A stretch of DNA of 64,000 nucleotides, taken from positions 57,598,001 to 57,662,000 of the forward strand of contig OX597833.1 of the NCBI GenBank assembly GCA_951406725.2. Reading direction: 5' to 3'. Each line of letters begins with the position of its first letter. Within the stretch, counting starts at the first letter, position 1. The stretch comes from Octopus vulgaris (lineage: Eukaryota). The notes beneath the pieces are model-generated. The model saw only the letters and a program-made list of their open reading frames with translations, ran no database searches and was not told where the DNA came from. Positions 1 through 64,000 of this stretch are shown one piece after another. The position numbers were made by a program, and so were the translations under genes.

Positions 1-349
1 ACTAAAGGTGGTGCTCTAGCATGGCCACATTCAAATGACTGAAACAAGTAAAATAGTAAAATAGTAAATAGTATACAGACAAACAGACAGAGAGGCCGAG
101 AGATACGTGGCTAAACTAAAGAACACCATCTACCAAAGTAAATTCCTGGAATAGAATCATATCTATTCGTTTTCATGGAAAACTTTTGGAGGCTTGGTTC
201 TTCCTATACATAATACCATATGGTTGCCAAATATTTAATACGATCACTTTGCGACGTCCAGAGCGTTGCAGATAATTGTCGACTGATAACATTAAGCAGA
301 TGACATAACAATATCCTGAATGTGTAGGGGACCACTAACCTTGTTTCAA

Positions 350-737
350 AATTAGGCACATGTCTAGCAATTTTAGAGGAAGCAGTGAATCGATTACATC
401 GATCCCTGTGCCATGACTGGTACTTATTTTGATACTTATTGATTCCGAAAGGATCGAAGACAAAATCGATTTTGGCAGAATTTGAACTCGGTAACTATTC
501 TGCCAGCTCGCCACCTTATGGAACCACTAGTATGATTTCAGATTTTGATTCAAGGCCAGCATGTTCAAACGAGGGGGATAAGTCGATTACATAGACCCCA
601 GTGCTCGACTGGTACTTATTTTATCGATTCTGAAAGGATGCAAGGCAAAGTCGACCTCGACGGGATATGAGACGGACGAAATGTTGCTAAGCATTTTGCT
701 CGGCGTGCTAACGATTCAGCCAGCCCACCGCCTTAAT
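350..737 (-). mobile_element. Two tandem degenerate copies of tRNA-derived SINE family B (Deu/Nin-like central domain)
   Basis: Reverse complement of GGCGGCGAGCTGGCAGAA...GAGGTCGACTTTGCCTTTCATCCTTTC..GTCGATAAA..AGTACCAG, matching the better copy at 58642-58871. Confidence 0.75.
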
Positions 738-1067
738 GGAACCACTAACATTTGTAACAATAACCGCTTGATAACATTACCCATGATTACAATAAACAAC
801 TCCTACTATAACTGTATTCTAACTCTAAATCTTATTGTGTTTTCATTACGAGTTTTTCCATCTTGTTTACTCAGATAATAATCGGCTGATTATGATGTAC
901 CAATCGATATACAACACTGACTGTAATACGCAATAATTGCAATATCTGGTCGATTAGCCTTGACTTCTATATCAGTTCATATTGAGACGCATTAGCGTGT
1001 AAAATTGTCAATGACTTGAAGGTGGTGGGGTGTGTTGCGTATACATCTATTCACGATCATCTTTAAT

Positions 1068-1445
1068 CTTTTATCTTTTACTTGTTTCAGTCATTAGACT
1101 GCGGCCATGTTGGAGCTCCGCCCCGAAGAATTTTTTTGGGCTAAACCTGATACTTATTTTATCGGTATCTTATTGTCGAACCGCAAAGTTACAGGAACGT
1201 AAACACACCAACACGGTAGCGGGGGATAAAAACAGACAGACACACACACATACACACACGCACACGCTTACACCCCGCCAAACACGAAAAGCCTCTTTTA
1301 GTTTCCGTCTATCAAATCCATTCACGAGGCTCTGGTCAGCCCGAGGCTATAGTTGAAGACACTTGCACAAGGTGCCAAGCAGAGGAACAGAACCCAGAAC
1401 CATGTGGTTTGGAAGCAAGCTTCTTGCCACACAGTCACGCCTGTG
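1068..1445 (-). mobile_element. tRNA-derived SINE family A (internal CA/TA microsatellite), diverged
   Basis: Same head (GGC..GTGGCTGTGTGGTAAG...GGTTC) and tail (CCAGCATGGCCGCAGTC..TGACTGAAACAAGTAAAAG) as many other copies in the window. Confidence 0.85.
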
Positions 1446-1702
1446 CTTAGTTGATTGTTGATGTAGTGGTTCCATATTCTGGCACAAGGCCAGCAAGTTA
1501 GTGGGGAAGGAGATAAGTCGCTTTGAACCCGCGACCTGTTCACAGACAAAATTCTGTGCTGCATCTCTTGTCAGTGAACAGGTCGCAGTTTCAAAGCGAC
1601 GAAAATATTTTGACACAAATTAAATTTTAATGTTGAAGTTAATCTAACGGTTTTTGTATGTTTTTTTTTTTAAGTGGCTTATAAACACTTTCCACGCGGC
1701 AA

Positions 1703-1998
1703 TTGTTGTTGTTTGTTCCTTCTCGAGCCATGCCTGGCTCATAAGGGCCGGTTTCTCGGTTTCTTGGCGTATAGGTTCCCCACCTGGACGGGGCGCCGGT
1801 CCGTCGCAGGTGAGCTGCAAGATGCAGGAGGAAAGAGTGAGAGAAAGTTGTGGCGAAAGAGTCAGCAGAAGTTTCGCCATTACCTGCTGCCGGAGCCGCG
1901 TGGAGCTTAGGTTGTTTCGCTCATAAACACATACATCGCCCGGTCTGAGATTCTCGACCGCGAGTCCGCTGCTCTAACCACTAGGCCGTGTGCCTCCA
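1703..1998 (-). mobile_element. SINE with family C tRNA head and a different 3' tail
   Basis: Head GGAGGCACACGGCCTAGTGGTTAGAGCAGCGGACTCGCGGTCG shared with 34166-34554; tail CCTGCGACGGACCGGCGCCCCGTCCAGG...GGCTCGAGAAGGAACAAACAACAA unrelated to the family C tail. Confidence 0.75.
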
Positions 1999-2007
1999 CA
2001 ACGCTGC

Positions 2008-2048
<41 letters not shown>

Positions 2049-2065
2049 CAGACATACATATATAC

Positions 2066-2162
<97 letters not shown>

Positions 2163-2248
2163 GGTGAAATTAATTAATTTGGAATAATCATCAATTTCAC
2201 CAAGTAGATTTCGGCATGTAAAAGCCCCATTCAAGGAAAGTTTAAGTA

Positions 2249-2577
<329 letters not shown>

Positions 2578-3110
2578 GATACAACGGAGAAATATATATA
2601 CGCAGAAATATACGTAAATATACGGACACATATTTACGTACACGCGTAAAGAGACGAGTGCAGCACAAAAGCAACTCCATGAAGTAAATCAGAAACAAAT
2701 CTTATAGAACCGAGCAATAATTCTAAGGGGAACATTTATGAGATCCTTCAGCTGGTTTATATATGGCTAGATAAGGGGTATAAGAAGAAGATAAGGGGGG
2801 AAAAAAGGGTTTCCGAGTAATGTGCTGAGCACTTCACTGCCCCTTCCCTCCTGCTGGTGCAAATTAGTCAACGTTATCGTTATCTGCTGGTTAAATCTTT
2901 CTACTATACCGGATATTATGTATGTATGTATGTATGTATGTATGTATGTATGTATGTATGTATGTATGTATGTATGTATGTGTATGTGTATGTGTGTATG
3001 TATGTATGTATGTATGTATGTATGTATGTGTGTGTGTGTATGTATGTATGCATGTATGTATGTGTGTGTGTATGTATGTATGTGTATGTGCATGTGTGTG
3101 TGTATATATA

Positions 3111-4406
3111 CGAGGGGCGTTCAATAAGTAATGCCCCTGACCCACTTCCCATTGCAGTAGAGCAACGAAACTTGGCACAGGTATTAGTCTTTTTCAGCAT
3201 AGGAACAACCCAGAGTTACGCATTTCTCCCATCGTTTGATACAGCTCTGGAGACCGTTTTCATAGAAGACCCCAGCTTGGTCCTCCAACCACGACGTGAC
3301 TTCAGAAATCAAGGCTGCATCACCTGGGACACGCTTTCCTTTCAAAAACAACTTCATGGCTGGGAAGAGGTGAAAATCAGAGGGTGCAAGGTCAGGAGAG
3401 TAGGGGGATGGGGGAAGTGTTCATAGCCGCACGCCTGTGCTTCTGATCTGGCGACACGCGAGTTGTGGACCGGAGCGTTGTCCTGCAGGAGGAGGATGCC
3501 TTTGCTGATCTTGACCCGCCTCTTGGTTTTGATAGCTTCTCTTAATTTCCTCAAAAGTGAAGCATGATAGGCTCCTGTAATTGTGGTACCCTTTGCCAAG
3601 AAATCTGTCATCACTACTCCGTCCTGGTCCCAGAAGACTGTGAGCATGACCTTGCCAGCGGAGGGCTGCACCCTTGTCTTCTTTGGAGGAGGTAAGTCAT
3701 GGTGCTTCCACTGCATTGACTGGGCTTTGGTCTCTGGATCATGGTGAAGGACCCAGGTCTCATCCTGTGTAATCAGTCTTTTGAAAAATTTTGACTCATC
3801 TTGGCACATCCCTAAATTCATCCTCGAGCGCTCGACGCGTTCTTGCTTCAGGAAAAGTGTGAGCAATCTCGGAATCCCTCTGGCAGACACCTTTTGCATA
3901 TGCAAATGGTCATGAATGATAGTTTCCACAGACCCGGTACTAATCTTGACCTCATGGGCTATTTGGCGAATAGTTATGCGTCCATCTTCCAAAATGGCAG
4001 CCTCAACTTGACGGACAGATGCCTCATCAATGGCAGAAGGGGTGCGACCAGCGACCAGATCTGGGAGCTGTTTCCACAGAGTTCCGACCATGTTTGAATT
4101 CACGATGCCAGCGTTTTACAAGGTCATATGATGGGGCATCATCACCATAAGTTATTTTCATTTCATCAAAAGTCTCCTGTGGTGTGCGTCATTTCAAATA
4201 CAAAAACCGGATCACTTCTCGACACTCAACAGGCTCCATTTCCCACTTGACTCATTTCAAACACATGTAAATCAGAAACCACTATTAGTTCGGAGCTGTA
4301 ATTTGCCACTTAATCTATAGAGATATAAATAATTACACATGCAAAATCTCAGCTAGATCAATCAACGGCAAGTGGGTCAGAGGCATTACTTATTGAACGC
4401 CCCTCG
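3111..4406 (-). mobile_element. Full-length mariner (DD34D) DNA transposon
   Basis: 37-bp TIRs CGAGGGGCGTTCAATAAGTAATGCC(C/T)CTGACCCACTT with 1 mismatch, TA on both sides, ~1.3 kb. Confidence 0.97.
3184..4239 (-). pseudogene. Disrupted mariner transposase
   Basis: Starts MEPVECREVIRFLYLK then in-frame TGA; motifs TQDETW, QDNAPVH and (after a frameshift near 3410) YSPDLAPSDFHLFP; second frameshift near 4050; ends EKD-TAA. Confidence 0.93.
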
Positions 4407-4558
4407 TATATATATATATGTATGTGTGTGTATGTATGTATGTGTGCGTGTGATGGGAGTGTGCACGCGTGCGTGTATGTGTATAGTGTTTGAATTGGTG
4501 CTGCTGTTACATGAGAATATATTAGTGTATGGACTTGCACGTATGTATGTATGTATGC

Positions 4559-4596
<38 letters not shown>

Positions 4597-4629
4597 TATA
4601 TTTCAAAGCAGCAAAAAATTCAACAAAAC

Positions 4630-4667
4630 CTGTTACTCTGAGTTTCACGTTCCCGTTCGTCGGACAG
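4630..4667 (-). ncRNA. Minimal type I hammerhead-ribozyme-like motif, CCGACGA core variant
   Basis: Minus strand reads CTGT-CCGACGA-ACG.GGAA.CGT-GAAA-CTC.A.GAG-TA-ACAG; helices I, II and III all pair; truncated second copy at 57116-57146. Confidence 0.65.
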
Positions 4668-5250
4668 TTATTGCTAGAATAGAACCGATATGCCAATTCT
4701 CTCAAGACTAGTATAAACGCTACACCTTTAAAAATGGACTTGTTTGATTGGTCCTTTCAAATAACGGTCATATTCGAGCGATAAACAAAAATGAGCTCAA
4801 TATAAAAAATATATAAAATTTAAAAGTCGAGGAAAAAACCTTACATCGAATCTTTGGTTAAAATACATATTGTCATTAATAAAGAAAATATAATTAATAC
4901 ATGGAAATTGAAATTAAAATATTAAAATGCATTAAAATATTACACAACAGTACATACTCATACTAAACTATACATATATACATCAACATACACAGATAGA
5001 TGTGCGCAGACCACATTTAGTTTTGTATTTATATGTCTGTATATGTATGTGGTCTGCGCACATCTATCGCATTTTCGTTTGGTTACACACATTCATGACA
5101 CATGTATAGATAAGCATCACATATATGCATATACACTTTCACATAAATATACAGTACATGTGAATAGATGTACGCATATATATGTACGTCCAAACATACG
5201 CATACACATATACATCAATCTATTTATCTATGTATCCAACAATCACTTTT

Positions 5251-5330
<80 letters not shown>

Positions 5331-6157
5331 GCATACATACATATATAATGCAAATTCCTAATTCATATGCTACAAATAATGGTCACGACATCTGGGATTA
5401 TAAAAGTCAGCAAGACCTACATATGTGTATGCGTGTGTGTGTATGTGTGTGTGTATGCTTGTGTATGTATCTATGTATGTATGTATGTATATTAACAAGA
5501 TTCCTGCTTTTAAGTTGCATTCTTGATGTATATTGAAAAATAATTATACGCACAAACACACACCTGCACACACATACACACACAAAACACACATGCACAC
5601 ACAAAACACACATACGCACACATATATACCCAACCAAACACGAGCACATATATGGATGTGATGTGAGTATACAAATATAACACACATAAATACATGCATA
5701 CACACACACACACACACACATACACATACACACACACGCATACAAGCATCTTGATTTTCTATTTCAAATAAGTCTCTCGAATATTTCTTTTCAAGACCCC
5801 CTTGAATAAATGTTTATGTCGTAATCATGAATAGGGTTAGGAAAAGGGTTAGAGATTTCCGTCACCGGGTAGAAAAAAAAGAAGAAGAAGGAACGGGTAG
5901 GTAGGATTGAAATAACTCATGGTGGAAAATTGATATTTTCACAGCATCCAGAATGATAATGGTTTTGAAAGCGACGGTCTATAAACACATCCAATGGCGT
6001 GGATATTAGCACTTGTCTCCGACAGCCTGCATGCTTGTGTACATATACATACATACATACACATACATACAGGCATACATACATGGATATGTATAACTTA
6101 GCAAGAAAAGAACTGTGATGTTTGCGTGTATGTGTGTGTTGTGTAAATACATACATA

Positions 6158-6250
<93 letters not shown>

Positions 6251-6625
6251 GAAATATGTTACGAAAAGAAAATGTAAAATACACGTGGAAATGTAAGGGT
6301 AAAATGTGAAAAAATCAACGAAAATGCATATTGCAAATAAAAGAAGGCTATTTATGACAGGTAGTGACAAATATATACATTTAGATTGACTGAGGTAGTA
6401 ATACGTGTCATAAAGGTCATTATTATGAGATGATTACAAGATGATAATAAGTAAGAGAACAAAACGAACCAATGGTTTAGGCGAAATCGTTTGAACAACA
6501 CCAGTTAATATATATATATATATATGTATATCCCTACATATCTCACATCTATTTTCTTTCCTCCACCTCACTCTCTATTTTGTATCCTACCTAAATTAAC
6601 TGTTACATAACCATCCTCTCACACC

Positions 6626-6677
6626 GTCTCCGATGAAAGGATATAATTAATAAATATCCTAGAAACAGCTGTAAGAC
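6626..6677 (+). ncRNA. Minimal type I hammerhead-ribozyme-like motif, CCGATGA core variant
   Basis: GTCT-CCGATGA-A-AGGATAT..ATATCCT-A-GAAA-CAGCTG-TA-AGAC; 7-bp helix II, palindromic helix III, GUA triplet. Confidence 0.65.
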
Positions 6678-6743
6678 CTTCTAGCTATAAATGTTATAAT
6701 ATCTACACAGCCTTGGTTTTTCATCTCATTACGCAACATTTCT

Positions 6744-6814
<71 letters not shown>

Positions 6815-7183
6815 GTGCGTGCGTGTGTGTGTGTGTGTATGTATTTATATATAAAATCGTTTAAAGTAACTAACAGAAAAATGTTCTTTATTTGGCTTAT
6901 CGGAGGGAGAATTCCGTAATGAATAAGAAGAGAAAAACCTAACAAAAAAGTTCTTTATTTATTTAGTTTATCGGAGGGAGAATTCCATAATGAACATGAA
7001 TATAGACTTAGAGCTATAATAACTACAACCTATATTACCCCCATAGATATAGAGTTAGGCTATACTAATAGTAGATATCAAAATATTAGTTTTTCAGAAA
7101 TTCCAGGGTATTGAGAGATTCCAGCATCCGAACTGCGAGAAACACTCAATACCATCATTTACCCATTTACATACATATATACA

Positions 7184-7359
<176 letters not shown>

Positions 7360-7442
7360 TATACATATGTATGTATGTATGTATGTATATACATATATGT
7401 ATATGTATATATACAAGTATATATATATCTATATATATCTAT

Positions 7443-7651
7443 AAAGTTAATCCATACAAGAACGCATAAAAAACACAACAACGCGAGGACGTGGAACAAA
7501 TATAGTATTATTGGACGTTCAGGAAAGAAGGAAAGAAGGAGGGTTTAACGTTTCGAGCGGAGCTCTTCGTCGGAAACATAGGAGAAGGAAAGATCCAGAG
7601 AAGGGAAGACAGAGGGAAAAAAAATCGCCAACGGTACACACGCGGTCACAT
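7443..7651 (-). mobile_element. ~200-bp Penelope-like non-autonomous module (family E) with a hammerhead-like motif at 7543-7577
   Basis: Near-identical to 11503-11692 and 61913-62121; abuts (TA)n; contains GTTT-CCGACGA-A-GAGC.TCC.GCTC-GAAA-CGTT-AAAC. Confidence 0.7.
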
Positions 7652-7658
7652 GTATGTA

Positions 7659-7689
<31 letters not shown>

Positions 7690-7699
7690 GTGCGTGTGC

Positions 7700-8560
7700 G
7701 CAACTACAACTTTACTGCCTGGAGCGAAGACGCGACAGATATGTAATAATTGACATATGGAAGATTCTGGAAGGTCTAGAACCTAATTTCGGCATTGAGG
7801 GTCATACAAATGTCCGAACTGGGAGCCGTTATATTGCACCAAAAGTACTGTCCATTCCATCAAGTTTCTCTAGCAAGAATTGCAACAACGTAGTGTTCAA
7901 AGACCCACAATTCTGTTAGTGTTCAAAGGCCTTGCCGCAAAAATGAAGAAACTTGCATAATGTGGATGTAAATGTCTTCAGAAAGGAACTTGGCATTTTC
8001 CTCTCCACAGTACCGGATGAACCAACCAACGGCCCGGTATGAGGCGGCGAGCTGGCAGAAACGTTAGCACGCCGGGCGAAATGCGTACGTGTATTTCGCC
8101 TGCCGTTACGTTTCGAGTTCAAATTCCGCCGAGGTTGACTTTGCCTTTCATCCTTTCGGGGTCGATAAATTAAGCACCAGTTACGTACTGGGGTCGATGT
8201 AATCGACTTAATACCTATTTCTTTATTACCCACAAGGGGCTAAACACAGAGGGGACAAACAAGGACGGCCATAGGTATTAAGTCGATTACATCGACCCCA
8301 GTGCATAACTGGTACTTAATTTATCGACCCCGAAAGGATGAAAGGCAAAGTCGACCTCGGCGGAATTTGAACTCACAACGTAACGCAGACGAAATACTGC
8401 TAAGCATTTCGCCCGGCTTGCTAACGTTTCTGCCAGCTCGCCGCCTATGTCTGTTCTTGTTTGTACCCTCTATGTTTAGCCCCTTTGTGGGTAATAAAGA
8501 AATAGGTATGAGGCACAGATGAGAGTCGCGGTCTCAAACTCTCTCATACACAAAACGGGC
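7700..8560 (+). mobile_element. CR1-like LINE ORF2 3' fragment interrupted by nested SINEs
   Basis: LYCLERRRDRYVIIDIWKILEGL...VFRKELGIFLSTVPDEP; resumes after 8505 as EAQMRVAVSNSL. Confidence 0.8.
8042..8505. mobile_element. SINE B (+) containing an inverted full SINE B (-, ~8216-8447)
   Basis: Plus copy is split at CCTAT; GGTATGAGGC occurs at both outer junctions. Confidence 0.85.
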
Positions 8561-8801
8561 CAAAAATCAAGGCAAAAAAGCACACACGGGAGTGGTGATG
8601 TGAAACCCCACCACCCTGGAGAAATCAGCCAAAGAAGAATCACGCGTTAGAGTGCAAAAATCACCTTCTTGCTCCAGCATGACCGCGGCTGCATGATCGA
8701 AACGAATAAAAAAAAATAAATGAAAATACCTTGTATTTAAATCTATTTAGCACGCTAAACTAGGAGTTTGATCTCACGCACCGAGATAAACGTATTAAAT
8801 A

Positions 8802-9201
8802 CTAGCAGTATCGCCCGGCGTTGCTCGGGTTTGTAAGGGAAATAACTATATAAGCATTTTTAGAGATGTAAAGTATAATAGCCATCTCAATATGGCTAAC
8901 CACAAAGGGGGGTGTTACTGTAGCTTTTTTACGTTCTGAGATTTAATAATAAAATTTTAGAGAGTTACTTCCCTTATATATGCCAAAAATGCATTAAAAA
9001 TGGGAAAAATTGATGGTAATTTTTTTTTTAATCGTAGCCTCATCTTAGACGCGCGCTAATACCCAGAAGGGCTCGATATGAATCACGACTATAAGATACC
9101 CGCTTTTGGTTAAACTGCACCGCAAAATGTGGGAGTAGTTAGGAATCTAAATCGGAGGAGACAGACTCTCACACACACAACTTCTCTTTTATATATAAAG
9201 A
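8802..9201 (-). mobile_element. Non-autonomous Helitron
   Basis: Minus strand starts TCTTTATATATAAAAG and ends with hairpin CCCGAGCAACGCCGGG then CTAG; inserted at A|T; second copy at 31142-31534. Confidence 0.85.
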
Positions 9202-9631
9202 TATACAAACATTGAAGCATCACAGAGCAACAAAACACACATAAATCCATAAATCCAGCAAATCTAAAGGGGCAAAAACCAAAAACTACACCTGCTACCT
9301 TTGACAGGTGCTAATTAATCTCTGGCTAACAGTGGACTTTATACTATACGGGAAATGATAAATGGGAATGAAACGCCTCATTCCAATTTCAAAATTTATC
9401 TCTAAGAAAACATTTTAATATGACGAAATGACTTATGATTCGTATTAATACCTGGTAAATGTCTCTCTTGATATCAAGAATATATTGGAAAGGAAATTGC
9501 AGAAAATTGTTATCTACAGGTGAGTATTAATATCTGGAAATCTGAAAAATACCTCAAGCTTAAAATAATTTAAGTACAGGAAAATAGTATTTTGGTCATA
9601 TATAACGAAATACATACACACGCACACACAA

Positions 9632-9664
<33 letters not shown>

Positions 9665-9870
9665 CATACATATATATATGTATGTATGTATATGTGTGTG
9701 TGTATGTATTTCGTTATGTATGACCAAAATACATACACACACACATATATATATACATATATATGTATATATACATAAATATATATATATACATATGTAT
9801 ATATATACACATATATATATATATATAAATATATATACATAAATAAATATATATATACATATATATGTAT

Positions 9871-9928
<58 letters not shown>

Positions 9929-9931
<3 letters not shown>

Positions 9932-10295
9932 TGGTCGTATACTGTCACCTTAACGTGACAGTCCCGTAAAGGGAATTACACCACCGTTGTTTAGCCCTAG
10001 GAAGCATCGACGCTTCCTGTCGGCCTTGAAACGTATATATATATATTTACAAAGTCTAGACAGATATCTTCAGCTAGCAGGCCTTTGCTACTCTAGACTG
10101 ATGATGGGCAAAGACCCAGAAACATGCGTGTCTCTAGATGCAGGCCTAGCTGTTGGGGGTGTTTGTCTCCCCTTCGTAAATATATAAGGACACAGGAAAT
10201 GTGTCAAGAAGCGTCGATGATTCCTAGGGCTAAACAGCGGTGGTGTAATTCCCTTTACGGGACTGTCACGTTAAGTTGACAGTATACAACCACTT
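9929..10295. mobile_element. Foldback element with 91-bp inverted arms enclosing a hammerhead ribozyme
   Basis: 9929-10019 vs 10205-10295 are reverse complements with ~5 mismatches; follows (TA)n. Confidence 0.85.
10071..10152 (+). ncRNA. Canonical type I hammerhead ribozyme with extended, bulged helix I
   Basis: TCTAGA-CTGATGA-TGGG.CAAAGA.CCCA-GAAA-CA.TGCG.TG-TC-TCTAGA (10092-10138), GUC triplet; helix I extends via TGC/GCA, AGGCC/GGCCT and CAGCT/AGCTG. Confidence 0.85.
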
Positions 10296-10434
10296 TATCT
10301 ATTTATTTATTGTATATTGTTTAGATAAGTTTGGTACATATTCTATTGGTATCTGTTCCAGAAACGCTAATTTTAGGGGGATGTAAACAAACCAACATAG
10401 TCTGGACAGCGGCTGGGAACAAACAAAAACTTGC

Positions 10435-11080
10435 ACACACATACATACCTACATACATACACACACTCACACATACCGATTTATACACACGCAACTACCA
10501 ACCTACATACATATATACATATATACATGCTTACATACATACACACACACATACATACATACATTCATACACACATACATACACACACATACATACATAC
10601 ATACACACTCACACATACCGATTTATACACACGCAACTACCAACCTACATACATACATATATACATACATGCTTACATACATACACACATACACATACAT
10701 ACATACATACATACACACACACATACATACATACACACACATACATACATACATACATACATACATACATACATACATACATACACACATACATGCATTC
10801 ATACACACACATACATACATACACACACATACATACACACACATACATACACACACATACATACATACATACATACATACACACACACATACATACATAC
10901 ACATACATACATACATACATGCACACATACATACATACATACACATACATACATACATGCACACATAATGCATACATACATACATATACACATACATATA
11001 CACATACATACATACATACATACATACATACATACATACATACATACATACATACATACACATACATACATACATATATA
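10435..11080. repeat. (CATA/CA)n compound microsatellite with an internal tandem duplication
   Basis: ACACATACCGATTTATACACACGCAACTACCAACC occurs at ~10470 and ~10611. Confidence 0.9.
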
Positions 11081-11164
11081 CAGATTATATAATTGACGAA
11101 GAAACTAGAAATTATGCACTGAACTTCACTAGCTTACAGTTGTTTCTGCTATAAGATGCAATGC

Positions 11165-11410
11165 CTCCAACATTGCTTGAAAACCGATGGTGGTATGTTA
11201 ACGTCCCTGTAACTTAGCGGTTCGGTAAAAGAGACCGATAGAATAAGTACTAGGCTTACAAAGAATAAGTTCTGAGGTCGATTTGCTTGACTAAAGGCGG
11301 TGCTCCAGCATGGCTGCAGTCAAACGACTGAAACAAGTAAATGAATAAAAGAATATATAAATGGCGGTGCCCCAGCATAGCCACCGCTCGTGAGCTGAAA
11401 CTAGATAAAA
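11165..11410 (+). mobile_element. SINE A 3' half with a second variant tail
   Basis: GGCGGTGCTCCAGCATGGCTGCAG tail followed by GGCGGTGCCCCAGCATAGCCACCG..GCTGAAACTAGATAAAA. Confidence 0.75.
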
Positions 11411-11418
11411 TAAAATAA

Positions 11419-11500
<82 letters not shown>

Positions 11501-11502
11501 AT

Positions 11503-11803
<301 letters not shown>

Positions 11804-12080
11804 TGTATGTATGTATATACACACATACACACAAACGACTGGCTTCCACACAGTTTCCGTCGAACTAAAAGACACTTGTCGAAGTTGCCGCGCAGTTGGA
11901 CTGAACTCGAAACTTCGCGGTTGCAAATTGACCATCGTAAATACTCAGCCATAAATGAAAAGAGTATGTGCAAAAAAGAGGGGGGGGAGGAAAACAACAC
12001 AAACAGAATATTGTATTGAAACATCTCCGTGTCCATTGAGAATCGTTGACATCCACTCGAAACAATTTCGGTAAAGCTGC

Positions 12081-12246
<166 letters not shown>

Positions 12247-13009
12247 CGCATCTTACTTTCGGCTACTACAAGTTTATCATATTTGGAGGCCTAACTTTGT
12301 TAGAATTACTATTATTAACTACAGTCTGTCGAATTTCCGCATAACTTCATTGGACTGAAGACCTTTCTCCGTCACCGCTTGATATCTCGAAACACACAAC
12401 ACGCCTCGCTGACACTAGCTTAATAACAGCTATTACACGCAATCATACACAAATTATTAGATATTCGTTCCACGTCTAGGAGAAAGACACGTACACAATT
12501 CAACGACGACAACTCGAGAACCACGCTGACTGCTAGGAAGGAAAATGCAGACATTCCACGCGACAGAATTTATTGTCTTGTCTGTTGACGACGATCGCCT
12601 TCGAGCAGCTGAAATCAAATTAGCATTTTCACATTAAATTAGGTAATCCTGTACATGGAGTGCTTTAAACCTACGTAAATACATATGCTGTGTTCATCCT
12701 TAACAATACTAATGTGTCGTCTGCTGGAAGTACAAGCAACAAAGATGGCGGTGTTAATATTAAAACTTAAATCCCCACCACTCTCTCTCTCTTCCTCTAA
12801 TTCCCTCTCTCTCTCACTCTCTCTCTTCCTCCCTCCTACTTCCCCATGGCTATCTTGTCATCATTGGCTTACTTTCTTTCCGTCTTTGTTTCCTCAATTT
12901 TATTTCCATTTCGTCCCACACTAACGGTCGTTTTCTTCTTTCTTTCTTCTCCCTTTATTTTCTTCTCACCTCTTACCTGTTCTTCTTTTTCGTCTTCCGT
13001 TTCCTCATT

Positions 13010-13097
13010 CTCTTCTTCTTCTTCTTCTTCTTCTTCTTCTTCTTCTTCTTCTTCTTCTTCTTCTTCTTCTTCTTCTTCTTCTTCTTCTTCTTCTTCA
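13010..13097. repeat. (TTC)n microsatellite
   Basis: Direct reading. Confidence 0.98.
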
Positions 13098-13111
13098 TAA
13101 TCGTTCTTTTC

Positions 13112-13392
13112 TTTTTTTGAGAATTTTTTGAGAATTTTGATCAAAATTTTCATCAAAATTTATTAAAAGTTTTTGAATATATATATCAAAATTTCTGAAA
13201 ATATTCATCAAAATTTTGGAAGGTTTTTTGAAAATTTTGATCAAAATTCTTGAAAAGTTTTTTGAAAATTTTGATCAAAATTTTGGAAAGTTGTTTTGAA
13301 AATTTTGATCAAAAGTTTTAAAAGGTTTTTCGAAAATTTTCATCAAAATTTCTTCAAAACATTTTTGAAAGTTTTCATAAAAATCTTGCAAT
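13112..13392. repeat. AT-rich ~33-bp minisatellite (GAAAATTTTCATCAAAATTTTTGAAAAGTTTTTT)
   Basis: Repeated TTT(C/G)ATCAAAATT units; same motif recurs at 26163-26340. Confidence 0.85.
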
Positions 13393-14738
13393 TTCCGGCA
13401 AACTCTGGCAATCTCTGTCAAACTCGGGCAATCTCCGGCAAACTCTACCAATCTCACTCTATCTCCGCCTATCTCAGTCTATCTCTGCCTATCTCTACGC
13501 CTATCTCACTCTATCTCACTCTCTTCCAGGTGTTTTAACACACAGCATTATTGGGAAATCTCCCAAAATGCTACGCCGACAATCTCTGTCTATCTACGGC
13601 TACCTCCGGCAATTTCCGGCAATCTTCGGCTATCTCCGACAATCTCCGGCAATCTCCAGTAAACTCCAGCAATATCCGGCAATCTCCGGTAAACTCCGTC
13701 AATCTCCGGCAATTTCCGACAAACTCCGCCAATCTCCGGCAAACTCCACCAATCTCACTGTATCTCCGCATATCTCCGCCAATGTCACTCTATCTACGCC
13801 TATTTCACTCTATCTCACTCTCTCCCAGGTGTTTTAACACCCAGCATTATTGGGAAATCTCCCAAAATGCTATTCCGCCTATCTCCATCAATCTCCGCCT
13901 ATCTTCGCCAATCTCCGCCAATCTCCGCCTATCACACTATCTCCGCTTATCTCACTCTATCTCCACCTATCTCACTCTATCTCACTTTTTCCGATGTGTT
14001 TTAACACCCAGCATTATTCGGAAATCCCCCAAAATAATATTCCGCCTATCTCCGGCAATCTCCGATAATCTCCGCCTATCTCGGCCTATCTCCGCCAATC
14101 TCCGCCTATCTCCGCCTATCGCACTCTATCTCCGCCTATCTCACTCTATCTCCGCCTATCTAACTCCATCTCACTCTGTCATTCTCCCCCAGGTGTTTTA
14201 ACACCCTATGATTGGGAAATCTCCCAAAATGCTATTCCACCAATCTCCGGCAATCTCCGGCAATCTCCGGCAATCTCCGGCTATCCCCGGCTATCTCCGG
14301 CAATCTCCGTTAAATTCCGGCAATCTCCGGCAAACTCCGGCAATCTCCGGCAATCTCTGGCAAACTCCGCCAATCTCCGGCAAACTCCGCCTATCTCCGC
14401 CAATCTCACTCTATCTACGCCTATCTCACCCTATCTCACTCTCCCAGCTGTTTTAACACCCAGCATTATTGGGAAATCTCCCAAAATGCTATTCCACCAA
14501 TCTCTGCCTATTTCCGCCAACCTACGCTAATCTCCGCCTATATTCGCCTATCTCACTCTATCTCACTCTCCCCCAGGTGATTTAACACCCTGCATATTTT
14601 GGGAAATCTCCCAAAATGCAATTCCGCCAATCTCAGGCAATCTCCAGCTATCTCCGGCTATCTCCGGAAATCTCAGACCATCTCAGGCAAACTTCGGCAA
14701 TCTCCGGCAAACTCCGCCAATCTCCGGCAAACTCCGCC
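13393..14738. repeat. Satellite of 10-bp units (GGCAATCTCC/CCTATCTCCG) with a higher-order spacer
   Basis: Spacer CCAGGTGTTTTAACACCCAGCATTATTGGGAAATCTCCCAAAATGC recurs ~6 times (about 13526, 13825, 13995, 14189, 14444, 14573). Confidence 0.92.
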
Positions 14739-15592
14739 ACTAACACTAACACTAACAGTAACACTAACCCTAACGCTAATCCTAACACTAAGCCTAACCC
14801 TAGCCCAAACCCTATACCTAACGTTAACCCTAACCCTAACACTAACCCTAACGCTAACCCTAGCCCTAACCCTAACCCAAACCCTAACCCTAACACTAAC
14901 CCTCACCCCAAACCTAACCCTAAACCTAACCCTAACTCCTAAATCCTAAACCTAACCATAACCCTCACCCTAACCCTAACCGTAACCTAACCCTAGCCCT
15001 AACCCAAACCTAACGCTAACCCTAACCCAAACCCTATCCCTAACCCTAACCCTCACCTTAACGCTAACCCTCACCCTAACCCTAATCGTAACCATTACCC
15101 TAACCCGTAACCGCTAACCCAAACCATAAAGCTAACACTAACCCTAACCCAAACCCTAACGCTACACCTAACCCTAACCCTAACCCTAACAACTAACTCC
15201 TACACCTAACCCTAACACTAATCCTAAACCTAACACTAACCCTAAACTTAACTCTAACCATCTAACAATAATCCTAACCCAAACAGTATCCCTAACCCTA
15301 ACCCTAACCCTAACCCTAACCCTAACCCTAACCCTAAAGCCTAACCCTAACCCAAACCCTAACCGTAACCCTAACCCTAACCCTAACACTAGCCCTAAAC
15401 CTAACCCACTAAACCTCACTCTAACCATAACCATAAACCTAAACCTAGCCCTAAACCTAACTCTAACCCTAACCCTAACCCTAATCCAAACCCTAACCCT
15501 AACCCTAACCCTAGCCCTAACCCTAAACCTAAACCTAACACTAAACCTAACCATAATCCTAAACTTAACGCTAACCTCTAAACCTAAACCTA
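14739..15592. repeat. Degenerate interstitial telomeric array (CCCTAA)n
   Basis: Runs of perfect CCCTAA (e.g. 15290-15335) among single-base variants (CACTAA, CGCTAA, CCCAAA, ACCTAA). Confidence 0.93.
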
Positions 15593-18500
15593 CAAACCAG
15601 CCGACCCACTGACCAACCAACCAACCAACCAGTCGATCCACGACCAACCGACCAACCAGCCAACAAGCAACCAACCGACAAACAAGCCAACCAGCTGAAC
15701 CAAGACCAACCGACAAACCAGCCAACAAGCAACCAACCGACAAACCAGCCAACCAGCTGAACCACGACAACCGACAAACTCGCAAACCAGCCGACCCACC
15801 AACAACCAACGAACCAGCCAACAAGTCGATCCACGACCAACCGACAAACCAGCCAACCAGCCGATATACGACCATCCGACAAACCAGCCAACAAGGCGAC
15901 CCACCGACCAACCGGCCAACAAGCAACCAACCGACAAACCAGCTGAACCACGACCAACCGACAAACTCGCAAACCAGCCGACCCACCACCAACCAACGAA
16001 CCAGCCGATCCACGACCAACCGACAAACCAGCCAACCAGCCGATTTACGACCATCCGACCAACCAGCCAACCAGGCGACCCACCGACCAACCAGCCAACC
16101 GGTAACCAACCGAGAAACCAGCCAACCAGCCGATTCATGACCAACCGACCAACCAGGCGATCCACCGACCAACCAGCAAACCGGTAACCAACCGACAAAC
16201 CAGCCAACCAGCCGATTCATGACCAACCAACCAACCAGCCAACTAGGCGACCCACCGACCAACCAGCCAAGCAGTAACTAACGGACAAACCAGCAACAAG
16301 CCGATCCATGATCATCCGACCAACCAGCGAACCAGGCGACCCACCGACCAACCAACCAACCAGTAACCAAAAGACAAACCAGCCAACTAGCCAATCCATG
16401 ATCAACCGACCAACCAGCCAACCAGTAACCAACAGACAAACCAGCCAACCAGCCGATCTACGACCATCCGACCAACCAGCCAACCATGCGACCCACCGAC
16501 AAACCAACCAACCAGCAACCAACCGACAAAGCAGCCAACCAGCTGATACATGACCAACCGACCAACCAGCCAACCAGGCGAGCCACCGACCAACCAACCA
16601 ACCAGCAACCAACTGACAGACCAGCCAACCAGCCGATCCATGAACAACCGACCAACCAGCCAACCAGGAAACCAACCGACAAACCAGCCAACCAGCCGAT
16701 ATACGATAATCCGACTATCCAGTCAACCAGGCGACCCACCGACCAACCAGCCAACCGGTAACCAACCGACAAACCAGCCAACAAGCCGATTCATGACCAA
16801 CCGACCAACCAGGCGATCCACCGACCAACCAGCAAACCGGTAACCAACCGACAAACCAGCCAACCAGCCGATTCATGATCAACCGACCAACCAGCCAATT
16901 AGGCGACCCACCGACAAACCAGCCAACCAGTAACCAACAGACAAACCAGCCAACTAGCCGATCCATGATCAACCGACCAACCACCCAACCAGTAACCAAC
17001 AGACAAACCAGCCAACCAGCCGATTCATGACCATCCGACAAACCAGCAAACAAGGCCACCCACCGACCAACCAGCAAACCAGTAACCAACAGACAAACCA
17101 GCCATGACTAACCGATCTACGACCATCCGATCAACCAGCTAACCAGGAGACCCACCGACCAACCAGCCAACCAGTAACCAACAGACAAACCAGCCAACCA
17201 GCCGATTCATGACCATCCGACAAACCAGCCAACCAACCAACCGACCAACCAGCCAACCAGCAACCAACTGACAAAGAAGCCAACCAGATGATTCATGACC
17301 ATCCGACAAACCAGCCAACCAGGCGACCCACCGACCAACCAGCCAACCAGTAACCAACAGACAAACCAGCCAACCAGCCGATTCATGACCATCCGACAAA
17401 CCAGCCAACCAGGCGACCAACCGACCAACCAGCCAACCAGTAACCAACAGACAAAACAGCCATGACTAACCGATCCACGACCAACCGACCAACCAGCCAA
17501 CCAGCAACCAACAGACAAACCAGCCAACCAGCCGATTAATGACCATCCGACCAACCAGCCAACCAGCAACCAACAGACAAACCAGCCAACCAGCCGATTA
17601 ATGACCATCCGACAAACCAGTCAACCAGTAACCAAAAGACAAACCAGCAAACCAGGCGACCAACCGACGAACCAGCAAAACAGCAACCAACAGACAAACC
17701 AGCCAACCAGCCGATTCATGACCATCCGACAAACCAGCCAACCAGGCGACCAACTGACTAACCAGCCAACCAGAAACCAACAGACAAACCAGCCAACCAG
17801 CCGTTTCATGACCATCTGACAAATCAGCCAACCAGGCGACCAACCGACCAACCAGCCAACCAGTAACCAACAGACAAACCAGACAACCAGGCGACCAACC
17901 GACCAACCAGCCAACAAGCAACCAACAGACAAACCAGCCAACCAGCCAATTCATGACCATCCGACAAACCAGCCAACCAGGCGACCAACCGACCAACCAG
18001 TCAACCAGAAACAAACAGACAAACCAGCCATGACTAACCGATCCGCGACCAACCGACACACCAGCCAACCAGCAACCAACAGACAAACCAGCCAACCAGC
18101 CGATTCATGACCATCCGACAAACCAGCCAACCAGGCGACCAACCGACCAACCAGCCAACCAGTAACCAACAGACAAACCAGCCAACCAGCCGATTCATGA
18201 CCATCCGACAAACCAGCCAACCAGTAACCAACAGACAAATCAGCCAACCAGCCGATTCATGACCATCCGACAAACCAGCCAACCAGGTGACCAACCGACC
18301 AACCAGCCAACCAGCAACCAACAGACAAACCAGCCAACCAGCCGATTCATGACCATCCGACAAACCAGCCAACCAGGCGACCCACCGACCAACCAGCCAA
18401 CCAGTAACCAACCAACAAACCAGCAAACCAGCCGATTCATGACCATCCGACAAACCAGCCAACCAGGCGACCAACTGACTAACCAGCCAACCAGAAACCA

Positions 18501-21500
18501 ACAGACAAACCAGCCAACCAGCAACCAACAGACAAACCAGCCAACCAGCCGACAAACCAGCCAACCAGGCGACCAACCGACCAAACAGCCAACCAGTAAC
18601 CAACAGACAAACCAGCCATGACTAACCGATCCACGACCAACCGACCAACCAGCCAACCAGCAACCAACAGACAAACCAGCCAACCAGCCGATTCATGACC
18701 ATCCGACAAACCAGCCAACCAGTAACAAAAAGACAAACCAGCCAACTAGTAACCAACAGACAAACCAGCCAACCAGCCGATTCATGACCATCCGACAAAC
18801 TAGCCAACCAAACGACCAACCGACCAACCAGCCAACCAGCAACCAACCGACAAACCAGCAACCAACCTATCCACGACCAACCGACAAACCAGCCAACCAG
18901 GTGACCAACCGACCAACCAGCCAGCCAGTAACCAACCGACAAACCAGCCAACCAGCCGATCCACGACCAACCGACCAACCAGCCAACCAGCAACCAACCG
19001 ACAAACCAGCCAACCAGCCGATTAATGACCATCCGACAAACCAGCCAACCAGTAACCAAAAGACTAACCGATCCACGACCAACCGACCAACCAGCCAACC
19101 AGCAACCAACAGACAAACCAGCCAACCAGCCGACAAACCAGCCAACCAGGCGACCAACCGACCAACCAGCCAACCAGTAACCAACAGACAAACCAGCCAT
19201 GACTAACCGATCCACGACCAACCGACCAACCAGCCAACCAGCAACCAACAGACAAACCAGCCAACCAGCCGATTCATGACCATCCGACAAACCAGCCAAC
19301 TAGTAACCAACCGACAAACCAGCCAACCAGCCGATTCATGACCATCCGACAAACCAGCCAACCAGTAACCAAAAGACAAACCAGCCAACCAGTAACCAAC
19401 AGACAAACCAGCCAACCAGCCGATTCATGACCATCCGACAAACCAGCCAACCAGGCACCCAACCGACCAACCAGCCAACCAGTAACCAACAGACAAACCA
19501 GCCAACCAGCCGATTCATGACCATCCGACAAACCAGCCAACCAGGCGACCAATCGACCAACCAGCCAAATAGTAACCAACAGACAAACCAGCCATGACTA
19601 ACCGATTCACGACCAGCCAACAAACCAGCCAACCAGCAACCAACAGACAAACCAGCCAACCAGCCGATTCATGACCACCGACCAACCAGCCAACCAGGCG
19701 ACCAACCGACCAACCAGCCAACCAGTAACCAACAGACAAACCAACCATGACTAACCGATCCACGACCAACCGACCAACCAGCCAACCAGCAACCAACATA
19801 CAAACCAGCCAACCAGCCGATTCATGACCATCCGACAAACCAGCCAACCAGTAACCAAAAGACAAACCAGCCAACCAGTAACCAACAGACAAACCAGCCA
19901 ACCAGCCGATTCATGACCATCCGACAAACCAGCCAACCAGGGGACCAACCGACCAACCAGCCAACCAGTAACCAACAGACAAACCAGCCATGACTAACCG
20001 ATCCACGACCAACCGACCAACCAGCCAACCAGCAAGCAACAGACAAACCAGCCAACCAGCCGATTCATGACCATCCGACAAACCAGCCAACCAGTAACCA
20101 ACAGACAAACCAGCCAACCAGCCGATTCATGACCATCCGACAAACCAGCCAACCAGTAACCAAAAGACAAACAAGCCAACCAGTAACCAACAGACAAACC
20201 AGCCAACCAATCAGCCAACCAGCAACCAACCAACAAACCAGTCATGAACAATCGATCCACTACCAACCGACAAACCAGCCAACCAGGTGACCCACAGCCA
20301 ACCAGCCAGCCAACCAGGCACCCATCCGACCAACCAGCCAACCAGTAACCAACAGACAAACCAGCCAACCAGCCGATAGATGACCATCCGACAAACCAGC
20401 CAACCAGGCGACCAATCTACCAACCAGCCAACCAGTAACCAACAGACAAACCAGCCATGACTAACCGATCCACGACCAGCCAACAAACCAGCCAACCAGC
20501 AACCAACAGACAAACCAGCCAACCAGCCGATTCATGACCATCCGACAAACCAGCCAACCAGTAACCAAAAGACAAACCAGTCAACCAGTAACCAACAGAC
20601 AAACCAGCCAACCAGCCGATTCATGACCATCCGACAAACCAGCCAACCAGGCGACCAACCGACCAACCAGCCAACCAGTAACCAACAGACAAACCAGCCA
20701 TGACTAACCGATCCACGACCAACCGACCAACCAGCCAACCACCAACCAACAGACAAACCAGCCAACCAGCTGATTCATGACCATCCGACAAACCAGCGAA
20801 CCAGGCGACCAACCGACCAACCAGCCAACCAGTAACCAACAGACAAACCAGCCATGACTAACCGATCCACGACCAGCCAACAAACCAGCCAACCAGCAAC
20901 CAACAGACAAACCAGCCAACCAGCCAATTCATGACCATCCGACAAACCAGTCAACCAGGCGACCAACCGACCAACCAGCCAACTAGTAACCAACAGACAA
21001 ACCAGCCAACCAGCCGATTCATGACCATCCGACAAACCAGCCAACCAGTAACCAACAGACAAACCAGCCAACCAGCCGATTCATGACCATCCGACAAACC
21101 AGCCAACCAGTAACCAACAGACAAACCAGCCAACCAGCCGATTCATGACCATCCGACAAACCAGCCAACTAGGCGACCCACCGACAAACCAGCCAACCAG
21201 TAACCAACAGACAAACCAGCCAACCAGCCGATTACGACCATCCGACAAACCAGCCAACCAGGCGACCAACCGATCAACCAGCCAACTAGTAACCAACAGA
21301 CAAACCAGCCAACCAGCCGATTATGACCATCCGACAAACCAGCCAACTAGGCGACCCACCGACCAACCAGCCAACCAGCAACCAACCAAACCAGCCACCA
21401 TCCGACAAACCAGCCAACCAGGCGACCCACCGACCAACCAGCCAACCAGTAACCAACCGACAAACCAGCCAACCAGCCGATTATGACCATCCGACAAACC

Positions 21501-24255
21501 AGCCAACCAGGCGAACCACCGACCAACCAGCCAACCAGTAACCAACCTGACAAACCAGCCAACCAGCCGATTATGACCATCCGACAAACCAGCCAACAAG
21601 GCGACCCACCGAACAACCAGCCAACCAGCAACCAACTGACAAACCAGCCAACCAGCCGATTCATGACCATCCGACAAACCAGCCAACCAGGCGACCCACC
21701 GACCAACCAGCCAACCAGCAACCAACCGATTAACCAGTCATGACCAACCGATCCACAACCATCCGACAAACCAGCCAACCAGGCGACCTACCGACCAACC
21801 AGCCAACCAGCAACCAACCGAGAAACCAGACATGACCAACCGATCCACAACCATCCGACAAACCAGCCAACCAGGCGACCCACCGACAAACCAGCCAACC
21901 AGCAACCAACCGACAAACCAGCCAACCAGCCGATTATGACCATCCGACAAACCAGCCAACCAACCGACCAACCGACCAACCAGCCAACCAGCAACCCACT
22001 GACAAATAAGACATGACCAACCGATCCACGACCATCCGACAAACCAGCCAACCAGGCGACCCACCGACCAACCAGCCAACCAGCAACCATCTGACAAACC
22101 AGCCAACCAGCCGATTATGACCATCCGACAAACCAGCCAACCAGGCGACCAACCGACCAACCAGCCAACCAGCAACCAACCAACAAACCAGACATGACCA
22201 ACCGATCCACGACCAACCGACAAACCAGCCAACCAGGCGACCCACCGACAAACCAGCCAACCAGCAACCAACTGACAAACCAGCCAACCAGCCGATTATG
22301 ACCATCCGACAAACCAGCCAACCAACCGACCAACCGACCAACCAGCCAACCAGGCAACCCAACCGACAAACCAGACATGACCAACCGATCCACGACCATC
22401 CGACAAACCAGCCAACCAGGCGACCCACCGACCAACCAGCCAACCAGCAACCATCTGACAAACCAGCCAACCAGCCGATTATGACCATCCGACAAACCAG
22501 CCAACCAGGCGACCAACCGACCAACCAGCCAACCAGCAACCCACTGACAAATCAGACATGACCAACCGATCCACGACCATCCGACAAACCAGCCAACCAG
22601 GCGACCCACCGACCAACCAGCCAACCAGCAACCAACTGACAAACCAGCCAACCAGCCGATTCATGACCATCCGACAAACCAGCCAACCAGGCGACCAACC
22701 GACCAACCAGCCAACCAGCAACCCACTGACAACCAACCGATCCACGACCATCCGACAAACCAGCCAACCAGGCGACCCACCGACCAACCAGCCAACCAGC
22801 AACCAACCGACAAACCAGCCAACCAGCCGATTATGACCATCCGACAAACCAGCCAACCAGGCGACCAACCGACCAACCAGCCAACCAGCAACCCAACTGA
22901 CAAATCAGACATGACCAACCGATCCACGACCATCCGACAAACCAGCCAACCAGGCGACCCACCGACCAACCAGCCAACTAGCAACCAACTGACAAACCAG
23001 CCAACCAGCCGATTATGACCATCCGACAAACCAGCCAACCAGGCGACCAACCGACCAACCAGCCAACCAGCAACCCACTGACAAATCAGACATGACCAAC
23101 CGATCCACGACCATCCGACAAACCAGCCAACCAGGCGACCCACCGACCAACCAGCCAACCAGCAACCAACTGACAAACCAGCCAACCAGCCGATTCATGA
23201 CCATCCGACAAACCAGCCAACCAGGCGACCAACCGACCAACCAGCCAACCAGCAACCCACTGACAAATCAGACAAGACCAACCGATCCACGACCATCCGA
23301 CAAACCAGCCAACCAGGTGACCCACCGACCAACCAGCCAACCAGTAACCAACCAACAAACCAGCCAACCAGCCGATCGACGACCACCCGACAAACCAGCC
23401 AACCAGGCGACCAACCGACCAACCAGCCAACCAGCAACCCACTGACAAATCAGACATGACCAACCGATCCACGACCATCCGACAAACCAGCCAACCAGGT
23501 GACCCACCGACCAACCAGCCAACCAGTAACCAACTGACAAACCAGCCAACCAGCCGATTATGACCATCCGACAAACCAGCCAACCAGGCGACCACCGACC
23601 AACCAGCCAACCAGCAACCAACTGACAAACCAGCCAACCAGCCGATCCACGACCATCCGACAAACCAGCCAACCAGGTGACCCACCGACCAACCAGCCAA
23701 CCAACTGACAAACCAGCCAACCAGCCGATTATGACCATCCGACAAACCAGCCAACCAGGCGACCCACCGACCAACCAGCCAACCAGCAACCAACTGACAA
23801 ACCAGCCAACCAGCCGATTATGACCATCCGACAAACCAGCCAACCAGGCGACCCACCGACCAACCAGCCAACCAGTAACCAACAGACAAACCAGCCAACC
23901 AGCCGATCCGATCTGTGACCAACAGACAAAGCAGCCAACCAGGTGACCCACCGACCAACCAGCCAACCAGCAACCCACTGAAAAACCAGCCAACCAGCCG
24001 ATCCACGACCAACCGACAAACCAGCCAACCAGGTGACCAACCGACCAACCAGCCAACCAGTAACCAACAGACAAACCAGCCAACCAGCCGTTTCATGACC
24101 ATCCGACAAACCAGCCAACCAGGTTACCCACCGACCAACCAGCCAACCAGCAATCAAATCAGACATGACCAACCGATCCACGACCATCCGACAAACCACC
24201 CAGCCAGCTGACCCACCGAATCGTCAACCTACCGACCAACCAGCCAACCAGCCAG
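15593..24255. repeat. ~8.7-kb C/A-rich satellite of 28-34-bp subunits in 62/90-bp higher-order units
   Basis: Core ACCAACCGACAAACCAGCCAACCAG; ATTCATGACC recurs at 90-bp (17291/17381) and 62-bp spacing; top strand strongly T-poor. Confidence 0.95.
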
Positions 24256-24367
24256 CACTTCTTTTGGCTGTTATTTTTATATAAACGTCACTGTATAAAA
24301 GATGGTTTGGTCACGACCGGATGTTTCGATTATAGACATGTTCGATTAGGCTTTCGTGAGGGCTGGA

Positions 24368-24440
24368 CAACAACAACAGCGGCAACAGCAGCAACAACAA
24401 CAACAACAACAACAACAATAACAACAACAACAACAACATT

Positions 24441-24478
<38 letters not shown>

Positions 24479-24479
24479 A
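24368..24479. repeat. (CAA)n microsatellite
   Basis: Direct reading. Confidence 0.95.
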
Positions 24480-24635
24480 TTCCATTTCATACGACTGATT
24501 TTCTCTAGAATTAGGAACCCGGCGTTGTTTGCGTGAGTATGGCAGAGGCATTTTGAAATAGCAAGCAACATGTCGGGAAGAAGGAGAGTTTCCACTTAGA
24601 TTTTAATACGGGATCTTTCGTAAACCTCAATCTCT

Positions 24636-24673
24636 GGGGCTGGGGTCGGGGGGTGGGGTGGGGTGGGGTGGGG
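24636..24673 (+). other. Potential G-quadruplex
   Basis: Seven G4+ tracts with 1-2-nt loops: GGGGCTGGGGTCGGGGGGTGGGGTGGGGTGGGGTGGGG. Confidence 0.6.
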
Positions 24674-24729
24674 AACGATATTGCTGACATGTCTTCTCTT
24701 TTACCTTCGGCAATACAATGAAGGCTTTT

Positions 24730-25690
24730 GTTGTTGATGTTGGTGGTGGTGGTGGTGGTGTTGTTTGAGATAGTAGTGGTGGTGATGGTGGTGGCAATGG
24801 TTGTAGTTGTGGTGGTGGTCATGGTAGTGGTGGTAGTAGTGTTGGTGGTGGTGGTGGTTGAGTAGTGTGGTGGTGGTGGTGGTGTGGTGGTGGTGTTTGA
24901 GTAGTAGTGGTGGTGGTGGTGGTGGTGGTGTTTGAGATAGTAGTGGTGATGGTGGTGGCAATGGTTGTAGTTGTGGTGGTGGTCATGGTAGTGGTGGTAG
25001 TAGTGCTGGTGGTGGTGGTGTTTGAGATAGTAGTGGTGATGGTGGTGGCAATGGTTGTAGTTGTGGTGGTGGTCATGGTAGTGGTGGTACTAGTGTTGGT
25101 GGTGGTGGTAGTGGTGTTTGAGATAGTAGTGGTGATGGAGGTAGTAATGGTTGTAGTTTTGGTGGTGGTCATGGTAGTGGTGGTAGTAGTGTTGGTGGTG
25201 GTGGTAGTGGTGTTTGAGATAGTAGTGGTGATGGAGGTAGTAATGGTTGTAGTTTTGGTGGTGGTCATGGTAGTGGTGGTAGTGGTGTTTGAGATAGTAG
25301 TGGTGATGGAGGTAGTAATGGTTGTAGTTTTGGTGGTGGTCATGGTAGTGGTGGTAGTAGTGTTGGTGGTGGTGGTAGTGGTGTTTGAGATAGTAGTGGT
25401 GATGGAGGTAGTAATGGTTGTAGTTTTGGTGGTGGTCATGGTAGTGGTGGTAGTAGTGTTGGTGGTGGTGGTGTTTGAGATAGTAGTGGTGATGGTGGTG
25501 GCAATGGTTGTAGTTGTGGTGGTGGTCATGGTAGTGGTGGTAGTAGTGCTGGTGGTGGTGGTGGTGGTGTTTGAGATAGTAGTGGTGATGGTGGTGGCAA
25601 TGGTTGTAGTTGTGGTGGTGGTCATGACAGTGGTTGTATTAGTGCTGGTGGTGGTAATGGTTGTGGTGGCGGTCATGGTTTTGCTGGTGG
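24730..25690. repeat. GTG-rich ~90-96-bp minisatellite
   Basis: Unit TTTGAGATAGTAGTGGTGATGG...GGTCATGGTAGTGGTGG repeated ~9 times. Confidence 0.93.
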
Positions 25691-25935
25691 TGTCTGTGTT
25701 TACCTCCGACGTCTGCCCAATCCAAAGAATTCTTTATTTGCAGTCATTTCTCCGTTCTTTTTCTTCATTTTTTTCTTTCTTTCATTTTCAGACACATTGC
25801 CTCTGAGATATAACGAAGATTCGATTCATATCGAAGTCAATTTTAATATTGAATTTACAAGGGCCCAAATCAGCGGTTCCCAACAGTAGTTAATTTGACA
25901 GTTGGAGGTCCACGTAAGATTGCTTTAAAATCTAT

Positions 25936-26161
25936 CTATTTCTTTACTACCCACAAGGGGCTAAACACACAGAGGACAAACAAGGACAGACAAACGGAAT
26001 TAAGTCGATTATATCGATCCCAGTACGTAACTGGTACTTTATTTATCGACCCCGAAAGGATGAAAGGCAAAGTCGACCTCAGCGGAATTTGAACTCAGAA
26101 CGTAACCGCAGACGAAATACCATTAAGCATTTCGCCCGGCGTGCTAACGTTTCTACAAGCT
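25936..26161 (-). mobile_element. SINE B
   Basis: ATTTCTTTACTACCCACAAGGGGCTAAACAC...GGCGTGCTAACGTTTCT. Confidence 0.88.
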
Positions 26162-26162
26162 C

Positions 26163-26340
26163 TTCATCAAAATTCTTTTAAAGTTTTTTTTTTAATTTTC
26201 ATCAAAATTTTATAAGTCTTTTGAAAATTTTCATCAAAATTTTTCAAAAGTTTTTTGGAAATTTTCGTCAAAATTTTTGAAAAGTTTTTTTGAAAATTTT
26301 CATCAAAATTTCTGAAAATTATTCTAAATATTTTCATCAG
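26163..26340. repeat. Second block of the AT-rich ~33-bp minisatellite
   Basis: Same unit and orientation as 13112-13392. Confidence 0.85.
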
Positions 26341-26449
26341 TTGATCATGAAATACTGCATATTTAGTTTATAAGGAATATTTGTTCTCCGGATAGTTATC
26401 CAACAAATACATACACGCACACACACACACATACATATCTATATTTTTC

Positions 26450-26539
<90 letters not shown>

Positions 26540-26605
26540 AGTCTCTCTGTCTGTCTGTCTATGTGTTCGTCCGTCCGTCAGTCTGTCTGTCTATTGGCCC
26601 GTTCG

Positions 26606-26695
<90 letters not shown>

Positions 26696-26696
<1 letters not shown>

Positions 26697-27894
26697 GGCT
26701 CTATGTAGACGACGGTGAACAGGTGTGGTCGCCGTTTGTGAGGCACGCTTTCCCGCAGCTCGTCTCCATGACCGAACTGCAGTCGTGGATCAAAAAGAGG
26801 CCGAGGAAGGGCGAATGGCACCGCGAGTGTCGCGTTGCTCTCAAGCAACTCTGCCGTCCTGGGTCGACCTTGAGTGACTTCAACACAACCAAAGCATTCT
26901 ATAGGGGTTTAGTGGAGGGGAGGTACGACGACGAGCTCGGGGCGAACCTGGACGTCGACGAGGAGTACCTGACCCGCCTGTTCAGGACGACTTTCGGGCC
27001 AGGGCCCATGGACAACTTCCAGAGATCCCTGGCCTGGCAGTGCTACCGAGAAGCGCTACCCGTTCGGGATAAGCTCTACAGACACGGCTCGAGAAACACG
27101 GGGCCGACCTGCCCGAGATGCGGTCAGAGCGACGAAACCGTTCTGCACGCACTCGTGCAGTGTCCAACAATTTCCGACCTGTGGGCTTATGTCGAACAAC
27201 TGCTGTCACGTGTGGGACGAGTCGGTTTATCAGCTGAGTCTATCGTCAATATTGTCACGCCTCCTTCCTTCAAACGGGAAGGAAGAGCTATTTTCATCAT
27301 CCTTGTGGCTATGGCGAAAGAATGTATCTGGTGGACGCGTCTGAAAGGATTGGAGACAAACACTTTCCTCTCTGGTCAATCTCTCATCAACTTCTTCAAG
27401 TACCACTTTAAAAGGAAAGTGAGAGTAGAGAGGCAAGTTTTGTCTAGCGAATGTTTTAAAAAAAGATGGGTGAATGTAGCAAGAATGGCACGTATGAATG
27501 ACGAAGCCACCTTGAGCATGATCCTATGAACCCAGAAATTGAAAACAGAGAGTTGCTTATTCGCAAAAAAAAAAAAAAAAAAGAAAATATAACATGTGAC
27601 GACTCCATTGACCGAGGTTACCGTGGTCTTTTCCGTAGGCTTTTCTTTCCACGGGTAAACCTCACCTGTCCTCCCCTTTACACTTCATATTGACATTTCT
27701 GTGATAACGATCCCTATTGATCAATTTTTTTTTCCTCTCCCCCTTTTTTTTTTAACCCCCTTTTTTTGTCCTCTTTCTCTCCTTTTACGATCCCTTTTGA
27801 TCGAAACTCCCCCTTCCTTTTTTTTTTTTTTTAAACCTTCAAAAGAAAAGCTCTACCTTGTAATTTGTTCTATCTGTGTGGCTAATAAAGAAAC
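26696..27894 (+). mobile_element. 5'-truncated L1/Tx1-clade LINE (zf-RVT C-terminus plus 3' UTR)
   Basis: Open frame to 27529 with AWQCYREALPVRDKL...CPRCGQSDETVLHALVQC (CCHC); T-rich UTR; AATAAA at 27884; (TATC)n on both flanks. Confidence 0.88.
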
Positions 27895-27947
27895 ATATCT
27901 ATCTATCTATCTATCTATCTATCAATATATTTGAATCTATTTATATA

Positions 27948-28450
<503 letters not shown>

Positions 28451-28510
28451 TATATATATATATAAAAAAAGTGAAGGCGGTGAAAGAGGGAGAGGGAGGG
28501 AGGGAGAGAA

Positions 28511-28546
<36 letters not shown>

Positions 28547-28834
28547 ACAGCCTCCACCGACTGACGAGGCAAGCCGAGCGGTAGGTAACATCCATATGTG
28601 GTTTGTAATATTGACTGTTTATCTCTGACTCTACAAGAATAACAGTAAGCAGCATTAATTCCACTTCGGTCACCGTCGCCGTCTTGCAGAATTCTCTACC
28701 ACAGCTGCTTATCTGCCATCCTTTGGACCGGCAGAGACCGACTGGAATATTATGACACGTTTGTCTAATCCGTTCACCTTACATCGGAAACACAGCATTA
28801 ACCGCTCTCGTCTGCTCCCTGGTTATCTCTCTGC

Positions 28835-28925
<91 letters not shown>

Positions 28926-29101
28926 GTTAGCTAGCTAGCTAGCTACCTTCCTACCTATCTATCCATCTGACTGTGTCTAAACGTATATATGTAGGTATAT
29001 ATATACGTTTAGACATATATATATATCTATTTGAGTGTTTTGCGTGCGTGTCTTGTCCCATTTTGTATTTTTATATATATTTTTTTATACATATATATAT
29101 G

Positions 29102-29168
<67 letters not shown>

Positions 29169-29237
29169 GTATACATATATGTGTGTGTGTGTGTGTATAT
29201 ATATATATGTATGTGTATATGTATATATGTCTGTGTG

Positions 29238-29271
<34 letters not shown>

Positions 29272-29288
29272 TATATACATATATATAT

Positions 29289-29416
<128 letters not shown>

Positions 29417-29510
29417 GCACACACACACACACACATACGGATATGAATATATGCGGAGATACACACAATTATATTTATGTTTGTAAGTGATAATTATAAA
29501 TTTAGTTATA

Positions 29511-30370
29511 CGTGGTCTGATCAATAAATAGTCGGACTGTTGCTATAGTAACAAAGCTAAACCATGCAGAGTAAAGCCGCTTGATACAGATTGACCTTAA
29601 ACTCTACTGTGCATGCGCACTAAGTATTAACGTTCTAGCTCACTTCCGCTGTTTACAGCAGTGCTTGGAAGGAAGGTGTGTAGCGTGTGATCGTCGCACT
29701 GACCATGACAGAGAAAGTTGAGCAGGGAATCTGCACCAAATTTTGCCAAAAGCTTGGTGATTCCTGCTCAGAGACCAACGCAATGATTTCAAAATTTTTC
29801 ATTGTTATCTACACAATCATGGAGATTTTTGTGCAGCTGAAACCGGAGTGTCTTTTTGGTCAGCTGAAAGCAGTTTTGGCACCAACTTGACAGACACGCG
29901 TCTCATACCCAAATCTTCAGTGATAATGGACTGAACTGAACCGTAACTAATTTGCATATCCTCTGACAACTCACGGATGGTGACTCGATGATTTCCCCTC
30001 CCAACTGCACACACATCTGCGATGTTTTTCTCAGTTCTGCTGGTTCCGGGTCTCCCAGTACGTTTGTCAATATCGACATTTTTTTTCAGCCATCTAGCAG
30101 CCGTATGAACCACTCGTACGCTTGTGTGCGACTCATACACTCCTCACCATACACTTTCTGCAACTTTGCGTAGGCCTCTGAGCAGGTATCGCCATAACAA
30201 CTTTCTCTGTCATGGTCAATGCGACGATCACATGCTATGCACGTTACTTCCAAGGACTGCTGTAAAAAACAGAACAGAGCTAGAAATTCGAAACTTAGTG
30301 CCATATACAGGCAGTGTGTGTCAAGCGGTTTCTGTCTGCAACTTTCGTTACTATGGCCATAGTCCTACTC
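29511..30370. mobile_element. Rearranged mariner derivative: two 5' ends in inverted orientation
   Basis: Plus: TA-CGTGGTCTGATCAATAA, UTR, MTEKVEQGICTKFC. Minus (30370 to ~29817): homologous UTR, MTEKV, ...GRPGTSRT...TIRELSEDMQISYGSVQSIITEDLGMRRVSVKLVPKLL. Confidence 0.85.
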
Positions 30371-30620
30371 TTACTCTTTACTCTTTTACTTGTTTCAGTC
30401 ATTTGACTGCGGCCATGCTGGAGCACCGTCTTTAGTCGAGCAAATCGACCCCGGGACTTATTCTTTTGTAAGCCCAGTACTTATTCTATCGGTCTCTTTT
30501 GCCGAACCGCTAAGTGACGGGGACATAAACACACCAGCATCGGTTGTCAAGCAATGTTGGGGGGACAAACACAGACACACAAACACATATACACACATAT
30601 ATATATATACACATATATAC
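30368..30620 (-). mobile_element. SINE A 3' half
   Basis: Tail and body match family A; head is absent where the RTE fragment begins. Confidence 0.85.
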
Positions 30621-30901
30621 AACAGGAAACTACCGCCTGTGTCATCTCCTGTGAAAGGTAGGAGAGTCCAGTTTGCTGGACATTGTTGTAGAGCTGAAAA
30701 CGAGGTAATTTATCCTCTTCTCTTCTGGAAGCCATCTACTTTCAATACAAGAGGGCGCACACTCTCCTACCCTGATGTAATCTCCAGCGATACAGGCATC
30801 CAGCAACAGGACCTCCGTAATGCTATGATGGACCGTGAAGTCTGGCGTAGCATGGTAAATTCCATTGTCTCGACCACGCTCGAACGATGATGATGATGAT
30901 G
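30621..30901 (+). mobile_element. RTE-clade LINE 3' end
   Basis: RRVQFAGHCCRAENE...LLFWKP...RGR...NAMMDREVWR, stop, then (GAT)n tail. Confidence 0.85.
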
Positions 30902-31141
30902 CTGTATTTATCACTTATTTTTAGCCCCAAATACTTCGTTAATGATGTTATTTTCGTTTTCTGTCATTAACTATCTGAAAGTCATTCTGTCGATCCGTTT
31001 AGCCCAAACGCTAAGTTACGAGTACGCAAACGAACCAACACCGGTGCACCAGCACCGAACCAACACTAAAGGCGGTGCTCCAGCATGGCCGCAGTCAAAT
31101 GACTGAAACAAGCAAAAGAGTAAAGAGTATATATATATATA

Positions 31142-31531
31142 CTAGCAGTATCGCCCGGCGTTGCTCGGGTTTGTAAGGGAAATAACTATACAGCATTTTT
31201 AGAGAGTTATAGCCAAAAAATAGCAAAAAATGCATTAAAAATGGAAAAAATATGATGGTAAATTTTTTAAAAAATCGTTGACTCACCGTAGACATTTTTA
31301 GAGAGTTACTTCCCTTTAAAAAAATATGCATGAAAATGGAAAAAAATGATGATAAATTATTTTTTAAATCGTAGACTCATCGTAGACGCGCGCTAATACC
31401 CAGAAGGGCTCGATATGAATCACGACTATAAGATACCCGGTTTTGGTTAAACTGCACCGCAAAATGTGGGAGTAGTTAGGAATCTAAATCGAAGGGGACA
31501 GACACTCACACAACTACAGTTTTATATATAA

Positions 31532-31534
<3 letters not shown>
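31142..31534 (-). mobile_element. Non-autonomous Helitron, copy 2
   Basis: Same TC and hairpin-CTAG termini as 8802-9201, with differently duplicated internal segments. Confidence 0.85.
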
Positions 31535-31574
<40 letters not shown>

Positions 31575-31575
<1 letters not shown>

Positions 31576-32400
31576 TTTATTCTTTTAGCTTTTTTCTGTC
31601 ATTTGACTACGGCCATGCTGGAGCACCGCCTTGAAGTGTTTTAGTCGAACAAATCGAAGGACTAATGTTTTAAAGCCTAGTACTTATTCTATCGGTCTCT
31701 TTTTCCGAACCGGTAAATTACGAGGACGAAAACGCACCAACATCGGCTGTCAAGCGGTGATGGGAGGTTAAACACACACACAAAGGCACATCCAGATATA
31801 TACGTATACATACGGAGTTCTTTCAGTTTCCGTCAATCAAATCCACTCACAAGCCTTTGGTCGGCCCATGGCTATAGTAGAAGACACTACTATAGTAGTG
31901 ACTCGCAGTGGGACTGAACCCAAGACCATGTGGTTGGGAAGTAAGCTTCTTACCTCAAAGCTACATATCTATACATGAAGTATGATACATGGATGACTAT
32001 ATATTCCAATTTTTTCGGGCTATATATTGTCTGTTAGCCAGTGTAAGAACAGCGGCTTTTATGATCCTTTACAGGACTTCCGAGTTTGGTAGAAGGGAAG
32101 GGCAAAAGACAATCCTTTCGGCTGGAGACATGGTCCAACAGTTTGCAACAGATTGAGCTCTTTTTTCTTTTACTCTTTTACTTGTTTCAGTTATTTGACT
32201 GCGGCCATGCTGGAGCACCGCCTTTAATCGAGCAACTCGACCCCGGGACTTATTTTTTTGTAAGCCCAGTACTTATTCTATTGGTCTCTTTTGCCGAACC
32301 GCTAAGTAACGGGGACATAAACACACCAGGATCGGTTGTCAAGCAATGCTAGAGGGACAAACACAGACACACAAACATATACACACACATACATATATAT

Positions 32401-32447
<47 letters not shown>

Positions 32448-32610
32448 TACGACGGGCTTCTTTCAGTTTCCGTCTACCAAATCCACTCACAAGGCTTTGG
32501 TCGGCCCGAGGCTATAGCAGAAGACACTTGCCCAAGATGCCACGCAGTGGGACTGAACCCGGAACCATGTGGTTGGTAAACAAGCTACTTACCACACAGC
32601 CACTCCTGCG
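31575..32610 (-). mobile_element. Two SINE A copies (31575-31960 old; 32160-32610 young)
   Basis: Family A head and tail on the minus strand. Confidence 0.88.
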
Positions 32611-32953
32611 TCAAAAAAAGAAGAAGAAGAAAAGAACCAAGGGTCAAGTTACAGTATTTAACTAGGCGACGGATCAAGTCTATCACACAAGGAAAGGAAG
32701 AGTGCTTCCGGTCGGCTTCCATACAATTTCTGCTTACCAAATCTCACTGACAAGGTTTTGGTCCTGTCTGCTATAAAAAGAAAACATTCGTTTGTGTCCT
32801 ACCGTTTCGTATCGAGCCTACGACTACGTTGTTACGAAGCAAAATTCCTAGCCTCATAGCCATTGCTTATGTATAGGAATGGTATGTACAACGAATTCAG
32901 CCATGGTAGTCTTACATCATTTTTCTTCAGCCCCGTTGTTCGATCGTCTAATT

Positions 32954-33482
32954 CAGTGCTTTTCAAACTTTTTGCTGGAGCGGAAACCCAAGGAAACATT
33001 CCACTGGTTCGAGGATCCCCTGTGCAATAATTTAATAGTCTTATGCACACATAGGCGCAGGAGTGGCTGTGTGGTAAGTAGCTTGCTACCAACCACATGT
33101 CGTATATATGTATATATATATATATATATATAAGTGTGTGTGTATATGTTTGTGTGTCTGTGTTTGTCCCCCTAGCATTGCTTGACAACCGATGCTGGTG
33201 TGTTTACGTCCCCGTCACTTAGCGGTTCGGCAAAAGAGACCGATAGAATAAGTACTGGGCTTACAAAAGAATAAGTCCCGGGGTCGATTTGCTCGACTAA
33301 AGGCGGTGCTCCAGCATGGCCGCAGTCAAATGACTGAAACAAGTAACAGAGTAAAGAGAGATATCTGCACAGGAGACTTAAAAATTACTGCCGATTTTAG
33401 CAGTTTTGTAACTTCTTGCGGAACCCCTGGACTGTACTGGCGGAACCCTAAGGTTCCGCGGAACCCTGGTTGAAAACCACAG
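32954..33482. mobile_element. hAT (Charlie-like) MITE with a nested, internally deleted SINE A (33053-33360)
   Basis: TIRs CAGTGCTTTTCAA / TTGAAAACCACAG; perfect 8-bp TSD GTCTAATT at 32946-32953 and 33483-33490. Confidence 0.88.
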
Positions 33483-33957
33483 GTCTAATTACTCGCCTGT
33501 GTACTAGTCTGTCTATCAGTTTATCCGTCTGTCTGCTTGTATGTCTACCAGCCCGTCTTCTGTCTGTTAGACTGTCTGTCAGTCTGTATGTCTCCATCTT
33601 GCCGCCATGAAACAAACACACTTTGTACTGTTTATTTCGAAATTAACAATCGGATTTGAACTCTTGCTTTATAGGACACCGTTATGAAACTGTTCCCTAC
33701 TGTTTGTTTATTGCACAACCGTTTTCAAACACACACGTACACACGTACACACACACACACACACACACGCGCAAAGACATCTACGTATACAGGCATATAC
33801 TGACGAATAGAAAAAAATGTGACATGCAAAAATCAGACTCGCAAACGCGCGCATATTCACAGACATGGGCAAAACTAAGACAAGCACGTATACAAACACA
33901 TATTTTGACACAAACCATACCCACCTCCCACATACACATACACATACACCTACGCAT

Positions 33958-34013
<56 letters not shown>

Positions 34014-34032
34014 ACACAGACACACACACACA

Positions 34033-34085
<53 letters not shown>

Positions 34086-34087
34086 AG

Positions 34088-34125
<38 letters not shown>

Positions 34126-34165
34126 TAATGTACCTTCACGTTTATTTACAATATACAACTTAACA

Positions 34166-34554
34166 GGAGGCGCAATGGCCCAGTGGTTAGGGCAGCGGAC
34201 TCGCGGTCATAGGATCGCGGTTTCGATTCCCAGACCGGGCGTTGTGAATGTTTATTGAGCGAAAACACCTAAAGCTCCACGAGGCTCCGGCAGGGGATGG
34301 TGGTGATCCCTGCTGTACTCTTTCACCACAACTTTCTCTCACTCTTACTTCCTTTTTCTGTTGTACCTGTATTTCAAAAGGGCCGGCCTTGTCGTCACTC
34401 TCTGTGTCACGCTGAATATCCCCGAGAACTACGTTAAGGGTACACGTGTCTGTGGAGTGCTCAGCCACTTACACGTTAATTTCACGAGCAGGCTGTTCCG
34501 TTGATTCGGATCAACCAGAACCCTCGTCGTCGTAACCGACGGAGTGCTTCCACC
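34166..34554 (+). mobile_element. Full-length tRNA-derived SINE C
   Basis: GGAGGCGCAATGGCCCAGTGGTTAGG head; TSD ACAACTTAACAG at 34155 and 34555. Confidence 0.92.
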
Positions 34555-34682
34555 ACAACTTAACAGAACTCGCTGCATATCATATTTACCACGTGGTTCA
34601 CTATGCAAAACAGGAACGTGGCCTCTGGATAAACAAGGCAGGGCGAGCTTAAACACGGCGAAGACTATTGCTCTTCTACTCG

Positions 34683-35943
34683 TTTTCACGAGAGCCACAA
34701 AGCCTGAAATTTGTGGTGAGGCAGATAGTCGAATACATTGATCCTGGTATTCAACTGGTACCTATTTCATCGACTGTAGAAGCACAATGGCCCAGTGGTT
34801 AGGGCAGCGGACTCGCGGTCGTAGGATCGCGGTTTCGATTCTCAGACCGGGCGTTGTGAATGTTTATTGAGCGAAAAACACTTAAAGCTCTACGAGGCAC
34901 CGACAAGAGATGGTGGCGAACCTTGCTGTATTCTTTCACGTGTGTACGTGTGAGTGTGTGTATGAGAGAGACAGAGAGGAGAGAGCTGCGGTGTGAGGTA
35001 GACAGAGCAAGAGAAGAAGCAAAGACAGGAAAACTGGGTTTTCTTTCATTCAATCCCATGTGAGTGGATATCGGCCATTGATACAGTTGTTACTTCTATG
35101 ATTAAGAGGACGAGCTGGCGAAGCGAGTTGTTAGCGCAGCAGATAAAATGCTTAACTGCAAATTCCAATTTCCTCCGAGATCGCCTTTGCTTTTTGGAGT
35201 CGACGAAATTACTACGGCACTCCGTCGGTTTCGACGACGCGGGTTCCAGTTGATCCGAACCAACGGAACAGCCTGTTCGTGAAAATAACGTGCAAGTGGC
35301 TGAGCACTCCACAGACACGTATACCTATTTCTTTATTACCCACAAGGAGCTAAACACAGAGGGGAAAAACAAGGACAGACATAGGTATTAAGTCGATTAC
35401 ATCGACCCCAGTGCGTAACTGGTACTTAATTTATCGACCCCCGAAAGGATGAAAGGCAAAGTCGACCTTGGCGGAATTCGAACTCACAACGTAACGCAGA
35501 CGAAATAACGCTAAGCATTTCGCCCGGCGTGCTAACGTTTCTGAGTAACCACCTCAGACACGTATACCCTTAACGTAGTTCTCGGGGAGCTTCAGGGAGA
35601 CAGGGTGGAACAAGGCTGTCCCTTTGAAATACAGATACAACAGAAACAGGAAGAAAGAGTGAGAGAGAGAGAGAGAGAGAGTTGTGGTGAAAGAATACAC
35701 CAAGCTTCGCCACCATCTCTTGTTGGAGCCTCGTAGAGCTTTAAGTGTTTTTCTCTCAATAAACATTCACAACGCCCGGTCTGAGAATCGAAACCGCGAT
35801 CCTACGACCGCGAGTCCGCTGCCCGAACCACTGGGCCATTGTGCCTCTATAGTCGATGAAATAGGTACCAGTTGAATACCAGGATCAATGTATTCGACTA
35901 TCTGCCTCACCACAAATTTCAGGCTTTGTGGATCTCGTGAAAA
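34683..35943. repeat. ~257-bp inverted duplication (34683-34939 / 35687-35943) of a SINE B/SINE C junction
   Basis: Both arms carry the same old SINE B fragment fused to the same SINE C head with shared private substitutions. Confidence 0.88.
35215..35849 (-). mobile_element. SINE C interrupted by SINE B (~35326-35545)
   Basis: TSD CAGACACGTATACC at ~35312 and ~35556. Confidence 0.85.
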
Positions 35944-36267
35944 GGATAATTATTTCTATGATCAAAGTTAGTGCAATGGAAGAATCGTTAAAACATTCAA
36001 ACAAAATAGATTGCGCTATTTGTTCCGGATCTTCACATTCTAGGTTCAAATCTTGCCGAGGTCGACATTGCTTTTCATTATTTCGGGTTGGATAAAATAA
36101 AGGTGCTGCGTGATAAAAAGCTTGCTTTCCAACCACATGGTTCCAGTATCAGTCCCACTGCGTGGAACCTTGCGAAAGTGCCTTTTACTATAGGCCCGAG
36201 CCGACCAAAGACTTGTGGATGGATTTGGTAGACGGAACCTGAAAGAAGCCCGTCGTATATATATATA

Positions 36268-36670
36268 TCTCTATATATAAAACTGAAATGCGTTTTTACC
36301 GCTTGGTTCGCTTTCAATGCCACTACATCCCGTCCGATTCGCTCCAAAATTTACACGGACATGTAGAATGAGGTGACGATGCGCGTGGGCTACCTTAGAA
36401 ATCCCTAGTTGCTAGGGGCCATCTTCCTACCTCACCCTATTTCCTCCAGTACTCTGTCACTCCTCTTCATTTGACAATGCAACTATCGTTATTTAATGTA
36501 AAGTCTTCCTCAAATCACTCTGTAGCTATTTACTCTCTTCCAAGAACATTTTCACTCACTCTATCTCTTACCTTCCTATACATTTTACTCATGTATCTCT
36601 CAGCGTTCATGGACAGTAACAAATATTACTCGCCATCCCCATCGCCATCGCATTCTATTGTCTACCTGTC

Positions 36671-36711
<41 letters not shown>

Positions 36712-36908
36712 CTCTATATATAAAACTGAAATGCGTTTTTACCGCTTGGTTCGCTTTCAATGCCACTACATCCCGTCCGATTCGCTCCAAAATTTACAGG
36801 GACATGTAGAATGAGGTGACGATGCGCGTGGGCTACCTTACAAATCCCTATCTTAAAAGGTGTGGTTGCTAGGGGCCATCTTCCTACCTCACCCTATTTC
36901 CTCCAGTA
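36268..36908 (+). mobile_element. Two direct copies of a Helitron-like 5' end (36268-36451, 36711-36908)
   Basis: Both begin TCTCTATATATAAAACTGAAATGCG after an A; the second has a short extra segment and runs into the gap. Confidence 0.55.
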
Positions 36909-37008
36909 NNNNNNNNNNNNNNNNNNNNNNNNNNNNNNNNNNNNNNNNNNNNNNNNNNNNNNNNNNNNNNNNNNNNNNNNNNNNNNNNNNNNNNNNNNNN
37001 NNNNNNNN
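36909..37008. other. Assembly gap (100 N)
   Basis: Direct reading. Confidence 1.
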
Positions 37009-37318
37009 TATGTGTATGAGTGTACGAATGAGAGTGTGTGTGCGTGCTAATGAGTGTGCGTGCGTGAATGAGTGCTTGTGCTCAAGTAGAAAGATAAAAG
37101 GGACTAGCCAAGATGTTTGTGACCAGCGGTCAAAGATAACAAAAGTAATAAATGAAGATAATAAAATTAAAATTAGGGAATGGGTTTGTAATTGTATGTA
37201 TATATGTGTGTATGTGTAGGTATGAATAGGTACACATATGTATGTATGTATGTGTATATATATGTATGTGTGTGTGTGTGTATACATACATATATGTGTA
37301 TGGATGGGTACACATATG

Positions 37319-37385
<67 letters not shown>

Positions 37386-37595
37386 ATACATACATATATG
37401 TGTATATGTATATATGAGTATATAGGGACTTGTGTGTTGTGTGTGCATGTGTGTATGTGGATATGTGTGTGTATGTGAGTATGTGTATGTGTGTGTATGT
37501 ATATATTTTTTTGTGTGTATGTGTATGTGTGGTCGTGTGTGTGTGTATATATACATGTGTGTGTATATGTATATGCATGTATGTGTGTATGTATG

Positions 37596-37632
<37 letters not shown>

Positions 37633-37935
37633 GTAGATATATGTATATGTGTGTGTGTGTATGTATGGGTGTGTGTGTGTATGTATGTGTGTATGTATAT
37701 GTGTGTGTGTTGAGAATTTCCTTATTTACCTAAAACTCTATTCTTCTATATAATTTTATATTTTTTTATTCTTTTTTTATTCTTTTATTTATTCTTCTAT
37801 CTAATTTACCACTGACTCCTTGACCACTCCCCCAAGTACGATTTTTTTGCGCTATGCCTACCCCCAAAAAGTCCCCCACCACCACCCCTATAAACCTGCC
37901 TAAATGTATAAATGCCAATACAATTCTTGTTAACT

Positions 37936-37986
37936 AGCTTCCTGAAGATTTCTCTTGAATGAAACAGTTCTAGTCCTGTAGAAGCT
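37936..37986 (+). ncRNA. Type I hammerhead ribozyme, canonical core
   Basis: AGCTTC-CTGAAGA-T.TTC.TCTT.GAA.T-GAAA-CAG.TTCTAGTC.CTG-TA-GAAGCT; identical copy at 62878-62928. Confidence 0.8.
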
Positions 37987-37996
37987 CCTTCTATAT

Positions 37997-38059
<63 letters not shown>

Positions 38060-39389
38060 CATGTATATATATATATATGTATGTATGTATGTATATTTAT
38101 ATACATACACATATATATATATATATACATACACACACACTCATATATATATATATATATGCATATATGTATGTATATATGTATGTATATATATATATAT
38201 ACATACATACGCGCGCGCACACACACACATACACATAGTGTAGATAATTCTGGTTTCACGACTGTGAGACCATTGTGTGAGTGAGGCGAAGAGTAAACTA
38301 TAATATTTGTATTTGGATGTGTGTGTGTGTGTGTGTGTGTATGTAATATGCATATATAAACCTATATGTAAATATATATATTTATATGTACACAAATTCA
38401 TATGTATATATATATATATTCACATATTATATATATATGTTTGTGTGTATGTGTGTGTGAATATATATGTATAACCACCATTGTATCCTACAACAGGATT
38501 TATATGTGTGTGTGTGTGTGTGTGTGTTTAATTTCCATCACTTCAGTTGTAACTCGTATGAAAACCCTTTGCACACGCAAGCAAAACTCAGAGTGACTCG
38601 GCTAAAATAAAATTATTAATAATATCGTTCTATGATATTGAGTATTCTTTCTTCCGATCGTCAGCATTAAACGTATATAGACATTCATTTATCCAAACCT
38701 GACATTTCTGTCCCTTATCACACAGAGTTTCCCGTTTCTGTTTATCCCTGCGACACGCTGTACAAAACAGAAGCATCCCCCATCACCACCCACACACACA
38801 CACGCACACACATGTCTGTACGTCATGTGCCACTGTAAACCAGTGTTAAAAAAAAGAAAAGAATGAGTTAATGTCAACCTGCCGACACACGACTAAATCT
38901 CTCCCATGGGAATTTCCAAGAAAAGTTCCTCGCTCCCACACACGACAACAGGAAATTGACGTTCCAAACCGCTTACACCGCTTGTAATAATTCTATTGCT
39001 TTCAAACTCATTATCCCCACCTCTCTCTCTCTCTCTCTCTCTCGCACACGCACAAAACACGCTTGTACATATTTACCTAGACTTCTCACCACGAACCAAC
39101 CAACCCCGCTTGAGCATTGCCTCCGGCCATGAAGCTCTCAGGAACAACATGTGGCCTAAAGTAATACACACAATGATTCTTCTCAACCTTAGGATACGTG
39201 TTATTTTAACTTTGACTGTAAAGTTATTTCTTAAGTAGAAATATTTGCCTACACAACTTGTGAGGCTATATACACACACACACACCAATTACTCATATTT
39301 TTGTGTTTAGGTTTCTACGAGTCTATAAAATGTGTGTATACACACATACACACACGTACACACGTACACACACACACAAACACACATAT

Positions 39390-39589
39390 ATCTTTTACTC
39401 TTTTACTTATTTCAGTCATTTTACTGTGGCCATGCTGGAGCACTGCCTTTAATCGAGCAAATCGACCCCAGGACTTTGTAAGCCTAGTATTTATTCTATC
39501 GGGCTCTTTTGACGAACCGCTAAGTTACGGGGACGTAAACACACCAGCATCGGTTGTCAAGCGATGTTGAGGGGACAATCACAGACACA

Positions 39590-39650
<61 letters not shown>

Positions 39651-39819
39651 ATATATACGACGGGCTTCTTTCAGTTTCCGTCTACAAAATCCACTCACAA
39701 GGCTTTGGTCGGCGCGAGGCTATAGTAGAAGACACTTGCCCAAGGTGCCACGCAACGGGACTGAACCCGGAACCATGTGGTTCGTAAGCAAGCTACTTAC
39801 CACACAGCCACTCCTACGC

Positions 39820-39822
<3 letters not shown>
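39390..39822 (-). mobile_element. SINE A
   Basis: Family A head and tail. Confidence 0.9.
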
Positions 39823-39857
<35 letters not shown>

Positions 39858-40597
39858 GAAAAATAGGATAAAATCTTTATAAGAATTTATCAAGTAGTTA
39901 GCGTGAAAAAAACCTCATAAGGCAAAAATCCATCAACTTTTCCTCTTAAATAAGGTGCAGCTGAATTCTGTTTTCAAAATGCTCGCTTCGAGAGCTGCAT
40001 TCCCCCGTATTCGGTACAATGTGTTTATTTATTTTGGTAGTTTTGACTTTAAGAGTCTCTCCTAGCGTGAGGCATTTATGTATAGTAATGCCCTTAATAT
40101 AAATATTTATACATATATATATGCAGTGTGTTAGATGCTTGCTGTGTATAAATTATAAGGTTTGATAACTGCATGTTTTTAAGTCTCACTGTGAAATAAG
40201 GCCGAAGAGGTGTTTATATTGGCCTGGTTTGTTGGCACCCTTCTTTAGAAACCCGAAGATTTATTCGTTTACTAAAGTCTCCATCCATATCGATAGTCAC
40301 ATGCACACACACACATACACACACACATACACACACACATACACACACACATATGTGCGTGTGTATATGTGTGTGAGTGTGCATATTTATGTATTTATAT
40401 GTGTGTGTGTGTGTGTATGTGTGTAAATGAACATATGTGTATGTATATGATGTGAAAAATGTCCAGTTCCTTGGGTTTGTGTCTATGTTTTCGTTTCTCA
40501 TTGTGTTCGACGTTTTTTTTGGTGTCCTGTACTCATATATGCGTGTATATATACATGTAGAGGTAGGTACGTATATATATGTATATATATATGCATA

Positions 40598-40658
<61 letters not shown>

Positions 40659-40681
40659 TATAGTCATATGCACACATTCAT

Positions 40682-41071
40682 GGAATGGAAGCACTCCGTC
40701 GGTTACGGCGATTAGGGTTCCGGTTGATCCGAATCAGCGGAACAGCCTGCTCGTGAAATTAACGTGTAAGTGGCTGAGCACTCCACAGACACGTGTACCC
40801 TTAACGTAGTTCTCGGGGATATTCAGCGTGACACAGAGAGTGACGACAAGGCCGGCCCTTTGAAGTACAGGTACAACAGAAACAGAAAGTAAGAGTGAGA
40901 GAAAGTTGTGGTGAAAGAGTACAGCAGGGATCGCCACCAACCCCTGCCGGAGCCTCGTGGAGCTTTAGGTGTTTTCGCTCAATAAACACTCACAACGCCC
41001 GGTCTGGGAATCGAAACCGCGATCCTATGACCGCGAGTCCGCTACCCTAACCACTGGGCCATTGCGCCTCC
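40682..41071 (-). mobile_element. Full-length SINE C
   Basis: TSD CACACATTCAT at 40671 and 41073. Confidence 0.92.
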
Positions 41072-41104
41072 ACACACATTCATACAAAAATACATTAATG
41101 CGTT

Positions 41105-41166
<62 letters not shown>

Positions 41167-41224
41167 TGCGTGTCTGTATTGATATATAGAAAGAGAGCGA
41201 GAGATAGGTAGATACATATATATT

Positions 41225-41459
41225 CTTTACTGTCTTTTACTCTTCTACTTGTTTCTGTCATTTGACTGTGGCCATGCCGGAGCACCGCCTTTAGTCGAGC
41301 AATTCGACCCCAGGACCTATTCTTTGTAAGCCTAGTACTTATTCTATCGGTCTCTTTGGCCGAACCGCTAAGTAACGGGGACGTAAACACACCAGCATCG
41401 GTTGTCAAGCGATGTTGGGGAGACAAACACAGACACACAAACATACACACACACACACT

Positions 41460-41521
<62 letters not shown>

Positions 41522-41682
41522 GGGCTTCTTTCAGTTTCCGTCTACCAAATCCACTCACAAGGCTTTGGTCGGCCCAAGGCTAAAGTAGAAGACACTTGCC
41601 CAAGGTGCCACGCAGTGGGATTGAACTCGGAACCATGTGGTTGGTAAGCAAGCTACTTACCACACAACCACTCCTACGCCTA
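41225..41682 (-). mobile_element. SINE A
   Basis: Family A head and tail. Confidence 0.9.
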
Positions 41683-41734
41683 TTATACATAATATACTTA
41701 TACATGTTCATACACACACATACACACATAAGTA

Positions 41735-42560
41735 CATAGATGATTTGTTGGCTGATAAAAGACGTACTTTGTCACGCTATTTGTCAGCAAAGCCACAAGA
41801 AAGGGAAATGCTGCATGGGGAACTCAAGGACGTAAAATCACGTGTGAGGCAAAGGCTCTCTCAGACGAGGGATACATGGTGGAGTAAGAAGGCTGACGAG
41901 ATACAGGCGGCATCAGATTCCAATAACACAAAGCTGTTGTATGCTCTCTTGCGAGAAGTTTATGGACCGACGTCTTCCCTGATGACACCACTTCGAAGCA
42001 GGGATGGTAAAGAACTTCTTCGTGATTCACAAGGAATTCTGCGAAGGTGGCAAGAACACTTTGATGAACTTTTGAATCAGCAGTCTGTAGTTAGTGAGGA
42101 TGTTCTCAATCTCATCCCTGAATTGCCTGTGAAGGCAGCATTCGCAGAACCACCAAAGTTTGAAGAAGTTGCAATGGCTGTCTCAAGGTTGAATAATGGG
42201 AAATCTCCGGGTATGGATGGCATACATGCGGAGTTGTTACAGCATGGTGGTGAGAAAATTCTGCAGAAACTTCACACTTTATTTGGTAAGGTATGGATTA
42301 GTGAATCTGTACCTGAGGACTGGAGAGATGCAGTAATGGTGGTCCTATATAAGGGTAAGGGCAACAGGAATGATTGTGGTAATTGTAGGGGAGTATCATT
42401 GCTGTCTGCTGTAGGAAAGGTTTTATGCAGGATACTTCTGGATCGTCTGCTGAAATACATTGCAGACTGTGTTTTTCCAGAAAGTCAATCTGGCTTTCGT
42501 GTGGGACGTGGCACTGCTTATATAATCTTTTTTCAGCTAGACAGCTTCAGGAAAAGTGAG
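41735..42560 (+). mobile_element. RTE-clade LINE internal fragment (linker plus N-terminal reverse transcriptase)
   Basis: RWQEHFDELLN, GKSPGMDGIHAELL, VPEDWRDA..VVLYKGKG..DCGNCRGVSLLSAVGKVL, PESQSGFRVGRGT; breaks near 42530-42560. Confidence 0.93.
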
Positions 42561-42708
42561 CCTGGATGCGCATTCATCCCTCCGTCGATGCTCTCGGTGT
42601 CGGGGTTGACCTGCTTTCTCTTCTGCGGGTCTTACGAATAGCAAAGGACCACGTTTCGGACTTCTCCCACTACACTGGGACGAAGACCGCTTCGCTCACC
42701 AGCAACAG

Positions 42709-42746
<38 letters not shown>

Positions 42747-42795
42747 ACAGTAGTAGTAGAAGAAGTAGTAGAAGTAGTAGAAGAAGAGTAGAAGA

Positions 42796-42852
<57 letters not shown>

Positions 42853-43249
42853 GGTGGTAGTGGTTGGGATGGTGGTGGTGGCGATAGTGGTGGTGATAAT
42901 AGTAGTGGTGGTGGTCGAACCTCTGGTAGTATTTAATATCAGTTGCTGAAAAAACTAAACATAGTACTCTATCATAAGAGACCTGTAATCATTGCTGTGG
43001 TGGAGGGGTCACTTTGTCGTAAATTCCGCCGACAGAGGTTGATACTGCTTCCTCAAACCAAACTGGCAATGACCAGACCCTGAGCGGATATCCTGGTATT
43101 GACAGTCGATTTGTGCCCAAGAACGATTTCGTCACTCTTGCACGCAAGCCGAATAGGTTCAACTAATATCGCTTTTACACAAGTAGATCTTAATACCGTT
43201 CTATATCTAAGACATGAGGAATTATACCAATACTTATTATTTTTTTTTT

Positions 43250-43403
43250 CAAATCTGGTACTTATTCTATCGGTTAGTTTTGCCGAACCGCTAGATTACG
43301 GGGACATAAATACACCAGCACCGGTTGTCAAGCGGTGGTAGGAGAGAAACACAGACACAAAGATACGCGCAAAACACGCACGCACACACACACCCACACA
43401 CAC

Positions 43404-43461
<58 letters not shown>

Positions 43462-43625
43462 GATAGGCTTCTTTTAGTTTCCGTCTACCAAATCCACTCA
43501 CAACGCCTTGGTTAGTCCGAAGCTATGTAGTAGAATACGCTTGTGAAGATGCCACGCAGGAGGAATGAACCCGGAACCATGTGGTTAAGGAAGAAAGCTT
43601 TTTTACCACACAGTCACGCCTACCC
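43250..43625 (-). mobile_element. SINE A, diverged
   Basis: Family A body and head. Confidence 0.8.
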
Positions 43626-43639
43626 CAAAAATTTGACTG

Positions 43640-43718
43640 TGTCAGCGGTGGGATTCGAACGAACGCCTCCGAAAAGACTGATGCCTAAAGCCATCGCCTT
43701 AGACCACTCGGTACCTAC
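43640..43718 (-). pseudogene. Degenerate tRNA-Leu(TAG)-like sequence
   Basis: Minus: CCGAGTGGTCTAAGGCGATGGCTTTAGGCATCAGTCTTTTCGGAGGCGTTCGTTCGAATCCCACCGCTGACA; long variable arm; broken T and anticodon stems; followed by TTTTT. Confidence 0.75.
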
Positions 43719-43751
43719 GTGTGTATGTATGTATGTATGTATCTATCTATC

Positions 43752-44155
43752 TTCCAGAAGGGAAGGGTCTTCCTTTGATGCTGATATGCAATGTCTGTGC
43801 AAGACCCTGCCTCAGTAATGCTGGACTCAAGAGTCATCTTCGTAGTCATAAAGCGAGACAGATGAGTGACAACCTGGCCACTGGTGGTGGTGTAACACAC
43901 CATACTAATCATATCTGTCGGGAATGTGGAAGAGAGTGTAATACGGCAGGAGGACTTAAACGACATGCAAAGGTACATGAAGCCCAGTTACAACTACAGC
44001 CGGCTATTACCGGAAAAGTTTTTAGTTGCCAATTCTGTACAAAACATTGTAGATCTTTAGCTGGGCTAAAAAAAGTCACATTCGATCACAGCACCAATAA
44101 CAGTTAAGCTTCGTGCAATGGCCATACTAGATAACGGGGGGGGGGGCAGACATAA
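43752..44155 (+). mobile_element. RTE-like LINE 3' end with three tandem C2H2 zinc fingers
   Basis: CNVC..AGLKSHLRSH, CREC..GGLKRHAKVH, CQFC..AGLK(SHIRSH); resembles the RTE C-terminal CxxC..GL..H...H motif; short 3' UTR runs into (TATC)n. Confidence 0.65.
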
Positions 44156-44157
44156 TG

Positions 44158-44368
<211 letters not shown>

Positions 44369-44395
44369 GTATGTATATATATATATGTAAATATA

Positions 44396-44447
<52 letters not shown>

Positions 44448-44906
44448 TAGATAGATAGATAGATACATACATATTCGCAGTCGTATGAACAGCTTGAGTT
44501 AGAACTGCATTACTCTAAGTTTCTCCCCGGTGTTTTTCTTTCTTACGTATGCAAAGTTACAAGTAGTGCATTTTTAATGTTTGCGTCAAGCTGATAACAC
44601 AAATATTTATATATTTTATGCACGTATTTCTGCTAAGTTACCTGACTGTTTGTCTATCAGCCCGTCTGACACTCTCTCTTTTTCTTTCTATTTCTCTGCA
44701 TGGGTAAGTACGTAAATGCATATATCTCTCTATATAAACATGTATATGTGTGCATACGTATCTACATTTCAGTGAAAAGCTATTCAGAAGCATAGACGAT
44801 ATCTAAACGGCAACACAAACATTTCTCTCTTGTAAAGAACCTGATTTTTTTGATCAAGGAATCAGTTAGAAAATCCGGTTTTGAGGCGCTTACGTAACTG
44901 TGTATT

Positions 44907-45330
44907 TATGTATGTATGTATGAATGTATGAATGTATGTATGTATGTATGTATGTATGTATGTATGTATGTATGTATGTATGTATGTATGTATGTATGTA
45001 TGTATGTATGTATGTATGTATGTGTGTATGTATGTATGTATGTATGTATGTGTGTGTGTATGTATGTATGTATGTATGTACGTACGTACGTATGTATGTA
45101 TGTATGTATGTATGTATGTATATGTGTATGTATGTATGTATCTATGTATGTATGCATGTATGTATGTATGTATGTATGTGTGTATGTATGTATGTATGTA
45201 TGAATGTATGTATGTATGTATGCATGTATGTATGTGTATGTATGTATGTATGTATGTATGTATATATGTATGTATGTATGTATGTATGCATGTATGTATG
45301 TATGTATATATGTGTGTGTGTATGTATATA

Positions 45331-45375
<45 letters not shown>
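44907..45375. repeat. (TATG)n/(TA)n microsatellite
   Basis: Direct reading. Confidence 0.95.
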
Positions 45376-45469
45376 TTGTTGACAGACAGTAGCCAGCTTC
45401 GCTTATAAATGATGGGATAAAACGTGCAGACTGAATTAATATACAAACATTAAGAGAGGTCAAACAAAA

Positions 45470-46400
45470 CAACACACCCACTCTAAAAATATTACCTCAT
45501 ATTCCCACATACAACCCCAGAAATATCGGAGCATATAACACTATTACCCCCAAACCTTTCATTTCTACATAAGGACCCTAAGATGTATGAAATTCAACGC
45601 ACCCATAAAATTATTAAAAGCAACAAACATCCCAAAACTACTAAAGCCGATATTCACAAATGTAAAACTATATTTAAAAATAACGGAAGCAAGAATTAAA
45701 AATATGGACGACATAATAGAAGGCGCAGAATTCCATTTTAAACAAGGAGAAAAGTTTAAAATTAAGAGCGACTTTACTTGCGCCTCTGAAAATCTCATCT
45801 ACATCATAACATTCCGGCTGCTGTGGGAACTATATAGGTTCCACAGGAATGTCCCTTAGACGTAGATCTATACCACACAGAAAACAAATCTACCACCCTA
45901 ATACCGTCAAATATCACTCAGCGGTCATATAGACAGATGTGCAAAGGAACGCCAATCACAATTCACTATAACTCCACTATACCAATGCATGGAAAGGGCT
46001 TCAACTCAACAACGACGAAATAAAGAGGCTACATTTATTGAAAAATACAAACCAAAACTTAACATGGGTATATAATGGACTTCACAAAAAAAAAAAACAA
46101 GAAGAAAAAGGAAAAGGATTTACTTCCCCTTAGCTAAGAAATATTATATCTACTGATTATCCCTTTAGCTAAAAAAAAAACATATTCACTGATTATTCTC
46201 CTTGAGCTACAATCTCCTGTATAATTGCAAAACTGGAGCATACTTGCTTCTACGCAAGATTAAATCAAAAGCTTAATATGTCAAGATTTCATGACTAGAG
46301 AAACGAAACAGGTAGACTATATACATATTGGAATGGATTAAATAATCTTTATCTACACAAACAAAATTTCTGTGCTTTTTCACCTTAAATCTCAGTATAT
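45470..46400 (+). mobile_element. Penelope-like element 3' part: frameshifted GIY-YIG endonuclease plus pseudo-LTR
   Basis: FTCASENLIYIIT..., shifted YIGST, LRRR..H, SLSGHIDRC, KEATFIEKYKPKLN; eroded hammerhead at 46280-46317. Confidence 0.82.
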
Positions 46401-47620
46401 ATATAAAATTCATATGTTTTACATATATATTATATCATACATATATGCATGTATACATGTATACATCCAACCATCCATCCATCCATCCATCCATCCATCC
46501 ATCCATCCATCCATCCATCCATGCATACATACATACATACATTATGCATATGGCTGCCCATTTTTTTCCTCCTTGGTTTTTTTTTTCTGAAGTATGGTCG
46601 AATGCGTGAGCTCGAAACGTAAAAGACTTAACTGTTACTGGTGCCATGTGATCGAATGTGACTTTTTAGCCCAGCTAAAGATCTACAATGTACATACATA
46701 CATGCATGCATACATACATACATACATACACACATACATACATACATACATACATACATACATACATACATACATACATACATACATACATACATACGTA
46801 TGTGTGTGTATGTGTATGTTTATAAAAAAGCAATGTGTCCGACAAAATCATGTTTCGCCCAAAGGTTCTTCCTATATATATATATATAAACTTTTATATG
46901 TTACATTTTATTTTGTTTGTGTATGATGTAGATGGATTTCGCTTCGACTTATTTACAATTGGAAACTCTTATATAAACCAATTCTTTACTCTTTCTGTGG
47001 CGACCAAACGCTCCAAGAATTTGCTACGCAGAAATTCTTTCTTGGTCTGTATGTATGAGTATGTGTGTGGATACGTATGAATGTTTGTGTATATTTTGTG
47101 CATTTCTTAAGATATAAACATATACATATCTATATTATGTCATATGAACCTTTGTATGTATGAGTGTACGTATGTACACACTCACACACACGCATACATA
47201 CACACACACACACACATATACACAGAAGCACCCTCCCCACGCACGCTCACAAACATGCCACCTCCCAGACGCTGCACGTGTCAAGTGTGTGCAGTTTTGT
47301 ACGTGCAAACGAAGTCGAGAAACACCGCGGCAGCACCTTGGCATGTACGCATGCGCACCTTGATAGAGCGAGCTCGAGAAATCAGATAAGAACAGGCGGC
47401 CAAGACTCACCTTATCTGATAAGTGTCGCATGTGGTGACGTAGGCGGGAGCGGCAGACGGGGGGGTGGGGATTTTTGTGAGGGTCGAGGGCAGATTACAA
47501 GATTGAAATGAAGCTAAGCATGATAAACCGCACAATATATATACACACACACACACACATACATATATTATATCGTAATATGTACATATATAATATCGTA
47601 AATATATATGTATGTATATA

Positions 47621-47675
<55 letters not shown>

Positions 47676-47683
47676 TACGATAT

Positions 47684-47770
<87 letters not shown>

Positions 47771-47835
47771 TTAGATATATGTATATATATATATATATGA
47801 TGCATGTATGCATGCATGGATATATGTATAGGCAT

Positions 47836-47885
<50 letters not shown>

Positions 47886-48084
47886 GTATGTATTCATATG
47901 TATATATATATATATACGTGTATGAATATATGTGTGTGTATGTGAGTGTCTGCGTGTGTGTGGGTGTGTATGCATGTGTGTGTGTATGTGTGTATATATG
48001 TGTGTGTGTATGACAGCCGGAATATATTGATAATTGCAACAACAACTACAAAAAAAAAAAGAAAACAAGGAAAATGTCATTACG

Positions 48085-48285
48085 TTGTCGCTCAGTCTGG
48101 TAGAAATAGCAGCCAAATCTCACTCAAATCACATAATGTTGATAGAAGAAGAAAATACAGACACATTGGGTATTTTATACCTAACAATAAAGGAAAAAAA
48201 CATGGGGGTCGCAGCTGGAACGTCTTTGATAAGATATCTGCTCCATCGGAGCTAACTGTCTGCTAACCAATGAAAATAACAACCA
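48085..48285 (+). mobile_element. Degenerate SINE-like 3' fragment (family D); related pieces at ~49510-49900
   Basis: Shared CT(G)TAGAAA(T/C)AG.AGC.AAA..CTC.CTC and GCTG(G/A)AA.G.CTTTGAT motifs ending GCTAA + CAA. Confidence 0.5.
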
Positions 48286-48304
48286 TCGCCAGTCGCCTCA
48301 TCTT

Positions 48305-48630
48305 CACCACCACCACCACCACCACCACCGCCGCCGCCGCCGCCGCCGCCACCACCACCTTCACCACCTTCACCTCCAACACGTCAACCCCAACCAATAT
48401 CACAAACCCCACCGCAACACTACATCACTACCACCGCCACCACCACTTTCATCAATCCAGATATGGCCTCTACCACCAGCATCACCACCACCACCATCAC
48501 TACCACCAGCACTACCAGCACCACCAGCACCATCACCACCACCACCACCACCACCACCATCACCACCACCACCACCACCATCACCACCACCACCACCACC
48601 ACCACCACCGCCGCCGCCGCCGCCGCCACT

Positions 48631-48661
<31 letters not shown>

Positions 48662-48690
48662 GCGACAACACAAACACCACTACCATCGCA
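48305..48690. repeat. (CAC)n/(CGC)n/(CAA)n compound trinucleotide repeat
   Basis: Direct reading. Confidence 0.9.
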
Positions 48691-48789
48691 ACGAACGCTT
48701 TGACCACTCAGAACGATCGCTATATTTGAACACCATATACACCCGCTTGCTCAAACACACGCACACATACAAGCATACTTCGATGGTCA

Positions 48790-49367
48790 TTCGGAATGCT
48801 CACAGCAGCCATATTCCTACCGCTCTATGTCACGCTGGTGAGACTCATATTGGAGTACGGGATTCAAGCCTCTTCTCTTATCTCCTCAAAGACATACATC
48901 ATCTCGAAAGAGTCCAGAAGCTGGCTACCCGCATGGTTCTTGGTCTCAAGAATTTGTCTTATGAAGAAAGGCTGAAGACGCTCGACCTTTATTCTCTAGA
49001 AAAACGACGACGCCGTGGTGATCTCATTCTTGCTCACAACATCATAAGCGGAAAGTGTAACCTCTCGAAAGAGCTGTTCTTCACTCCTGCTCCAGAGCGT
49101 CGGCTGCGGGGTCACTCCGAAAAGCTCTATCTGCGACGATTTCATCTCAATCGAAGGAGAGGGGCTTTCTCCATCCGGGTTGCGGATCCGTGGCATAAGC
49201 TGCCGGACGAGATAGTGAAGGTGCCGACGACCGTTCGGTTCAAAGTCTCTCTTGACCAGAAATGGCCTGAACTCTCTGTATGACCACCCTCCCTGTACAT
49301 AACTCCATGTCGCCGTACATGGCCTTGCTTTTGCTTTTTGAGCCAATAAAAATTGAATTGAATTGAA
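48790..49367 (+). mobile_element. CR1-like LINE 3' end
   Basis: LERVQKLATRMVLGLKNLSYEERLKTLDLYSLEKRRRRGDLI...RGH...FSIRVADPWHKLP; AATAAA and (AATTG)n tail. Confidence 0.93.
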
Positions 49368-49425
<58 letters not shown>

Positions 49426-49939
49426 CAGTCCCACATTCACCATTACTTCTATTATCGACACTTCTTGACTCCTACCACCAACGTTACTCACATATCAGCG
49501 AAAGAGCCTATACGTGTTTACCTGACCTGCTAGAAACAGTAGCAAAAAACTCCCTTGTTTTCTGTATACTGTCTTCAAAAACAGAGAAACATATTAGGTA
49601 ACGTCGTTCCATGTCGCAATAAAGTTAATCAATTAATTAAGGGTGTAAAAGGGATGGACTACGTCAGAGCTTTTAAAGTGCCGATGTGAATTATAACAGC
49701 TTTTGCGACAATTATTGCCTCAGTTATCAGTAAATAATTTGCTGATATGCTCATGATTATTTAGTGTTAAGTAAGTGATATTAAAACCATGTTACATTTA
49801 GTAACATTCTTCGAATGAAATAAACGGGACAATCATGGCTGAAATGCCTTTGATCACAGCTGTGCCCAGTTAGGGTTTACCTGGGGCTAAAACAACAATA
49901 CCAACAACAAAAACAGAATAAGAAGCAACAGCAACAAGA

Positions 49940-50175
49940 ACATCATCATCATCATCATCATCATCGTCCTCATCGTTGTTGTCATCGTCATCATAATCAT
50001 GGTCGTGGATGTCATCGTCGTCATCACCACCACCATCGTCATGATCATCATGATCACCATCATCATCATCATCACGATGACCATCATCATCGTCATCATC
50101 GTTATCGCCATCATCATCATCGTCATCATGACCATCATCATCGTCATCATGACCATGACCATCATCATCATCATC

Positions 50176-50265
<90 letters not shown>
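49940..50265. repeat. (ATC)n microsatellite
   Basis: Direct reading. Confidence 0.95.
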
Positions 50266-50266
<1 letters not shown>

Positions 50267-50446
50267 AGTTTGCAAATGCCTCTGAGCGAGTGTCTGCAAC
50301 AAAGAAAATCTTCAGTCAGTCAGTCGTCAGAAAACTAGATTTAAGAAAGAACATTCGAGATCCTTACTGATAAACACACACACACACGCACACAAACGCT
50401 GATGCATTCTCACACGCGTTCTCTATGTATATAATGTATATATTTG

Positions 50447-50557
<111 letters not shown>

Positions 50558-50571
50558 TATATACATATATG

Positions 50572-50719
<148 letters not shown>

Positions 50720-50946
50720 TATATGTATATATATATACATATATACATATGATATTGTACATGTCAGTGTGTGTGTGTGTGTGTGTGTGTGTGTCACGTG
50801 GGATGGAGGGAGGGTGTGCTGCACTATCTTATCTTATCTTGAACACAGAATCTTTCCACTCATGTTTTTTGTTTGGAAGGACGACCAGCAGAGCGGTGGG
50901 AACAAATGTCTCAATGTTAAGCTGTGAGATATTTTTCGTGCTTGTT

Positions 50947-50977
<31 letters not shown>

Positions 50978-51062
50978 TACACACACGAACACAAACACAC
51001 ACACAGACACACACATATACGCACACAGACACACACATATAAATATGTATCTTTACAATACG

Positions 51063-51136
<74 letters not shown>

Positions 51137-51274
51137 GTGTGTGTGTGTGTGTGTTGTGTGTGTGTGTGTATACGGAGAGAGGGAGGAGGGATAGGGATAT
51201 TTCACACGAATATCTACATCTAAATATATCCGTGTGAATTGTTTACAAACGAATCCGAAAGACACACAGACACA

Positions 51275-51318
<44 letters not shown>

Positions 51319-51831
51319 TTGAAAGAAACAGGCAAATTGATAAACATATGCGTATGCTGCAATCTTTAGGCAGAGACTTACACACACACCCGTAATATAA
51401 TTGTATAGTACGATTTAACGGTTTAAAATGCATGACATATAAAACAGTATTTAAAAATACATGTGCATCCTTTTATATCGAATCAGAACACAGCAGGAAG
51501 AATTCGGGTATCATCTGTTAGGTTTCTTTTCGACGGTGTCTTGAATTAGAAAGAACAAAGAGTACACAATGCGAGCCAAGTAGGTTTCTGTGCTCCACAC
51601 TTCATCAGAGATTGGCCCGCATTACGTAATTCAGTCATTGGGCTCATTGAAACATGTGTAAGATAACATGAAGTATTATATGAACCAACAGTAGTTTAGT
51701 TTCCTCTTAGCAATGCACCCGCGGTTGGTCAGTCTTCGACTTGTGTATTCCACAACTCCCTTCTCTTTCTACCTCTCTCTCTTTCTTTCTCTGTCTGTCT
51801 GTCTGTCTGTCTTTCTGTATGAAAATATATA

Positions 51832-52007
51832 CGAGGGGTGCTGAAGAGTTCCTGGCTCTCAGGGTGCTGCGAAAGGCCTGGTTGGAGGCCTAATATTCCG
51901 AGTTCTTTGGCAGGGCTTAGCAAAACTGAAGGACCACTGCAGTAAGTGTAAATCTGAGAGGAGAATGTGTCGAATAAAATCAAAATTAATTGATACTACT
52001 GTATTTT

Positions 52008-52088
<81 letters not shown>

Positions 52089-52210
52089 TGTGAGTGTGTG
52101 TGTATGTGTGTGTGTATGTGTGTGTGTAAGTGTGTGTGTGTAGATAAATAGATAGATAGATATAGATATATGTGTGTCTTTGGTCCCAAGCGCCACTTGA
52201 CATCCCCTCG
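51832..52210. mobile_element. Possible mariner-derived MITE remnant
   Basis: TA-CGAGGGG at left and CCCCTCG-TA at right, like the mariner TIR start; inner parts of the ends do not match. Confidence 0.4.
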
Positions 52211-52242
<32 letters not shown>

Positions 52243-52314
52243 TGTATGTATGTATGTATGTATGTATGTATGTATGTATGTATGTATGTATGTATATATA
52301 TATATATATATATA

Positions 52315-52450
52315 GTTAGAATTTACAAAAAAAATACCTAACGACGAAGACAGGTGTGTAAACAACAAACAAGTGTATTAGTTTACCGCTCGGGAAGGTG
52401 AAAAAGTCTTTTACGTTTCGAGCCTACGTTCTTCAACAGAAAGGAACACG
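52315..52450 (-). mobile_element. Penelope-like module (family F) with degenerate hammerhead at 52408-52443
   Basis: CTTT-CTGTTGA-A-GAAC.GTAG.GCTC-GAAA-CGTA-AAAG; homologous to 57869-57995. Confidence 0.6.
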
Positions 52451-52795
52451 AGGAACTAAACAGAGAAAGAATTAAAAAGTTACAATGAATACAGAGATCT
52501 GCGTATTTTATATTTCTACAATCAATTGCACAGCGTATGGGAATTAAATGTGTACGGCGCTTCAAACCACGTCGGTAGCGTAGACTAATAACCAGATGAA
52601 TGTAACTAGGTACAAATATAATTGCGAAATGTCTACATTTGGTAAACTATTTATAATCCGGCGAAGCGAACCCCAAATTTACCCATTGGACGAAATTCCT
52701 TGGGATCGCTTATCTCAAGTAATCCTGGTGCACTTGTCCACTCGATTCGGTTCGCCATAAAATGGTTTAACGGAATCCGCTTGGATAATTTATCC

Positions 52796-52871
<76 letters not shown>

Positions 52872-52973
52872 ACACACACATATGTAATATATAGACATAG
52901 GTGTCTATATATGTCTGTGTATATGTGTCTATATATGTATGTATGTATATATATATATATATATATATGTTTG

Positions 52974-53044
<71 letters not shown>

Positions 53045-54383
53045 ATGGGGTGTCACTAACAGTGCAAACAACACAAAATACGTAAACGAACGAGTTAAAT
53101 ACTCAAACAACGAGAGAAAAAAATGGAAAATAGGACAAGTAAACACAGAGGAAGGACCTTTCATCAGTTGTTGGCTGTCTATCTAATCCTCATTTCGAGC
53201 ATTAAATGACAATATGAGTCTTGAAAGACAGTTGCTCCCATAAATTCTAAAATAAAATTTAGGATTTATGGAAGGTCAAAGTTGGGAACAAAAACAGGAC
53301 ATTTTGAGCCATACAAGGAAACCGAACGAAAACGTTTGACCAGAACGAGAGGAAAATAGTGAACGCTGGGAGAAATATTTTCTTTGAAAAGAGAAAAGAT
53401 AGAAGAGAGAGAGAGAGAAAGAAAAACGTCCAGTCCTTTATACGTCCGTGCAGGAAAAGAAAGATGGTCACGTGAAGGAAAAGAAAGATGGACGATGGTC
53501 ATGTATGAGCAACGAGAGAGAGAGAAAAAGAGAAAGTGGGGTGGGAGAGGGAGAAACAGATAAAAACGGTGAAGGCGGGAGGGGGAGAAAAAGGATAGAT
53601 ATGATAATCTGCCCTTCAATTTGAGCATTCTTGTCTTACCACATTGCTTACTCTCTCTCTCTCTTTCTCTTAATGTCGAATCCCCTCTCTCTCCCTCACT
53701 CTATCCCTTTATGTTTCTGCAGATTCCTTCATCAGACTAGACAACACAGTATTTCCTTTATCTCTTAACTTCACTCCTGAGCCAATTTCTTCACAAGTAC
53801 CCATCACATGCACACACACACACACACACACACAACTTCTCTCTCTCTCTCTCCCTCTCTCTCAGTCTCCCTCTCTCTCAGTCTCCCTTCGTCTATCTCG
53901 GTTCAATCGGAATATCTATTCCCCTCCATTCTCAACGATAATCTAGCTGCATCTAGCACAAGTGGCCTTGACCTCTTAACGTCAAAGAGTTTCTTAAGTT
54001 CAAAGAATATAATTTTGGTGGAGTATGTATCTGTACTCGTGTGTTTACAAGACTCTGAGAAAGAGCGAAAAAGAGAGGGAGAGAAAGAGAGAGAGAGAAG
54101 AAGAAGGGAGGTAGGGAGCGTGTATAAATTATCTATATGTGTATTTGCATTAAACACACATCAGTATGAATGCATGTATTTAAATATATATATTTAAATG
54201 TAGAATGGCACTAGCTGCCTTATTCTCGCTCACCCTTTCTTTCTTTCTTCCTTTCTTTCCTTCCTTCCTTCCTTCTTTCTTTCATTCTCACTCTCTACCT
54301 ATATATATATATATATATATGTGTATATGTATATATGTATATATATGTGTGTATATATATATATATATATAATATATATTATA

Positions 54384-54482
<99 letters not shown>

Positions 54483-54785
54483 GCATATATACATAGAAAC
54501 ATACATACAAACATACATACATATATATACATATATAAATATATGTAATACATATTACACATTCTCTCGCAAACACACACACACATATATATATATATAC
54601 ATATATACACATATATAAATCATAAATATATTTACGTATGTATATATATATATATACGTATATATATATATGTATATGTGTATATGTGCATATATGTATA
54701 TATATATATATCTACATACACACACATATATATATATATATACATATATACATATATGTATGTATGTATATATATAAATATGTGA

Positions 54786-54825
<40 letters not shown>

Positions 54826-54834
54826 TTGTGTGTG

Positions 54835-54880
<46 letters not shown>

Positions 54881-55125
54881 TGTATGTAACATAGATATGC
54901 AGCATATGTACATGTAGATGTGTTTTTATCGACGTTATCATATTGGCGATAAGAGACTTCTCGGATTCTGAACACCCTATCTCCATGGTAACTTTTCATC
55001 GGTAATAAAATATCATTTTTCGCTGAAATGGTAACAAATATAAGGGAGAGCTGTTACTTTCGTTTTCACACACACACACACACACACACAAAGAAACATA
55101 CGCGCGCGCGCACTGAGATATATAA

Positions 55126-55208
<83 letters not shown>

Positions 55209-55224
55209 TTAGTAGCAAATCGAC

Positions 55225-55258
<34 letters not shown>

Positions 55259-55294
55259 GTACGGGATATATATATATATATATATATATGTATA

Positions 55295-55463
55295 TTCTCT
55301 TTTACTCTTTATTTGTTTCCGTCGTTTGACTGCGGCCATGCTGGAGCACCGTCCCATTTATTCTATTATATACGGTCTCTTTTGCCAAACCGCCATATCA
55401 CGGGAACGTAAACAAACCAACACCGGTTGTCAAGCGGTGATGAAGGGACAAACACAGACATAA

Positions 55464-55562
<99 letters not shown>

Positions 55563-55712
55563 GACGGGCTTCTTTCAGTTTCCGTCTATCAAATCTATTC
55601 CTTGTAAGAGAATTTGAAGTTTATGGAAGACACTTGCCCGAAGTGCCAAGCAGTGGGACTGAACCACGAACCATGTGGTTGGGAAGCATGCGTCTTACTA
55701 CACAGCCACACC
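55295..55712 (-). mobile_element. SINE A, diverged
   Basis: Family A head and tail. Confidence 0.8.
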
Positions 55713-55806
55713 TGTGTGTGTGTGCATACGTATGCATAGATGTATATATGTATATATATATGTATATATATGTATATATATATGTGTATATATACATATA
55801 TATATG

Positions 55807-55841
<35 letters not shown>

Positions 55842-55860
55842 GTATGTATATATACATATA

Positions 55861-55925
<65 letters not shown>

Positions 55926-55938
55926 GTGTATATATATA

Positions 55939-56028
<90 letters not shown>

Positions 56029-57211
56029 CCAAACAAGAAACACAAAAAACACACAATATATATATATATATATATGTATATGTATATATATATGTACGGT
56101 ATATATATGTACATATCCAGAAGGATATCCAGAGGTAATGCAGTACGATCGTTTCACGTAACTCCATTTAATTGAACAATGTCACGTGGCTGTTATATTT
56201 TCTTGATAACATAGTAGGTTAGATAGGATGATGTCTATATTATAATATTGCAATAACCAATAATATGTTGTACATGTATAGTAATATTACGATCATGAAA
56301 TTAGCATTAGCTTATCTCACTCTTTCTTACAGAACCCCTAGGAGTCTTTTGAGGATCCCTAGGGTTCCGGGGAAACCCGGTCGAAAAACGTGGCCCTAAC
56401 CACTAGGCTACGCGCCTTCACTACGTGGTTTAAGTACACACACTAATAGATACCATATATCGTACAGATGTGCATGTGTTTAGAAGGACGATCGCAGAAG
56501 CACACACGCGTGTCAAGGCGTGCAGTTATGCACGTTCATTCTTACAGATAGCCGTCGAAATGTAATTGAAGATTCTTGTTAAGATAACAGGAATTAAAAG
56601 AATTAAGTTAGTTAAGCTGGATGGATGATGGAGAAATAATAAGTAAGCGAATAGATAAATAAATAAATAATGGAATATAACTAAGATAAATTAGATGATG
56701 AGGAGTAGAGATAAGATAAACTAGTAGTAAACAGTCTTGTTCTGACAAATTCAGTTCAAAACGAGGACTCGTTATGAAGTTAAATATGAGAAGGAACCGG
56801 AAGTGAGGGGCTGAGTGGGTAAGAAGCTAGCTTTGCAACCAGGTGGTTTCGAGTTCAGTTCCACTGTATGTGTCTTCAACTATAGCCCCGGGCCAGTCAT
56901 TGTCTTGTGAATGAATGTGGTAAGCGGAAACTGTGTGGGAAAGCCCGTATGCTCGTACATAATTGCACGCAATACAGATACTTATATAACTTCTACATGT
57001 TCGTACATGCACACACGTATATCTATGCATTCATGTGTATATAAATGTGAATATGTAATCCATATATATATATATATATATACATTATTTAAAAGCAGCA
57101 GAAATATAACAAAAGCTGTTACTCGGAGTTTCACGTTCCCGTTCGTTACTCTACCCCTGGTATTTGAGTACTCTTTTTTCCACCTTGTTTCACATTTATA
57201 TGCTTACTCCG

Positions 57212-57301
<90 letters not shown>

Positions 57302-57557
57302 ATATATATATTAGTAAATAAATGGAGCTGAACGAAGGTGTTATTAAAATTCTTTTACTTTCGACATGGTTTTATTCCAAAGGAATTAACGGTGTAAAAT
57401 GCAATCTTCTCATCAGGAAAGAAAGAGAGCCTACCTCAACAACAAGACATTTGAATAGGTAGCTTCATCCGTGTTACTTGCGTGAATTTTGCTACCCTGG
57501 TAACTGTTTATTGAATTTTCCATGTTAACTGTAAACAAAGGATAATTCATTCATCAA

Positions 57558-57641
<84 letters not shown>

Positions 57642-57713
57642 CAGTGAGGGAACAAAAAGCAAGTATATTAGTTTGACGCTCGGGAAAAATGGAAAAGAAA
57701 AGAGAGAGAGAGA

Positions 57714-57756
<43 letters not shown>

Positions 57757-57868
57757 TGGATCAGGATTAACGGTGTATGTATACGGATATGTATTATGTA
57801 TGTATGCATGCACAAACACACACATGCACACGCACACACATACACTAACACACTTATACACACATATA

Positions 57869-57995
57869 TGACGAAGAGCGGAGGCTCGAAACGTTAAAGA
57901 CTTTACCATTCTTCCCGAGTGTCAAACTAAGACACCTGCTTGTTGTTCCTTCACCTGTCTTCGTCTTATGTTTTCTGTAAATTTGAATTATAAAT
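57869..57995 (+). mobile_element. Family F module with 5'-clipped hammerhead motif; inverted partner at ~57640-57698
   Basis: TGACGA-A-GAGC.GGAG.GCTC-GAAA-CGTT-AAAG; CCATTCTTCCCGAGTGTCAAACTAA complements TTAGTTTGACGCTCGGGAAAAATGG. Confidence 0.6.
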
Positions 57996-58024
57996 TTGAA
58001 CTATACACACACACACACACACAC

Positions 58025-58135
<111 letters not shown>

Positions 58136-58455
58136 ATATATGTATAGATACATGTGAGCGTGAGTGTGTGTTGTGCGTGTATACATTTCTAAAATATTCT
58201 TTTTGAAAAGAAATTTTGAGAATTCTATAGAACCATTATTCAACTGAAATTTCAAATAATATGAGAGAGACAGAGAGAGGGAGAGTCATCTGGTGCAATA
58301 TTTTCTATTATAAATAATTTATTACATGGATGGATTATTTACTTACAATAGAATCATTCTTCTAACAATATGCACCAGACGGCTGCCCGTTAGTTTATTT
58401 AATACAACTCAAATATACATACATATATGTATACATTTATGTGTATGTATATATG

Positions 58456-58490
<35 letters not shown>

Positions 58491-58491
<1 letters not shown>

Positions 58492-58871
58492 GAGGCGCAG
58501 TGGCCCAGTGGTTAGGGCAGCGGGTTCGCGGTCGGAGGATCGCGGTTTCGGCTCCCAGACCGGGCGTTGTGTGTGTTTATTGAGCGAAAACACCTAAAAG
58601 CTCCACGATGCTCCGGTAGGGGGTGGTGGCGATAAAAAAAAAGGCGGCGAGCTGGCAGAAACGTTAGCGCTTCGGGCGAAATGCTTAGCGGTATTTCGTC
58701 TGTCGTTACGTTCTGAGTTCAAATTCCGCCGAGGTCGACTTTGCCTTTCATCCTTTCGGAGTCGATAAATTAAGTACCAGTTACGCACGGGGTCGATGTA
58801 GTCGACTTAATCCCTTTGTCTGTCCTTGTTTGTCCCCTCTATGTTTAGCCCCTTGTGGGTAGTAAAGAAAT
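58491..58871 (+). mobile_element. SINE C head (58491-58633) followed by full SINE B (58642-58871)
   Basis: Matches to both families, joined by an A-run. Confidence 0.88.
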
Positions 58872-58912
58872 GTATGTATGTATGTATGTATGTATGTATG
58901 TATGTATGTATA

Positions 58913-58985
58913 GCTGAAATAGCTCAGTTGGGAGAGCGTTAGATTGAAGGTCTGAAGGTCCCTGGTTCAATCCCAGGTTTCGACA
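58913..58985 (+). tRNA. tRNA-Phe(GAA) variant, probably a pseudogene
   Basis: 73 nt GCTGAAATAGCTCAGTTGGGAGAGCGTTAGATTGAAGGTCTGAAGGTCCCTGGTTCAATCCCAGGTTTCGACA; intact A/B boxes; C2.A71 mismatch; T-run terminator at ~59007. Confidence 0.85.
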
Positions 58986-59012
58986 TTCGGCGGCTGGTTT
59001 GCCTAACTTTTA

Positions 59013-59833
<821 letters not shown>

Positions 59834-59887
59834 GTTGTACTTCACTCGTTTATTACTGCTATTTTTTTATTTTAACGCTTGTCCAAT

Positions 59888-59930
59888 GTCTGGGAATCTT
59901 TCGTCACACATTTGTGACCTCTTCAGCAAC
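59888..59930 (-). ncRNA. Hammerhead-like core with poor helix I/III
   Basis: CTGAAGA-G-GTCACA.AATG.TGTGAC-GAAA-GATTC; 6-bp helix II. Confidence 0.45.
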
Positions 59931-60056
59931 ACTTTTCATGTGTGTTCTTGCTCCACTTACTCCATTCTCCAGTATTTAAGTACCGTTTTTTCCAGCTTGT
60001 TTCATATTTATGTGCTTACTCAGGTGTATATATATATATATATGTATGTATGTATA

Positions 60057-60803
60057 CTGCGTGGTAAAAAGTTTGCTTCTCAACCACATGGTTCTGGATT
60101 CAATCCCACTGCGTGGCAACTTGGGCAAGTGGCTTCTACTATAGCCTCGGGCCGACCAAAGCCTTGTGAGTGGATTTGGTGGACGGAAACTGTACGAAAC
60201 CGATGTGTATATGTGTGTGTCTGTGGGTTGGTTGTTTGCGCGTGTCTTTGTGTCTGTGTTTATACCCCTCTACAGCTTGGCAACATGCGTTGGTGTGTTT
60301 ACGTTTCCATAATTTTGTGGCCTTGTTTCTAAAATAGAAAAGATAATGATAATTATTATTAAGGCGGTGAGGTGGCATAATCATTAGCACACGGCGAAAT
60401 GCTTGGCGGTATTTCGTCTGCCGTTAAATTCTGAGTTCAAATTCCACTGAGGTCAACTTTACCTTTCGTCCTCAAGGGGTCGTTTAAATTAGTACCAGTT
60501 ACGTACTGGGGTCGATGTAATCGACTTAATCCCTTCCCCCAAATTTGAGGCTTTGTGCTTCCAGTAGAAAGGGTCTTTAGTATGATTATTATTAAGGCGG
60601 CAAAATGGCAGAATCGTTAGCCCGCTGGGCGAAATGCTTTGCAGTATTTCTCCTGCCGCTACGTTCTGAGTTCAAATTCCGCCGAGGTCGACTTAGCTTT
60701 TCATCCTTTTGAGGTCGATAAACTAAATATCAGTTGAGTACTGAATGTAATTGACAAGCTTCCACCCACAAAATTTCAGGCCTTGTGCCTATAGTAGAAA
60801 GGA
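60057..60803 (+). mobile_element. Diverged SINE A (60057-60330) and two tandem SINE B copies (60361-60572, 60595-60803)
   Basis: Family matches. Confidence 0.82.
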
Positions 60804-60805
60804 AA

Positions 60806-61345
<540 letters not shown>

Positions 61346-61595
61346 TATTTTGCGTTGCTGTTGTTGATGCTTCTGTCACGGTTTTTGTTTAACCAATTCT
61401 TTCATTCGCTACACTTTACCAAATCCTTGGCTCTCTTTCTCCCCAAAGACTTCCTTTCAAGCAATCTTAAATATTTAGTTTTCTGCTAAAACCATCAACC
61501 TGCCGCCCCTGCTCTTGAAGCGTGCAGTCATCGGGGACCGCGTTGTTTATGTAACTTTTCATCAAGCAGCGCTTGGTGGAATCACACAATTGTAC

Positions 61596-61638
<43 letters not shown>

Positions 61639-61797
61639 GCCTCCATATGTGTGAGTATGTAAGCGTGTATGTGAGCTGTGCAATGATGTTTCCTACCGTA
61701 TGCTGTCTGTCTCAATCTATACGCATAAGTCATCTGCGTATGCAAGTATATGTATGCTCTCTCTGTCTCTCTGTCTCTGTCTCTGTCTGTCTGTCTC

Positions 61798-61886
<89 letters not shown>

Positions 61887-61912
61887 TCAAAATGTGAATA
61901 TTCACATTCAAA

Positions 61913-62121
61913 ATGTGACCGCGTGTGTACCGTTGGCGATTTTTTTCCCTCTGTCTTCCCTTCTCTGGATCTTTCCTTCTCCTATGTTTCCGACGAAGAG
62001 CTCCGCTCGAAACGTTAAACCCTCCTTCTTCCCTTCCTTCCTGAGCGTCCAATAATACTATATTTGTTCCACGTCCTCGCGTCGTTGTGTTTTTTGGTGC
62101 TTTCTTGTTTTGATTAACTTT
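61913..62121 (+). mobile_element. Family E Penelope-like module with hammerhead-like motif at 61986-62020
   Basis: Third copy; ends in (TA)n. Confidence 0.7.
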
Positions 62122-62315
62122 ATATATATATATATTTCATTTCTTTTGTTTTTCTTTTCTTTCTTTGTTTTAGTCGGTTGCAGTACCGCCTAGAAGAATT
62201 TTGGTAGAACGAATTGACCCCGATACTTGTCTTTTCCCCATGCTTTATAATCTATCGGACCCTCTTGCCGAAACGTTAAGTTACGGGGATGTAAAAACAC
62301 ACTCGCACGCACACA

Positions 62316-62380
<65 letters not shown>

Positions 62381-62726
62381 TCATACTAAGTTTATCGACC
62401 CTGAAAGGGTGAAAGGCAAAGACGACTCTGACCTGACGGCGTTTTAACTCAGAATGCAAAGCCGGACGAAACGCCGCTAAGCATTTTGTCCGACGCACTG
62501 ACGACTTTGCTAGTCTGCCGCCGCCGTCACATATAGCACATGATGAGACAGCCGCCTATGACGCGCCTCGCGTGGGGTATTATTTGATTAGAAGACACAT
62601 CTTTAAGGCGACGCGTACGTGGGCTTAAACGCTGAACACTTTGGTGTACTCATAGGATTATATGACATAAGTGAATTTAAAAAGAAAAGTACGCATAAAC
62701 ATGGATATAAAAGACATATATGAAAT

Positions 62727-63011
62727 AGGCGCAGGAGTGGCTGTGTGGTAAGTAGCTTGCTAACCAACCACATGGTTCCGGGTTCAGTCCCACTGCATGG
62801 CATCTTGGGCAAGTGTCTTCTGCTATAGCCTTTGTATTGCCTTTGTATTGCCAATGCCAATACAATTCTTGTTAACTAGCTTCCTGAAGATTTCTCTTGA
62901 ATGAAACAGTTCTAGTCCTGTAGAAGCTCCTTCTATATAATAAATTAATTTTACTCTGCTATGTATTGAGTACCTTATTTACTGTGGTTAACCCCGAATC
63001 AACCCGGGACC

Positions 63012-63054
<43 letters not shown>

Positions 63055-63280
63055 GTGTGTGTTTGTGTGTCTGTATTTGTCCCCCCTAGCATTGCTTGAC
63101 AACCGATGCTGGTGTGTTTACGTCCCCGTCACTTAGCGGTTCGGCAAAAGAGACCGATAGAAGAAGTACTGGGCTTACAAAGAATAAGTCCCGGGGTCGA
63201 TTTGCTCGACTAAAGGCGGTGCTCCAGCATGGCCGCAGTCAAATAACTGATACAAGTAAAAGAGTAAAAGAGTAAAGAGT
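62727..63280 (+). mobile_element. SINE A whose middle is replaced by a hammerhead-bearing module (~62831-63013)
   Basis: Head 62727-62830; 3' half 63050-63280. Confidence 0.82.
62878..62928 (+). ncRNA. Type I hammerhead ribozyme, canonical core (copy 2)
   Basis: Identical to 37936-37986 over ~90 bp. Confidence 0.8.
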
Positions 63281-63404
63281 ATAAGATAACTAATTAATGG
63301 GAAAAGTGACATGGGATTCTCAAAGGAAACGCAGAAAGCTGTGAAACAGTGAATTCATATGAGAGAATTAATGGGTAAAACATGAAGCGTATTTGGAATA
63401 TAAT

Positions 63405-63626
63405 ACTCTTTTTACTCTTTTTTACTCTTTTACTTGCTTCAGTCATTTGACTGCGGCCATGCTGGAGCACCGCCTTTAGTCGAGCAAATAGATCCCGGGA
63501 CTTATTCTTTTTTGTAAGCCCTGTACTTATTCTATCGGTCTCTTTTGCCGAACCGCTAAGTGACGGGGACGTAAACAAACCAGCATCGGTTGTCAAGCAA
63601 TGCTAGGGGGACAAACACAGACACAA

Positions 63627-63659
<33 letters not shown>

Positions 63660-63826
63660 CATATATACGACGGGCTTCTTTCAGTTTCCGTCTACCAAAT
63701 CCACTCACAAGGCATTGGTCGGCCCGGAGCTATAGCAGAAGACACTTGCCTAAGATGCCACGCAGTGGGACTGAACCCGGAACCATGTGGTTTGTAAGCA
63801 AGCTACTTACCACACAGCCACTCCTA
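63405..63826 (-). mobile_element. SINE A, tail-to-tail with the previous copy
   Basis: Family A matches. Confidence 0.9.
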
Positions 63827-64000
63827 GAGTATGTGAGATTATAAAATACAGAATATATGATACCTAAGCATTGGTCTATTGAATTGTGTGTTAGTGTAAT
63901 CCTTCAGTAATTTAAGTGTTACTTATCAAAGTGGCGGCATATGGTAAAAATCTCCTTTCTGAGATTAAAAGATGTTTTTCAGTATGGGATTTTTCTCAAC

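Follow-up and report, generated by a model that had tools for sequence, protein, structure and literature searches.

The locus considered here raises the question of what kind of mobile element sets a complete hammerhead ribozyme motif between two long inverted arms. The window, meaning the whole 64,000-nt stretch of Octopus vulgaris DNA that was analysed (contig OX597833.1, positions 57,598,001 to 57,662,000), had been annotated from its letters in an earlier note, which took the element for an undescribed MITE/retrozyme hybrid and named a Penelope pseudo-LTR-type unit with an inverted 5' duplication as the fallback. The reading reached here, which we hold with high confidence, is that a 364-nt retrozyme, abundant and non-coding, is present at this locus as a 5'-truncated copy, that the left arm is the inverted 3' end of that same repeat, and that both likely arose in a single insertion event through a Penelope-like reverse transcriptase (RT)/endonuclease acting in trans. 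The parts of the insertion are as follows.

9884..9929, no strand: (TA)n run at the insertion site, inside a longer TA/CA microsatellite
9930..10294, forward strand: whole insertion, an inverted arm plus a 5'-truncated unit of the 364-nt hammerhead repeat
9930..10029, reverse strand: inverted arm, the reverse complement of the final 100 nt of the unit (unit positions ~266-364)
10030..10033, no strand: inversion junction, four bases with a clean match to neither side
10034..10294, forward strand: forward copy (unit positions 97-364), with 92% identity to the reference copy at L021:1405-1768
10066..10080, forward strand: empty LINE target site, unit position 129 onward, a ~15-bp stretch that is duplicated in occupied copies
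10204..10294, forward strand: terminal stretch (3') of the forward copy, paired with the left arm and stopping at the fixed end of the family, unit position 364

The arms are as nearly perfect as first described, with 86 of 91 bases matching between 9929-10019 and 10205-10295. The dimensions given for them, a 367-bp element with 91-bp arms, needed correction: the element is 365 bp long (9930-10294), the outermost A/T pair belonging to the flank, and the real inverted arm of 100 bp seems to be 91 bp because 9 bp were deleted near 10208 in the right-hand copy. The two arms differ solely by unpaired changes, and host DNA on either side lies outside the inversion. Neither end of the insertion (9930, 10294) bears a tail, no flanking direct repeat of 2-14 bases was found as a target-site duplication, and the right flank is AT-rich. 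At the junction, a 3-nt overlap (TGA) with the upstream sequence of the unit was seen by eye; unit positions 59-96, the site of a promoter-like motif discussed below, are missing from the forward copy. No open reading frame (ORF) of at least 200 aa was found over the element. The 367-nt strand folds at -226.3 kcal/mol (z -22), a value equalled by 0 of 100 shuffles. The rod-like RNA envisaged for it would be a trait of this single insertion only.

The window holds one copy of the 364-nt repeat; three further CTGATGA..GAAA matches within it are not copies of this family. Elsewhere in the window, a (CTAACC)n array (14740-15592) passes into an 8.4-kb satellite with a 90-bp period and a strong strand skew (14740-24219 together), a tRNA match was obtained in Rfam at 58913-58985 on the forward strand (55.7 bits; anticodon GAA by eye), and stop-to-stop frames of 377, 338 and 278 aa lie at 26396-27529 (+), 41625-42641 (+) and 36889-37725 (-), outside high-scoring tandem arrays.

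The ribozyme motif lies in the loop between the arms, with every element at the positions first reported for a canonical CUGAUGA/GAAA/GUC hammerhead.

~10062..10164, forward strand: extended, bulged helix I around the ribozyme, predicted
10092..10138, forward strand: hammerhead motif of type I; canonical core, cleavage predicted between 10132 and 10133
10092-10097 with 10133-10138, forward strand: helix I, TCTAGA, 6 bp
10098-10104, forward strand: core CTGATGA, from sequence
10105-10118, forward strand: helix II, 4 bp, loop CAAAGA
10119-10122, forward strand: GAAA, from sequence
10130-10132, forward strand: GTC, from sequence

When the motif is set against the definition of the core (C3-U-G-A-N-G8-A, GAAA and NUH with three helices), all core bases are present and helix III is short, comprising three pairs (A15.1-U16.1 included) capped by a 4-nt loop, with a predicted pairing probability of 0.01. 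Three Rfam scans returned no hammerhead family at the gathering score or at E values up to 10. The active fold is less stable than the minimum by 2 kcal/mol, a gap that is the same in four contexts of 82 to 367 nt; therefore the arms neither aid nor impede folding of the ribozyme. An extension of helix I by further bulged helices over 10071-10152 had been proposed; an extended, bulged helix is indeed predicted, but it reaches from ~10062 to 10164, and 10071-10152 by itself folds at the level of shuffles (z -1.1). Because the Rfam, helix III and isolated-fold results are weak, the motif is called a putative hammerhead on two grounds, the completeness of its core and the covariation seen between related families; a cut after 10132, as predicted, is consistent with both.

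Covariation was assessed in 17 hand-picked representatives of this and related families, whose sequences are akin, of which 16 could be parsed. The 3-8 pair is C-G in seven of these, U-A in eight and U-G in one, and two-sided changes occur in helices I and II among the 16 parsed of 17. The helix III segment is fully self-complementary in 14 of the parsed representatives. Palindromic segments of this kind permit dimeric hammerheads, as set out in the available text of PMC4209133; eight of nine retrozyme dimers tested in the accessible part of bioRxiv 10.64898/2026.07.22.740005 gave no cleavage, and the window copy has no neighbouring ribozyme.

The family to which this copy belongs is large. 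Searched for the repeat, the genome (2.8 Gb) yielded 3,220 first-look candidates, and 40 of these were scored; the family samples used throughout are top-scoring matches rather than random draws. The unit length of 364 nt was taken from partial tandems, with L021:1405-1768 as reference, and the unit is internally self-complementary. Non-LTR retrozymes are recognised by a type I hammerhead in a non-coding unit 150-450 bp long, and the 364-nt unit has each of these properties. Among 100 distinct sampled cores, CCGATGA was found in 55 and CTGATGA in 36, and 86 are otherwise intact; 55 thus have U4C, a change that lowers in vitro activity according to the available text of PMC3088659, and the window copy has the canonical U4. 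Decay of CpG was considered as the origin of the canonical core and set aside; CCA cores number 2 in 100 against 36 CTG cores, on which ground CTG looks like a true subfamily. The repeat was also present in contigs from runs carrying three other organism codes, and none of the runs listed with it is recorded as RNA. Read depth over the repeat was 3'-heavy in four RNA-like runs and in four runs of unrecorded kind (three of them large), and the profile was alike in RNA-like and DNA-like runs; 3'-heavy depth was rejected as a sign of transcription or cleavage, the four runs of unrecorded kind having the same profile. Further hammerhead repeat families were seen at L105, L106, L113, L116, L117, L122, L123, L124, L130, L089 and L233, most of them with a U3-A8 variant of the core, and L233 aligns to the 364-nt unit at 61% over ~280 bases, tail included.

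Whether the inverted arms are a property of the family was addressed by a search with the loop by itself, the comparison that the earlier note had proposed. This gave 30 loci (29 distinct), and an inverted arm adjoins the loop in eight of the 29, the window included, and is absent from the other 21; the architecture thus varies among copies. In a set of 90 loci, 35 inverted pairs span 131-650 bp (three loci yield two pairs each). Over all loci there are 34 distinct junction signatures, with the inner end of the short arm anywhere from unit position 13 to 332. Truncation at the 5' end is likewise variable, whereas the 3' end is fixed at two places, unit position 364 and ~58 nt beyond it. Among 147 distinct ends at position 364, 68 stop there, 61 run on into a tail (41 of these finishing at tail position 57-60) and 18 continue in tandem, mostly in part and with no long array among those sampled; the window copy is single. 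The 20 bases past tail-less ends are 80% AT and often (TA)n. Snap-back at the basal stem of the ribozyme was rejected as a general cause of inversion given the 131-650 bp spanned at other loci; several look-alike loci of 374-376 bp, selected by colinearity with the query, are in register with that stem. At L034:1618-1952, a 335-bp LINE-like 3' fragment of another family occupies the same site in the repeat that is used by the LINE described below, here without a duplication.

These results bear directly on the idea of a MITE-like DNA element, one with fixed terminal inverted repeats and a captured hammerhead that is moved by a transposase. MITEs and Foldback DNA transposons are short and non-coding and have long inverted arms. 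The present locus resembles them in all of this, its near-perfect 91-100 bp arms and strong fold being what such an element would have, and eleven other loci of 361-376 bp look similar; those eleven, however, were chosen for being colinear with the query, and such of their junctions as were parsed differ. A MITE would be expected to have, in the majority of its copies, terminal inverted repeats of one set length, together with a constant target-site duplication. Here the arms vary in length and do not characterise the family, no duplication accompanies the window copy, flanks vary in the bases that follow the fixed end, and in some copies the tail is placed outside the arm on either or both sides. 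The hybrid with terminal inverted repeats is accordingly abandoned and a MITE-like origin largely refuted; we judge it extremely unlikely. The fallback suggested in the earlier note matches the ends, tails and inversions seen, and the locus likely adds a new member to a known class and is not a hybrid element of a new kind.

The inversions themselves point to an origin at insertion. Rare variants common to both arms of a pair numbered 31, compared with 4.1 on average and at most 19 in 500 random pairings, a sign that a single template served each inversion event. An inversion arising afterwards, by fold-back at the DNA level or by a second copy landing head-to-head, would be uninformative on the mover. 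It could be promoted by the self-complementarity of the unit, and the window's own two arms have no rare variant in common; yet about a quarter of the sampled copies are inverted, nearly always from the same fixed end, arms have rare variants in common across loci, and the host DNA flanking the window copy is not inverted. Inversion after insertion is on these grounds very unlikely, and the inversion in the window was likely a one-off event at the time of insertion.

A Penelope-like element (PLE) is the candidate mover. In the available text of PMC8557442, PLE insertions are described as truncated at the 5' end, partly repeated in tandem, framed by an inverted 5' copy and biased towards microsatellites, with a tail of 30-40 bp at either end. 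The available text of PMC11167929 describes a PLE protein that cuts both strands of AT-rich DNA and begins reverse transcription from two internal sites bounding the tail, which would explain the tail found here. Copies of the 364-nt repeat have the same footprints (truncated 5' ends, partial tandems, inverted 5' copies that vary in length, an optional tail, and AT-rich or microsatellite targets) and thereby resemble PLE insertions and their non-autonomous derivatives as described in the same portions of PMC8557442 and PMC11167929. They differ in having no ORF, in a tail of ~58 nt as against the 30-40 bp given in PMC8557442, and in a hammerhead with canonical helix sizes rather than the minimal PLE form described in the available text of PMC4209133.

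The genome offers many possible partners, with 9,649 first-look candidates for PLE RTs and 6,136 for GIY-YIG domains, and several intact PLE frames of 778-906 aa carry both domains. Among 70 PLE loci examined, of thousands of candidates, none has a terminus shared with the 364-nt unit, the sole link being three neighbouring retrozyme copies, and the ends of intact PLE frames scored against the unit at the level of shuffles. Since no autonomous PLE with the sequence of the unit occurs among those 70 loci, a Penelope-type mover is inferred from its footprints alone. A PLE adjoining L069 was rejected as the autonomous partner, since it inserted separately and has inverted ends of its own. Among young PLE families, those with intact frames include L245 (G000:C1:119514500-119524400), L246, L248 and L250, and one young family occurs in head-to-tail copies 3.6 kb apart. 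Six PLE GIY-YIG loci (L222, L224, L225, L228, L233 and L239) have hammerheads of their own, with a U3-A8 core, a long helix II and a 4-base helix III segment identical to that of one retrozyme family.

Animal retrozymes are hammerhead repeats 170-400 nt long whose mobilisation by PLEs has been proposed, in the available text of PMC7229834 and bioRxiv 10.64898/2026.07.22.740005. The present family resembles the metazoan non-LTR retrozymes described in those texts in its non-coding unit of 150-450 bp, type I hammerhead and high copy number, in the occurrence of monomers and partial tandems, in its self-paired unit and in the co-occurrence of PLEs. In contrast to them, copies here are mostly dispersed and truncated, with inversions and tails, insertion marks that the same texts do not describe for retrozymes; U4C is also found in the majority of sampled cores.

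A second element is tightly linked to the repeat. In eight fetched regions the repeat is interrupted by an insert between unit positions ~147 and 129, which is a 5.4-kb two-ORF element in two regions and a 1.6-kb ORF1-only element in six (one of these six being the other side of a two-ORF locus).

L066:2817-8205 and L068:2743-8191, reverse strand: two-ORF LINE, 5.4 kb, at unit position 129; searched loci L071-L100
L061:986-2643: ORF1-only derivative, 1.6 kb, at the same site; searched loci L101-L130

ORF2 of the longer element has the Pfam domains Exo_endo_phos (APE), RVT_1 and zf-RVT, marks common to the wider L1 group, and ORF1 has a zinc knuckle by eye. The closest named homologues of its proteins are from argonaut and cuttlefish, no clade-named reference being among the homologues. 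The LINE is of the L1/Tx1 group. The ORF1-only derivative is stacked in tandem at L067, L120 and L123 and occurs at the matching place in diverged hammerhead families. A search with the 3' ends of the two-ORF and ORF1-only elements gave 60 loci; after removal of 7 seeds and 3 with duplicated flanks, 50 remained, three of them classed by eye. Hammerhead repeats are the target in 32 of the 50, with 22 at position 129 of the 364-nt repeat or its close variants and 10 at the equivalent place in other hammerhead families, and the remaining 18 lie elsewhere. From the LINE end to the hammerhead core is 28-36 nt, bar one deletion copy and one with a second LINE. Target duplications of ~11-16 bp agree within a locus and differ between loci, which together with the stacking of LINEs at one site shows repeated independent insertion; in off-target copies the duplications often have ATC at or near their start. 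The upstream half of the repeat is missing from some 5'-truncated LINEs, and these finish at position 364, suggesting that the LINE-repeat composite, too, moved as one unit.

So close a linkage could mean that the repeat is copied by the machinery of this LINE and that the inversion is an L1-type twin-priming product. In twin priming, the arms do not both start from the same end; here both do. The LINE's own insertions mostly have ~15-bp duplications and the window copy has none, the repeat ends without poly(A) and at two internal points, and the repeat serves the LINE as its landing site. We therefore consider LINE-driven copying extremely improbable and retain Penelope-type insertion as the preferred reading.

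According to the available text of PMC4494074, known Tx1 targets comprise other transposons, snRNA and rRNA genes, microsatellites and unnamed satellites. The associated LINE is like the Tx1-clade elements treated there (Tx1L in Tx1D, Keno in U2 genes, Tx1-Mar) in its two ORFs with APE and RT domains, ~15-bp duplications, tandem stacks and multicopy target. It differs from them in that its target lies 28-36 nt before a hammerhead core in several diverged families, and a hammerhead repeat is absent from the Tx1 targets named in that text, 'Sat' targets in a figure aside. The literature listings and cited papers on hammerhead repeats, retrozymes and Tx1 targets (Repbase, Dfam and subscription journals being outside their scope) showed no description of the 364-nt family or of the target of this LINE. 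Apparently, the LINE also targets the first base of a U2 gene.

What the target sites have in common lies upstream of them. A 6-base motif occurs 57-61 nt upstream of 11 of 12 U2 genes and 55-60 nt upstream of 14 of 15 retrozyme target sites, the motif having been chosen after these sequences were viewed and the retrozyme sites being mutually related. At that distance it was found upstream of one of seven non-hammerhead LINE targets and at 47 of 5,000 random positions. A U6-type promoter was rejected, the motif being upstream of 0 of 12 U6 loci. In the twelfth U2 gene, a LINE-like 3' end lies directly before the first base and replaces the promoter (L178 ~1410-1500; by eye). These counts are support, not proof, for a U2-like promoter motif ~60 nt upstream of unit position 129 in full copies, and unit position 129 (window 10066) is likely the transcription start in such copies. 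An snRNA-type promoter is also a feature of newt satellite 2.

A life cycle can be proposed on this basis. Full copies would be transcribed from the U2-like promoter (motif near -60, start at unit position 129), and in read-through RNA from tandems the hammerhead would release pieces one unit long, which might then be circularised. A Penelope-type protein would then cut AT-rich DNA, with reverse transcription starting from position 364 or from the end of the tail. The RNA template would be uncut or re-joined, because most copies cross the cut site and some exceed a full unit, and the short inverted arm would come from a second priming event or a strand switch. Promoter use, cleavage, the circular or uncut template and PLE catalysis are all steps that we infer. 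The window copy, having no promoter-like motif upstream, would probably be transcribed by read-through only. The loss of that motif, together with arms whose sole differences are unpaired changes, makes it most likely that this insertion is a dead end.

A wider proposal, to which we give about an even chance, is a three-tier system of parasites. A retrozyme with its own snRNA-type promoter would borrow a Penelope enzyme for insertion. A Tx1-like LINE and its ORF1-only derivative would both insert at the first base transcribed from that promoter, in U2 genes as well as in several diverged hammerhead families, and factors bound to the promoter, not the target sequence, would guide them there. 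The ribozyme just downstream would be left intact, and the LINE would sometimes be carried by the Penelope machinery. Window position 10066 would be one such site, unoccupied.

Viewed against its family, the locus is ordinary, and the family is of modest importance. Through its fixed ends, tails and inversions the family supplies direct genomic footprints for a link between animal retrozymes and PLEs that was proposed long ago and that, in the available text of PMC7229834 and bioRxiv 10.64898/2026.07.22.740005, is argued from co-occurrence and sequence kinship. It also gives exact predicted start points for reverse transcription, at unit position 364 and ~58 nt further. Repeat pipelines can miscall such copies as MITEs. 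If the LINE reads promoter position rather than sequence, it would offer a testable case of factor-guided integration in an animal LINE.
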